The notes below the pieces were generated by a model. That model searched no databases and was not told the origin of the DNA. It saw only the letters and a program-made list of their open reading frames with translations. Of a stretch of 50,098 nt of DNA, positions 1 through 50,098 are shown piece by piece (positions within the stretch are counted from its first letter, which is position 1; each line of letters begins with the position of its first letter). Location: IMG/VR virus record IMGVR_UViG_3300044756_000004, positions 1 to 50,098 of that record; one strand, 5' to 3'. This stretch comes from a virus (Duplodnaviria > Caudoviricetes). The translations under genes and the position numbers were made by a program.

Positions 1-580
1 ATGCGCGATCAAGGGACCCCCGACCCCCTATGGTCGGTTTTGGCAGCGGATGGCATTCAATCGTGCACAATTTAATTGCCTACGAACCAATTGCATACGA
101 TAGTATTGTGTAAGATACTTAGCTTGTAATGCTACTCATGGTATACGGTATTACGTATGCCGTAGTGTATAAGTTACATTGATACATACGTTATACATAA
201 GTAATACTTATGGAGCCAGCAACCATAAGATATACTTATGTCTGTCTGACTATAAGATTATCGTTAGTTCGGTAGGGAATATACTAAAAGAACATAGTAT
301 GAACTATAGGTATCGTTCTATATATGTTCCATCAGACTGTGTGCTGCACTGCACAACGCCAATGGCGTCTCATTGGCAATAGGAAGGCCAATGGATAGGG
401 TTTCAAACGAGGTAGGGTAAGCATGGGTCTAGTCGTAAGGCTACTCACTGACTTTCTAATCCAATGGTGCAGCGCGATAGTTATGCGTCTGTTGCATACC
501 TCAATCACAGTGTTGCCACAGTTCCTATGTTCTGGACGCATATCTAACCAGTTTCATCACGAAAGCGTGAATGTGACTAA
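1..580. repeat. Left copy of 580-nt imperfect direct terminal repeat
   Basis: Collinear with 49519-50098. First 22 nt and last 127 nt (454-580) are identical, with many substitutions between. Confidence 0.9.
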
Positions 581-598
581 TATCACATAGTTAGGCCT

Positions 599-627
599 TT
601 GTGTCGCCACATTTAGAGTGCTAGGCT
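599..627 (+). promoter_or_regulatory. Putative sigma70-type early promoter
   Basis: TTGTGT-17nt-TAGGCT with TG extended -10; same -35 as the promoter at 2708. Confidence 0.55.
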
Positions 628-788
628 GTTGATGGTTGATCGGGGTTCCGATTAGCCCTAGTCCGCTTCGCTCTACTCCTGTCCTACGGGTTTACAGGCT
701 CAAGGCAACGGCGGAATAGGTTCTATCTCATTGTGAAACCGCTACTCAATCGTCTATGCCTGCCCTGCAATCGGGGAAAGGAATAGCG

Positions 789-902
789 ATGAAATACCCT
801 GTTCAATATCTAGGTGAACGTCCTAACCTTTGGGAACTAACCATAACCCTGACAGGTTGTGCTGTCTGGGTTGTATGGTTCGTTTCAATGGTGACGTTAT
901 GA
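789..902 (+). CDS. Small hydrophobic peptide (37 aa, MKYPVQYLGERPNLWELTITLTGCAVWVVWFVSMVTL)
   Basis: Read manually; AAGGA RBS; ATGA overlap with next ORF. Confidence 0.45.
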   Translation: MKYPVQYLGERPNLWELTITLTGCAVWVVWFVSMVTL

Positions 903-1129
903 TTATCGTATATCATGAACCCAATAACATGATTGAAGTATCTGGCGTATCTTACATGAAAGAGGTTTTGTATTACTGCGGTGATACAAAGCCACACTAT
1001 TCAGTGCCTGCTATCCCTTTGATAGTGAAATATGATTATGTGGGTTGCGTTAACATTGACGATGTTAGCAATCCGGATGATCCAATCATTGTCTATATGT
1101 GGGACAATTGGAATAAAACTAACCTCTGA
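899..1129 (+). CDS. Hypothetical early protein
   Basis: ORF 830..1129; start moved to the ATG at 899 that overlaps the upstream stop. Confidence 0.5.
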   Translation: MIIVYHEPNNMIEVSGVSYMKEVLYYCGDTKPHYSVPAIPLIVKYDYVGCVNIDDVSNPDDPIIVYMWDNWNKTNL

Positions 1130-1187
1130 CAGGTTAACAACAGGGCAGACACGGACGATTGAGAAGCACAACAAACGGAGACTTACT

Positions 1188-2393
1188 ATGTTAAAAGCTA
1201 AGCAATTGACTGCAATCCGCGAGACGTTCTTGGAAGCATCCGGGCATGATCTTCGCCTGACCGATGAAAGCCTTTCGGCTGTCATTGAAAAGGATGTAGA
1301 GAAATGGGACGAAATGGACGGTGAAGATAAGATTGAATTTCTGACAAAGTGTGAAAGCACGATGGCAGGGATTGCAATCACCGATCCGGGCATTTCCACC
1401 ATCGTTTCGCGTATCGCGGCAGACAGTGACTTCACGAAAGAAATTACTGTCTGCATCGAAGCGGCAATGAAGAACAAGACGACCGCCGTTGACATTGCTT
1501 CACACTTGAAGCGTGTCTTGCCAAAGCAGGCATTGGCGAGTGTTCCGTGGCCGGGTTCAAAAGCAGAAACCGGCAAGCGGACTATCCCTAACTCTAATGA
1601 GTTGGCAGATATTGTTGAGACTACGGATCAAACCGGAAAGGCAATCCGTACCGTGTGGCACAATGATTTTGTTTCAACCATGCCGGAAGGCAAGGTCTTT
1701 GAAACCGATATCGATGATGTCAAACGGGAACAGAAAGCCGCTGGCTCTGTCCCTCGTTTCAAGGGTAAGACCATTTCAAAGCGTGACCTTGCGGCAATGC
1801 TGTCTACTGCGACAGCACAACGCAACGCCATGCGAGGAATGTTCAAGCGTGCCTTTGCTCTTATCAAGCAGTTGATTGAGATTGAAGGAATGGAACACGT
1901 TACGTGTGACTTCATTACCGGCCATGATAAGGGCCGTTGTGCAATGTGGCCGAAGGAATACGGGAAGAGCAAGCCGGATGGCAAGCTAGTCACGAATTCC
2001 CCTAAGCCTCTTTGGATGGCACCCGCCGATAATCCCGGCGAAGGCCGTGACTTCAGCGTGACGCAAGTGCTTGCCTTCGATGTTGCCAAGGCGTTGCGTA
2101 TGCCTAACGGCGGCACGATGGCGGAACTGGTTTCTACTGCTAAGACGGAACCGGAAACGCCAGAGGCAACAGACTTCACTCCCGAAAAGATGGACGATGC
2201 TATCGTCGGAGTGTGGCGCAACCTTAGTGAACGGGATAAGATGGCTGCGCTTCGCACCCGTCTTAACAGCCCGGACAACGAGGACACCAAAGAAGCCTAC
2301 TGCGCTCTTTATCTGCTCTTGAAGCCTATCTATACGACCAACGAGAAATGGTACAACGAGCGGCTTAATGGGCCGGAACAAAAGACCGCCTAA
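1188..2393 (+). CDS. Hypothetical early protein (~401 aa)
   Basis: Long ORF; GGAG RBS before ATG 1188 (MLKAKQ); followed by a terminator; no recognised domain. Confidence 0.85.
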   Translation: MLKAKQLTAIRETFLEASGHDLRLTDESLSAVIEKDVEKWDEMDGEDKIEFLTKCESTMAGIAITDPGISTIVSRIAADSDFTKEITVCIEAAMKNKTTAVDIASHLKRVLPKQALASVPWPGSKAETGKRTIPNSNELADIVETTDQTGKAIRTVWHNDFVSTMPEGKVFETDIDDVKREQKAAGSVPRFKGKTISKRDLAAMLSTATAQRNAMRGMFKRAFALIKQLIEIEGMEHVTCDFITGHDKGRCAMWPKEYGKSKPDGKLVTNSPKPLWMAPADNPGEGRDFSVTQVLAFDVAKALRMPNGGTMAELVSTAKTEPETPEATDFTPEKMDDAIVGVWRNLSERDKMAALRTRLNSPDNEDTKEAYCALYLLLKPIYTTNEKWYNERLNGPEQKTA

Positions 2394-2403
2394 CCACTAA
2401 CAG

Positions 2404-2440
2404 AACCCCGCAGGCTTAACCGCTTGCGGGGTTTTTCTTT
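2404..2440 (+). terminator. Rho-independent terminator
   Basis: AACCCCGCAGGC-loop-GCTTGCGGGGTT followed by T-tract. Confidence 0.85.
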
Positions 2441-2707
2441 GTCTTCAATTCCGTGGCATCCAGTATACCATATGCCACATACTGTGTACCATGGTGTGAT
2501 GTTTATACCACAGTGACATATCTATCACTGTTGCATAAATGTCACACCCGATAGTCTGACAGGTCCCAACCATACTCGTACGCTCCGGCCATACGATCCA
2601 TAAGCAGTGCTGTATATGCTCGTTTCTAATTATAGCTAAAACACGAGTCGATCTTTCCTCATAGGTCTAGGTTTTAGCTAACTCATTGTTTCTGTTAAGG
2701 TTGTCGT

Positions 2708-2736
2708 TTGTGTTCAAAGATTGTTCGTGGTAGTAT
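2708..2736 (+). promoter_or_regulatory. Putative sigma70-type promoter
   Basis: TTGTGT-17nt-TAGTAT with TG extended -10. Confidence 0.6.
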
Positions 2737-2991
2737 TCAAATAATGGAGAGAAGAAATGAAGGAAGCGACGGGCCTCTAGTCCTAGCGGGCCAAGCCATT
2801 CTCCAACACGTCGGTGATGCCTTCATTGATGTACGTCTAGTAACCGTTAGGTTACTATCGTTCATAGGGACACTGTGCCCGTTCAACCTTACCCTACTAC
2901 GGGGAATGTACGACGTAAGCTCTACAAGGGAAGCGTAGTCACCTTGCTTGCAGGTATAGCAAGCTCTTATCTCAAACATGGAGCTACGGCT

Positions 2992-3132
2992 ATGAAGTGT
3001 GTTAAGAATACCCGTACTAACGAAATCATTCGTGTCAGTGATAACACCGCTATGTATATGGTGCAGCAACCTTCGCCTTGGGAGTATTGCCCGAAGTGGG
3101 AATGGAAGGCTCAAAGAGAGGCTTCCAAATGA
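2992..3132 (+). CDS. Small hypothetical protein
   Basis: GGAG RBS; MKCVKNTRTNEIIRV...WEYCPKWEWK. Confidence 0.6.
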   Translation: MKCVKNTRTNEIIRVSDNTAMYMVQQPSPWEYCPKWEWKAQREASK

Positions 3133-3320
3133 TTATCATCATCATGGGTTGGACCAGAGAAGGTAAACCCCTCGACATGTACAAGATTGATATGTCTGTG
3201 ACCGAGCACAAACGTATCGACGATGTGGTGAGTGTATACAAACGTATGCATCCTAGTGCTGTCCGTGTTACGATGGACATTGCTTTACCTCTGTGTGACA
3301 TGGAGGTTCCTAATGTCTAA
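3129..3320 (+). CDS. Small hypothetical protein
   Basis: ATGA overlap with the upstream gene. Confidence 0.55.
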   Translation: MIIIIMGWTREGKPLDMYKIDMSVTEHKRIDDVVSVYKRMHPSAVRVTMDIALPLCDMEVPNV

Positions 3321-3537
3321 ATGTATTTGTAAGTTCAAGGCTGTGGGTCAGCCAATGAACCTCAACGGGTGCACCGTACACGAGGATGATTACACGTGTG
3401 ATTTATGTCCTCTCCACTTGTGTGCCATCTATCGTCCATCACGAGAATTCGTAGTGGGAAAGGACAGCTGGCCTGTATGTGTATGTGGCCATGTTGCACA
3501 AGATCACAACGTGAGGGTCATATCATGTATCTTCTAA
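3313..3537 (+). CDS. Cys/His-rich putative zinc-binding protein
   Basis: GGAGG RBS; CxC, CxxC and CVCGHVAQDH motifs. Confidence 0.55.
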   Translation: MSKCICKFKAVGQPMNLNGCTVHEDDYTCDLCPLHLCAIYRPSREFVVGKDSWPVCVCGHVAQDHNVRVISCIF

Positions 3538-3690
3538 TTGTAGGGGTGCGAACATGATGGTGTGGTATTGCCCACTAGATGGGCTGGAATACCGCTGCCT
3601 GCTATTGGTGGGCTGGCGGGTAGTACATCGGCTTGATGTCGATGGTAAGCCGTGGGTCAAGATGGTGAAGGACAAGGAAGTATCCTTATC

Positions 3691-3876
3691 ATGTCTGAAC
3701 TGAAGGAGATATGTGTTCAAGATGCTGTCAATCCTCCTTTAACAAGAAAGGAATTAAAAAGACTAGTCCGTGTACTTAAAAGTCTATGTCCTATCCATGC
3801 GATAGACACAGACTTGAAAGTAAACATCATCAAACGGGAAATCACCGTAGGCAATACCGTCTATTGGTGGGAATAA
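3691..3876 (+). CDS. Small hypothetical protein
   Basis: ORF; start at MSELKE. Confidence 0.45.
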   Translation: MSELKEICVQDAVNPPLTRKELKRLVRVLKSLCPIHAIDTDLKVNIIKREITVGNTVYWWE

Positions 3877-3887
3877 TCGGAGCAAAC

Positions 3888-4196
3888 ATGACTAATGTGG
3901 TAAAAGCAATGGCCCAAGACCTCCAGCGTATTCCGGAGGTGGATAGATTACCGAAGAGTGTCGAAGATGTGTGTGACATCATCGGCAATCAGTTCGAAGA
4001 TACTGCCAACATGCTCGAAGAACGTGCTGAGGCACTGATCGGACGAGCGCAAGAGTTGAAGGACATGGCGAAACATCTTCGTGAAGCCAGTGTCAACGTG
4101 CCTGTGAACTTGAAGAAGTGGGTTGGCGTCGAGATCGAGTACCGAGACGCCGGGTTTAAGGTCAGTTCCGTCAACCCTGATCCTAACTACCGATAG
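3888..4196 (+). CDS. Coiled-coil hypothetical protein
   Basis: GGAG RBS; heptad-like LEERAEALIGRAQELKDMAKHLRE. Confidence 0.7.
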   Translation: MTNVVKAMAQDLQRIPEVDRLPKSVEDVCDIIGNQFEDTANMLEERAEALIGRAQELKDMAKHLREASVNVPVNLKKWVGVEIEYRDAGFKVSSVNPDPNYR

Positions 4197-4266
4197 TACG
4201 GCGTGGTTGTAGGTCATCCTTAAACCTTCATTTCACAAGTCTGACAGGTCGCAAAGGAGCACTATT

Positions 4267-4443
4267 ATGCTGGAAATCTTTATCTGCATCGATGATGAGC
4301 GTGACGAAGAGACGGGAGAAATGCTTGGGACTATTCTAAGTATCCCCAAGAGCACCGATCCCGTTGATCTCATCAACGCCATCCGTACGCTCTACCCTAC
4401 CTGTACGTTCTACAGCGTAGACCAGTCTCCGGTGACTGAGTGA
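4267..4443 (+). CDS. Small hypothetical protein (58 aa, MLEIFICIDDERDEE...)
   Basis: Read manually; AAGGAG RBS. Confidence 0.6.
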   Translation: MLEIFICIDDERDEETGEMLGTILSIPKSTDPVDLINAIRTLYPTCTFYSVDQSPVTE

Positions 4444-4596
4444 TTATCGCAGGTGTAGTGCTGGTCATTGTCGTGTTGCTTCCGGTGTACCTTATCCGGA
4501 AGTTTATACGACGGTACCAGCGTGCTGTAGGTAGGGACTAGGTATATCTAACCTGCGGCGGATCAACGCTTTTATCATGAATATCGGAGGTTGTCA

Positions 4597-4755
4597 ATGG
4601 CTAAATTGGAGAAATGTCAAGGTTGTGGTGTAGATTTTAAACACCACGAACTTACCCGTCACCGTAAGGTGATGAAGTGTGGAGTTGAATACCCCATCAA
4701 AGCAACTATCATCAAGAACATCTTGAAGATGGAGAAGGAGTTTCGCCGTGGGTAA
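4597..4755 (+). CDS. Small zinc-finger-like protein (52 aa)
   Basis: Read manually; GGAGG RBS; CQGC...HELTRHRKVMKC. Confidence 0.55.
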   Translation: MAKLEKCQGCGVDFKHHELTRHRKVMKCGVEYPIKATIIKNILKMEKEFRRG

Positions 4756-4933
4756 AACTACATACTGGTTCGGTTATTATAAGACCCTCGGAAAGGTTGC
4801 AGCCTCCCGGTGGAGTAGTGACTCACGACCTTCTCCGGGTAATTTCTACACCGTCGAGATTTCGGAGGAGGAGTTTCAGCTGCCAATCACAGCATTAATG
4901 GAGAAGTATCCCTCACCGGAGCCTCCTAGTTAA
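4748..4933 (+). CDS. Small hypothetical protein
   Basis: AAGGAG RBS; GTG start overlapping the previous gene. Confidence 0.55.
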   Translation: MGKTTYWFGYYKTLGKVAASRWSSDSRPSPGNFYTVEISEEEFQLPITALMEKYPSPEPPS

Positions 4934-4942
4934 GGTAGTCGT

Positions 4943-4971
4943 TTGCGTTGAAGATTTTTCTGAGGTATAAT
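4943..4971 (+). promoter_or_regulatory. Putative sigma70-type promoter
   Basis: TTGCGT-17nt-TATAAT. Confidence 0.7.
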
Positions 4972-5016
4972 ACTACTATGATCGAGTTGGGACTTGATCG
5001 TAATCGGGAGGAAAGT

Positions 5017-5652
5017 ATGGCTAACCGGTACATTCAACAGAAGATACTCAAGAACAAGCGACGTGGAAGATACGCTGTCTTCAGCGGGAATACTACGCGC
5101 TTCACAACAGAGCGTGTAGATAGAGGGAAGTACCAAGATGTAAACGTAACCAACCCCGGTACTGCCGAGGAGGATATGGTTCCGACTGGTAAGCACATTG
5201 TTGTGTACGCTGGCGAGGTGTCGCTCAGCAAGCAAGTCATCAATACTGGCCGTGGCCCCGACAAGGAACGGATGCAGGAATACTACCAACGTGTCCATAG
5301 TTACGATCAAGCGTTGCCTATAACATTAGGATTGACGCAGCCAATGGCTGAACTCCTATTGAGGTACGATGATATTGTCAAGAATACACCACGCGAGATG
5401 CGTATCCGCTTGGTGGATAACATCACGGGAACACTGGATTTGTATTTTAATCTAACTCAGTTCTTCTTCGTGGATGTGGATTATCAGAAGCGCTTCATAC
5501 GACGAAGCACTGTATATCCGACAAAGAAGAGAGCACTTGATGCCCTCAAAGATAAGAGAGTCCGGTGGGTCGAGACTATCTCCTCACCGAAGAAGGCTCC
5601 TAAGTTTGAACGAATTGGTAGCGGCAACCCGGTGGCTCCTCCCAAGAGCTAG
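5017..5652 (+). CDS. Hypothetical protein
   Basis: GGAGG RBS before MANRYIQQK. Confidence 0.8.
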   Translation: MANRYIQQKILKNKRRGRYAVFSGNTTRFTTERVDRGKYQDVNVTNPGTAEEDMVPTGKHIVVYAGEVSLSKQVINTGRGPDKERMQEYYQRVHSYDQALPITLGLTQPMAELLLRYDDIVKNTPREMRIRLVDNITGTLDLYFNLTQFFFVDVDYQKRFIRRSTVYPTKKRALDALKDKRVRWVETISSPKKAPKFERIGSGNPVAPPKS

Positions 5653-5728
5653 CCGTTACCAGCCCCCGGTATAGTGACTAGCCCCGACGCTCCCTGCCGG
5701 GGGCACCCTTTCCCTGTAATGTTGAGTC

Positions 5729-5758
5729 CCGTAGCGCATCATCCTACGGTATTTTTTG
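5729..5758 (+). terminator. Possible rho-independent terminator
   Basis: CCGTAG-loop-CTACGG followed by T-rich tract. Confidence 0.45.
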
Positions 5759-5815
5759 TATCTATTTTTCTAGAATGGTAGTTTTATTAGTCCATTTCGG
5801 ACGTTGGAGTGAACA

Positions 5816-6283
5816 ATGGAGAGAGCTATTGACTTCGTAAGACAGTTCGAACCGATCTACAACAGAGACCCGGAGTGGTGGAATGTCACCTTCTTCTTCG
5901 GCAGTCTCTTGGCAGGACTAGCTGTGTACGGCATTTATCGTTGGGAGCGTAGCCGTACGTGGTATTGGAATAACGTAATCCCTTTCGGGAGAGGAAGAAT
6001 GTCACGTCGGCGAGCAAGAAGAGAATACGTTCGCAGAGATGCGATCGACAAGTTAGTGGATTACGTGGAGGAGAGGGTTTATCATGGGGAGTATACCCGT
6101 GCTGAAGCCAACGAACTCTATCGTGATGCACGTAAGTACTGGCCAGTGAAGGAACTATTTCCATCACCTGTTCTGCTGAAAGAGAACATCCAGAAGCGGC
6201 TGGCTAGGGGACAGAACGGACCTGTGCCTTTGCCGGATAAACCAAAGCCGAAGCATATGTTCGACAAACCAGCGAAAGCTTAG
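5816..6283 (+). CDS. Hypothetical membrane-anchored protein
   Basis: GGAG RBS; N-terminal hydrophobic helix FFFGSLLAGLAVYGIY. Confidence 0.75.
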   Translation: MERAIDFVRQFEPIYNRDPEWWNVTFFFGSLLAGLAVYGIYRWERSRTWYWNNVIPFGRGRMSRRRARREYVRRDAIDKLVDYVEERVYHGEYTRAEANELYRDARKYWPVKELFPSPVLLKENIQKRLARGQNGPVPLPDKPKPKHMFDKPAKA

Positions 6284-6323
6284 CTCAACCCAGTCGGAGG
6301 GGTTCCGATAAACGGAGAAGAAG

Positions 6324-7760
6324 ATGCAAACGGGAACTATCGTAAGACGTAATGCCAAGACATTCATTCCAAACGCCTTCTTAGAGAAGGTATTGGAGGC
6401 CAATCCCAATGGGTGGGGAGCAGCCATCGTCTCGGATACCGACGGCGAGAAGTCTCTCCTGATCAACCACGGTACTGATCTGACCGTGGAGTTCATTCAG
6501 GAGACGATGCAGACGTTCGAGAAGAACGACATCACTTTCTATTTCGCCAATTCTGAAGATGCTCTCTCCGAGGAAAGTACGTCGCCGTATATCCTCGTCG
6601 AGATGGACGGCGTTCCGAAGATCATTGCCTTCATCGAGGGCAACTTCCCCGGCCATGCCAAGACGGATTCCGCTCTGCCACCGGAGTACCACATGGTGCA
6701 TGAGGTCCTGAAGGATAAGTTTCAGGGTCTCTACGACATGGTGGATGGTGATCTCACGAAGCTGATGGAGACGGTGAAGAAGCCGTTCTTCCGGAAGGAG
6801 ATGCTTCTCAACTCTGTCTCACGCGGCAACATCACTATCGTCGCAGCGAACGGTGAATCGGTGTCGTTCGTTCAAGGTGACACTCAGGCTGAATTCCCAT
6901 GGGGTTGGACAAGCAACACTCATGGTTACGTAGCGGAGGGGAAGAAGGAACCTCCGAAGGAGCCGCCGAAGAAGGCGATGTTCGAAAAGATCGGTAAGTC
7001 TACGGTGAGGGAGAAGGCAACGCCGTCGTCTCCAGCAGCTGCTGAGGCAGCGGCTTCGGCACCGAAGGCTGAGACAGCAGTCATCAAGAATTACACTACC
7101 AAGAAGGAGAAGCCCCCTGCTCATCTCAGCAGGAAGGACAAGGGTAACTGGTATAAGCACAAGATCGGTTACAAACCGAAGGGTTGGGAGAACGCTGTAT
7201 CCGTTGACGTCTACGTCGATCCACAAGGCAAGGTGATGTCCTTCAGTCAAGTGAAGGCTCTCGGCACCGAAGCCATCGGTGTGATGCAGCTTGCGAAGAA
7301 CCCCGAACGCGACAAGGACACCGAGACGGAGAACCTTCCGGAGACCAAGATGACCAACGCCCCTGCCGCCGGGGAGAAGGCCGTCACTACGGAAGTACTA
7401 CCGTTGATGTCTCCAGATTCTCGGAAATATGTCCAGAATATGATGAAGGATGCCGGGGTTCAGAAGACTATCTCCGAGAACGCCGACATGATCCTCAAGC
7501 CGGACAAGGTGCAGCAGCAGGAGGCGAAGTTCGCCGACTTCGCGAAGCAACTTGGCGACAAGGTGGACATCACGGACTTCATCAAGTGGAGTTACGAGAT
7601 GAGGTTGAAGCTTGCGCAGGAACGGCCAGATGCATCAGCGAATATGAACCATACATTCGCTATTATGCTGGCCAAGTATATGCTCAAGGAAGGTAACACT
7701 GAACTGAGCACACCGGCGAAGAAGAAGCCGATGTTTGAGAAGCTGTCGGCTGCTGGCTAG
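6324..7760 (+). CDS. Degenerate class II glutamine amidotransferase-like protein with long C-terminal extension
   Basis: ANPNGWGAAIV resembles the NPDGxG motif of phage GATase-II; no N-terminal Cys; adjacent to a GGCT-like gene. Confidence 0.55.
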   Translation: MQTGTIVRRNAKTFIPNAFLEKVLEANPNGWGAAIVSDTDGEKSLLINHGTDLTVEFIQETMQTFEKNDITFYFANSEDALSEESTSPYILVEMDGVPKIIAFIEGNFPGHAKTDSALPPEYHMVHEVLKDKFQGLYDMVDGDLTKLMETVKKPFFRKEMLLNSVSRGNITIVAANGESVSFVQGDTQAEFPWGWTSNTHGYVAEGKKEPPKEPPKKAMFEKIGKSTVREKATPSSPAAAEAAASAPKAETAVIKNYTTKKEKPPAHLSRKDKGNWYKHKIGYKPKGWENAVSVDVYVDPQGKVMSFSQVKALGTEAIGVMQLAKNPERDKDTETENLPETKMTNAPAAGEKAVTTEVLPLMSPDSRKYVQNMMKDAGVQKTISENADMILKPDKVQQQEAKFADFAKQLGDKVDITDFIKWSYEMRLKLAQERPDASANMNHTFAIMLAKYMLKEGNTELSTPAKKKPMFEKLSAAG

Positions 7761-7792
7761 GCACAGTAGGCGGCTACTGTGGAGCGGCAGAA

Positions 7793-8506
7793 ATGCCATC
7801 CCACCACCGGGGCTGGAGGGCTTCTGGTTCCGGTGGTGGTCCTACTAACCTCGGAGGGAACATGTTCGAATCAGTTAAAAGACTATTCCGCCAAGACCCT
7901 GACAGGTCGGCGGAAGCATGGCACAGGCAATGTGAACTCACACCAGATATCTGGTATCTCGAACAACATCATCGTCAGCTTATCTTTGTAGCTGATGATT
8001 TGATGTCAGACCACCGTCATAATCGTATTCTGACGGAAGCGTCGGCATCAGGGGTTGACCCAATACATCCGTACGCGTATACTGTCGATGATTATAAGTT
8101 CTATCTGAAGGACCTCGGCAAGGTAAGCCACCCTGTCTTGATGGAGAAAGACGCAGAACTCACCGGCTTTGTCCGGTTCCCTCCTGAGCCTGCTCAGGTG
8201 AAGGGAGAATTGTGGTCAATTCGACCATACCAGTTTATTAAGCTTGACAAGCTACGGCAGAATGGGGTACAATTCGTCCGTAAGCGTGTCTCCATTTTCC
8301 TGCCTGCGGTCGATGTCGTATACACTAAGGCCCAACCTAATCCTAAGCTGGTGACAGCGAATGGTGTAGTTCGGGCTTGGATGTACGTTGGTATTCCCGA
8401 ATACTGGGACACTCAGCTTGGTGGTGTATTCGCTACCAAGGCTGCTCCGATATACGAGCACGACCACCCCATCCCCGAAGTGAGAAGATTCTACAAGTTT
8501 GAGTAA
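7793..8506 (+). CDS. Gamma-glutamylcyclotransferase (AIG2-like) fold protein, probably inactive
   Basis: LIFVADDLM..HRHNRIL, VKGELWSI, KLDKL, VRKRV and AWMYVG follow the GGCT motif order. Confidence 0.6.
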   Translation: MPSHHRGWRASGSGGGPTNLGGNMFESVKRLFRQDPDRSAEAWHRQCELTPDIWYLEQHHRQLIFVADDLMSDHRHNRILTEASASGVDPIHPYAYTVDDYKFYLKDLGKVSHPVLMEKDAELTGFVRFPPEPAQVKGELWSIRPYQFIKLDKLRQNGVQFVRKRVSIFLPAVDVVYTKAQPNPKLVTANGVVRAWMYVGIPEYWDTQLGGVFATKAAPIYEHDHPIPEVRRFYKFE

Positions 8507-10013
8507 GATCGTCGAACAGCATATTCCCTGCCCCAGTTGCCCATCTTCGGATGCTTATTGCATCTATGAGGATGGGCACGGGTATTGTTTTTCTTGTTCC
8601 TTTTTTAAGCCTAAGGATAATCTAATTTTAGAAGATAAATTTACCTTTGAGTATTTACCCTACAGAGGCATTAACAAAGAAACATTTAGAAAATACAACG
8701 CCATCACCAAGGTGGATGCGGATGGGAAACCTATTGCAATCTCATACCCACACCCGGACGGACAGAGTGCTAAGGTAAGAACATTACCGAAGGACTTCAA
8801 GTACGTAGGCGATGTATCTAAGACTGGTTGTTTTGGTACTAATGTGTTTGCGCCCGGCAGTCACAAATACCTAACTATCACAGAGGGGTACGAAGATGCT
8901 CTATCGCTTCATCAGGTTCTTAACAGTCCTGTTATTTCTGTTAAATCAAGTGGCTCTGCTCTTTCTGATTGCACCAAGGATCGGAGTTACATTAACTCCT
9001 TCGAGCGCATATACTTGGCTTTCGACGGAGATGGACCGGGTAGAGAAGCGGTTGCGGCCGTGGCTAAGTTGTTTGACTACAACAAACTCTACGACGTCCG
9101 TTTTCCCGGTGGAACTCGAAAAGATGCGAACGACTATCTCAACGCCGGAGAGCAATCAGAATTAAGGAATCTGTGGTGGAATAGCCGGAAGTTCCTCCCA
9201 GATAACATCGTTTCATCATTCGATGAGTTCGAGAAGGAACTTTCGACACCACCTAAGTATGGCGTGTCGTGGCCATTTCCTACTCTGACGTACATGACCT
9301 ACGGGTTGCGTACGAAAGAGGTCGTCCTCATTACCGCACAGGAAGGTGTTGGTAAGACTGAGGTAATGCATACCCTCGAACATCATCTCTTAAAGGAGAC
9401 TAACGATGCGATCGGTGCGATCTACCTTGAAGAGTCAAAGCAGCGACACTTACAATCAATTGCGGGGATTGAGCTACAAGCTCCAGTACACCTGCCGGAC
9501 AGCGGCTATTCGACTAGCGAGGTATTCAGTGCTCTCAAGTCGGTGGTGCGCTCCGACGATCGTCTGCATGTCTATAGTCATTTTGGTTCTGATGATCCAG
9601 AAGCTCTTCTTGACACTATTCGGTTTCTCGTTACTGCCCGTGGCTGTCGTTGGATTATGTTTGACCTTATTTCTCTATCCGTGGCTGGCCTTGGCGGAGA
9701 TCGAGAGAGAGAAGCCCTCGAATACCTCTCCGCCCGCCTCGAAATAATGACGCAGGAGTTAGACTTCGGGTTGATAATGGTGAGTCATGTCAATGACTTT
9801 GGTCAGACACGTGGCTCACGAATGATTTCAAAGAATTGTCATATCCGGATTGATCTCTCTCGTGATGTCACCAACCCTGACGATAGAGTACGGTTAACTA
9901 CAGTTGTGTCCGTAAGTAAGAACCGTCCTGCGAGACGTACAGGCCCGGCAGGACAGCTTCTATTCAACGATATAGCCTGTACTCTGAAAGAGAACTCAGA
10001 TGTCATGGCTTGA
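8499..10013 (+). CDS. T7 gp4-like DNA primase/helicase
   Basis: Zn ribbon CPSC...CFSC; TOPRIM ITEGYEDA, FDGDGPG, KDANDYL; Walker A AQEGVGKT; VSHV, RGS, KNR. Confidence 0.95.
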   Translation: MSKIVEQHIPCPSCPSSDAYCIYEDGHGYCFSCSFFKPKDNLILEDKFTFEYLPYRGINKETFRKYNAITKVDADGKPIAISYPHPDGQSAKVRTLPKDFKYVGDVSKTGCFGTNVFAPGSHKYLTITEGYEDALSLHQVLNSPVISVKSSGSALSDCTKDRSYINSFERIYLAFDGDGPGREAVAAVAKLFDYNKLYDVRFPGGTRKDANDYLNAGEQSELRNLWWNSRKFLPDNIVSSFDEFEKELSTPPKYGVSWPFPTLTYMTYGLRTKEVVLITAQEGVGKTEVMHTLEHHLLKETNDAIGAIYLEESKQRHLQSIAGIELQAPVHLPDSGYSTSEVFSALKSVVRSDDRLHVYSHFGSDDPEALLDTIRFLVTARGCRWIMFDLISLSVAGLGGDREREALEYLSARLEIMTQELDFGLIMVSHVNDFGQTRGSRMISKNCHIRIDLSRDVTNPDDRVRLTTVVSVSKNRPARRTGPAGQLLFNDIACTLKENSDVMA

Positions 10014-10282
10014 CGGGATATCCAGCACTGAGCGTCGGGAAATGATGGAAGAAATCTGTGAAGCATTTCATGACATGCTCATTACAGAAGATGAACTTCG
10101 CCAACAACTGGGAAAGTTAGGATATAACGCTACCGACATTGAAGAAAATATCGAAGAAAATAGGCCATAGGAGTTGGGGATGGTGATCAGCGGTAAGGGA
10201 AGTACGTACGACTACTATGAAGCACTACAACTAATCAAAAACAGGTTGTCAGAGACAACCGATAATAAGATGGGATCAACCC

Positions 10283-10474
10283 ATGAAAAACCGATCTCCG
10301 TTCACGAAGGAGATTGTGTTGATGGCGTTAATGGGCCAATCAGCGGGACAGATAATCCAGAAGTTAAAGACAGTCCCCCCAACAACGATCTACGACATAA
10401 TCCGTAAATATACGAAAGAAGTTCGTATCCTCATTAGGGAACTCCCTGAGGATCAGGAAGAGTTAGACCTCTAG
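10283..10474 (+). CDS. Small possible HTH-like protein
   Basis: SAGQIIQKLKTVPPTTIYDIIRKY is HTH-like. Confidence 0.45.
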   Translation: MKNRSPFTKEIVLMALMGQSAGQIIQKLKTVPPTTIYDIIRKYTKEVRILIRELPEDQEELDL

Positions 10475-10482
10475 GAGGTAAT

Positions 10483-10872
10483 ATGACAATCATGGAAGAA
10501 CCAGTTCAGGAAGAACTGAGAGAGACTCAGTATCCTAAACTCCGAGTTCTCACTGGAGGGAAGGGTCCACCAGAACCTCCGCCAGTTAATAACTGGTTAG
10601 CAGAATTAGCTGCAGGTACGACATTCGTAGCACGTGAACGTACCATGAAACAACAGCTTGACTACAACCTCTATCATGTGCTATTTAAAGACCTCCCGAA
10701 GGTGATGCTTCTTACATGGAAGCTCCCTGATGGTAAACTTCTTGATTGCTATGTAGACCCTCAGAGGTTCAGCAATCGTATGGAACTAGGTGTCATCCTA
10801 GGTATAGAAACAGAGGTGGAACAACCACCCAAGGAAATCTCCCATGACCCAGACGACAACCGATACGAATAA
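10483..10872 (+). CDS. Hypothetical protein
   Basis: AGGAGG RBS; 129 aa. Confidence 0.75.
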   Translation: MTIMEEPVQEELRETQYPKLRVLTGGKGPPEPPPVNNWLAELAAGTTFVARERTMKQQLDYNLYHVLFKDLPKVMLLTWKLPDGKLLDCYVDPQRFSNRMELGVILGIETEVEQPPKEISHDPDDNRYE

Positions 10873-11041
10873 CGTAATCTATATTGACCATGCTACTTGG
10901 TATACTATGCGTCAATTGAAAGAGAACATTGCCTTCATGAAGAATGACAAAGAAAGTCAGTACGATTTGTCATTGAAGGCTGAGACAGATTTACTTAGAC
11001 ACTTTATGGATAGTGTCCTCAAACGAAAGGAAGCCGCGTGA
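10844..11041 (+). CDS. Small hypothetical protein
   Basis: AAGGA RBS; overlaps its neighbours. Confidence 0.6.
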   Translation: MTQTTTDTNNVIYIDHATWYTMRQLKENIAFMKNDKESQYDLSLKAETDLLRHFMDSVLKRKEAA

Positions 11042-11212
11042 ACAACTATAACAACAGAGGCACTCTGCTGGACAGAGCAGCAAAAGCTATGTCAAATATT
11101 ACTGTCATCGGCGTGTGCTGCGCTGTGCTGGCAGCAATGGGTTATCTGGCAAGCCAGCACATCAACTGCGTTGACTTCTTTCAGAAGTTCTGTGTAATCC
11201 ACTGATAATTAA

Positions 11213-11234
11213 GCCCGCCTTCGGGCGGGTGTTT
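11213..11234 (+). terminator. UUCG hairpin, possible weak terminator before the polymerase gene
   Basis: GCCCGCC-TTCG-GGCGGGT followed by GTTT. Confidence 0.5.
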
Positions 11235-13200
11235 GGTCATTTTGAGAATAGTAATAGACATAGAATGTAATGCACTTGTCAACCCTGACAGGTGCTGGTT
11301 GGTTGTCGCTAAAGACCTAGACACAGGGAGTTATCATGTCTTCAGGAATCTTACAGAGGACCCACAAGAGGCTCGTGACTTCAGAGAATTCTGTAGTAAG
11401 GTTGAGTTATTCGTGGGCCATAATTGGCTTGGTTATGATTGGCCTGTGCTCGTATTACTGGGTCTTCTTGAACCTCGTGATATTATACCTCACTCGCTCG
11501 ATACCCTCATCGTATCCAAACTAGTCGATTACTCTCGGAATGGGCATTCCATCGAGGATTACGGCCGTGAGTTTGGATTAGAGAAGGGGAAGTTCACAGA
11601 CTTTTCTAAATACTCCCAACAAATGGAGGATTATTGTGTTCGCGATGTAGACATATGTCATCGCATATATCTTAAGTACCTTAAGTATGTTTCTAATATT
11701 CAACATCGGCCTAGTATTATACTGGAACACGAATTTCAACTTGTGGTCAACGAGCTTCATAACAATGGTTTTGGCTTTAATAGTCGTAAGGCAAATAATC
11801 TCCTCGAAAAAGTTTCCAAAGAACTGGCCGCATTAGATAAAGATATCCTTGAAGCATTTCCTTCTAAGTTGAAGTTGATTAAAGAGATCACTCCAAAGGA
11901 GACTAAATTTGGAACTATATCACTTACTTCCATCCCCAGAAATATGCGTGATAGTATTAGTAATCTTAACGTTGGAGCACCTTTTTGCTATTGCGCTTGG
12001 ACAACCTTCAATCCTTCTTCTCATAAGCAGATTGTTGAAGTACTTAACCAAGCGGGATGGAAACCCATAGATCGTACTCAGACCCACATAGATACCCAAA
12101 GAAGGTGGGATCGGCTGAAGTATGCTAAAGGGAATAGAATAGCACTTGACACCGAGAAGAAAGAAGTCTATACTAAGCTCCAAGAATTAAGTAAGACTGG
12201 CTGGAAAGTCAACGAAGTTAACTTAGAGACTTTACCCCCATCTGCCCCTCCTTCAGCTAGAACTCTAGCTAAGCGCATCCTCCTTGAGTCCAGACGCCGA
12301 ACTCTCACCGAATGGTTAGGGCTTGTAACCGCTGATGACCGTATACACGGAAAATTCTATGGCATCGGTGCTTGGACTCATCGGATGGCGCATCAATCCC
12401 CCAATACTGCCAACATCCCCAACGAGTATGACACTGCGGGCAAGAAGAAGTTGCTCGGCAAAGAACTCCGCTCTCTTTGGTGTGCACCTCGCAATCGTCT
12501 GCTCGTTGGGGTTGACGCGGAAGGAATTCAACTCCGTATCTTTGCTCATCTGATTAACGATCAGGAGTTTACAGATGCCCTTGTCAATGGCAGAAAAGAA
12601 GACAAGACCGATCCACATTCGCTTAACCAGTCGATCATTGGTAGTACGTGTAAATCTAGAGCCGCTGCAAAACGTTTCATCTACGCTTTACTTCTCGGAG
12701 CGGGCTTGCCTAAACTGGCTGAAATCCTTGGGTGCACAATACCCGAAGCACAACAAGCGCTTGATAATTTGTTGGACCGATATTCCGGCTGGCAGACACT
12801 TAAGGAACAGGTTTTTCCGAAAGACGCAAAGCGCGGCTGGTTTACAGGACTGGATGGTCGCAAGGTCGCTATTCCCGGAGAGACAGCGAGCAACCGTAAA
12901 CATCTAGCGATGTCAGGTTATCTTCAAAATGGCGAAGCTGTCTGTATGAAGCTTGCCACTCTGAAGTGGATAGATAAGCTAAAGGATTACGATGCAAAGT
13001 TGGTCAACTTCGTTCACGATGAATGGCAGACTGAATGTCCGAATAACATGGAGACAGCCTTGGCTATTGCAAGTATGCAAGCCGACAGTCTCCGTATCGT
13101 TGGAGATGACTTGAAGCTCAATTGTCCGTTAGCAGGGAGTTACTACAATGACGATCTCAAGGACTACACCATCGCAACGAATTGGGCTCACACACATTGA
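11233..13200 (+). CDS. polA: Family A DNA polymerase with 3'-5' exonuclease (true start may be TTG 11242)
   Basis: Exo motifs DIECN, HNWLGYD, YCVRDV; motif A DAEGIQLR; motif B RAAAKRFIYALLLG; motif C VHDE. Confidence 0.95.
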   Translation: MVILRIVIDIECNALVNPDRCWLVVAKDLDTGSYHVFRNLTEDPQEARDFREFCSKVELFVGHNWLGYDWPVLVLLGLLEPRDIIPHSLDTLIVSKLVDYSRNGHSIEDYGREFGLEKGKFTDFSKYSQQMEDYCVRDVDICHRIYLKYLKYVSNIQHRPSIILEHEFQLVVNELHNNGFGFNSRKANNLLEKVSKELAALDKDILEAFPSKLKLIKEITPKETKFGTISLTSIPRNMRDSISNLNVGAPFCYCAWTTFNPSSHKQIVEVLNQAGWKPIDRTQTHIDTQRRWDRLKYAKGNRIALDTEKKEVYTKLQELSKTGWKVNEVNLETLPPSAPPSARTLAKRILLESRRRTLTEWLGLVTADDRIHGKFYGIGAWTHRMAHQSPNTANIPNEYDTAGKKKLLGKELRSLWCAPRNRLLVGVDAEGIQLRIFAHLINDQEFTDALVNGRKEDKTDPHSLNQSIIGSTCKSRAAAKRFIYALLLGAGLPKLAEILGCTIPEAQQALDNLLDRYSGWQTLKEQVFPKDAKRGWFTGLDGRKVAIPGETASNRKHLAMSGYLQNGEAVCMKLATLKWIDKLKDYDAKLVNFVHDEWQTECPNNMETALAIASMQADSLRIVGDDLKLNCPLAGSYYNDDLKDYTIATNWAHTH

Positions 13201-13295
13201 TTGTGAACCCGTATGGGAGGAGGATGAAATAATTTTATTTGACATGTACACCAAAGATGGTGTATGGTTAGGAAGTAAGCGTTTGCTTAGATATT

Positions 13296-13529
13296 GTGAG
13301 GAATTTAATGACCAGTTTAAATGACGCAAGTATAAAACATACTGCAACCTACGTTGTCGGATTTGTTGCAGGTCTTCTAGATGGGATGGCTCCCGGAACA
13401 TGGACTTCAATAAATCTCTATCACGATGATAACGGCTTATATGATGTAGCTGTTGTTGAAGGTCCATTAGATCGAAACGGAAATCTCTGGAATACTCCAG
13501 AAGGTTTAGAACTACCTAATAAAAATTAG
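13296..13529 (+). CDS. Small hypothetical protein
   Basis: ORF only; start uncertain. Confidence 0.5.
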   Translation: MRNLMTSLNDASIKHTATYVVGFVAGLLDGMAPGTWTSINLYHDDNGLYDVAVVEGPLDRNGNLWNTPEGLELPNKN

Positions 13530-13539
13530 AGAATTTATT

Positions 13540-13698
13540 ATGACAAGTTATGCAGTTAATTGTTCATTTAACGAAACCATTTTTATTGATGCTTCCGACA
13601 AGGAAGAGGCTGAAGATTTGGCCAAAGAAAACTTTGAGGTTGAGTACGGGTTGGCACCGGGTCAATGCTCCATTGAAAGTATAGAGGAAATTAAGTAA
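13540..13698 (+). CDS. Small acidic protein (52 aa, MTSYAVNCSFNETIFIDASDKEEAE...)
   Basis: Read manually; fills the gap up to the SSB start. Confidence 0.6.
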   Translation: MTSYAVNCSFNETIFIDASDKEEAEDLAKENFEVEYGLAPGQCSIESIEEIK

Positions 13699-14187
13699 TT
13701 GGCTTCAGAATTTATTGACGTTCAAGGCAAGGTGTCTTGGCTCCACGCGGTTGGATTTAATCGCTTCGACAAATGGAGCGTAACTCTTCACCCCGATACC
13801 CGTAGCCTTGAAGTCATTAGAGACTTACAGGCCCAAGGTATTAAGAACCAAATGAAGAAGGATGACGACGGATATTATATCCAGTTCTCCCGTGAGCCAA
13901 GTAAGCTCATGCGGGGTAAAGTTGTAGCCTTCGCAGCACCTAAGGTTGTCGATAAAGACGGTGTACCAATCGACGGTAGTAGAGTCGGTAACGGCTCAGA
14001 CGTCACTGTACGATTGGAGGTGTACCAGCACGGTACGCCTAACGGTGGGAAGGCTAAGGCAGCTAGGTTTGATAGCATCCGCATTGACAACCTTGTACCC
14101 TACCAACCTGATCGTGACCTTGGATCACAAGACGAGAAGGACGCAGTTAAATCACTAACTGAAGCTCCTGAACCATTGTTTAATTAG
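13699..14187 (+). CDS. Single-stranded DNA-binding protein (T7 gp2.5-like)
   Basis: P(K)VVD...VGNGSDV motif, KAARFDSIRIDNLVPY, acidic tail ending in an aromatic residue (EPLFN); sits after the polymerase. Confidence 0.75.
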   Translation: MASEFIDVQGKVSWLHAVGFNRFDKWSVTLHPDTRSLEVIRDLQAQGIKNQMKKDDDGYYIQFSREPSKLMRGKVVAFAAPKVVDKDGVPIDGSRVGNGSDVTVRLEVYQHGTPNGGKAKAARFDSIRIDNLVPYQPDRDLGSQDEKDAVKSLTEAPEPLFN

Positions 14188-14189
14188 GT

Positions 14190-15945
14190 ATTTGTTATTC
14201 CCTTTAGGAGGGAACCGCGCGTCCGTGAACGTTGACGGAGCAGAGGGTTTTAAACCAAACGCACCTCCTAATTCATTTTTCTGTCAGTGGTGTACGAAAC
14301 GTAGAAGACCCTGTAACACGTAGGGAGACTTATGAGCCCCGGTGGGTTGTGGACCTGCCTGATGTTACTGTTCTGGAGCGTGCTCAGCACACCAATCCTA
14401 GTAGGACGTCTTAGGACGCTATCTGTAAGACAAAGTGAGCTACAGGTTTGATCGAACGGATGGAGGAGCGGATTTACGACCCGTGTGACAGAAGAACTGT
14501 CCCTCGTAGTCCAAATACTTGAGGGATACCCCAGTGTGTAGGTGTGATCGTATCAGGTGCACATTGCAGCCGGAAGGTTAGCCGGACTCCCGTCGTGTTA
14601 CCCGATGGAGGCTAAAACAGGGAACACCAAGGTGTATATCGTTTCCTCTCCAGTGATATCTGGTTAAACATCAGCAAGCGGTTTAATAGTCCTACCCTAG
14701 AGTGGGTCCGTACGCAAAGGCGGAGGCCAACACCAACCAAGACTTAAGCTCTGGTAGACAGCAAAGACTAAAGAAGCAACGACCCCTTTGTTGGGTACAG
14801 CCCATCCTGAAGGAAGTTAGCTTCGATGTTATCTGCACATGTGAAACCTAGAATGAAGTGTACGCCAAAACTATAGCGGAATATGGCTTATGGCCGTGAC
14901 TTAAGCTCCGGTACGGTCCCCGTGATGATTAGTGTAATCGGCGAGTGCAGCTGCCCCGTGCATGGTTAAAGGTTAGCCAAAAACCAGCAGTAGTATGGAG
15001 GTTCAAATCTCCCATTCTTTGAATAGTCTGTGACGGACTAAGTAGCTCAGATAATGGAACCGAGCAGTACCGCTATGGTACTAAACGTACTCAAACCCAT
15101 TAAGCGCAAGATCGGCCCTGAACCGATCCTAGGCACTGGCTATGAACCATCAGTCCCATGTATACGCATGACCCCGAGGGGGTCCTAGACTACGCTCTGC
15201 GTTGACGAAGCTCTGGGCCAAGGCTGAAAAGGACTAGCAGGTTGGTCGCGAACACTCCGTAGCCTGTAACCCAACTCGGTGGTGAATCGAGGTCTTTGAC
15301 TAACGGGAAACCAATACGGAAAGGACAGACCGTCCGGATGTCTAACATCTGGTCACTCTGTTTATCTGAATCTGCACCACCTGTTTCGTGGCAGCAGACG
15401 CCCCTGCAAACCTGAATCAGGTTCATCTCAGGAAGAGCGTAATCTGAAGCAGGAAACGCCGCCTCTTTGGCCGAAAGGTTTTTAAAAAAGCGGAGAGCCC
15501 TGAAACAAACGACGACTACAAGTAGTTAGAGCAGGAACAAAACTGGCTCACACGAAGGTGTAGAAGTGATCAGCATCTCAGTCTCTGTATATGTACACTA
15601 TCTTACACAGTGGAAACCACGCAAGATATGCTCTGCGTAAATACAGCCGGGACCTGATCCGTACGAACGTAGATTGTGAGAAGGGTAATCAATCCCCTCA
15701 CGACGTCCTGAACCTCAACACTCCTTAAAATTCCAGCAGATTACTGGATAGAGAGGGAGTATCAACCGAACGGAGATCGGCAATGATGTTCAACGATGTA
15801 ACCCCCAGAAGAATAAGATGTTTAATAGACCATCGGCAACTTGGACAACCTCCTTAACAAAGAGGGGCGATAGTTAGCGATGGGGCCATGACTACCACGT
15901 GTCATATACCGTGGCGCTCTGGCCCCGCCCCCAACGCCCCCACAA
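14190..15945 (+). ncRNA. Candidate large structured non-coding RNA or RNA cluster
   Basis: No credible ORF across ~1.75 kb; continuous nested stems with G-U pairs favouring the + strand; GAAA-type loops. Confidence 0.65.
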
Positions 15946-15958
15946 CCGGAGAAGTAAC

Positions 15959-16279
15959 ATGGCTAAGAATGGATCAGATTTGGTCGCAGTGTTGGAATAC
16001 CTCGACCGCAAGACAGCTTTCAAGCCGCCCAAGTCGGGCCGTAAGACTAGGAAGTTGGTTATCCCAGATGAATTCGATTTGATTTCCTACGTTCAGAAGA
16101 AGGAAGAAGAAGTCGAACGTTGGAAGAAGTATTTGAAGGACAAAGAGAAGTTGGAGAAGAAGGACACCAAACCAGAGTATAAGGGACCGAACCTGAAGTT
16201 CGTCGAATGGTACATCATTGGTATTCTCTCTTATCCTCTTGTCGGTCATATCTGGCAACTCGCAACAACAGTAAAGTAA
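15959..16279 (+). CDS. Hypothetical protein with C-terminal hydrophobic segment
   Basis: GGAG RBS before MAKNGSDL. Confidence 0.7.
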   Translation: MAKNGSDLVAVLEYLDRKTAFKPPKSGRKTRKLVIPDEFDLISYVQKKEEEVERWKKYLKDKEKLEKKDTKPEYKGPNLKFVEWYIIGILSYPLVGHIWQLATTVK

Positions 16280-16280
16280 A

Positions 16281-17144
16281 TTGGCTTCAATACACACACT
16301 AATCCCTGACATCTACAAACTCGTGGGGTCCGACAATGGCTGGCTCACCGATCTGGTCGCATCCGATATGGGTGACGACATTGCAAGCGCTCTCAAAGTT
16401 TCCTTCGGACCACAAGAGCCACGTGGTTTACGTCTCAGTGGCCTTGGCCCCTCCTGCCCTAAAGCTCTCTGGCATCGCATCCGTACCCCCGAGCTTGCAG
16501 AACCCCTTCCTCCATATGCCCGTATCAAATACTCCTATGGACACATCATCGAGCACCTCGTTATCGGTCTCGCGAAAGCCGCAGGACATGAAGTAACAGG
16601 AGAGCAAGATGAAATCTCTGTTGATGGAGTCACCGGCCACAGGGACTGCGTTATTGATGGTTGCATCGTTGATGTCAAATCTTCTTCTTCCTTTGGCCTT
16701 CAGAAGCTCAAAGACAAAACTATTGCACAAGATGATAATTTTGGGTATCTGGATCAACTTGACGGGTATCTTGTGGGGTCAATGGATGACCCTCTGGTCC
16801 GTACTAAGGACCGGGCCTATCTCTTGGCTGTAGACAAAACCCTTGGACACATGGTGTTATATGAACACATCCTCAGAGAACAATCTATTAGGGAACGAAT
16901 ATCTGCTTACAAGCAAGTTGTTCGATCAGATCAACCACCTCGATGCGAATGCGGGATTGTCCCTGACGGAAAAAGTGGCAATCTTAAGCTCGATACAAAA
17001 GCTAGTTACAGTGCTTTTCGCCACGTATGCCATCCGGGCCTGCGGACGTTTCTTTACGCGTCAGGACCCGTCTACTTAACCAAGGTGGTTCGCCCACCTG
17101 CTCCATATATAATTGAGTTAAAGCAATGGAACAATTTACAATAA
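16281..17144 (+). CDS. PD-(D/E)XK (Cas4-like) exonuclease
   Basis: RLSGLG.SCPKALW; GHIIE; GHRDCVIDGCIVDVKS; YLDQL..Y. Confidence 0.85.
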   Translation: MASIHTLIPDIYKLVGSDNGWLTDLVASDMGDDIASALKVSFGPQEPRGLRLSGLGPSCPKALWHRIRTPELAEPLPPYARIKYSYGHIIEHLVIGLAKAAGHEVTGEQDEISVDGVTGHRDCVIDGCIVDVKSSSSFGLQKLKDKTIAQDDNFGYLDQLDGYLVGSMDDPLVRTKDRAYLLAVDKTLGHMVLYEHILREQSIRERISAYKQVVRSDQPPRCECGIVPDGKSGNLKLDTKASYSAFRHVCHPGLRTFLYASGPVYLTKVVRPPAPYIIELKQWNNLQ

Positions 17145-17365
17145 AAATACTAAACAAAGCTACAACTATGGATATGGTACTTCGTTATTACTCTGCTCAA
17201 AAAACCCTTACTTATTTTAATAATAAGAAGTTAGTTCTTCTTGATGGACATCTTGGAGAAGCTGGACAATTTCACGGTCCCATTTGGGCTCTTGTTGACG
17301 AAGACAATAAATGTTTAACAGTAACCCGTGAATTGACCGATCTTCTTTCTTTGAAAGAAATATGA
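17126..17365 (+). CDS. Small hypothetical protein (AT-rich)
   Basis: ORF overlapping the nuclease stop. Confidence 0.5.
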   Translation: MEQFTIKILNKATTMDMVLRYYSAQKTLTYFNNKKLVLLDGHLGEAGQFHGPIWALVDEDNKCLTVTRELTDLLSLKEI

Positions 17366-17503
17366 TGGAAAAATGGAAGAAGAATGCTTGGCGGTCCGTC
17401 TGGACTCAACGTCGAGATGAATTAGTCAGAGCATGTGCTCGCTACCCGGACTCCGATAGGTATCCGACACGGCAGATCGAACTTCAGGAGTTGAACGCAA
17501 AGC

Positions 17504-17857
17504 TTGAAGACCTCGACAAGGAATAGATATCTCCTTAAGAAATTTGGGATAACAGAGGAACAGTATGATGAGCTTTTCAGGAAACAAGGCGGACGCTGCG
17601 CAGTATGTAAACGATTATCTTCTAGCTTCAAAACCCGGCTCGCTGTCGATCACGATCACCGATCAGGACACATCAGGGGGTTGCTGTGTATACATTGCAA
17701 CCGATATGTCGTCGGACGACATCGTAAAGATGTTGGGTCAAGCTTGCTTAGAGCGGCTTACGAGTACTTAGAAGCAGAATACCCCGGATGGATAGTACCA
17801 CCGAAGAAGAGGAAAAGACATGGTAGGAAAAGATTACGACGAGTTCGACATACGTGA
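17504..17857 (+). CDS. Recombination endonuclease VII-like protein
   Basis: KFGITEEQY...QGGRCAVC...LAVDHDH..GHIRGLLCIHCN. Confidence 0.9.
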   Translation: MKTSTRNRYLLKKFGITEEQYDELFRKQGGRCAVCKRLSSSFKTRLAVDHDHRSGHIRGLLCIHCNRYVVGRHRKDVGSSLLRAAYEYLEAEYPGWIVPPKKRKRHGRKRLRRVRHT

Positions 17858-17947
17858 CGCACGCAATGCAGGCTTCTGGACTGGAGCACTGGCAGGAAGT
17901 TTTGGCACCTTTGTTCTCTGCCTACTGTTGGGGTTCTATTTCTCAAG

Positions 17948-18097
17948 TTGACTGATTACGCTGCCATCCTTGATGTATACTCCATCGAAGAACTACTGGA
18001 ACTAAACGACCTTACTACAGAAGACTTACTTATTTATTTAGTTGAGGAAGGGTATCTTTCTCTTCCTTCTATCAAACCTTTAGAGTTCGATGATTAA
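17948..18097 (+). CDS. Small acidic protein (49 aa, ...YSIEELLELNDLTTEDLL...)
   Basis: Read manually; TTG start; helical acidic composition. Confidence 0.5.
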   Translation: MTDYAAILDVYSIEELLELNDLTTEDLLIYLVEEGYLSLPSIKPLEFDD

Positions 18098-18207
18098 GAA
18101 AACAAAACACCCGACGAACAAGCTTGAACGCCGGGTTATTGCAAAGAAGAAAATACATTCTAACGCTTCCCCTGTTTATTTGCTCCTTAAAGAGAAGGAA
18201 GAACAAG

Positions 18208-18414
18208 ATGCGTCAGCTTCGAAACATCGAGTGTTATCTGTCGGACGCGAACCTACGTGATGCAGTGTCGGGTCTTCTCTACACCCTGAACATCGTCCGT
18301 GACAATGAGATCATCGTTTCTCTTACTGTCGGTAACTCTGATGCCGAAGGTATCCGACCCATCAGCTTCACTTGCATTGAAGAGAAGGAGACTATGCTTG
18401 TAGTTCATAAGTAA
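18208..18414 (+). CDS. Small hypothetical protein
   Basis: AAGGA RBS before MRQLRNIEC. Confidence 0.6.
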   Translation: MRQLRNIECYLSDANLRDAVSGLLYTLNIVRDNEIIVSLTVGNSDAEGIRPISFTCIEEKETMLVVHK

Positions 18415-18454
18415 TTAATTTAAATTAGGGCCATTGCCCTAAGAAGGAAAAGAA

Positions 18455-18646
18455 ATGACACATGAAAACACGATTCCCGCTGACATCAATATTCCGGTCG
18501 ATCTCGTCGAAATTCTCGATGAAGCAGGCAACCCCACCGGGCAGTACCGAATTGCCCCCGTGGACGGAGCAACCTATAGTGACGGTGAAACCCCATACGA
18601 GGGGACCACGGTCACGGAAGACACCCCCGATCACGTCGTCCACTAA
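18455..18646 (+). CDS. Small acidic protein
   Basis: AAGGA RBS; 63 aa. Confidence 0.6.
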   Translation: MTHENTIPADINIPVDLVEILDEAGNPTGQYRIAPVDGATYSDGETPYEGTTVTEDTPDHVVH

Positions 18647-18656
18647 TTTATCATTG

Positions 18657-18802
18657 TGATGTGTTGAGGATTTGGTGGGGTGACCGTCCGAGCGCCTTAA
18701 GCAGCAGCGTAGACCCCTCCACAGAGGACACCTCTGACATATAGGTTGAAATCCGGCACCGTACTAGTTATCGGTAAAAGTTCGGAATTCCTATTCACAT
18801 CA
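18657..18802 (+). ncRNA. Candidate ~150-nt structured RNA
   Basis: Closing stem TGATGTG/CACATCA enclosing several helices; terminator immediately downstream. Confidence 0.45.
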
Positions 18803-18808
18803 ACGAAG

Positions 18809-18846
18809 AAGGAGCTAGGTTATCTCCGTTTCCTAGCTCCTTTTTC
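18809..18846 (+). terminator. Rho-independent terminator
   Basis: AAGGAGCTAGG-loop-CCTAGCTCCTT followed by TTTT. Confidence 0.8.
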
Positions 18847-18858
18847 TATGGAGGTATT

Positions 18859-19551
18859 ATGTTAGGTAGGAATAAGTATATTAAAATTCGTCGCGAATAT
18901 TTCGGTGAAACTTCTTTAGAAGCTTCAAATAATTTCATTAAATATAAGAAAGTAAAAATGAGACTTGATTCTCTTAAGTGTAAAAAAGTTGAATTAGTTG
19001 ATTGCCCAACGGCACAACCAACTCCGGTCTGGAATACACCTATGCCCGGCTGTTGTTCAAAAGAAGAAGGGAAAACCCCCATGCGTTACAATGACAACTA
19101 TGCTCATGCTTCCGTCACTGCTCCTCAGTCGGATACGGCTGTGACTCGTGACTATCTCAACGGTCGTTTGGTTCAGGCTTTCGGTCTGAAGGAACGGGAG
19201 TTTCATACGATCTTCAATCTCTACGTCGATAATACTCCTAAGACTTATAAGGAGATGATCGACGCAATCAAGAATGATAAGTTCAAGATTGATCCGAAGG
19301 TTGAACGTCGTCTGGCTGATGCTGAAGACGATAAAGATGAAGATTCCTTCCGGTTCTACGGACCGATGTCTGGCATTATCTGGGATGGCCCGCAGCCTGA
19401 CCGTAAGGGTTACGAGGCTGCGTGTACTGAGATGGACAAGCAGTACAGGAAGGCCAATGATGCTGTGATGGTGAAGTCGGCTGAAGACGGTCTGGCTGCC
19501 ATTGAAGCGTTCGAAGCTTGGCTGCCTACGAAGGCTGACACTGCCCAGTAA
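18859..19551 (+). CDS. Hypothetical protein (alternative start 19081)
   Basis: GGAGG RBS at 18859; AT-rich 5' part, GC-richer after MRYNDNY. Confidence 0.75.
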   Translation: MLGRNKYIKIRREYFGETSLEASNNFIKYKKVKMRLDSLKCKKVELVDCPTAQPTPVWNTPMPGCCSKEEGKTPMRYNDNYAHASVTAPQSDTAVTRDYLNGRLVQAFGLKEREFHTIFNLYVDNTPKTYKEMIDAIKNDKFKIDPKVERRLADAEDDKDEDSFRFYGPMSGIIWDGPQPDRKGYEAACTEMDKQYRKANDAVMVKSAEDGLAAIEAFEAWLPTKADTAQ

Positions 19552-19599
19552 GGGCCAACAAGATTAGAGGAACCAACCTCTAACGATCAGCGCAAAACT

Positions 19600-19635
19600 A
19601 AAGCCCCTAGGGATTTCTCCTTAGGGGCTTTTTTT
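19600..19635. terminator. Bidirectional terminator between the converging arms
   Basis: AAAGCCCCTAGGGA-loop-TCCTTAGGGGCTTTTTTT, A-rich on the left flank. Confidence 0.85.
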
Positions 19636-19655
19636 GTGCCTAAATTGGTAGAATG

Positions 19656-20132
19656 TTACTGTTCGGGTAAAATTAACTTATTTCCGGGTTCATATTTACG
19701 AAAGTAATCTTGAAGTTCTTCTTTAGAATGTTGTTTCAAATTAAATTCGGAGGGTTTAAAAGACCAAGTATTGTCTTCTTGTTTATTCCATTGTCCACCG
19801 GGAGTAGAGTCTGTACTATATTTACTTTCATTGGAGAAAGTAATGTGATTGGGAAGTTTAAATGTATCTGGGTAATGTTGCCCCGGAGACATACGTGCAT
19901 CGGGATTAGCTTGTTTCCAACCATCATAATCGTAATCAGGAGTAGAAACTTTATCCGAAACTTCAATGCCACCAAGTTCTTTAAGCTCGATATCTTCTAA
20001 TTGTTTGTTCTGTTGCTGTATCTGAGGAGTGACAATCATCTTGTCATCTACATCCTCTGGAACAATCCAGTCTGATGCTACCTGATGAAATTCATCATCA
20101 TAAAAGGCACCTTTAGAATCACCTATTGTCAT
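19656..20132 (-). CDS. Hypothetical protein
   Basis: 158-aa ORF, last gene of the late arm. Confidence 0.7.
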   Translation of the reverse strand: MTIGDSKGAFYDDEFHQVASDWIVPEDVDDKMIVTPQIQQQNKQLEDIELKELGGIEVSDKVSTPDYDYDGWKQANPDARMSPGQHYPDTFKLPNHITFSNESKYSTDSTPGGQWNKQEDNTWSFKPSEFNLKQHSKEELQDYFRKYEPGNKLILPEQ

Positions 20133-20377
20133 CGTGCTTTATATCCTTTGTGCGGAGGTTGTCTCTTTCGGTTCGCGCGTCTAGAAGTAACCTTAGTAGG
20201 TACATGATCGAGACTACCAGTAGGATGATACCCAACGTGATCAAGTTCTTTTTTATCACCTTTGTGTACCAAACCTTTCTTCATGGCCTTATAGCGTGCA
20301 CGACCTCTAGCGGCACGTCGTTTCTTCTGTATAGCAGTAGACTCCCATGCGTTTTCTTTAGGATAATTACGTGCCAT
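20129..20377 (-). CDS. Small basic HNH-like protein
   Basis: RNYPKE...RRAARGRAR...KGDKKELDH...SRRANR. Confidence 0.6.
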   Translation of the reverse strand: MARNYPKENAWESTAIQKKRRAARGRARYKAMKKGLVHKGDKKELDHVGYHPTGSLDHVPTKVTSRRANRKRQPPHKGYKAR

Positions 20378-22713
20378 TAGCGGAGAGTCCTAATAGGGGC
20401 ATCGATTGGTTGGTCTGACAGGTTCCCTGAGATAATGCCACGAGTCTGGTATGATTCAAGCTGAGGACGGTCCACAGGGGCCTGAGAGCCTGCTGGGTTC
20501 GTTATAAATGACTGGACGTCACTAGGTACCGGCTCAGGTGCAAACTTACTGGCGGGGCTAGAGCCTTTCTCGTTGATCTTATAACCACGACTAGAAATCA
20601 TAGCTCTCATAATCTGAGCAGGAACTCCTTCGATATCTTTAGTCGGAGAGAAGTTAGCAGCCTTGAGAGTCCTGAAGACAAACGCATCTACATTACTACC
20701 TTCAACCTTAGCTATCTCAGCGAGATTACCTAACACCATATTGAGGTTCTGAGTTACAGGATTATCTGTACCATTCTTATCACGAAGCATCAATCGGGTA
20801 TGCTTACTATCCCAAGATAGATCATAACTACCACCAGAATTCTTAACTAGCTCATTGATAGTACCGACTTGATTTCTAATCAATCCGACAGCTTCTCCTT
20901 GTGCCCAATTAGAATACTTAGGCCAAGCAGTGGGTTCAACAGAAGCAGCATGAGCACGGATAGCCTGTGTAACAGCAGGAGCAGTTAGTGTAGCAAATGC
21001 AGACGACCTACCTTGTACGACACGTCCTTTGGTATCGTCGTAATAGTCATCCATGAACTTACTAAGAACACCACGATTACTAGGATCGTAGAAGTATTTA
21101 ATTGCATTACTCTTAGCTTCAGGAGCAGCTGTAGGATCAGTAATGACTTTAGTTAATCCTGTTAGATTCTTATAAGCTTGTCCGGGCAACGGAGTGCCTG
21201 AGATATTACCAGCTTGACGCATCTCATCAATACTCTGAGAGAATGTATAAGTCTTACCATCGACACCTTTGTAACCACCAGTTTGTGCAACAGCTTGCTG
21301 TCCCATTTCTTTTATTAAAGGTTGGACATCAGTACTTAATCCTGCACCAAGCATTGACCCTACAATATCAGGAGCTAACTGAGGTATTAGTTTATTGAAG
21401 ACAGAAGCTGTTTGAACTCGACCGCCAACAGTAGGGTCTTTCAAAACCTTAAATGTAGCATTACGTTGAGTAGCTTCAGCAGCTTCACCTAATGTGTAAG
21501 CAGGTCCAACCTGTTTATTAAGAAGAAATTCACTTGTCTTTTCAAATAATGCTCCTACAGAAGAATTGATAATCTTCTTAGTTTCTTCAGGTCCTATGAC
21601 ATCTGCAACAGACTTACCTAACGTACCATCTGCTAGTTTAGGACGTGTATTCAAAAGCATAGCCGTCTGTGTATAAGTCTTGGCCTTAATAGCTTCGTAT
21701 TCTTGAGTTAACCCCCGATAAGCGTCATCGTTAGCACGTTCAGGATGGACAGTAAGTTCATACATTCTATCGGATATATCAGCAGCAGATCGTCCGTTTT
21801 GGGCAGAAAGCATTTGCTTGTTAGCAAACGCTATTGTAGCTGCGTGATTAGCTGCAGCAACAGCGTAATTAGTAGCATTAGTTATCTGTGTTTTGTCGTC
21901 TTGACTCTGAGACTCAAACTGAGCTTTCTTAAGAGCAAGAGCATTCAGCTGTCCTTGATTAAAGGACAACCACTGCATAACTTTATTACTATCACCAGTA
22001 GTTTTGTACATCTGAAGTACTTTGTCAGAGTCGGGGAAGCCGGAGTTACTGACAATCTGGTGTTCCCAGAAGGTTTGTTCTTTATTAGCATTAGCTGCAC
22101 GTTGAGCAATATCAGTACGAAGACTATTGACTAGTTCGTTAGCGATATCTTTACCAGTAGCCTTCTGCATTGTAGCATCGACGTACTCACGCCAACCGGG
22201 GTACGTAGCTCTGAGGTCCTTCAGCTGTGCGTACAGCTTCATATCAATCTCAGTGTTGCTAGGCTTACCTGAAGCCTGCGCAGCACCTAATCGCTCAACG
22301 TTCTTTAATCCTGCTGCCAACCCCGGAGGTACGTCAGGAGAATTAACATTAGCCATGATGTCTACCGGAGCACCGGGAGCCACTTCAGCCGTATCAGTGG
22401 CTGTTGCCGGAGCAGCAGGACCAAGCCCTGTAGGGTTAGCCTTGAGTTCCTTTAGTGCGTCGATGTATCCATCAGTCAATGGGTCTACACGACTATAGAC
22501 GTCGTTCTTGATGACACCCTTGACTGTACTGTCTGCTAGTTCCGCAATACCTTCAAAGGCTTTGCCTGCAGTGGCAAGAGCCATTCCTGCAGCTTTACCT
22601 GAATATTCCCCAGACTCATCTGCCTTCGGCTGTGATATAGGTTCCGAGTATCCCTTAAGGAAACTAGGCATCTTATCTTGGCCGGGAGCGACCTGTGGGT
22701 TTAATACGGCCAT
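20377..22713 (-). CDS. Putative internal virion (ejection) protein
   Basis: 778 aa, Ala/Gln-rich helical; position after tail genes. Confidence 0.65.
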   Translation of the reverse strand: MAVLNPQVAPGQDKMPSFLKGYSEPISQPKADESGEYSGKAAGMALATAGKAFEGIAELADSTVKGVIKNDVYSRVDPLTDGYIDALKELKANPTGLGPAAPATATDTAEVAPGAPVDIMANVNSPDVPPGLAAGLKNVERLGAAQASGKPSNTEIDMKLYAQLKDLRATYPGWREYVDATMQKATGKDIANELVNSLRTDIAQRAANANKEQTFWEHQIVSNSGFPDSDKVLQMYKTTGDSNKVMQWLSFNQGQLNALALKKAQFESQSQDDKTQITNATNYAVAAANHAATIAFANKQMLSAQNGRSAADISDRMYELTVHPERANDDAYRGLTQEYEAIKAKTYTQTAMLLNTRPKLADGTLGKSVADVIGPEETKKIINSSVGALFEKTSEFLLNKQVGPAYTLGEAAEATQRNATFKVLKDPTVGGRVQTASVFNKLIPQLAPDIVGSMLGAGLSTDVQPLIKEMGQQAVAQTGGYKGVDGKTYTFSQSIDEMRQAGNISGTPLPGQAYKNLTGLTKVITDPTAAPEAKSNAIKYFYDPSNRGVLSKFMDDYYDDTKGRVVQGRSSAFATLTAPAVTQAIRAHAASVEPTAWPKYSNWAQGEAVGLIRNQVGTINELVKNSGGSYDLSWDSKHTRLMLRDKNGTDNPVTQNLNMVLGNLAEIAKVEGSNVDAFVFRTLKAANFSPTKDIEGVPAQIMRAMISSRGYKINEKGSSPASKFAPEPVPSDVQSFITNPAGSQAPVDRPQLESYQTRGIISGNLSDQPIDAPIRTLR

Positions 22714-25700
22714 TATTGTTCTCTTTTATGTAATTGTTGATACGCTTCATCGTATATTTGACGTTTATCCGTTGGGATCAAAGACAGATAAAAACGATCT
22801 AGATTTTTAGCTAGTGTACCACGGTTCATTGTAGCCAATCGTTGGATAGCTTTAGCTTGCATTTCTAACGGAACCATTGCTGACTCCAGTTGGAAGAATG
22901 CATTAGTCATGTGTTTAATAGCTTGATCTCTATTACCGTTAAGGGCATCTTGCTGACCTAAATAAGCATAGTGTTCGAAGTCATTGATAGCACGTAGATA
23001 GTTCTGTTGACGTTCTTTGTTGATCTTATTACGTAGATACATATCGTCTTCTACGACGTCACGTAATCCACTTAATGTCCTGAACATAGCATCAATCTTA
23101 CCTATGTCATTAACAGGACGTCCGTGGCTATCAAGCCACTTACCAAAGGCTTCAGCGTAAATCATACGCCTACCCATCTTCCATGAATTGATGACATCAG
23201 GAGCTTGATACCAATCATCCATAGTTAACTTAAAGACTTTCTTATTAGGATCAGACTGAAGCTGACTATACATAGCTTGTGTAAACGGAGACAGACGAGA
23301 CAGCGTATCTCCAATCTTACTACCGACAGCACCAGTTAATATCTTCCAGAAAGGAACATCAGCTTCTAATAGATCACGAATAATTTGGTAACCACCGGGA
23401 CCGAAACGGTTATTGAAGTCATAATATGTTCCTTTAGCCATGTCACCGCCACCAGTGATAGCAGCACCAACCATAGACAGAGGACCTTCAAACACGAGTG
23501 TTGTGATCATATTCTTACCGGGGACATAGCCATTCTCAAGAGCCTTCTGACGCATCCAATCTCCACCGGGGATAAGCGTCAATCCTGTAGAAGTAACCAT
23601 ACCAAATAGCATACTGTTAATAAGGAACATCTTGGCACGTACTTTCATACGTCCAGCAAATGTCGGAGCAAGATTACGACTCCAGAAAACGTCTCCGACT
23701 TTCTTGATGTAATCAAAGAACATCATCGGAACACCAACCAATCCCTTATTAAGGATGGTATTTGCGTCACGACTCATCAGTGAATTAAGATAATTAGCCC
23801 TATAGAGTATCTGCCCTTCTTCGACCTGAGTAATCTTCTTGAAGGGATTCTTCTTTCTAAACTCATAGAAAGCAGTATAGTATGCACCATACCGGACATT
23901 CTGGTTAGCTAAGTCGAAGAAAATCTGACTACTACGAAGGAAACGTCCACCATCGCTGATAAAGAAGTTCTTCTTATGCATACCGTTGTCTAGTGATATA
24001 GTATTACCAATCACTCCGAAGCCACTACGATCTAAGAACTTCATAGCTTCAGTGAATTCACCGGGACGCCATCCAAACATAGTAGCTTTAGTATCCATTG
24101 CAGATACTACATTTGGTTTCTTATTGATACGGCTCCATTGATGCAACAAAGCTCCGAAGCTACCAGCTGCAGCATGATCGACATCTGCAAGAGCAAAGAT
24201 AGTTGCATACGCCATACTCTGTGCAGTCAACTGTGTCCAATTAAGCAATCCCAGAGTAGTATGGAATGTCATACCTCGTAGGAAATCTACTGGGGTACTG
24301 ACACGATCAAGTAACCATTCAGGAGCCAATAGAGGAGCCTTAATGACCTTACCTAACGTAGGAGCTTTATTAGAAACTGCAGCGATTGATCTACTAACTT
24401 CTGCTGCATATATAGCATCAGACATAGATTGACGTAGACCGTGCATCACAGTATCAATCTTACTAGGCTCTCCTAGGAAGTCTTTGATCTTATAACGATT
24501 AGTCTCTGCGTTGATACGACGTAATGCAGTATCTGGGTTATTCTTAAGCTTACCTTCTCTGAAATACCAGAAAGGAGAAGACCTTACCATTGCAATTGGA
24601 TTCTTCTCACTTATATCGAAAAGATCGATATTTTCTTGAATCCAATGTTCCGCTGCCGTGATCTTCATGTCATCCATATAGATAGAAGACACTGCACGTT
24701 CCATAGCTCTAGTAAGAGCGGTAATAGGATCAGTTAAACTAGCAGGACGGAATTCATAGAAAGGTTTAGCACCGCTACCCTTATTAAAGAACTCATTGAG
24801 AGCATAAGAGTCACGTGGCTGTGTGTAAGCAACTTGGAAGTTACGTGCTAGCGATCCATGTTTAGTACCATCAACGAATGTATTAGTAATCGTGCCAGCA
24901 CTATCAGTTTTAGAAAACTTATTAGATAATTCGTTATCTAAATCCGCAATAGTCTTACCCTTCGGGACAACTCTGAATTCCTGACGGGGATCAGTACTGA
25001 AACGCGGAGGTTGTATTTCACCAGTTACAGGATTTTTACTAGGTCGGAAGCCTGCATAGAGTTTCTTGAATTCAATATCAAAATGATCTTTAGCATAAGC
25101 CTTGACACCTTTGGCATCTCTAGCACGTATCAACCGTGCTATTTCATTCATGTGTTTAGCGAAGTCTTCACCTTGTGCACGACTGGTAACAAAACCAAAC
25201 GTACTATCACCTTCGTAGATATGTTCAAATCTGCTACTAACCTTCTGAGGACGAATGATAGCTTGCTTAACAGAATGATCGTAATCATACTCCCAGTGTC
25301 CACCACCTCGATAGCCAACTTGATCGTATGTAATAGGCTTAACCTTCATATTGTTACTAAAGATATAACGAATACGAAGGGTATTACCATCACTATCTAT
25401 ACGGCTGATCGGACGAGCTTCTGGGTTATATATCTGTCCGCCAGTAAATCTTCCATGATCAACAAGCTCACGGAAAGCTTCTTGGTTATCAGGGCTCATG
25501 TTATGCCAGTACTTCTCGCTTCCATCTGAGGAAACAATAAGCATCACATCGTCACCAATAGCAGGAACCTTATTTAGAAGCTGAGCTTCGAACCACGGAG
25601 AATCAGTGTTCTCTCCATCCTTATTGGTAGAGAATTGCATCTGCATCACACCCAACCGTGCCTTGTTACGATAAGACATAATTGAACGTAGCACATGATC

Positions 25701-28229
25701 GAAGTGATCAAGTCTAGTAATAGCGAGATAAGCAGACTGCTCTAATTCAGAAGCAGGACGGTTGTAATTAGCTAACCAATGGTTTTGTATTTCTTGGGGT
25801 GTCTGCATGTAGTACCCCGGAAGTTTAGTAACAGGGTCTTCTGCAGTCTGTGCAAATACTAATGCACGAGTGAAGTCTTTAGCAGGAGTACGCCCAACGC
25901 CTTTAAGATAAGTAACAGGGCGGTGAGTAATAAGGTCATCACGGTAAAGTTTTTCAACTGGAGCTATCTCTTGTTGGACAAACTCTAAGAACCTTGTTTG
26001 TCCGAAAACAGTCTTAGCTCGGTTTTCATTCTCTACAACAGACAAAGTGTCATAAGGATTACGGACCAAACCAATGATAGAATTACCTATTTTAGTAATT
26101 TCTCCGGTATCTTTATTACTTATACTCTTAGCTTTGTCTTCGATAATTAGTGCATCTCTGATGCGAGTTTTAACTTCATTCAGAGGAATAGTTACAACAA
26201 GATGGAAGCCCAACCCTTGTTGTTCAATACGAGCAGTTTGTTCAGCTACAAACTTACCAGTTTCAGTATCAATACCAATATGTCCGGGATGAGGAACAAG
26301 CGAAGGTTCAACATCTCCTTCAACAAATTTGTTATCACTGTAACCAATGGGTTGTCCCTTTTTATTAAGGAGAACCTCGGGCTGATAAGTAGTTACTTTA
26401 ACCTTCCCGTCTTTAACGGAAACTGCAGTACGACTGGGAATAGTTTCACCAGTCTCAGCATCTTTAGTAAAGAATAATGCTGCAGGAACGTAGACACGCT
26501 TAGGGACTTGCCCTTCTATTTGAATAGGATAGCCGTTAGTAATAGCGTGATTACGCGCAAGCTCAGGAGAACTAAACCGATTACCGTCGTAGTTACCGAT
26601 GTATACATCAATAGCTGTGGTATTCGAATAAGGTTCATAACGAGCGTCTGCATTAAGAATTGTATTTTGTTTACCGGGGAATAGTGATCCGATGTTATCG
26701 AGGATGTCTCGGTAACCTTGTTCTGCAAGAACAGGCGTACGCATCACACGTACACTTTCTGTTAATACATTGACAGCGCGATTCTCGTAGCCGTCTGCAG
26801 CACTCAGAAATCTTGTGTGTTGCTCTCTTGACAGGTCTCCCGGAGCATTGCGTATAAGATCAGTACGTGTTCGGTGTAAACTGAATAGGGTGTCTGTAGC
26901 GTCACGAAGAGGATCAGGTTGAGTAGTACTTACAATAGCCTTCTGTACCGCAGCCTCTCTGGTATCACCAGCACCCTCGGCAATCGTAGCCTTAGTAATC
27001 TTAGGAGAAGCAGAAGATTGAAGAACATCTGTAATAACCTTAGCCATCTGTTGAACCTGAGTCTCAGGAGGAACAGGACTACCGCGCAGGACTTCCTGCA
27101 CAGACATAGCACCTCTACCTAGATCATCAGATTCTAGTCGAGCTTGAGGGTGAAGATCAGGGCGTTCGACACCATTGACGACAACGCTTGTACTACCACC
27201 ACCGGGTGCAGGAGAAGGCCCACCTCTGGGACGGTATACACCATCAGGACCGGGGGCTAAGCCACCACGGTCTATAGGAGCAGCACGAGTGTTTCTTATC
27301 TGTCCTTTCGGAGCAACTAAGCCAAGTGTAGCAACATTAAGAACTTCCAGAGCACTATCGAGGAACTTATCACTAGTACTCATACCTACGACAGACTGGA
27401 CAAACTTATAAGCTAAGTCTTTATCGTAAGAACTAATGGCATTAGTAAGCCTATCCATCTCTGATTGGAATTGATCAGGAGGAAGCTTAAGAAGTTCCAT
27501 AGCTTTGTTGTCTAGGATATTACCTAGGAAGTCAACGCTATCTGTATTGAGGTTCTTACGAAGAACATATCCTTCATAGAAACCCAGACTAAGCAGTTGT
27601 TTAAAGTCTAGATCAGTAGGCGAACGATGTGTGATACCAAGAAAGTCTTTGAAGTTATATTGAGGTATCTTATCTAGTTCAGCCTTAAGATTCTCAGCTT
27701 TAGTTACAGCGTATTCTTTGTTAGAAAGAATATCACTTCCCTTATCGAAGTACGCCTTGACTGCTTCAGGGTTATTTATTTCAGCATCCGTAAGGATATT
27801 GTCAGGAATACGAGCAGCAGCTTCTTTAGTTGCATTGACGTACGCACGAGCATATGTCTGTTCGATGACTCCACCGGGACGTACTTCAGGAGGAGTTAAA
27901 GATGCGATATCATTAAGGGTAAGTGCAGAACCCTTATTAGCAGCGAGATCAATGATAGCCTTCTGACGGACTTCCATTGCACCAGCTGTGATATTAAGAG
28001 CAGCATTCTCTCGGAGAACAGACTCTTTACCACCAGCGATGTTACGATATATTTCGTCGTAGTCTTGTTTAACAATATCCCCCAGCCCCATATGAGCTTT
28101 ATAGGCACGTGACTGCGCAACCTCTTCATTAGGAGGCTGTGGAGGAGATATTCCTGTATCAATGTTTAGTATAGGTTGAGGCGGAGCGCTCTCAAGCGAA
28201 ATAGGCTGAGAGACTTCTTCGGGTTCCAC
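22713..28229 (-). CDS. Large putative internal virion (ejection) protein
   Basis: 1838 aa; position equivalent to T7 gp15/gp16. Confidence 0.7.
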   Translation of the reverse strand: MEPEEVSQPISLESAPPQPILNIDTGISPPQPPNEEVAQSRAYKAHMGLGDIVKQDYDEIYRNIAGGKESVLRENAALNITAGAMEVRQKAIIDLAANKGSALTLNDIASLTPPEVRPGGVIEQTYARAYVNATKEAAARIPDNILTDAEINNPEAVKAYFDKGSDILSNKEYAVTKAENLKAELDKIPQYNFKDFLGITHRSPTDLDFKQLLSLGFYEGYVLRKNLNTDSVDFLGNILDNKAMELLKLPPDQFQSEMDRLTNAISSYDKDLAYKFVQSVVGMSTSDKFLDSALEVLNVATLGLVAPKGQIRNTRAAPIDRGGLAPGPDGVYRPRGGPSPAPGGGSTSVVVNGVERPDLHPQARLESDDLGRGAMSVQEVLRGSPVPPETQVQQMAKVITDVLQSSASPKITKATIAEGAGDTREAAVQKAIVSTTQPDPLRDATDTLFSLHRTRTDLIRNAPGDLSREQHTRFLSAADGYENRAVNVLTESVRVMRTPVLAEQGYRDILDNIGSLFPGKQNTILNADARYEPYSNTTAIDVYIGNYDGNRFSSPELARNHAITNGYPIQIEGQVPKRVYVPAALFFTKDAETGETIPSRTAVSVKDGKVKVTTYQPEVLLNKKGQPIGYSDNKFVEGDVEPSLVPHPGHIGIDTETGKFVAEQTARIEQQGLGFHLVVTIPLNEVKTRIRDALIIEDKAKSISNKDTGEITKIGNSIIGLVRNPYDTLSVVENENRAKTVFGQTRFLEFVQQEIAPVEKLYRDDLITHRPVTYLKGVGRTPAKDFTRALVFAQTAEDPVTKLPGYYMQTPQEIQNHWLANYNRPASELEQSAYLAITRLDHFDHVLRSIMSYRNKARLGVMQMQFSTNKDGENTDSPWFEAQLLNKVPAIGDDVMLIVSSDGSEKYWHNMSPDNQEAFRELVDHGRFTGGQIYNPEARPISRIDSDGNTLRIRYIFSNNMKVKPITYDQVGYRGGGHWEYDYDHSVKQAIIRPQKVSSRFEHIYEGDSTFGFVTSRAQGEDFAKHMNEIARLIRARDAKGVKAYAKDHFDIEFKKLYAGFRPSKNPVTGEIQPPRFSTDPRQEFRVVPKGKTIADLDNELSNKFSKTDSAGTITNTFVDGTKHGSLARNFQVAYTQPRDSYALNEFFNKGSGAKPFYEFRPASLTDPITALTRAMERAVSSIYMDDMKITAAEHWIQENIDLFDISEKNPIAMVRSSPFWYFREGKLKNNPDTALRRINAETNRYKIKDFLGEPSKIDTVMHGLRQSMSDAIYAAEVSRSIAAVSNKAPTLGKVIKAPLLAPEWLLDRVSTPVDFLRGMTFHTTLGLLNWTQLTAQSMAYATIFALADVDHAAAGSFGALLHQWSRINKKPNVVSAMDTKATMFGWRPGEFTEAMKFLDRSGFGVIGNTISLDNGMHKKNFFISDGGRFLRSSQIFFDLANQNVRYGAYYTAFYEFRKKNPFKKITQVEEGQILYRANYLNSLMSRDANTILNKGLVGVPMMFFDYIKKVGDVFWSRNLAPTFAGRMKVRAKMFLINSMLFGMVTSTGLTLIPGGDWMRQKALENGYVPGKNMITTLVFEGPLSMVGAAITGGGDMAKGTYYDFNNRFGPGGYQIIRDLLEADVPFWKILTGAVGSKIGDTLSRLSPFTQAMYSQLQSDPNKKVFKLTMDDWYQAPDVINSWKMGRRMIYAEAFGKWLDSHGRPVNDIGKIDAMFRTLSGLRDVVEDDMYLRNKINKERQQNYLRAINDFEHYAYLGQQDALNGNRDQAIKHMTNAFFQLESAMVPLEMQAKAIQRLATMNRGTLAKNLDRFYLSLIPTDKRQIYDEAYQQLHKREQ

Positions 28230-28876
28230 TAGTAAATACTTCCTGTAATATTAAAGGGATTAAATCCACCGGAAGAAGAACTCTTCCCGAAGCCTTGTGA
28301 GAACTGTCCTACAATAGGACCAGCTTTCATTATACTTCCACCAAGGGATGTCAAACCTGCAGCTTCAGCGGACCTACCACTTGCGTCAGCCATATCACCA
28401 CCGAGGCTAGCCATCTGCATTCTATCTTGAGATATAGCGCTATTGAAGCCTGCTATCTTTCGTCCACTCTCTAGTGCGTTACTGACACCAACCTCATTAA
28501 AGAGACCTTGGTCAGCAATCTGTGCCATAGAGCCTTGGAAGCCAGTACCGAATTGAGCACCTTGGTTAACTGCGAGAGCTAATGACTGTGATCTTGCACG
28601 CTGAGTATTGCGCATATTCTCAAGTTGCATACGACGGCCTTCTAGTTCCATCTGCTGTTGCTTAACATCATTGATGCCTTGTTCTTGTTTAGCTACATCC
28701 ATAGAAACACCAGCTTGCTGTTTAGCAATCCTAGCTTTATCTTCTTCTGCACTCATACCCCCTAAACCACCAAAGATAGACATCCCCAGTCCGACTGCAC
28801 TAACGGCAGCACCAAATAAGTTTCCTGTACCAGCAGAGAGACCTACACCTGCTAATGATCCGAAATCAAAAGCCAT
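28229..28876 (-). CDS. Putative internal virion protein (gp14-like)
   Basis: Gly/Ala-rich hydrophobic N-terminus and Q-rich coiled coil; follows the nozzle gene. Confidence 0.65.
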   Translation of the reverse strand: MAFDFGSLAGVGLSAGTGNLFGAAVSAVGLGMSIFGGLGGMSAEEDKARIAKQQAGVSMDVAKQEQGINDVKQQQMELEGRRMQLENMRNTQRARSQSLALAVNQGAQFGTGFQGSMAQIADQGLFNEVGVSNALESGRKIAGFNSAISQDRMQMASLGGDMADASGRSAEAAGLTSLGGSIMKAGPIVGQFSQGFGKSSSSGGFNPFNITGSIY

Positions 28877-31194
28877 TATACACCTGTATTCTGTGTTTCA
28901 TATGCAGACCATCCGAAGATATTAAAGGGTTCGCCATCTGTTGATTGTAATTTAAATTGAAGTACCAAACCTTGTCCTCGAATACGATGTCTACGCATGA
29001 CAAATGCAAAATTAGGATTGTTTATATTTACTAGCTGAAGCGTACTCCACTTACCACTGTTACCAGTAATTGCGTAGTTCCACTGTCCTTGTATCTTATA
29101 TGACGTAGGTTCGTCATTAACAGAGTACATATAGAGATATGGTATTTGGAACTTACGTTGAGCTTGTCCATGGACTTTATATCCAGTGATAAAGAAGCTT
29201 ACGTAATTAACTGCACCAGTGACAGTCAACCAATCCTTATAACTAGTATCATGCTCATCTGCGTAATAGAAAGTATTATCGTTAGATGAAGCTGGATATT
29301 TAAAACACGGAGGAACAGAAGTACCGGGAGAAGATACGTACAGTATTCCGTTTATAGTAGCTGTCGTAGTTGAATATACCGTATAAGGATAGAAAGCTTT
29401 GTTATACGTATTGTAGTTTAATATCCTATTAAAGTTATATCTGGTCGCTACACTTGAAAACTCTGTATCTCGATATACCCATTGAATTACATAATCAATA
29501 GGATTGTAAGCACCACGAACGTATTTCTTACAGTTAACAGGGATTTCATTATAGAAAGAAAGAATAGTCCCTACTGTAATAGGATTGACTTCCAAGCCAC
29601 CCTGCTGTGCAGGTTGAACTGCATAAATGCCTTCTTCGTTCCAGAAGTAAGGCAGTCCATTGACGTTAATAAATGAAGTCGAACTGATATTCTTAACAGA
29701 AGATATTTTAGTTATTGTATAATCGTTAGCAGTAAAACCTATGCCTTGACTTCCAGTAATAAACCAAATACCATTAGCAGCAAAGACAAGTAAACCGTTC
29801 TGGATTGCAAATAACTTATAGATATTACCACTTCCAAGAATGGTTATTACACCACCGTCAGAAGGAAGAAGATCAAACAACGTTTCTGAAGTAGGATCAT
29901 TCTGTTGGTAACATTTACCAAGTTCAGCAGGAGATTGTACTATCTGTGAGAAGTAGACATTCTCCGTCCAAGTGTATTGAGCAGCGTCTCCTATAGGAGC
30001 TTGCTGTGCATCCACACCTGTATACCAAGCACGACCTGCAAACCATGCACCAGTACGGGGTCTTACACTCGTATTGATATTAGTTACAGGTTGACCTGAG
30101 ACACCAGATTGATTTTGGTTAAATGCATTCAGTATGTAATGTCCTTTAGGAGCATTACCTGATGTAGGCGTAAAATTGCTAGCAGTAGTAGCAGGATCGA
30201 AGACACCAGAGGAGTTTTTAAATCTCCACCAGACATCTGAGTTAGAAGGAAAGGTCCCAGTAGCTACGCCGAATGACGAAGCATAACCTAGACTGATTGG
30301 ATAGATAGTCCAACTATTTCCTGTAGCAATACCCGGAGTTTGTTGAAAATTAACAGCATGAACTATCAATGTAGTTCCTGCATAGGACGTTACTGTTCCT
30401 GTTGCGTATGCTCCTGCATACATTCCGGGGAAATCAGGACCAGTGTAAACAATCTGAACAGTCTGTCCGGGAGATACACCTACTAAACCAGCTGCTACTG
30501 TAAAGTTAGGATTGACGTTTCCTGCCCCAGAATTCCAAGGAGTTGTAGATAAACCAGTCCAAATATTGGTTGTAATCCATCCTTGGTTACCTAGATTATA
30601 CGCATGTTCAGCAGTAAGAACTGTAGTAGGAGGCCTTATATCCGCTCCTATTGGTTCATAGTATCCTGTGAAATCTCTTATCTGAAGAGAAATTGCAGTA
30701 GCTCTAACCGCATTGCTTGCATATGTACAATAAACAGGATTACAACTAGGATGGAAGATAATTAGATATCCATTACCATCTGCATACTGACATTCAGCAG
30801 TTGTATCGAAAGTCCCATTTAAAGCTGTAAATAAAGCCATATCTACTGTAGATACTAATAGCTGAGTACTTAATGGGTTTGCTGTGGTAGCTGTACTAGA
30901 TTTATAGAAATAAATACCATTGCCGATTTGACGCACAACTAATTGAGTCAGTCCATCCCCACCAGCTAAATCCCATTTATAATCGGATAAAGCAGAGTTA
31001 GTACGTGTCTGTGCGAAAGTAGTTCCATTGACTTCCTTGTCTATACCTAACCGACGTATGACATTGCCAACGATAGTGTAAGTACAATTGTCAGTATCCG
31101 TCGCTGCATTCTCTGGGAAGTTGAGTGCAGTGAATTCAGTCACTAATCCTTTTGTGAAGTTATTCTCTACAGAACTGAGTATTTGAGAAGGCAC
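28876..31194 (-). CDS. Tail tubular protein B / nozzle
   Basis: NNFTKGLVTE N-terminus; AWFAGRAWY, VYFSQ, SDGGVI, LLVFAANGIWFI beta-propeller-like motifs. Confidence 0.8.
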   Translation of the reverse strand: MPSQILSSVENNFTKGLVTEFTALNFPENAATDTDNCTYTIVGNVIRRLGIDKEVNGTTFAQTRTNSALSDYKWDLAGGDGLTQLVVRQIGNGIYFYKSSTATTANPLSTQLLVSTVDMALFTALNGTFDTTAECQYADGNGYLIIFHPSCNPVYCTYASNAVRATAISLQIRDFTGYYEPIGADIRPPTTVLTAEHAYNLGNQGWITTNIWTGLSTTPWNSGAGNVNPNFTVAAGLVGVSPGQTVQIVYTGPDFPGMYAGAYATGTVTSYAGTTLIVHAVNFQQTPGIATGNSWTIYPISLGYASSFGVATGTFPSNSDVWWRFKNSSGVFDPATTASNFTPTSGNAPKGHYILNAFNQNQSGVSGQPVTNINTSVRPRTGAWFAGRAWYTGVDAQQAPIGDAAQYTWTENVYFSQIVQSPAELGKCYQQNDPTSETLFDLLPSDGGVITILGSGNIYKLFAIQNGLLVFAANGIWFITGSQGIGFTANDYTITKISSVKNISSTSFINVNGLPYFWNEEGIYAVQPAQQGGLEVNPITVGTILSFYNEIPVNCKKYVRGAYNPIDYVIQWVYRDTEFSSVATRYNFNRILNYNTYNKAFYPYTVYSTTTATINGILYVSSPGTSVPPCFKYPASSNDNTFYYADEHDTSYKDWLTVTGAVNYVSFFITGYKVHGQAQRKFQIPYLYMYSVNDEPTSYKIQGQWNYAITGNSGKWSTLQLVNINNPNFAFVMRRHRIRGQGLVLQFKLQSTDGEPFNIFGWSAYETQNTGV

Positions 31195-31505
31195 TAATCT
31201 ATTACCTGATTGATCTCGATATTACGCGGATTGAAGTAATTATCTGCGTATTTCTTTGCAGCCTTGAAGGAAGTAAACTTACACTTCAATGGCTCAGGGA
31301 CCATGCCCATATCATATTTAAAGGACCACAGAGTTGTCTGAGGGTCCATAATAGCATGTAGTTTATTCTCTCCGTTGAACAACCTAGGGTCAGAAGCGCC
31401 TAATGTATTAAGAGGTTTCTTGCCTTCTATTACAGAAAGAACTAACACTCTATCTGCGCTTTTCATTTTACTTTCAGGAGATATTGCCATTAGAATGCAT
31501 CCCAT
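31194..31505 (-). CDS. Hypothetical protein (likely start MAISPE at 31490)
   Basis: ORF between the two tail genes. Confidence 0.65.
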   Translation of the reverse strand: MGCILMAISPESKMKSADRVLVLSVIEGKKPLNTLGASDPRLFNGENKLHAIMDPQTTLWSFKYDMGMVPEPLKCKFTSFKAAKKYADNYFNPRNIEINQVID

Positions 31506-32389
31506 CCACGTGCTTTAAAGAGACTGATATTACTACGATAGCCCCCACCATGCCTGCCGAAGTCAGGGAGAGCGTCAAAGTAAGTCGGCCTGTCTATGAC
31601 AGCCTTCTTCTTTTGAACCGCTGTCCAGCCTCGCTTGACCTCTTGGGTGGCTAGTGCGTGTGGCTGTTGCTTTAACTCATAGAAGGCTAATGCAGTAGCT
31701 TCGTTGATAAGTAACTGGAACTCTTCATCTGCCAGATTAGGAATGAAACTATCTACCATATCAAAATGAGGAACTACTCGACCTAGCGCCATAGTCTTAC
31801 TAGCCTGAAGAGTAGTATCTTGAGTATTATCGAAGGCATCAAAGATGACGTAGTAATTACTTATGATCGTACAGAAACGAGGTTGCTGTTGGGTCTTAAA
31901 ATAGAACGTAGAACTAGTGTTGTAGTTGTTACTTGTATCTTGAAAGACAAAGCTATCGACGTCTGACTCGTCAGGATTAAACTTATTAACCATGTCTATA
32001 AACTGGCTGATAGGTAATATTGTGACATACAAATACCCCGGAGGTGGGTTCACCCCACTGCCAGAATTATCTTGAAGATCAGTGTTAACACCATGATTAC
32101 CTACTGAAGTACCATCTGTGATATTACTATCGAAGTACTTCAACCATTTAATTTCAGCAATACCTTGAGGTACAAACATCAGTACTGGGTTGCTGGCATC
32201 CAAAGAAGGATCAAGTTGGATAAGCTGATCATGTTCTGGAAGGTCAACCCGACTGATGATGTCGAAGTATTTATTCTTGATTATATTAGCAACTTGAAGA
32301 GATTCGGCAGAATCACTGATGCTATTGACTTCATCAGAACTCATCCTTGAAAGGATGTTCTGAGTCATGTCAAGAAGTGTTTGTTTCAT
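31490..32389 (-). CDS. Tail tubular protein A / head-tail adaptor
   Basis: MKQTLLDMTQNILSRMSSDEVNSISDSAESLQVA, typical of gp11-like adaptors. Confidence 0.8.
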   Translation of the reverse strand: MKQTLLDMTQNILSRMSSDEVNSISDSAESLQVANIIKNKYFDIISRVDLPEHDQLIQLDPSLDASNPVLMFVPQGIAEIKWLKYFDSNITDGTSVGNHGVNTDLQDNSGSGVNPPPGYLYVTILPISQFIDMVNKFNPDESDVDSFVFQDTSNNYNTSSTFYFKTQQQPRFCTIISNYYVIFDAFDNTQDTTLQASKTMALGRVVPHFDMVDSFIPNLADEEFQLLINEATALAFYELKQQPHALATQEVKRGWTAVQKKKAVIDRPTYFDALPDFGRHGGGYRSNISLFKARGWDAF

Positions 32390-32775
32390 TTACGGTTCCA
32401 CATATTTAGACCGATGTTACCCAGTAAGAAAACCAGAACAACGTAAGGAAGATAAGGAATGCTAGTTCTATCGAAAGAAGCAACATGCCACATCCAACCG
32501 TGATCAATCCAAGGAGTCTCGGCGATAATAGTATCCCAAGTAACAAGAGCTACCCAACATGCAACAGGGAAACAGATTATGTCTCTGCACAGACGGATAG
32601 TTATGTTATCATTAGTAGTCTGGATTATCTGCGCACTGATTTTAGCTTCTTCAAGATCATTAGTGCGGTTAGTTTGAAGTTTGCCTAGCTCCGTATCCTT
32701 GAACTTGCTATAGATATTAGCGCCTGTGGTAAACAAGCCTTGGATAATAGGTCCAATAATAGGGAGCCAAAGCAT
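32386..32775 (-). CDS. Membrane protein, holin-like
   Basis: Several hydrophobic segments; downstream of the endolysin. Confidence 0.55.
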   Translation of the reverse strand: MLWLPIIGPIIQGLFTTGANIYSKFKDTELGKLQTNRTNDLEEAKISAQIIQTTNDNITIRLCRDIICFPVACWVALVTWDTIIAETPWIDHGWMWHVASFDRTSIPYLPYVVLVFLLGNIGLNMWNRK

Positions 32776-33116
32776 TACTTAGTTACCGGAGTTTCATCTA
32801 CGATCTTCTTGACGCGCTTCTTAGCCTGCGCAACTGCAGGAGCAGCATCGACAGTCTGAGAAATCTTCAGGAAGGGATCGTTAGCACGACGGGTGATTTC
32901 GGAGAAGATACCTTTAACAAACGCAATCGCTCCAAGAGCCATCACTTGGGTTTTATTAAAAGCAGTTCCTGTTCCAAAGAGACTTGTCAGCGGAGCCCAG
33001 TCCATAAATCCAACACCAGCTATAGCAAGACCCGAAAGAGCCGTAACACGAGCTTCGATGATTGACCCAACAGGGCCGAGGGAGGCTTTGATCTTCTCCC
33101 AGATAGTTTTAAACAT
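32775..33116 (-). CDS. Membrane protein of the lysis cassette
   Basis: Start MFKTIWE; two hydrophobic helices; overlaps the endolysin stop. Confidence 0.6.
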   Translation of the reverse strand: MFKTIWEKIKASLGPVGSIIEARVTALSGLAIAGVGFMDWAPLTSLFGTGTAFNKTQVMALGAIAFVKGIFSEITRRANDPFLKISQTVDAAPAVAQAKKRVKKIVDETPVTK

Positions 33117-33822
33117 TTGTAGTCTTTCTATTTCGATAGAGATGCACACCGACGTCAATCGCCAGTGCGAGGGCAGCAGCGCCCAGTGAGTAAAGGACCC
33201 AGTGATCAGTAAAGTCATTCCATGTAGTGGCTAGTCCACCAATAGTGCCTGCACCAACGATAGTACCAACTGGCACGGTTGCCTTCTTAAAGACACCCAT
33301 GAACTTCAGTAAGCCAGCGCAACCAAGCTGAGTATCAACATGATTAGGATCATAAACCCCATCAGATACATACTTGCCTTTGACATATTGATTGGTTCCT
33401 GCCCAGATATAGGGTGAAGGAACACCCTTGTTATAATAACCTAATCCGTTATACTTCTCCAATAAAGCTAACGTTCCACCGACAGACCAATCATGATTAT
33501 TGGCTGCATAAGGTGGACACTTAGTGAGTGCATCAACTGCACCGTCTTCCCAAGTAGCGAACGGTCCACGTCCTTTAGGGACATGTGTTGATTTCTTATT
33601 AAGAGGATCACCTTGTCCGAGTTGGGTATTCCAATTCTGTGAAGCTTCTCGTTCATGGATGACAGCGATTACATGCCAAGGAACACCAGTAAGTTTTTCA
33701 ACCTTCTGATATCTATCTTTACTTGCCAGCAAACGGTTAGCAACCTTCTCGAAAGCAGGTCCTTTAGCCGCAGAGACCTTACAGTCAGTCCAACGTTTAG
33801 CATTTGTTTCTTGAAGAGTCAT
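33109..33822 (-). CDS. Endolysin, lysozyme family, with C-terminal hydrophobic tail
   Basis: GVPWHVIAVIHEREAS, GQGDPL, VPKGRGPF, LEKYNGLGY, SPYIWAGTNQY, QLGCAGLLK. Confidence 0.85.
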   Translation of the reverse strand: MTLQETNAKRWTDCKVSAAKGPAFEKVANRLLASKDRYQKVEKLTGVPWHVIAVIHEREASQNWNTQLGQGDPLNKKSTHVPKGRGPFATWEDGAVDALTKCPPYAANNHDWSVGGTLALLEKYNGLGYYNKGVPSPYIWAGTNQYVKGKYVSDGVYDPNHVDTQLGCAGLLKFMGVFKKATVPVGTIVGAGTIGGLATTWNDFTDHWVLYSLGAAALALAIDVGVHLYRNRKTTNV

Positions 33823-34721
33823 GTCAATCCTGTTCCTGAAATTATCCACTCAGTCGCGGTTACTTTCACAGCTGTCGCGATACCATTTGCAGCAAGACTT
33901 CTGTTACCAGTTGTACCAGCTCCTGCGAGACGCATAGTATCGGATGTTATGGCTATTGTAATTACTCCGCCAGAGTTTTGGTTAATGAATGTAAGGTTAG
34001 TTCCAATTGGGTAAGCTACGTTCGCATTGCTATCAATCGTCCATGTACGCGCGGTCGTATCGGCTGACGGATGAAAGATATGTTTCTGAGCATCAGCTAA
34101 AACTGTAGTATACGCAGCACTCTTAGAATTCTGTGGAAGATTATCATAGAAGATAGCAGAAGCAGAGCTACCAGTCAGGGTGCCGCCAACACCTATGTTA
34201 AGGGTGCTGCCATCGGTAGCATTAAGAGTTAGATTGTTGTTATTAGTAAATGTCTTAGTATTGGCAATTGACAAAGCTCCGCTACTAGTAACAAACTGTA
34301 CACCGTTTATTGAAGTAGCTGTAGCCACACCGATAGTAGGAGTTACCAACGTAGGTGATGTTGCTAATACAGCAGAGCCAGTACCAGTGACAGCCTTCCA
34401 ACTCATATCGTAGTTGGTAGCACTGTTCTTACTGAGAAGCTGGTTAGTCGTACCACCAGCAGGGACATTGCCTACTGCAGTAGTAACTGCGTTTAATTGA
34501 CGTTGCGTTACAGGTTCAGTATCTGTAGCCGAATCTGGTAGATTTAGAATACGATTACTATTCATATCAAAATTAGCACTCATCGTATTAGGAGAAGTAC
34601 CATCTCTTGATAGAGTATTATCGAATGCTGTCTCTAGGATACCGTTGTTGGCATTAATAGCTGTAACAGCTGTAGTCTGGTTCTCTAAATTAACTAAATC
34701 AGTAAGTGTTATCTTACTCAT
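33819..34721 (-). CDS. Fibre-like virion protein 2
   Basis: N-terminus shared with 34830-36338 (DNTLSRDGT.PN.M...DMNSNRI.NL); Thr/Gly-rich; LATSPTLVTP. Confidence 0.75.
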   Translation of the reverse strand: MSKITLTDLVNLENQTTAVTAINANNGILETAFDNTLSRDGTSPNTMSANFDMNSNRILNLPDSATDTEPVTQRQLNAVTTAVGNVPAGGTTNQLLSKNSATNYDMSWKAVTGTGSAVLATSPTLVTPTIGVATATSINGVQFVTSSGALSIANTKTFTNNNNLTLNATDGSTLNIGVGGTLTGSSASAIFYDNLPQNSKSAAYTTVLADAQKHIFHPSADTTARTWTIDSNANVAYPIGTNLTFINQNSGGVITIAITSDTMRLAGAGTTGNRSLAANGIATAVKVTATEWIISGTGLT

Positions 34722-34833
34722 CTTTCTTTTCCAGTTCTGCTATCTTCTTGTTAGCTTCTTCTAACTGATGCTGAAGTACAGCTATCTGAAAAGAAAATTC
34801 ACCTAGAAGAGTTTTAATTTTATCATCAATCAT
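34714..34833 (-). CDS. Small coiled-coil peptide (39 aa, MIDDKIKTLLGEFSFQIAVLQHQLEEANKKIAELEKKDE)
   Basis: Read manually; overlaps both flanking genes. Confidence 0.55.
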   Translation of the reverse strand: MIDDKIKTLLGEFSFQIAVLQHQLEEANKKIAELEKKDE

Positions 34834-36338
34834 ATTTTGCTTTCTAATGCTTCCAGTCTCTCAAGGACATCGCTCATGGCCGCCCAAAGGTACGGAGTAC
34901 GTGCGCCTTTATCGACACCCCAAGTATCACCGGGAGTGGCTAGGTTTTCATCAATTGAATAAGAAGTCTGTGCTCCCCAACCTATTCCATGAACTCCATC
35001 GGATTTCCATTTGAAGTCACGAACCGGATCAGCCTTGATAATCCTAATAGCTTCCTTAGGATCATATTTACCTATGAAGTCTTTAAGTCTTTCGTCTGAA
35101 GTTGTATTATACGCTGTTGCTCCGGCAGAAGTAGAAATCGAACCTACTTGGGCACTTGCTCTAAAAAATAGAGCCGCACTGCCAGTTCCAGCGTTGGTAT
35201 CATTAATTAGGAGACCTTGTTGCGAGACACCTGAATATTGAACATTAAACCGTTCTACCGCTAATTGAGCAGTTAAGCCACCTACGTACAAATTACCAGT
35301 CAATACACTAGGATTGCCGGGAGCACCTTGGTAAAGGAAATAACTATTAATTGCCCCAGACAATGGATTGGCGTAGTAAGCATACTGATTTGTTACGCCA
35401 CCAGCCCCAATATTGCTATTAAGCATAAAGAAGCCGTAAGCATTGTCGATAATACCAGCGGCATTAGTAACCGTAGGTTGTGCAGTAAACCCTGCCCATT
35501 CTTGACAATGACCTGAGGCATTAAAGATTTGTCTTGCTTGGAAACCATGAACATGGTTCATAGGAGTGGTGCAAGTGCCATTCATCTGGAAGGCAGAGTC
35601 GAAAGACGCATACCCAGAGAATGCACCTCCAGTGACAGCTTCAGTTAATACACTTTCATCTCGGAAAGCGTGAGAATTAAAAAGACCTGATGCAGGAGTA
35701 AAGGTTCTTGTAACAAGAACAGCAGAGTCATCGCCTGAACCGGGGCCACTTCCTACAACAAGAGGTACAGCAGCAACACCACTGAGAATACCATTGCTTG
35801 TTAATTTAACTGCATTAGGAAAAGTAGTTGTAGCTCCGTTGAATGCAGTGTTTCCGCTGAATGTCGCACCTGTACTAAATACAGGAGTACTAGAGAAAGT
35901 TTGAACACCACTCCAAGTAATTGCACCGGCAACAGTAGTAATAGTACTACCTCCGGTAACTACAGTGGAACCTAGAGTAAAAGTAAATGGAGTTGGTGTG
36001 ATCCAACTCATATCGTAGTTAGTTATACTATTCTTTGTTAGAACAGCACCAGTTGCTCCGCCGGTAGGAACGTTATTCAATGTAACTGTTCCGCCTGCAG
36101 CGATATTCGCTAAGTCTTGTAATCTCGCCGGTTCGCTACTAGAGACAGGAGCCGCTAGATTTATAATTCTATTGGAATTCATATCTAGAGTGGCCAACAT
36201 CTGATTAGGTTGCGTGCCATCTCTAGATAGAGTATTATCCATAGCGTTCTGGACAGTCACACTATTTGCATTGATAGTATTAGCTGCCGTAGTGGCGTCG
36301 ATTAGACTACCAACTGGATTTAGTGTGATTTTGCTCAT
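34830..36338 (-). CDS. Tail fibre/spike with C-terminal intramolecular chaperone (peptidase S74-like)
   Basis: YNTTSDERLKD, FKWKSDG..GIGWGAQ, terminal coiled coil LERLEALES. Confidence 0.8.
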   Translation of the reverse strand: MSKITLNPVGSLIDATTAANTINANSVTVQNAMDNTLSRDGTQPNQMLATLDMNSNRIINLAAPVSSSEPARLQDLANIAAGGTVTLNNVPTGGATGAVLTKNSITNYDMSWITPTPFTFTLGSTVVTGGSTITTVAGAITWSGVQTFSSTPVFSTGATFSGNTAFNGATTTFPNAVKLTSNGILSGVAAVPLVVGSGPGSGDDSAVLVTRTFTPASGLFNSHAFRDESVLTEAVTGGAFSGYASFDSAFQMNGTCTTPMNHVHGFQARQIFNASGHCQEWAGFTAQPTVTNAAGIIDNAYGFFMLNSNIGAGGVTNQYAYYANPLSGAINSYFLYQGAPGNPSVLTGNLYVGGLTAQLAVERFNVQYSGVSQQGLLINDTNAGTGSAALFFRASAQVGSISTSAGATAYNTTSDERLKDFIGKYDPKEAIRIIKADPVRDFKWKSDGVHGIGWGAQTSYSIDENLATPGDTWGVDKGARTPYLWAAMSDVLERLEALESKI

Positions 36339-36601
36339 TAGCTGCCCGTAGTAATAGAAGCCCAACCAGTCGTACCGTTCGTATTGATATACGCACGAGT
36401 AGACGTACTAGAGCCTGCAGTGCTCAGACAAAGGGTTCCTTTAGGAGCCGAGAATGTCGGAGGAGAGACAGAACTTACTGTGATGTAAGGCTGTGCCGAA
36501 GAAGCAAGCTGAGCACTGGTTTGGGAGTCATAGGTAAAAACCTGTGCATCCTGAATTTCAGTATTCCCTTGCATGTTGTAGTTAGATGTAGGTAGAACCA
36601 T
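36338..36601 (-). CDS. Small virion-associated protein
   Basis: PTFSAPKGTLCL...RAYINTNGTTGW beta-rich motif. Confidence 0.65.
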   Translation of the reverse strand: MVLPTSNYNMQGNTEIQDAQVFTYDSQTSAQLASSAQPYITVSSVSPPTFSAPKGTLCLSTAGSSTSTRAYINTNGTTGWASITTGS

Positions 36602-36612
36602 TTGTTTTCCTT

Positions 36613-36643
36613 ATAAAGAAATGGGGGCCATTGCTGACCCCCA
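36613..36643 (-). terminator. Terminator after the capsid genes
   Basis: On the - strand: TGGGGGTC-loop-GGCCCCCA followed by TTTCTTT. Confidence 0.7.
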
Positions 36644-36649
36644 AGTCAG

Positions 36650-37177
36650 TTACTGGGTGATAGTACCGATACCACGATACTTGATACGAATCTTCATAAC
36701 ACCGTTAGTAAACGTACCCACGTTTGTAAGCGTGATGTAAGCAAAACCATCAGTGAAGTTAGTAGTCGCACCAATCAAGGTACCTGCCGCAGACGTACCA
36801 GCAGTGTAGATAACCTTCTTACCCGCAGGGGTAACGGTTGCCAACACTTCGCCAGTGATGAAAGAACCAGCGGCAGTGCCACCAGTACCCACAGTAGAGC
36901 GGTCGGCTCGCATCGTACCGATGGAGAACGACGTACCACCAGCAGCAGCAACTTCAACGTCCATCTCAACCTGCTCAACAAAGCAGTTCGAGGGGAACAT
37001 CGTAGTGTTAGCGAGGATAGTAGTCGCACCCGCAGCGGTATTCGCGAGGGTAACGGTCAACTCGATTTCGCGAGTCTCACCGTAAGAGAGGTAGTCACCA
37101 GCCGTAGTTGGGACTGCCTTAGAAGTTCCGTATTGCCTAAACAGGCCATCCGGATCGAGATAATTGCCACCAGCCAT
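36650..37177 (-). CDS. Capsid decoration/cement-like protein
   Basis: Directly after the capsid gene; DGL...YG N-terminus; beta-rich. Confidence 0.65.
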   Translation of the reverse strand: MAGGNYLDPDGLFRQYGTSKAVPTTAGDYLSYGETREIELTVTLANTAAGATTILANTTMFPSNCFVEQVEMDVEVAAAGGTSFSIGTMRADRSTVGTGGTAAGSFITGEVLATVTPAGKKVIYTAGTSAAGTLIGATTNFTDGFAYITLTNVGTFTNGVMKIRIKYRGIGTITQ

Positions 37178-37189
37178 AGTTTGTTCTCC

Positions 37190-38149
37190 TTAGGCAGGCA
37201 CTGCAGCGAGTGCAGTGAGTATAGTGACCATGTTCTCAGGCCGATAAAGCTTAAAGCCGTATTCAGCGATAGTGAGATACTCTTCCTGTTGCAGGTCCTT
37301 GTTAAACTCACTGTAGACGGTGGGCATCTGACGGAAGCCACCAATCCACGGCGTAGTATCACCGGGAGTTGCAGAGAAGAAGTAGTTCGCTACACCATTA
37401 GTAACCGCGACGGAGTTGATAGTTTCCGAAGCAATTGCCGGAAGGTAATTGCTGACGTAGATATCGAAACCGTAGATATTGAAGCGGAACTTAAAGCCCG
37501 TAACAATACCGTCACGCGTGACATCACCCCACATAGGCATGGGAGAGATCAGGTTGACGAGGTTAGCTTGGGTCTGAAGCGTATAAGCCACAGAGGGATC
37601 AACGACGGCACAGAGGTTCACCAGCGGCACATTGGCCTTGGTGAGAGCATACTGAGCTTTAGCAAAGTCGGCCAGAGTGACAGTCTGTCCGGTTCCGCCT
37701 GCGACCCAACGATGGGAAGCGCCGTTAATAGTGTTGAGGTTAGATGCAGTTTGTCCAGAGTTCGCGACTGCGAAAATCCGAGTTTCAACAGCTTCCATGA
37801 GCGCACGATGCTGACGAGGCACGAAGGCCGCGATCACATCCTGAGCATAAAAGCTATCTCGCTTAAACTTTTCGCTGATTGCGTTAGCAGAGTACTTGTA
37901 CTGGTCGAACGAGAACGTGAAGTTACCCGTATCGAACTGATTGTACTTAACTGCCATGTTTTCATTGAAGTCGGCAGTTTCTGCTTCACCAATCGACGGA
38001 ATATTTAAAGTATAGCCATCGGGGAAGTCGGAGAGAACCTTAACAAACTTCATCGCATTCAGTTCATCAAGAAGGAGTTCTTTGATCTGACGCGACCAAA
38101 GGTTAGTCCTTACAAGATACTGATTGTTCATGTCGGTAAAACCGGCCAT
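37190..38149 (-). CDS. Major capsid protein
   Basis: LVRTNLWS, FPDGYTLNIPSIG, IYGFDIYVSNYLP, YGFKLYRPENMV; follows the scaffold gene. Confidence 0.9.
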   Translation of the reverse strand: MAGFTDMNNQYLVRTNLWSRQIKELLLDELNAMKFVKVLSDFPDGYTLNIPSIGEAETADFNENMAVKYNQFDTGNFTFSFDQYKYSANAISEKFKRDSFYAQDVIAAFVPRQHRALMEAVETRIFAVANSGQTASNLNTINGASHRWVAGGTGQTVTLADFAKAQYALTKANVPLVNLCAVVDPSVAYTLQTQANLVNLISPMPMWGDVTRDGIVTGFKFRFNIYGFDIYVSNYLPAIASETINSVAVTNGVANYFFSATPGDTTPWIGGFRQMPTVYSEFNKDLQQEEYLTIAEYGFKLYRPENMVTILTALAAVPA

Positions 38150-38174
38150 AAATGAAGTCCTTAAAAGTTGTTAT

Positions 38175-38894
38175 TTAATTACGTCCATAGAATGCCTCTT
38201 CGCCAATTTCAATGACGTCGTTATGCATCTGGACAGCGATTTTAGGATCAAGGTACAATTTAGGATTGCTCTTCTTGAGTTCCTGATAATAAGCCCAGTC
38301 TCGTTTGTTACTAGCGCGTGGTGAGAAATTGTCGTTTCTCTGCGCTGAACGTGGAGGGGTTTGAAAATTTTCTTTCATTTCGTTATTCAATCCAACTAAG
38401 CGAAAGATCGCATCGGGAGATTCCATAGCAATTTCTTGAATCTTTTCATCAGGTAGTCCTGTTTCTCGGAGGACAGCTTGATAGCTGTTACCGAATCGTT
38501 CCTTGAGTTTATCTTGAACCAGCTTAGCATTAGCCGCTTGACGTTCCTCACGTCGCGTTTTAGCGATGGCTTCGGTTATCTTCTTGTCAATGTCTATAGG
38601 TTCGGGTCGGCTCTCTATTACTTCGTTCGCTGGGGTGTGTTCGCTATTAGAAGGTCCTGCCTTATTTAGTCGATCAACTAATTCTTGCAGGCTAGCCTGT
38701 GCATCCAATTGTTTCTTAGCTTCAAGGTAATCCTTGGAGATATCGTCTTGTCGCTTGGTCAGCGTCTTGACAAACAGATCGGAGTTAATCTTAGCTTCGA
38801 GGAGTTCTTCCTTGGACTTGTCTTTCCATTTGTTTAGAAGTTCTTCTCGTTCTGAAGTCTCGTTTTGGTCAACGGGTTCTTCGAATAAATTCAT
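38175..38894 (-). CDS. Scaffolding protein
   Basis: Charged coiled-coil protein just before the capsid gene. Confidence 0.75.
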   Translation of the reverse strand: MNLFEEPVDQNETSEREELLNKWKDKSKEELLEAKINSDLFVKTLTKRQDDISKDYLEAKKQLDAQASLQELVDRLNKAGPSNSEHTPANEVIESRPEPIDIDKKITEAIAKTRREERQAANAKLVQDKLKERFGNSYQAVLRETGLPDEKIQEIAMESPDAIFRLVGLNNEMKENFQTPPRSAQRNDNFSPRASNKRDWAYYQELKKSNPKLYLDPKIAVQMHNDVIEIGEEAFYGRN

Positions 38895-39136
38895 TTTGCC
38901 TCTTGGTCTAGGTTTATAAGTTTGGATATCTTTTTAAGACAACGGTTGTACCCAATCATATCCGCTTGTCTAAGTTCCCAATTGGGAAGATTGTAATCGT
39001 TTGCTTCCGGCTCTATCTTCTCTTCATCGAGAAGAGTCTGCATTCTACGGAAGACTACTTTCGAACCAAGTAGTTGATTCTTGAAGTCCGCTTGTTCTGC
39101 CTCGGTCTTGAGGTGTTTATACCAAGCAGATATCAC
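38891..39136 (-). CDS. Hypothetical protein (head module)
   Basis: DYNLPNWELRQADMIGYNR; lies between portal and scaffold. Confidence 0.7.
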   Translation of the reverse strand: MISAWYKHLKTEAEQADFKNQLLGSKVVFRRMQTLLDEEKIEPEANDYNLPNWELRQADMIGYNRCLKKISKLINLDQEAK

Positions 39137-39363
39137 TTAGGGGCTCCGGGGAACACCCTTAAATTGCTAGGATCAACTGCGCTAGGACCACGCGTAGCAA
39201 TGTCATTCATAGAACGTTCATTGATCTTTTGTCGATCAGCAGCATAATCATTTACAGTAGGAGAATCAGGACGAAGAGGAATTACATCCCCTGCATAACG
39301 TTGAGTTGCATCAGGCATGTTATGCGCCGGATGGTCTTCTTGTTTCATAGGTACTGTGCTCAT
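39133..39363 (-). CDS. Hypothetical protein
   Basis: ORF overlapping both neighbours. Confidence 0.6.
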   Translation of the reverse strand: MSTVPMKQEDHPAHNMPDATQRYAGDVIPLRPDSPTVNDYAADRQKINERSMNDIATRGPSAVDPSNLRVFPGAPK

Positions 39364-39503
39364 TTAACTCTCTTAAGTTTAGGGTTCTTTTTCTTAGCAG
39401 CAGGAGAAGCCTTCCTAGAAGCATTGGCGAGAATAGCGCCAGCTGACTTCTTAGATATGCCTTCCTTCTTGGCTATCTTATTCTGTACAGATTTAAAGCT
39501 CAT
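39360..39503 (-). CDS. Small very basic protein (47 aa, MSFKSVQNKIAKKEGISKKSAGAILANASRKASPAAKKKNPKLKRVK)
   Basis: Read manually; fills the gap and overlaps its neighbours. Confidence 0.65.
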   Translation of the reverse strand: MSFKSVQNKIAKKEGISKKSAGAILANASRKASPAAKKKNPKLKRVK

Positions 39504-39696
39504 CGCGGCTCTCTGGGCCTTCGTCGTCATTGTCTACAGAATCAGTAAAACCAATGACACGTCCCCAGCCAGCAGGCGGAGGAGGCAGTCCAGTTTCATT
39601 GTAACTAGTAGATGACTTCATTTGAACAAAGCGTCCTTGAGGGCCTAATGCAATAGCATCAGTCATGATGTCGTTTTGATTACGGATGTTAACCAT
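39493..39696 (-). CDS. Hypothetical protein
   Basis: Abuts the portal stop. Confidence 0.6.
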   Translation of the reverse strand: MVNIRNQNDIMTDAIALGPQGRFVQMKSSTSYNETGLPPPPAGWGRVIGFTDSVDNDDEGPESRDEL

Positions 39697-41555
39697 TATT
39701 GTGTTCCTAGTGTTCCTGTGGGAGTCGATCCCATCGGTGGGTTACGTGTAAGGCCAAGGCCGGGGTTTGCTCCCTTAGCCGACCCATCAAGATCGAAGTC
39801 CTCACCTACACCTGTAGCTGTGCCCATCTGTTGGTGGAGTTTCTCTTGAAGAACCTGCACTTGAGCCTGAGCATCCGCCTGTTCAGCCAATGCGATGTAC
39901 GGTGTCACGACTTCATAGTCTGAAAGATCAAAGGTCTGTTCGAGTATCTTAGCAAGCTTCACTCCTGAGAAGTGCGGCTGGACCGTCTGCCAAAGCCCCG
40001 ACCCTGTAAGAGCCGTAAGATTCTGGACAAGCTCAGCTTGTTCGGCGAAATGTCTGGCAGCGATAGGTTTGATTCTTCCAACGCCCGTAATATCTTCGAC
40101 GGTAAGCGTTTCGAAAGTAGCAACTTTGAACTCATCGTCAAACACCTTGATGGTTGTCGAGCCTGACAGGTTTCTTCGGGCTAATTCCAACATTGCGTTA
40201 AGAATGGGCTCGATGATCTGTTCTTCGAATTGATTAATTTTATTCTGGAAGATACGGGCTGAGGCATTCTCTAACCGCTGTACTTCGTATTTAGTTTTCT
40301 CACCGGGAGACCGGAAACCCATAGCTTCGCCGGGAGCGCCCGCCATCTTTTCCATAGTCTCAGCAAGCATAGCCATCTTGGACTCAGCTTGCATAATCTG
40401 TACGTCAGGCTGAACGAGTTCTACGTCACCTTCGTCCGAGACGAATATCTTTTCACCCGGCTGCCATGTGAAGTCTTCGACGAAGCCTTTGATCTTTTGT
40501 ACTGGGTAGGCCGTGAGGTCCCAGATGTCCGCAGCCATATTTTCCAAATGATCAAGACGGTACTGCATACCAACAAGGTTATCGAGGGGACCCATCCCCC
40601 AAAGATTATCTTGTCGCTTCCTCCATGGGACGTGGTAAATAGGAGGTTGGCCAAAAAAACTAGGGTTAGGTTTGTTACCAATAAGCTTATGTCGGTCCAC
40701 GACAGTGATGACTCGATTCTTTTCAAACGTGTCAGTGTAGTGGTCATACCAATCCCCATAGTAAGTTAATACTTCGCAATAATCCGATTGAAGATAAGAG
40801 CGGAAGGAACTAAATCCATCCATGGCATAAAGACGATCCCGTTGAGACCAATCACCTTCGAAGGTTCTCGCATGATATCTAACTTTCTTAAGATAATTAT
40901 AAAGTTCTTCGTACTCTGCACGATTCTCATCGTTAGACATCCGGTCTAACATCGACTTAAGTTCACCCATAGAGATTATAGAACGAACGAACTTAGGAGA
41001 AGAACTGAAGTCTTCTGCTGTAGGATTCATCACCATATCTAGAGGATTAATACGACGTACCGAAGGACCGATGTAACCCGCTTGTGTACCGAAGGATTGT
41101 TCGACTCGGTAATCCTGCCACTCTACAGTGGCAAAACAGTTCCCGAAATCAATGTAATCCAGAATGATCTTATCAATCTCATGTTTAAAGCTAGGCTGCT
41201 CAATAGCCCAAGACATATAATTGACAATAGAATCACGTTTCTCAGATGAGTTTGAGTCTCTTTCATTTGCCTCCCAGATTAACCACTTGCGTTTAGGGAA
41301 CAATGTAGCAGTATAATTACTGTAGAGATTATCCCTAATTTGACAAAGCTTGGGGATTGTGGTACGGTTCTTCCAAGGATTTGCTGAGTTAGTCGTCTGG
41401 CTTGTATCGGTAGCATAAACATAACGACGTATCTCCTCTTTATCATTCTTCCAGACATTACGGAGTGTATCCCACTCAACGTACTTTTCAGTCAGACGGG
41501 TAGCAAGCAGATCGGGACTAAGAATGTTTTCTAGTTCAAGGACCTTCCCGGTCAT
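39696..41555 (-). CDS. Portal protein
   Basis: 619 aa after terminase; PWKNRTTIPKLCQIRDNL, DYIDFGNCF, NLWGMGPLDNL, PGEKTKYEVQ. Confidence 0.9.
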   Translation of the reverse strand: MTGKVLELENILSPDLLATRLTEKYVEWDTLRNVWKNDKEEIRRYVYATDTSQTTNSANPWKNRTTIPKLCQIRDNLYSNYTATLFPKRKWLIWEANERDSNSSEKRDSIVNYMSWAIEQPSFKHEIDKIILDYIDFGNCFATVEWQDYRVEQSFGTQAGYIGPSVRRINPLDMVMNPTAEDFSSSPKFVRSIISMGELKSMLDRMSNDENRAEYEELYNYLKKVRYHARTFEGDWSQRDRLYAMDGFSSFRSYLQSDYCEVLTYYGDWYDHYTDTFEKNRVITVVDRHKLIGNKPNPSFFGQPPIYHVPWRKRQDNLWGMGPLDNLVGMQYRLDHLENMAADIWDLTAYPVQKIKGFVEDFTWQPGEKIFVSDEGDVELVQPDVQIMQAESKMAMLAETMEKMAGAPGEAMGFRSPGEKTKYEVQRLENASARIFQNKINQFEEQIIEPILNAMLELARRNLSGSTTIKVFDDEFKVATFETLTVEDITGVGRIKPIAARHFAEQAELVQNLTALTGSGLWQTVQPHFSGVKLAKILEQTFDLSDYEVVTPYIALAEQADAQAQVQVLQEKLHQQMGTATGVGEDFDLDGSAKGANPGLGLTRNPPMGSTPTGTLGTQ

Positions 41556-41643
41556 TAGTGATACCCAATTCCGAATAGAACATCTTTAAATGCGTAAGCA
41601 GCAACAGCTATTAAGATTAATACTATAATCGGTATAATTAATC

Positions 41644-43209
41644 TCATATTGTTCCGCCAAATCGTTGGTTGTATTGCATAGGTTGGTCTGTGTTCTTTTT
41701 AATAGAAAATAAATTCATAGGCGGAACTGCAAAGTCTATTGCAGACGCCAGTGCGTCTTTGACGTCATCATGTGCTGGATTAACAAATACTAGCTCTTCT
41801 TCAAGAACCTGAGTATTACCACCTTGGTAATGCCAAATTTGATGGTTAGCATATCGAGGTTCGAGGATGCTCATGATACGTTCCTCTTTAGAACCCTGCC
41901 ATCGGGAAGGACGATATTCGTCTACCGATAGCGATAGCCCGTGAGGACGTATATAGTTATCTTTAAGGTCTTTAACAATAACTTGCTGTGCGACTGATAC
42001 TTCGCAGCGTATCTTTCTAAATCCCCATTTCTCATATAGTTTGAGAATGTGCTGGAAATAATCAGATATCTTATCTGTCTTAAAACGGTCAATCTCAAGG
42101 ATATAGTAATTGTTTAACCCGTCTACGCCCAACACAATGATTGATGTGAAGTCGGATTTCTGCCCAGTTGAATACGCGAAATCAACGGCCGCAACCACAT
42201 TAAGTCGTTCTCGTTTAAAGAACCAGTTGTAGTCTCGGCGGGCGAGGTAATTCTGATCATAGTATTGGAATAAATCCCGTTGGATAGGGGAAGAATCAAT
42301 ATCGTGTGGGTCGTTGTAATATTGGGCTCTGAAGTGTACTTTGTTAAGGTATTGGGATCGTTTTGTATCGAGAACCTCTTGATTAAACCCGTACCACTTC
42401 CCGTCTGTACTCTGACTGCGGGGCCATATATATTCCCCCGTACCATCGCCCACAGTCTCGACGGGATATTCTTTAATGTCGAATAGTTGATTTTCATCTG
42501 ACCTTACTTTGTTTCCGTATGTGTCGTATGTTTCCCGCTCCATCGACGACAACGAAGAATACAAATCCAATGGGTGGTATCTAGTACCAACAACCATTTC
42601 CATAGCATCTACAGTTTCAATCGAAGCCAATAGACCGTATTGGTCCCTAACCTTCTCACGACCTTCTTCAGTGTAAGCATTGTTAGACACGACAACATCG
42701 TCCATAACAGCGATATCGCAATGCATACCGACAATATTCGAAGTAAGACCCGCTGTGAAAATACTGGGGTCACGTATATAATCTGCCTTCCTTTGAGGGT
42801 GATCTACCGAGATTTCTCGTTCAGTCCACTTCTCACGCTTAGCCTCTTCCTTCTCCACCATCTCAGGCCAATGGATACGATAGTTGTCTGAAGTGAGAAT
42901 GTCCTTCATAAACTTCAGCTGCTTAGTAGCAAGATTACTAGTAGAAGAAATATAAAGGATACGGAGACTTGGATTGCGAGTAAGCATCCAAGTACACCAT
43001 AGTGCGATAAGCGCGCTTTTCATGTGATCGCGAGGCAGAAGAAGTAACATATGTTTCTTAGCATTGCTGCTAGTCCACCATGAAATTACTTCCCTGTGGA
43101 TATTACCAAGCATTCGTTTAGGCTGAACAAGATTGATGTAAGACTCGAAGCTATTTAAAGCTTGTAGTTTACGTTTATCTCGTGCTGTCTGTAAATCTGA
43201 TTTCTTCAT
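41644..43209 (-). CDS. terL: Terminase large subunit
   Basis: LLLLPRDHMKS (Walker A variant), IAVMDDVV (Walker B), GTRYH, VDFAYS..SDFT, HDDVKDAL. Confidence 0.92.
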   Translation of the reverse strand: MKKSDLQTARDKRKLQALNSFESYINLVQPKRMLGNIHREVISWWTSSNAKKHMLLLLPRDHMKSALIALWCTWMLTRNPSLRILYISSTSNLATKQLKFMKDILTSDNYRIHWPEMVEKEEAKREKWTEREISVDHPQRKADYIRDPSIFTAGLTSNIVGMHCDIAVMDDVVVSNNAYTEEGREKVRDQYGLLASIETVDAMEMVVGTRYHPLDLYSSLSSMERETYDTYGNKVRSDENQLFDIKEYPVETVGDGTGEYIWPRSQSTDGKWYGFNQEVLDTKRSQYLNKVHFRAQYYNDPHDIDSSPIQRDLFQYYDQNYLARRDYNWFFKRERLNVVAAVDFAYSTGQKSDFTSIIVLGVDGLNNYYILEIDRFKTDKISDYFQHILKLYEKWGFRKIRCEVSVAQQVIVKDLKDNYIRPHGLSLSVDEYRPSRWQGSKEERIMSILEPRYANHQIWHYQGGNTQVLEEELVFVNPAHDDVKDALASAIDFAVPPMNLFSIKKNTDQPMQYNQRFGGTI

Positions 43210-44813
43210 TTAATTCGGGTAGTAAAGTATTTACCTTTAATCTGATCATGGAGGTAACCTCCAGAAGATTTCGCGTTTACTAGACTTTTGACCTTATTTT
43301 CATCGACGTTGGAATAATGATAGACTTTATCGTTTTGGAACTTAACAATAAGTTCGTTAGAGTTTCTGTTATGAACTACTTCTGCTAGATTGCTAGAATC
43401 AAGTTTAATAACATTAGGTTTAAGTCCACCTTCTAACTTATGCCATCTTCCAGCGAAGACAAAAGGTTCTTCAGGCGCTGGTACGATTATATCGTACGAT
43501 ATTCCTGATTGAAGAGCAGCTAAGTAAGACGGGTGTAATACATAACCGAAGTCTGAGAACCCTGTGAATACGACTACCGAGGGAACGAAAGCCGGTTGGA
43601 GAACTTCAAACTGCACCGAAGCATCTAGCTGCGGTGATCTCTTAAACTGTGGTTGTTCAAATGTCGTGAAGACATATGGTTGAACAACTTGGACTATTAC
43701 AGGTAGATTGACAAAAGATTGGTCAACCTGCAATACCTGCTTCGATTGCGGCTGCGCAAACGGAGAGAAGATATATTTTATGTCGGACGCCACAAAAGGG
43801 GCGTTCGTAAAACCTTCTCGATAAACCTTTACTATCTGTGGCTGGCTGAACTGTGTGAATACATAGTTCTGAACTACAGGCAATATAGGACTATTTAAGA
43901 AGTCCTGCTGGATAATTCCAGATTTCTTTGGCACTCCAAAGTCAGAGAAACCAGAGAAATTAACTGTAGTAACTACAGGAGTCAGGAAGGCAGGAGTGAC
44001 TAAGAAATCAGGTTGGATTAATCCAGCCTTCTTAGGCATTCCGAAGTCTGAGAAGACGAAAGGTTGGGTTACAACCTGAACAACTGGTAGATTAACGAAA
44101 GAATAGTCTTGTTGTAAGACTCTCTTCGTTAATGGTTGATCAAATCTTCCAAAGACTGTACTTTGAACAACTGTCGTAAGTGAAGTGCTTACGTTGCCTT
44201 CTTTGACAATTTTAGCAACTTGTGGCTGACTAAACGAAGAGAAGACAGTAGTCAGTACTGGAGGTACTGAGACAAATCCTGTAAACCCTTGTTGCAGATT
44301 CTTCTTAGTTTGAACTAAGTCGAAGTCTGAAAAGTCTCCCCCAGCAACTACTGTAGTTGCAACCACTATGGGTTGAAGTTGAGTAGTTAAGTCTGTCTGA
44401 GGTCTGACCTTAGTAAAAGAAGGTTCAGAGAATCTAGTGAATACCAACGGACCCGGCGTTGCCGCATCAGGTCGAAGTATTCTGAAGTTTACATCAGTAT
44501 TACTTTTAGCCTTAATAGGCTGAGGCTGACTAAACCCTGTAAATACTGGAGTTACTGCAACTACTTGAGCTACAGGTTGAGTTACGAACCCTTGATTGTG
44601 AGTTACCTGCTTCTTAGCAGAAGGTTGACTAAATGACGTAAATACTGATGTAGGTAATACAACAGGAACCGCCACAAAGCTTTGTGTTACCTGTAGTGCA
44701 GTATTTCTATTTCGATTGCTGCTATCCCATCTGCTAAAGGGTAAAGTAGGAGGAAGAGGTCCTATCTGGCCAAGAGCAAATTGACCTATTGCATCAAAGC
44801 CGAGAAGAGCCAT
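43206..44813 (-). CDS. Repeat-rich protein with C-terminal KTSC domain
   Basis: About 13 FxxF(S/D/E)QP-type repeats; C-terminal SSNL...LIVKFQN.KVYHY.NV......LVNAKSSGGYLHDQIKGKY. Confidence 0.75.
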   Translation of the reverse strand: MALLGFDAIGQFALGQIGPLPPTLPFSRWDSSNRNRNTALQVTQSFVAVPVVLPTSVFTSFSQPSAKKQVTHNQGFVTQPVAQVVAVTPVFTGFSQPQPIKAKSNTDVNFRILRPDAATPGPLVFTRFSEPSFTKVRPQTDLTTQLQPIVVATTVVAGGDFSDFDLVQTKKNLQQGFTGFVSVPPVLTTVFSSFSQPQVAKIVKEGNVSTSLTTVVQSTVFGRFDQPLTKRVLQQDYSFVNLPVVQVVTQPFVFSDFGMPKKAGLIQPDFLVTPAFLTPVVTTVNFSGFSDFGVPKKSGIIQQDFLNSPILPVVQNYVFTQFSQPQIVKVYREGFTNAPFVASDIKYIFSPFAQPQSKQVLQVDQSFVNLPVIVQVVQPYVFTTFEQPQFKRSPQLDASVQFEVLQPAFVPSVVVFTGFSDFGYVLHPSYLAALQSGISYDIIVPAPEEPFVFAGRWHKLEGGLKPNVIKLDSSNLAEVVHNRNSNELIVKFQNDKVYHYSNVDENKVKSLVNAKSSGGYLHDQIKGKYFTTRIK

Positions 44814-44824
44814 TTTAACTCATA

Positions 44825-45865
44825 TTAATAAGCGGCGTATCGAATGACACCCAACATAGTTTGGTTACGTGGTCTAGTTTCTGGAGCTGTTCTTGGTGTT
44901 CCGTTAGAACCATCTGTCGTTGGATTCCCGACCGTAATAGCGACATCCTTATTCAAGAAAGCATTAACTGTAGGAGCGTTACTTGTGCCGAATCCAGCGT
45001 TAGTACTATTTACAGAGTTAAGGCCAGTGTTGCTGTGTATATGACCTTGGAAAGCATCAGTCTGTAAAGTTCCAAAACTTCTAAGAAAGTCAAAGCCAGA
45101 AGAGTTATCTGCACTACGTACAAAACTTCCACGCAAATCAGGAAGAGTAAAGGTAGTTGAACCGTTTCCTATTGCAGTGCCTTCCCAAGGAGCATTAATA
45201 GCAGTATGAACACCAGAACCTGCAGAACTAGTATTGATCGCGGTCCCTCCGGGGGAAGTAGCTAATCTAAATTTATCTGTGCCATCTACAGCATTACTAA
45301 CCACGTAATATTTAGTACCTGTAGATAAACCAGTAGGAAGAGTGCCTGTAGTAGTAAGTAAAATAGGATCGCTATCTCTTAATTGATTTCCAGTCCAAGT
45401 GACTACAGCTGGAGAAGCATTAGTGATAGTTACTGCACTTGAAACAACTAATACAGCGTATAGTGCTGCATATGTCGTTCTAGAGACTTGAGACCCGTCG
45501 CAAGATAGAAAAAACGCAGGAACTCTATTATAGGCAATAAACTTAATTTCACCTATATTGACAAGACTTGCGAAATCTTCTGCTCTGGGTGTTATATATA
45601 CTTGAGCTTGACCCGTTAAACTTATAGGATTATTGCTATTAGTAGACACAGTAACAGAACGCGTAAGAGTAGTACCAGAAGATGTATAAACTCCTGTACC
45701 CGTCTCGCTGTTAGCCCCATCGAAGATACCGTAAGAAACAGTATCACCATCGACAACACCAGCAGATGAAAACGCCAAAAACCCTACAACTGGAGTTCCT
45801 AAAGTAATTGTCCCAGTTCCTGTAGTTGTCGTATTAACCCGAGCTAAGTTATATAGCTTAGACAT
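44825..45865 (-). CDS. Tail fibre-like protein with tail collar domain
   Basis: TTTTGTGTITLG N-terminus; GEIKF...FLSCDGSQVSRTTYAALY; GNGSTTFTLPDLRG.FVR; ETRPRN. Confidence 0.8.
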   Translation of the reverse strand: MSKLYNLARVNTTTTGTGTITLGTPVVGFLAFSSAGVVDGDTVSYGIFDGANSETGTGVYTSSGTTLTRSVTVSTNSNNPISLTGQAQVYITPRAEDFASLVNIGEIKFIAYNRVPAFFLSCDGSQVSRTTYAALYAVLVVSSAVTITNASPAVVTWTGNQLRDSDPILLTTTGTLPTGLSTGTKYYVVSNAVDGTDKFRLATSPGGTAINTSSAGSGVHTAINAPWEGTAIGNGSTTFTLPDLRGSFVRSADNSSGFDFLRSFGTLQTDAFQGHIHSNTGLNSVNSTNAGFGTSNAPTVNAFLNKDVAITVGNPTTDGSNGTPRTAPETRPRNQTMLGVIRYAAY

Positions 45866-46128
45866 TAAATTACTCTGAGACGCTCACGCGCCTCCATTCT
45901 TTTCATTTTCTCTTCGAAGGGATCGCATCCCTTGCCTACACAATTCTCACAGATGAAGGATGGGCGGTGTTTATCTCCACAGAGATGACAAATACCACCC
46001 ATGTCTTCAGCCCGCATCATAGGTCTGACTACCTTTACACGATTACAGTGGGCACAGGTGAACGTATCCCGCTCACCCGTTCCCGGATCAGGCCCTGTAA
46101 TGATAGTATATCCTTGCGCTTGGCGCAT
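45865..46128 (-). CDS. Cys-rich small protein
   Basis: CAHC, CHLC, CENC...C. Confidence 0.7.
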   Translation of the reverse strand: MRQAQGYTIITGPDPGTGERDTFTCAHCNRVKVVRPMMRAEDMGGICHLCGDKHRPSFICENCVGKGCDPFEEKMKRMEARERLRVI

Positions 46129-46131
46129 GGA

Positions 46132-46611
46132 TTACTCTACGAAGAAGAAAGTCGCGACGCCAGTCGAAGTGTAAGTAGGAGAATAAGCACGACAACCAAC
46201 ACCAGTGACGGTAGTGGCAGGAACAATCATTGCTGATTTCTCGTCACGTGCAATCCAACGCTGAGAGTTACGTTGGTTAAGTGCTACAGCCATCAAAGAG
46301 ACGCCCATAGTGGGCTCTACAGTATGGTTGGCAGTACCAACAAGACCAGCAGCAGTATCAGCCAAATCCATCGGAGATGGAGTTACAGCAGTACCAGTAC
46401 CAACTGTGGTGTTACGAATGAACTCCCACGTGATAGCACAATCAGTCGCGTTAGGAGCGCCATCTGCACCCACTTCCCATTCATAAATCCAACCACGCTT
46501 CAGCGTAGCCGCACCAGTGAGAGCAGTGAGATTAAGTAGAGTCTTACCGGGAGAAGCAGCGAGATTCTGCTGCGTACCGGCCTGTTTGTTATTAATAGAA
46601 TAGAGAGCCAT
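46132..46611 (-). CDS. Putative structural protein
   Basis: Beta-rich Thr/Ala/Gly composition; in the late arm. Confidence 0.65.
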   Translation of the reverse strand: MALYSINNKQAGTQQNLAASPGKTLLNLTALTGAATLKRGWIYEWEVGADGAPNATDCAITWEFIRNTTVGTGTAVTPSPMDLADTAAGLVGTANHTVEPTMGVSLMAVALNQRNSQRWIARDEKSAMIVPATTVTGVGCRAYSPTYTSTGVATFFFVE

Positions 46612-46620
46612 TTTTACCTT

Positions 46621-46917
46621 TTATGGGAAGACGCCAGCGACGGTTGTTACGTGCTGTCCGCCATTAGTGTAGGGGGAGACAGAACAATTAAGACTACCAT
46701 CAGGTGCCCTAATTGGGTTTGGAATACCTCCTACAGGAGCAGGAGAATTAGTTATATAGATTGCACCACAAGGGTGAGTAGAACCAACGTAACTACCACC
46801 GGGAGCTACGATAGCATTTTGAGCACCGTCTACACTTATAGAACCAGTATAGGCTGCTCCACTGACGATGGCGATATTAATAGAACCATCTGCAGCGTGT
46901 AATCCAGTATATGCCAC
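46621..46917 (-). CDS. Small repeat-containing protein
   Basis: Recurrent YTG...ADGS.N units. Confidence 0.6.
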   Translation of the reverse strand: MAYTGLHAADGSINIAIVSGAAYTGSISVDGAQNAIVAPGGSYVGSTHPCGAIYITNSPAPVGGIPNPIRAPDGSLNCSVSPYTNGGQHVTTVAGVFP

Positions 46918-47273
46918 TAGTCTTGTTCTTCTTTATAGAGTTTCTTTACTTTTTTAGAAACTGGAGTTAATTGAGAATCGTCAGTATTGACGTAAATTCC
47001 TTTGATAGCTGCGTTACGAACGCGCATATTCCAAAGGTCATCTCTGATATTTGTGACTCTAGAATCGAGACCAGAGAACCTTATATCGTCATGTCTTTCG
47101 TGGTATTCGAGTTTCTCAAGAATAGTTTGTTCAACACTTTTAATTTGCTGAAATACGAAGTTTTTAATCCCTGAGAATTGGTTAGACAGCCACCAAGCTA
47201 ACCCCCATACAGTGCCTCCTACGAAGACACCTACAGACAACCCTACTAAAATCACATCAGGTATCTTGTCCAT
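46917..47273 (-). CDS. Membrane-anchored coiled-coil protein
   Basis: N-terminal TM segment VILVGLSVGVFVGGTVWGLAWWL. Confidence 0.65.
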   Translation of the reverse strand: MDKIPDVILVGLSVGVFVGGTVWGLAWWLSNQFSGIKNFVFQQIKSVEQTILEKLEYHERHDDIRFSGLDSRVTNIRDDLWNMRVRNAAIKGIYVNTDDSQLTPVSKKVKKLYKEEQD

Positions 47274-47276
47274 TTG

Positions 47277-47483
47277 TCACCGAAGGTCTAGGTTGCCCAT
47301 CGCCTTAATGTCAGCACGACGCTCTTCTAGAGTTTCGTCCCCTGAAAGAATGCGAAGATCACCTCTTTCCTTAGCATACAACATATCTTTAGTAATATGT
47401 TCTATGGAATATTGTTTCTTTGGAGGAAGTGAGACATCATCGATGATGATATCTTTGTCAGTCATGTTAGTAATTACATACAT
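47277..47483 (-). CDS. Hypothetical protein
   Basis: ORF abutting its neighbours. Confidence 0.6.
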   Translation of the reverse strand: MYVITNMTDKDIIIDDVSLPPKKQYSIEHITKDMLYAKERGDLRILSGDETLEERRADIKAMGNLDLR

Positions 47484-47731
47484 TAGATCAACGATTTGTT
47501 GGGCATAAGAAGAGGGTTCTTGAACTTCGCGGTAGCCGCTTCTGAATCAAGGATGAGCTTCAATGCCTGTTGGGTTATAATACCATTCAGGACTAACAGC
47601 CCCTTGAGGTCTAGTTGTTCTAGACTCTCTTGGAGCTGATTAGTCTTTTTAGAAAGATCAGGGACGTTATTTATAGCCTTTAACCTTCTTGTCTTTCTTT
47701 TTGTCTTTCTTGGAACCTTCTTTGATTCCAA
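47483..47731 (-). CDS. Hypothetical protein (start uncertain)
   Basis: ORF only. Confidence 0.45.
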   Translation of the reverse strand: MESKKVPRKTKRKTRRLKAINNVPDLSKKTNQLQESLEQLDLKGLLVLNGIITQQALKLILDSEAATAKFKNPLLMPNKSLI

Positions 47732-47779
47732 GTTTCTTATCTCTGGCCATATCGGCCTTTTTAGCGACAGACATAGCCA
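47667..47779 (-). CDS. Very basic small peptide (MAMSVAKKADMARDKKLGIKEGSKKDKKKDKKVKGYK)
   Basis: 3' part of ORF 47667..47915; start approximate. Confidence 0.5.
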
Positions 47780-47784
47780 TACGA

Positions 47785-48081
47785 TTACACCACGGGGGTG
47801 GTGTTAGCGGTAACAGCGTCCTGAAGCTTCTGGGTATTCGCTGTGATATCAGCAATAACCTTATCGAGAGCAGCCGGATCGTTAGCAGCCTGAGCATCCT
47901 TAAGCTGTTGGACAATACCGTTCAAAAGAACGATGATTGAGTCTTCTACAGTCGATTGAGCAGCGACTGCAGCATTGATGTCTTGGATTGTAGCCATGAG
48001 TAGATTTACCTTGATATTAAGTTCGTGGAGGAGATATAGTTGTAACCAGTTACGGTCACGATAGTGACGATGCCGGTTCAT
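47785..48081 (-). CDS. Helical Ala-rich protein (core MATIQDINAAVAAQ...)
   Basis: Amphipathic helical composition; start uncertain. Confidence 0.65.
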   Translation of the reverse strand: MNRHRHYRDRNWLQLYLLHELNIKVNLLMATIQDINAAVAAQSTVEDSIIVLLNGIVQQLKDAQAANDPAALDKVIADITANTQKLQDAVTANTTPVV

Positions 48082-48214
48082 TCAGGCATCAGGGACCAAG
48101 CAATGGAGATCGCCGATAGTGGGACAACCAAGCCGGGTTGAACGAATAGACAGACTACTGCGGCTATACCGGAGCAGACTGCGATTGCGAGTTTAATGAA
48201 ATGGAAGACTTGAT

Positions 48215-48661
48215 TCATTTGGGCCAACTAGTCTTCACGGGTTGTGGGGGAGACTTAACCGGAGTAGTCGTAGTAGTAGTCGTAGTTTTAAGCTTATCAC
48301 TGAGTTTCTTGTCAGCTTCTGCCTTACGGCGTTCCATGTCTTTCTGATTAGCTTCAGCCTGATGTTGACGAAGAGCCTGAGCTTCCGCTACTTCGTTGGC
48401 AGACGTATCGTAGGACGGAGGAATACCCAACCGGACATTCTTGACGTCTTCATCCTTGACGGTGTTGACGTTATCGTATTTACTATTAGGATAGTTCTTC
48501 TCGATTGCTTTCTTTTCGTCTTCAGTGAAATAAACATCCTTTAGTTTGACGTTCTCACCATTACCATCAGGATACGTGACGTAGATGATCTCGTCAGGGA
48601 TACTGTGGACGGGTTGCGTGATAGCACCGACGGTGACTTCACGATTCTTATAAATAGCCAT
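48215..48661 (-). CDS. First late-arm protein, hypothetical
   Basis: Start MAIYKNREV downstream of the strong promoter; poly-Thr/Pro tail. Confidence 0.75.
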   Translation of the reverse strand: MAIYKNREVTVGAITQPVHSIPDEIIYVTYPDGNGENVKLKDVYFTEDEKKAIEKNYPNSKYDNVNTVKDEDVKNVRLGIPPSYDTSANEVAEAQALRQHQAEANQKDMERRKAEADKKLSDKLKTTTTTTTTPVKSPPQPVKTSWPK

Positions 48662-48711
48662 TGATTTACTTTCTTGTTTGTGGTAATGTACCACAGGAAT
48701 TACGAATGCAT

Positions 48712-48740
48712 AGTATAGCAGAAAATGAAAGAAATGTCAA
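48712..48740 (-). promoter_or_regulatory. Near-consensus sigma70 promoter for the structural arm
   Basis: On the - strand: TTGACA-17nt-TATACT with TG extended -10. Confidence 0.8.
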
Positions 48741-48743
48741 GAA

Positions 48744-49088
48744 ATGCGTGTTTTAGTATGTGGTGGTCGAGATTACGACGATTGGCCAAGAATGAAAGAA
48801 AAACTAGATGATCTCCATGATAAGAATCATTTCACAGAAGTTATCCACGGTGCTGCACAAGGTGCTGACCGACTCGCAGGAGTCTGGGCTAGATGGAATA
48901 ACATTAAAGAAAGCCCCTATCCAGCAGACTGGAAACAGTATGGAAGTAGAGCAGGGTATGTACGGAATACAGAGATGCTTGAAAAAGGGAAACCAGACAT
49001 GGTTATAGCTTTTAAGGGTGGAAAAGGGACTAATATGATGGTTGAGTTGGCGGAGAAAGCAAACGTACCTACCATTGACTGTAGATAG
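48744..49088 (+). CDS. DUF2493 / YspA-like SLOG family protein
   Basis: RVLVCGGRDY, IHGAAQGAD, ADWKQYGSRAGYVRN..ML, PDMVIAFKGGKGT. Confidence 0.88.
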   Translation: MRVLVCGGRDYDDWPRMKEKLDDLHDKNHFTEVIHGAAQGADRLAGVWARWNNIKESPYPADWKQYGSRAGYVRNTEMLEKGKPDMVIAFKGGKGTNMMVELAEKANVPTIDCR

Positions 49089-49142
49089 GCCCTAGGATTC
49101 AATTAGAAGGTCACTGATGCGTTTAAATGAAAGAAGGCTACC

Positions 49143-49325
49143 ATGGTAGCTCTACCCCCTATTGCTTCACCACAGAGGCTCTCAGAGGCTCAACTCGATG
49201 ATAAGTGGTTTAAGGAATTTGTAGAGTCATATCGGTGCAGGGTATGCAAGATTGATTTAAATTTAGATAACTTTGGTGGGTTAGGTCCTAACCACGGGAT
49301 TTTTTGTAGGAAGTGTTATGAATGA
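49143..49325 (+). CDS. Small CxxC protein
   Basis: CRVC...CRKC. Confidence 0.4.
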   Translation: MVALPPIASPQRLSEAQLDDKWFKEFVESYRCRVCKIDLNLDNFGGLGPNHGIFCRKCYE

Positions 49326-49518
49326 TTTAGAAGTGTTTGCAGTGATAATCGTAGTTTGCTTAAGTATATTAGGTTTGGCTAGTTACTTAGGGTTTGTATG
49401 GAAGAATAAAAGATTATGGTAAGATGGGTTTGTTATACTTGGACAGGGATTTGTATCGTTATGGTGATGTTGTGGTTTCCTTACTAAATTTCTGTGAGAT
49501 ATTTTTGGATTGCACTTC

Positions 49519-50098
49519 ATGCGCGATCAAGGGACCCCCGGCCCCCTATGACCGTGTTTTGCATCGCATACGATTGAATCGGACGTGAGAATATTGCCTG
49601 CGAACCAATTGCATACAATAGTATTGCGTAAGATACTTAGCTCGTAAGATATCTTACGGTATACGGTATTACGTACACCATATGTTATAAGTTACAGTAA
49701 TACATACGTTATACATAAGTAATACTTATGGAGCCAGCAACCATAAGATATACTTATGTCTGTATGATATAAGGATACGTTAGTTCGGTAGGCTATTAAG
49801 TAAGAAAGAACATAAGTAGAACTATAGGTATCGTTCTATATATGTTCCATCAGTCTGATTGCTGCACCGCACAACGGCAATAGCCCGTAGGATGGGCAAG
49901 GATAGGCAAGGGATAGGGGTTCAAACGGCAGAGGGTTGGCATGGGTGCGGTCGCATGGCACATAGACAAGCTTCTAATCCAATGGTGCAGCGCGATAGTT
50001 ATGCGTCTGTTGCATACCTCAATCACAGTGTTGCCACAGTTCCTATGTTCTGGACGCATATCTAACCAGTTTCATCACGAAAGCGTGAATGTGACTAA
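49519..50098. repeat. Right copy of 580-nt imperfect direct terminal repeat
   Basis: Collinear with 1-580. Confidence 0.9.

Follow-up and report, generated by a model that had tools for sequence, protein, structure and literature searches.

Why does the replication module of a soil phage carry about 1.6 kb of DNA without genes? The window analysed here, the whole stretch of 50,098 nucleotides taken from a virus of the class Caudoviricetes (IMG/VR record IMGVR_UViG_3300044756_000004), contains genes for a phage family-A polymerase and a gp2.5-like SSB. Directly after the SSB stop codon a genuine gap begins, which lies within the replication module and forms the largest non-coding stretch in the genome. 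It is followed by a small membrane-type gene (ATG at 15959), a Cas4-like exonuclease and Endo VII, and every neighbouring gene is read from the + strand. A preliminary description had flagged positions 14190 to 15945 as densely base-paired and without a credible coding sequence up to 15959, and had proposed a giant non-coding RNA: a much longer relative of GOLLD and ROOL, two tandem RNAs or a new class.

The stretch gives no coding signal. Open reading frames reach no more than 60 aa on the plus strand and 78 aa on the minus strand, stop codons number 21–43 in every one of the six frames, and no 25-codon window shows a synonymous excess in comparison to either of two homologous contigs, L004 and L063. 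An alternative genetic code was considered and rejected, as reassignment of any single stop opens at most 141 codons. The earlier statement stands with respect to long reading frames but not for the far end of the gap, where a conserved ORF of 24 codons is located (15783–15857). All sequencing runs with DNA matches were derived from soil. In the soil metatranscriptome X15, 7 of 30 bins were covered, four of the pieces lying in the non-coding stretch and three in flanking genes; these are short, partial contigs from relatives, whose strand and ends are not readable and for which DNA carry-over is possible.

Six distinct, collinear homologues were compared, namely the window itself and five other soil phage contigs (L002, L004, L063, L003 and L085). 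Their alignment reveals conserved domains, D1 to D4, interspersed with fast-evolving linkers. Identity within the core domains ranges from 0.56 to 0.84, versus 0.42–0.53 at third codon positions of the flanking polymerase and exonuclease genes in the same pairs, while linker identity amounts to 0.34–0.50, which is approximately neutral. The features up to position 15770 are the following.

14188–14276, + strand: variable 5′ leader with local hairpins, not conserved in sequence (identity 0.39–0.46 to L002, L004 and L063, comparable to third codon positions)
14277–14496, + strand: D1, a multibranch domain of 220 nt, closed by the long-range helix P1 (14277–14286 with 14486–14495)
14498–14566, + strand: adjacent hairpins H2 (14498–14528) and H3 (14532–14566), with covariation
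14626–14765, + strand: D2, 140 nt, with the invariant blocks ACCAAGGTGTATATCG (14626–14641) and CCAACACCAACCA
14639–14649 with 14718–14729, + strand: helix of D2, with five doubly changed pairs, six G·U cells and no A·C cell
14736–14756, + strand: module hairpin of D2
14825–15059, + strand: D3, 235 nt, a cloverleaf-like four-way junction within the invariant clamp GTTATCTG (14828–14835) and CAGATAAT (15048–15055)
14850–14855 (AGAATG) with 15013–15018 (CATTCT), + strand: acceptor-like stem of D3
14863–14943 and 14945–14996, + strand: arm 1 and arm 2 of D3
14997–15012, + strand: T-arm-like hairpin of D3 with the loop GUUCAAAU, adjoining the 3′ strand of the acceptor-like stem
15066–15135, + strand: hairpin 15066–15082 and a conserved block composed of TTAAGCG, the hairpin GATCGG/CCGATC and GGCACTG
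15250–15365, + strand: D4 (covariance model R1), 116 nt, with the helix TCCGTA/TACGGA
15276–15290, + strand: hairpin of D4 with the invariant loop UGGUGAA
15327–15359, + strand: long hairpin of D4 with the loop UCUAA and one invariant G·U
15366–15770, + strand: variable 3′ part (identity 0.34–0.50 to L004 and L063; alifold z 0 to −2.8)
about 15366–15504, + strand: window-specific expansion inside the variable 3′ part
about 15549–15563, + strand: conserved hairpin CACAC-GAAG-GTGTAG
15732–15748, + strand: hairpin with the conserved loop CAGAUUA and four doubly changed pairs, its stems differing in five homologues

Conservation of D2 (identity 0.72–0.75) clearly exceeds that of third codon positions (0.42–0.53), and an expansion site at its end (14763/14768) accommodates insertions of about 200 nt in L002 and L004. 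The block running from TTAAGCG to GGCACTG also occurs in L003, and the hairpin in front of it (15066–15082) carries five doubly changed pairs.

Further searches added few members. A blastn search of the stretch against the phage collection returned no match, and scanning viral contigs with a single 16-mer gave 19 matches, only four of them homologues, all already known, the others being without an nhmmer profile match. A gapped pattern derived from D4 matched four viral contigs (all known), six metagenome contigs, among them one new variant (L085) and two copies of L003, and no genome contig. Covariance model R1, applied to 62 loci in addition to the window (671 kb), recovered the six known homologues only, so that about 55 other relatives are without D4.

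The stems listed in the preliminary description are all present at the coordinates given for them, including TTCTGTCA at 14279 with TGACAGAA at 14486, TGTCCCTC at 14498 with GAGGGATA at 14521, CAGTGTGTA at 14532 with TGCACATTG at 14558, and CCGGATG at 15334 with CATCTGG at 15346. Direct reading of the sequences shows that the two arms of P1 are complementary in 6/6 homologues with differing letters (TTCTGTCA/TGACAGAA, TTTCGTCA/TGACGAAA, TTCGTCAG/CTGACGAA, TTCACCAG/CTGGTGAA and TTCTATTCA/TGGATAGAA). Double changes also occur in the inner helices of D1, with alifold z values of −4 to −7. For H2/H3, 92.6% of cells in six sequences are paired, compared to 25–49% when the structure is slid, and 14/25 pairs are doubly changed, a value matched by 0/500 shuffles; H3 contains nine G·U cells versus one unpaired cell. 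D4 behaves similarly, with 95.2% of cells paired in six sequences versus 24–42% when slid, 16/28 pairs doubly changed (again matched by 0/500 shuffles) and, in helices 1, 2, 3 and 5, 16 G·U cells without a single unpaired one. Among four sequences of D3, 19 of 55 predicted pairs are doubly changed, two G·U pairs of arm 2 are invariant (4/4 sequences), and the stem of the T hairpin covaries as GGAG/CTCC, GTGG/CCAC and GCAG/CTGC. The covariation statistics are nonetheless modest, because only six distinct sequences were available and kinship between them was ignored.

At the level of the whole stretch, alifold z values against column shuffles lie between −3 and −7 in 13/14 windows covering 14188–15500 on the + strand, versus −2.4 to +2.0 in 22 coding control windows, and supported helices amount to 12.4 per kb compared to 1.9–5.7 per kb in the controls. 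In the single sequence, the dense base pairing perceived initially is not visible, and the folding energy is unremarkable. With 20 shuffles each, the first half (14188–15100) folds no better than shuffled sequence (MFE z −0.33 on the + and 0.0 on the minus strand), whereas the second half (15050–15960) reaches −2.0 on the + and −5.25 on the minus strand; moreover, the MFE structure of the window itself retains 0.363 of changed cells, no better than 0.35–0.41 in slid controls. It is the comparison of homologues that makes the pairing significant: conserved secondary structure with compensatory changes exceeds the controls, as is generally expected of large structured non-coding RNAs. The data support the presence of a non-coding element of exceptional length, constrained in structure, inside the replication module. 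We consider it likely that the interval from 14188 to about 15770 encodes conserved, structured non-coding RNA read from the + strand, be it a single molecule or more than one.

Judged from the sequence, the + strand is the likelier folded one. Conserved G·U pairs in D4, H3 and arm 2 of D3 favour it, as do the + orientation of the neighbouring genes and, in L063 and L004, that of a recurrent hairpin module (see below), and hairpin loops of the T-loop type read correctly on this strand only. The initial claim that many stems need G–U pairs available to the + transcript alone is borne out by the curated domains (D4, H2/H3 and D3) but not by global, alignment-wide tests, in which both strands are even (alifold energy −620 versus −621; 22 versus 23 supported helices). 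Union helices across the alignment contain 79 G·U versus 68 A·C, and symmetric helix calling without G·U favours the + strand only about 2:1.

The locus matches no known RNA family. Searching the whole window with cmscan against Rfam 15 gave nothing at the gathering score, GOLLD and ROOL included. Permissive runs yielded no real match at E ≤ 10 (13900–16300) or at E ≤ 5 in L020 and four homologues (L063, L004, L003 and L085), which also applies to OLE, HEARO, raiA, RNase P, tmRNA, group I/II introns and 6S. The sole sub-threshold matches, HIV_GSL3 (E 8.8) and SNORD52 (E 2.7), are due to chance and lie outside the RNA. Neither the window nor any of 15 related loci gave an ARAGORN call for a tRNA or tmRNA gene. 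Of the options raised at the outset, the relative of GOLLD or ROOL is not upheld. Because a folded shape is kept across relatives and no known family matches, the locus probably represents a new phage RNA of unusual size, or else a series of RNA domains.

According to one recent source, GOLLD exceeds 800 nt and the ROOL RNA env-120 measures 659 nt, both families adjoin tRNA islands, with tRNAs at times within the GOLLD linker, and GOLLD, ROOL and OLE form unexpected RNA-only assemblies (10.1101/2024.12.08.627333). The present locus resembles GOLLD and ROOL in being a very long, multi-domain, covariation-supported candidate phage non-coding RNA with tRNA-related elements nearby or inside, and GOLLD, too, consists of a conserved and a variable part. 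In contrast, the Rfam models of both find neither a sequence nor a structure match here at any threshold tried, the stretch is about twice as long, and its genomic setting is a replication operon of lytic-type podophages rather than the vicinity of tRNA genes. A survey of IMG/VR lists 8,495 candidate structured RNAs of 29–151 nt (PMC10690425); pieces of the locus could be among them. In the literature we found no description of this RNA.

In tRNA, the T arm adjoins the 3′ strand of the closing stem. D3 shares this layout, with a closing stem, three arms and a T-loop-type hairpin (14997–15012, loop GUUCAAAU) that has a covarying stem and lies directly 5′ of the acceptor-like 3′ strand. It differs from tRNA, tRNA-like and tmRNA domains in that its arms measure 50–80 nt instead of standard cloverleaf lengths, it has no anticodon loop call and no CCA, it is internal to a longer conserved region, and neither ARAGORN nor the Rfam models for tRNA and tmRNA recognise it. 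tRNA islands are common in phages, and T-loop-like hairpins are present in the window, L003 and L085, which might suggest the decayed remains of genes or of a tRNA island, with hairpins that arose by chance. We regard this as very improbable: ARAGORN is negative for the window and the 15 loci, a coding signature is missing, structure conservation lies well above the coding controls, and the core domains surpass synonymous sites in conservation.

Whether the structured RNA locus encodes one molecule or several is a separate matter. A single molecule of about 1.6 kb is a tentative reading, which we hold at somewhat below even. The stretch may instead be an array in which D1, D2, D3, D4 and further units are cut from the operon transcript as separate structured RNAs that each function independently, e.g., a tRNA mimic together with sRNAs; this is rather doubtful, and it overlaps the preferred reading, which is itself neutral on the number of pieces. 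Conserved domains separated by near-neutral linkers would fit an array, and the tRNA-like layout of D3 could attract tRNA-processing enzymes. L085 keeps D1, H2/H3, D4 and the 3′ end and has other sequence where D2 and D3 sit. Relationships among domains are mosaic as well, since D3 of the window is 0.84 identical to L063 versus 0.64 to L002 although the remainder of the window is nearer to L002. The domains have been exchanged independently, and separate units fit as well as one RNA. Furthermore, no covarying long-range helix between domains was found at a span limit of 500–700 nt. On the other hand, the domains co-occur in the same order in six homologues (L085 differing at D2/D3), and several invariant single-stranded blocks and loops could make inter-domain contacts that, being invariant, give no covariation. 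Signals that would punctuate an array were not found either: a consensus scan for promoters and terminators gave nothing above shuffles, nothing delimiting or internal to the element, and no terminator-like site after the SSB gene.

Within the flagged interval, the probable non-coding RNA extends as far as about 15770. The last ~190 nt are a separate element outside of it, made up of a leader ORF and a hairpin.

15783–15857, + strand: leader ORF of 24 codons ending in Gln-Pro-Pro-TAA, with the SD GGAG at 15772–15775
15860–15958, + strand: G/C-rich hairpin, in which GGGGCG 15864 and CGCCCC 15935, another of the stems described initially, enclose GGGGCCA 15882 and TGGCCCC 15920
15948–15951, + strand: SD GGAG, 3′ of the G/C-rich hairpin and followed by the ATG (15959) of the next gene

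The leader ORF is conserved at the peptide level, its last eight codons showing purely synonymous differences among six homologues. A conserved 3′ block, CAACCTCCTTAA, was evaluated as an antitermination-type signal and rejected, because its variation falls at third codon positions and an SD and an in-frame ATG lie upstream in each of the six homologues. Q-P-P-stop occurs at most 900 nt upstream of the exonuclease gene in 23/58 family loci, with R-P-P-stop in L008, and the G/C-rich hairpin is found at the corresponding place in each family member. In the MFE fold of the window, the CUCC of the Pro-Pro codons (15850–15853) pairs with the downstream SD GGAG (15948–15951). This anti-SD:SD pairing appears in the MFE of 2/6 sequences folded (window and L046), while in L010, L038 and L043 CCUCC pairs with the leader's own SD. 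The interval 15772–15958 may be regarded as a putative translational control unit, with a Pro-Pro-stop leader peptide whose CCUCC would be able to pair with the SD of the next gene. ermC, tnaC and Pro-rich leaders are translational attenuators with stalling C-termini. The present element (15772–15958 only) resembles them in its short ORF with its own SD, the conserved Pro-Pro-stop, the downstream hairpin and the predicted anti-SD pairing; it differs in being phage-borne and in preceding a small membrane-type gene and an exonuclease, and its role in attenuation is putative. We found no literature description of a Pro-Pro-stop phage leader.

With such a unit at its 3′ end, the entire stretch could be a very long, structured intercistronic mRNA leader that acts in cis on timing, stability or translation of the small gene, the exonuclease and Endo VII. 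Its position between + strand genes of one module and the lack of a terminator after the SSB gene agree with this, as do the leader ORF and hairpin at its 3′ end with their predicted anti-SD:SD pairing, and the occurrence of the leader ORF family-wide while the structured region upstream varies between subgroups. However, the extent of covarying helices and invariant loops (1.6 kb) far exceeds the needs of known cis-regulators, the distance between conserved domains and the start codon to be regulated is as much as 1.5 kb, and 15366–15770, which adjoins the leader ORF, is the least conserved part. We therefore judge a purely cis-acting leader improbable.

The location within the replication module, directly following the genes for polymerase and SSB, and in the genome's largest non-coding stretch, also brings to mind a replication element, either a structured pre-primer RNA hybridised at an origin and extended by the family-A polymerase, or ssDNA origin hairpins. 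ColE1 RNA II and T7 origin transcripts provide a working model for such a pre-primer. We consider this even less probable than a cis-acting leader. An A+T-rich unwinding region is absent, GC across the stretch being 0.47–0.52 and thereby equal to or above the neighbours; iterons and tandem repeats were not found in the stretch, which contains only dispersed two-copy repeats of 11–17 nt. Conserved G·U pairs and T-loop-type loops indicate folding of RNA rather than duplex DNA sites, and 1.6 kb is far longer than known primers.

Returning to the structured RNA locus, it would most likely be co-transcribed with the replication genes, from SSB upstream to the small gene, the Cas4-like exonuclease and Endo VII downstream. 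The transcript would carry four to five conserved folded domains (D1, H2/H3, D2, D3 and D4), joined by linkers that evolve at an approximately neutral rate and take up insertions like expansion segments. It may persist as one long RNA or be cleaved at the tRNA-like domain, yielding a small number of large fragments. A function in trans as a scaffold or decoy is possible but unlikely; such an RNA might bind host or phage factors through the invariant loops UGGUGAA, UCUAA, CAGAUUA and GUUCAAAU, and through the hairpin tip A-UGAC-NN-GCUCU.

This tip recurs as the same loop motif atop differing stems along one RNA region. A loose-pattern listing counted by eye gives about nine copies in L063 and about eight in L004, and of the exact copies inside the RNA region, 6/6 in L063 and 5/5 in L004 are on the + strand. 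The window has two exact and about four further degenerate copies, and TGAC-N1-5-GCTCY is not enriched in it as a whole (4 matches versus 3.6 expected by chance), so the motif is prominent only in L063 and L004. Protein-sponge RNAs of the CsrB/RsmZ type carry repeated hairpin-loop motifs with GGA loops. The repetition of A-UGAC-NN-GCUCU at tips of different stems in L063 and L004 is reminiscent of these, but the motif is unrelated to GGA loops and the window holds only two exact copies. A more far-reaching model, which we likewise rate as unlikely, is one RNA of about 1.6 kb with an embedded tRNA mimic and repeated identical tips that would, in the course of infection, assemble into a higher-order particle of RNA or of RNA and protein. 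If true, no larger ornate non-ribosomal structured RNA would so far have been seen in a phage, GOLLD being about half as long.

Apart from rRNA, very large structured RNAs are seldom encountered, and a locus of about 1.6 kb outside the curated families would extend the set of GOLLD, ROOL and OLE to a novel setting, the replication operon of lytic-type, uncultivated soil podophages. The domain coordinates and the six homologues provide seeds for covariance models and a basis for direct testing. The Pro-Pro-stop leader would represent a second, independent regulatory element, putative as yet and common to much of the phage family. At the same site, other subgroups of the family also carry structure-conserved non-coding DNA, with z values reaching from −1.5 to −11 for the L020 group and from −0.9 to −4.5 for the L010 group. 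Because the non-coding regions that these subgroups carry there, 1–2 kb in length, are different and just as structured, the SSB–exonuclease site of this soil podophage family would, if the far-reaching model is true, be a cradle of fast-evolving giant RNAs.

The IMG/VR record that the window covers in full (50,098 nt) carries a completeness rating of 99%. Plus-strand genes occupy 1-20 kb, and minus-strand genes occupy 20-48 kb. The plus-strand block includes genes for a primase-helicase, a family-A DNA polymerase, a gp2.5-like SSB, a Cas4-domain exonuclease and Endo VII, and podovirus-type structural genes are found in the minus-strand block; no phage RNA polymerase was recognised among the window genes. 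The DNA polymerase shares at most ~40% identity with polymerases of cultured phages (best, Roseobacter phage CRP-5), and the sequencing runs containing window DNA are soil metagenomes. The largest gene-free gap of the genome extends from the SSB stop codon (14187) to an ATG at 15959. That this gap, lying in the same block as the primase-helicase and polymerase genes, is a replication primer or origin element seems quite improbable. The longest ORF within it encodes 78 aa on the minus strand and 60 aa on the plus strand, every frame contains 21-43 stops, and reassigning any single stop codon opens at most 141 codons.

Related loci were collected from viral contigs, 60 via the exonuclease gene and 3 via the SSB gene. 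By blastn and nhmmer, the non-coding stretch is collinear end to end in the loci L002, L004 and L063 and the partial copy L064, and is matched in patches in L003. A gapped pattern of the most conserved domain retrieved one new variant, L085, from metagenome contigs and gave no match in 185,579 species genomes. After removal of redundant copies (L084, L087 and L089, identical to L003 over 1,900 nt; L064, identical to L063), six distinct homologous sequences were retained, the window included. The conserved folded domains (D1-D4), the adjacent hairpins H2 and H3 and the remaining parts are arranged as follows.

Features of the locus from 5′ to 3′
14188-14276, plus strand: variable leader
14277-14496, plus strand: domain D1
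14498-14566, plus strand: hairpins H2 and H3
14626-14765, plus strand: domain D2, with invariant blocks of 16 nt and 13 nt and an expansion site
14825-15059, plus strand: domain D3, cloverleaf-like layout
15066-15135, plus strand: conserved hairpin block
up to 15249, plus strand: variable middle
15250-15365, plus strand: domain D4
15366-15770, plus strand: variable 3′ part, with two conserved hairpins and an expansion specific to the window
15783 (ATG) to 15855-15857 (TAA), plus strand: leader ORF of 24 codons, Shine-Dalgarno sequence GGAG at 15772-15775

At the D2 expansion site, L002 and L004 carry ~200 extra nt. D3 consists of a closing stem (14850-14855/15013-15018) and two long arms, and is enclosed by an invariant 8-bp clamp; the 3′ strand of the closing stem is directly adjoined by a hairpin whose stem covaries and whose loop GUUCAAAU is invariant. 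Neither ARAGORN nor Rfam classes D3 as a tRNA. L003 has ~220 extra nt before D1 (3545-3767) with several strong hairpins, one of them bearing a C(UUCG)G tetraloop on the plus strand, and a segment similar to a tRNA D-arm, in which ARAGORN calls no tRNA.

The preliminary description had called the region densely base-paired, and all stems it listed are present at the positions it gave. Single-sequence folding of the two halves yielded plus-strand z-scores of -0.33 and -2.0 and minus-strand z-scores of 0.0 and -5.25 (20 shuffles each), and the MFE structure of the window was retained in relatives no better than slid controls. The impression of dense pairing is thus not significant from the single sequence by itself. 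Conserved structure with compensatory changes is present in the homologues. RNAalifold was run in 200-column windows of a four-sequence alignment against column shuffles preserving conservation and gap patterns. Plus-strand z-scores ranged from -3 to -7 in 13 of 14 windows across 14188-15500, the exceptional window (z -0.2) spanning the L002/L004 insertion, and from 0 to -2.8 across 15500-15960; coding controls, taken in these four phages from the polymerase gene and the genes downstream, gave -2.4 to +2.0 (22 windows). Counting as supported those helices with at least 4 bp, two or more doubly changed pairs and no more than 10% broken cells, we found 22 in the stretch, or 12.4 per kb, versus 1.9-5.7 per kb in coding controls.

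Curation with the full set of six sequences covered two parts, D4 (covariance model R1, alignment A4) and H2/H3 (14494-14572; alignment A6). In D4, 95.2% of 168 cells are paired versus 24-42% with the partner slid, and 16 of 28 pairs changed on both sides; in H2/H3, the corresponding values are 92.6% versus 25-49%, with 14 of 25 pairs doubly changed. In neither part did any of 500 shuffles reach the observed values. The arms of the closing helix of D1 (220 nt) are complementary in six of six sequences with five different spellings; this was read directly from the sequences, since MAFFT sets the arms in three registers and the columns are uncountable. D3 forms a four-way junction in four sequences; both sides have changed in 19 of its 55 pairs. 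We conclude that a conserved, structured locus does exist here.

It had further been claimed that many stems require G-U pairs available on the plus strand only. Global strand tests are even and do not decide: consensus energies are -620 versus -621, supported helices number 22 versus 23, and the union of helices contains 79 G·U versus 68 A·C cells; symmetric helix calling without G·U puts the plus strand ahead (21 versus 11 overall, 11 versus 4 in supported helices). The curated parts decide, and there the claim stands. In D4, four helices contain 16 G·U cells and not one unpaired cell, with one G·U kept in all six sequences; H3 has 9 G·U cells versus one unpaired, with one U·G kept in five of six; and arm 2 of D3 keeps two G·U pairs in four of four. 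T-loop-type loops, the orientation of a recurrent hairpin tip and the direction in which all neighbouring genes run point the same way, and the folded strand is very probably the plus strand.

Core domains of the window share 0.56-0.84 identity with L004 or L063. In the same pairs, identity is 0.42-0.53 at third positions of codons in the flanking polymerase and exonuclease genes, and it is 0.34-0.50 in inter-domain linkers. These identities point to purifying selection on the cores and not, at least in sequence, on the linkers. That the stretch represents decayed genes is very hard to credit. The observations are consistent with a new family of structured non-coding RNA on the plus strand, and such a locus, producing one long RNA or several processed RNAs, appears likely. 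We tentatively favor one long multi-domain RNA; several RNAs that are processed from a shared transcript and act separately would be only somewhat less probable. Kinship along the locus is mosaic: in D3 the window shares 84% identity with L063 and 64% with L002, and in the adjoining parts (15060-15770 compared) it shares 95-98% with L002 and 39-50% with L063 and L004, which suggests recombination between phages within the RNA locus.

The tip A-UGAC-NN-GCUCU recurs along the RNA, closed by stems of differing sequence. The RNA region of L063 holds six exact copies (about nine in a loose-pattern listing counted by eye) and L004 five (about eight), all on the plus strand; the window has two exact and about four degenerate copies, and the exact pattern is not above chance there. 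Both best window copies (14741-14756 and 14898-14913) hold the self-complementary CUUAAG; these letters differ in the L063 and L004 copies, so that loop self-pairing is not conserved. The invariant loops and repeated tips may bind protein or other RNA, as scaffold or decoy, and the tRNA-like D3 could be a processing site or tRNA mimic.

The flagged interval had been taken as candidate ncRNA up to 15945; the conserved structured locus holds, and the 3′ end of the interval is instead a leader-peptide unit, a putative switch outside the RNA. The block conserved most widely (15837-15857) corresponds to the end of the leader ORF, which terminates in Arg-Gln-Leu-Gly-Gln-Pro-Pro-stop. Its in-frame Shine-Dalgarno sequence and ATG are present in every homologue (n = 6), and the last eight codons show only synonymous changes except for one Arg/Lys and one Gly/Ser codon. 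Among 58 loci of the wider family with enough upstream DNA, 23 carry Gln-Pro-Pro-stop no more than 900 nt upstream of the exonuclease match; those listed are typically ORFs of 11-25 codons with a strong GGAGG. A further 22 contain Pro-Pro-stop only as a raw string match (L008 alone was read, as Arg-Pro-Pro-stop), and 13 have none, L004 being among them through an artefact of the distance limit. Besides the window, the leader ORF occurs in L005, L008-L010, L014, L019, L021, L027, L030, L032, L035, L038, L041-L044, L046 and L060. In each case it is followed by a G/C-rich hairpin and then by the Shine-Dalgarno sequence and ATG of the next gene. In the window, the unit (15772-15958) precedes a small gene ahead of the Cas4-like exonuclease; this gene (15959-16279) encodes a lysine-rich 106-aa product with a hydrophobic, membrane-span-like segment at its end and no Pfam or PHROG match.

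Termination after Pro-Pro is slow. The Pro-Pro codons spell CCUCC, able to pair with a Shine-Dalgarno sequence. In MFE folds of the window and L046, the CUCC pairs with the Shine-Dalgarno sequence of the next gene; in L010, L038 and L043 it pairs with the leader's own instead, and in L063 no pairing with that of the next gene is formed. We read leader ORF and hairpin as a candidate translational control unit that would rely on slow Pro-Pro termination and is separate from the large RNA. That the whole stretch, which ends at this unit, is purely a cis-regulatory leader is improbable.

Like the large ornate phage RNAs GOLLD and ROOL (10.1101/2024.12.08.627333), the window RNA is long, comprises several domains, is encoded by a phage and has links to tRNA-like elements. 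The preliminary description had proposed a much longer relative of these RNAs, two tandem RNAs or a new class. Their covariance models do not match the stretch, hence the window RNA is a member of neither family, and it would be about twice as long. The candidates reported in a published IMG/VR survey measure only 29-151 nt (PMC10690425), and our literature search found no description of the locus. The locus probably represents a new class of large RNA in phages.

In one soil metatranscriptome, seven short contig pieces fall on 11000-19000, four of them in the non-coding stretch; two are perfect over 67 and 91 nt. All seven are partial, strandless matches from relatives for which DNA carry-over is possible, and we do not take them as evidence of expression. 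Searched against the window and 62 loci, model R1 recovers D4 in the six homologues and nowhere else. Other subgroups of the family likewise have non-coding DNA with conserved structure here: L020, L026 and L023 share a 2-kb gap at the same site (alifold z -1.5 to -11; L020 3301-5334), and L010, L007, L008 and L025 share a ~1-kb stretch there (z -0.9 to -4.5; L010 4360-5300); neither group has a motif or D4 domain in common with the window RNA. These stretches indicate that a long, structured non-coding region is maintained at this site across the phage family and that its content turns over.
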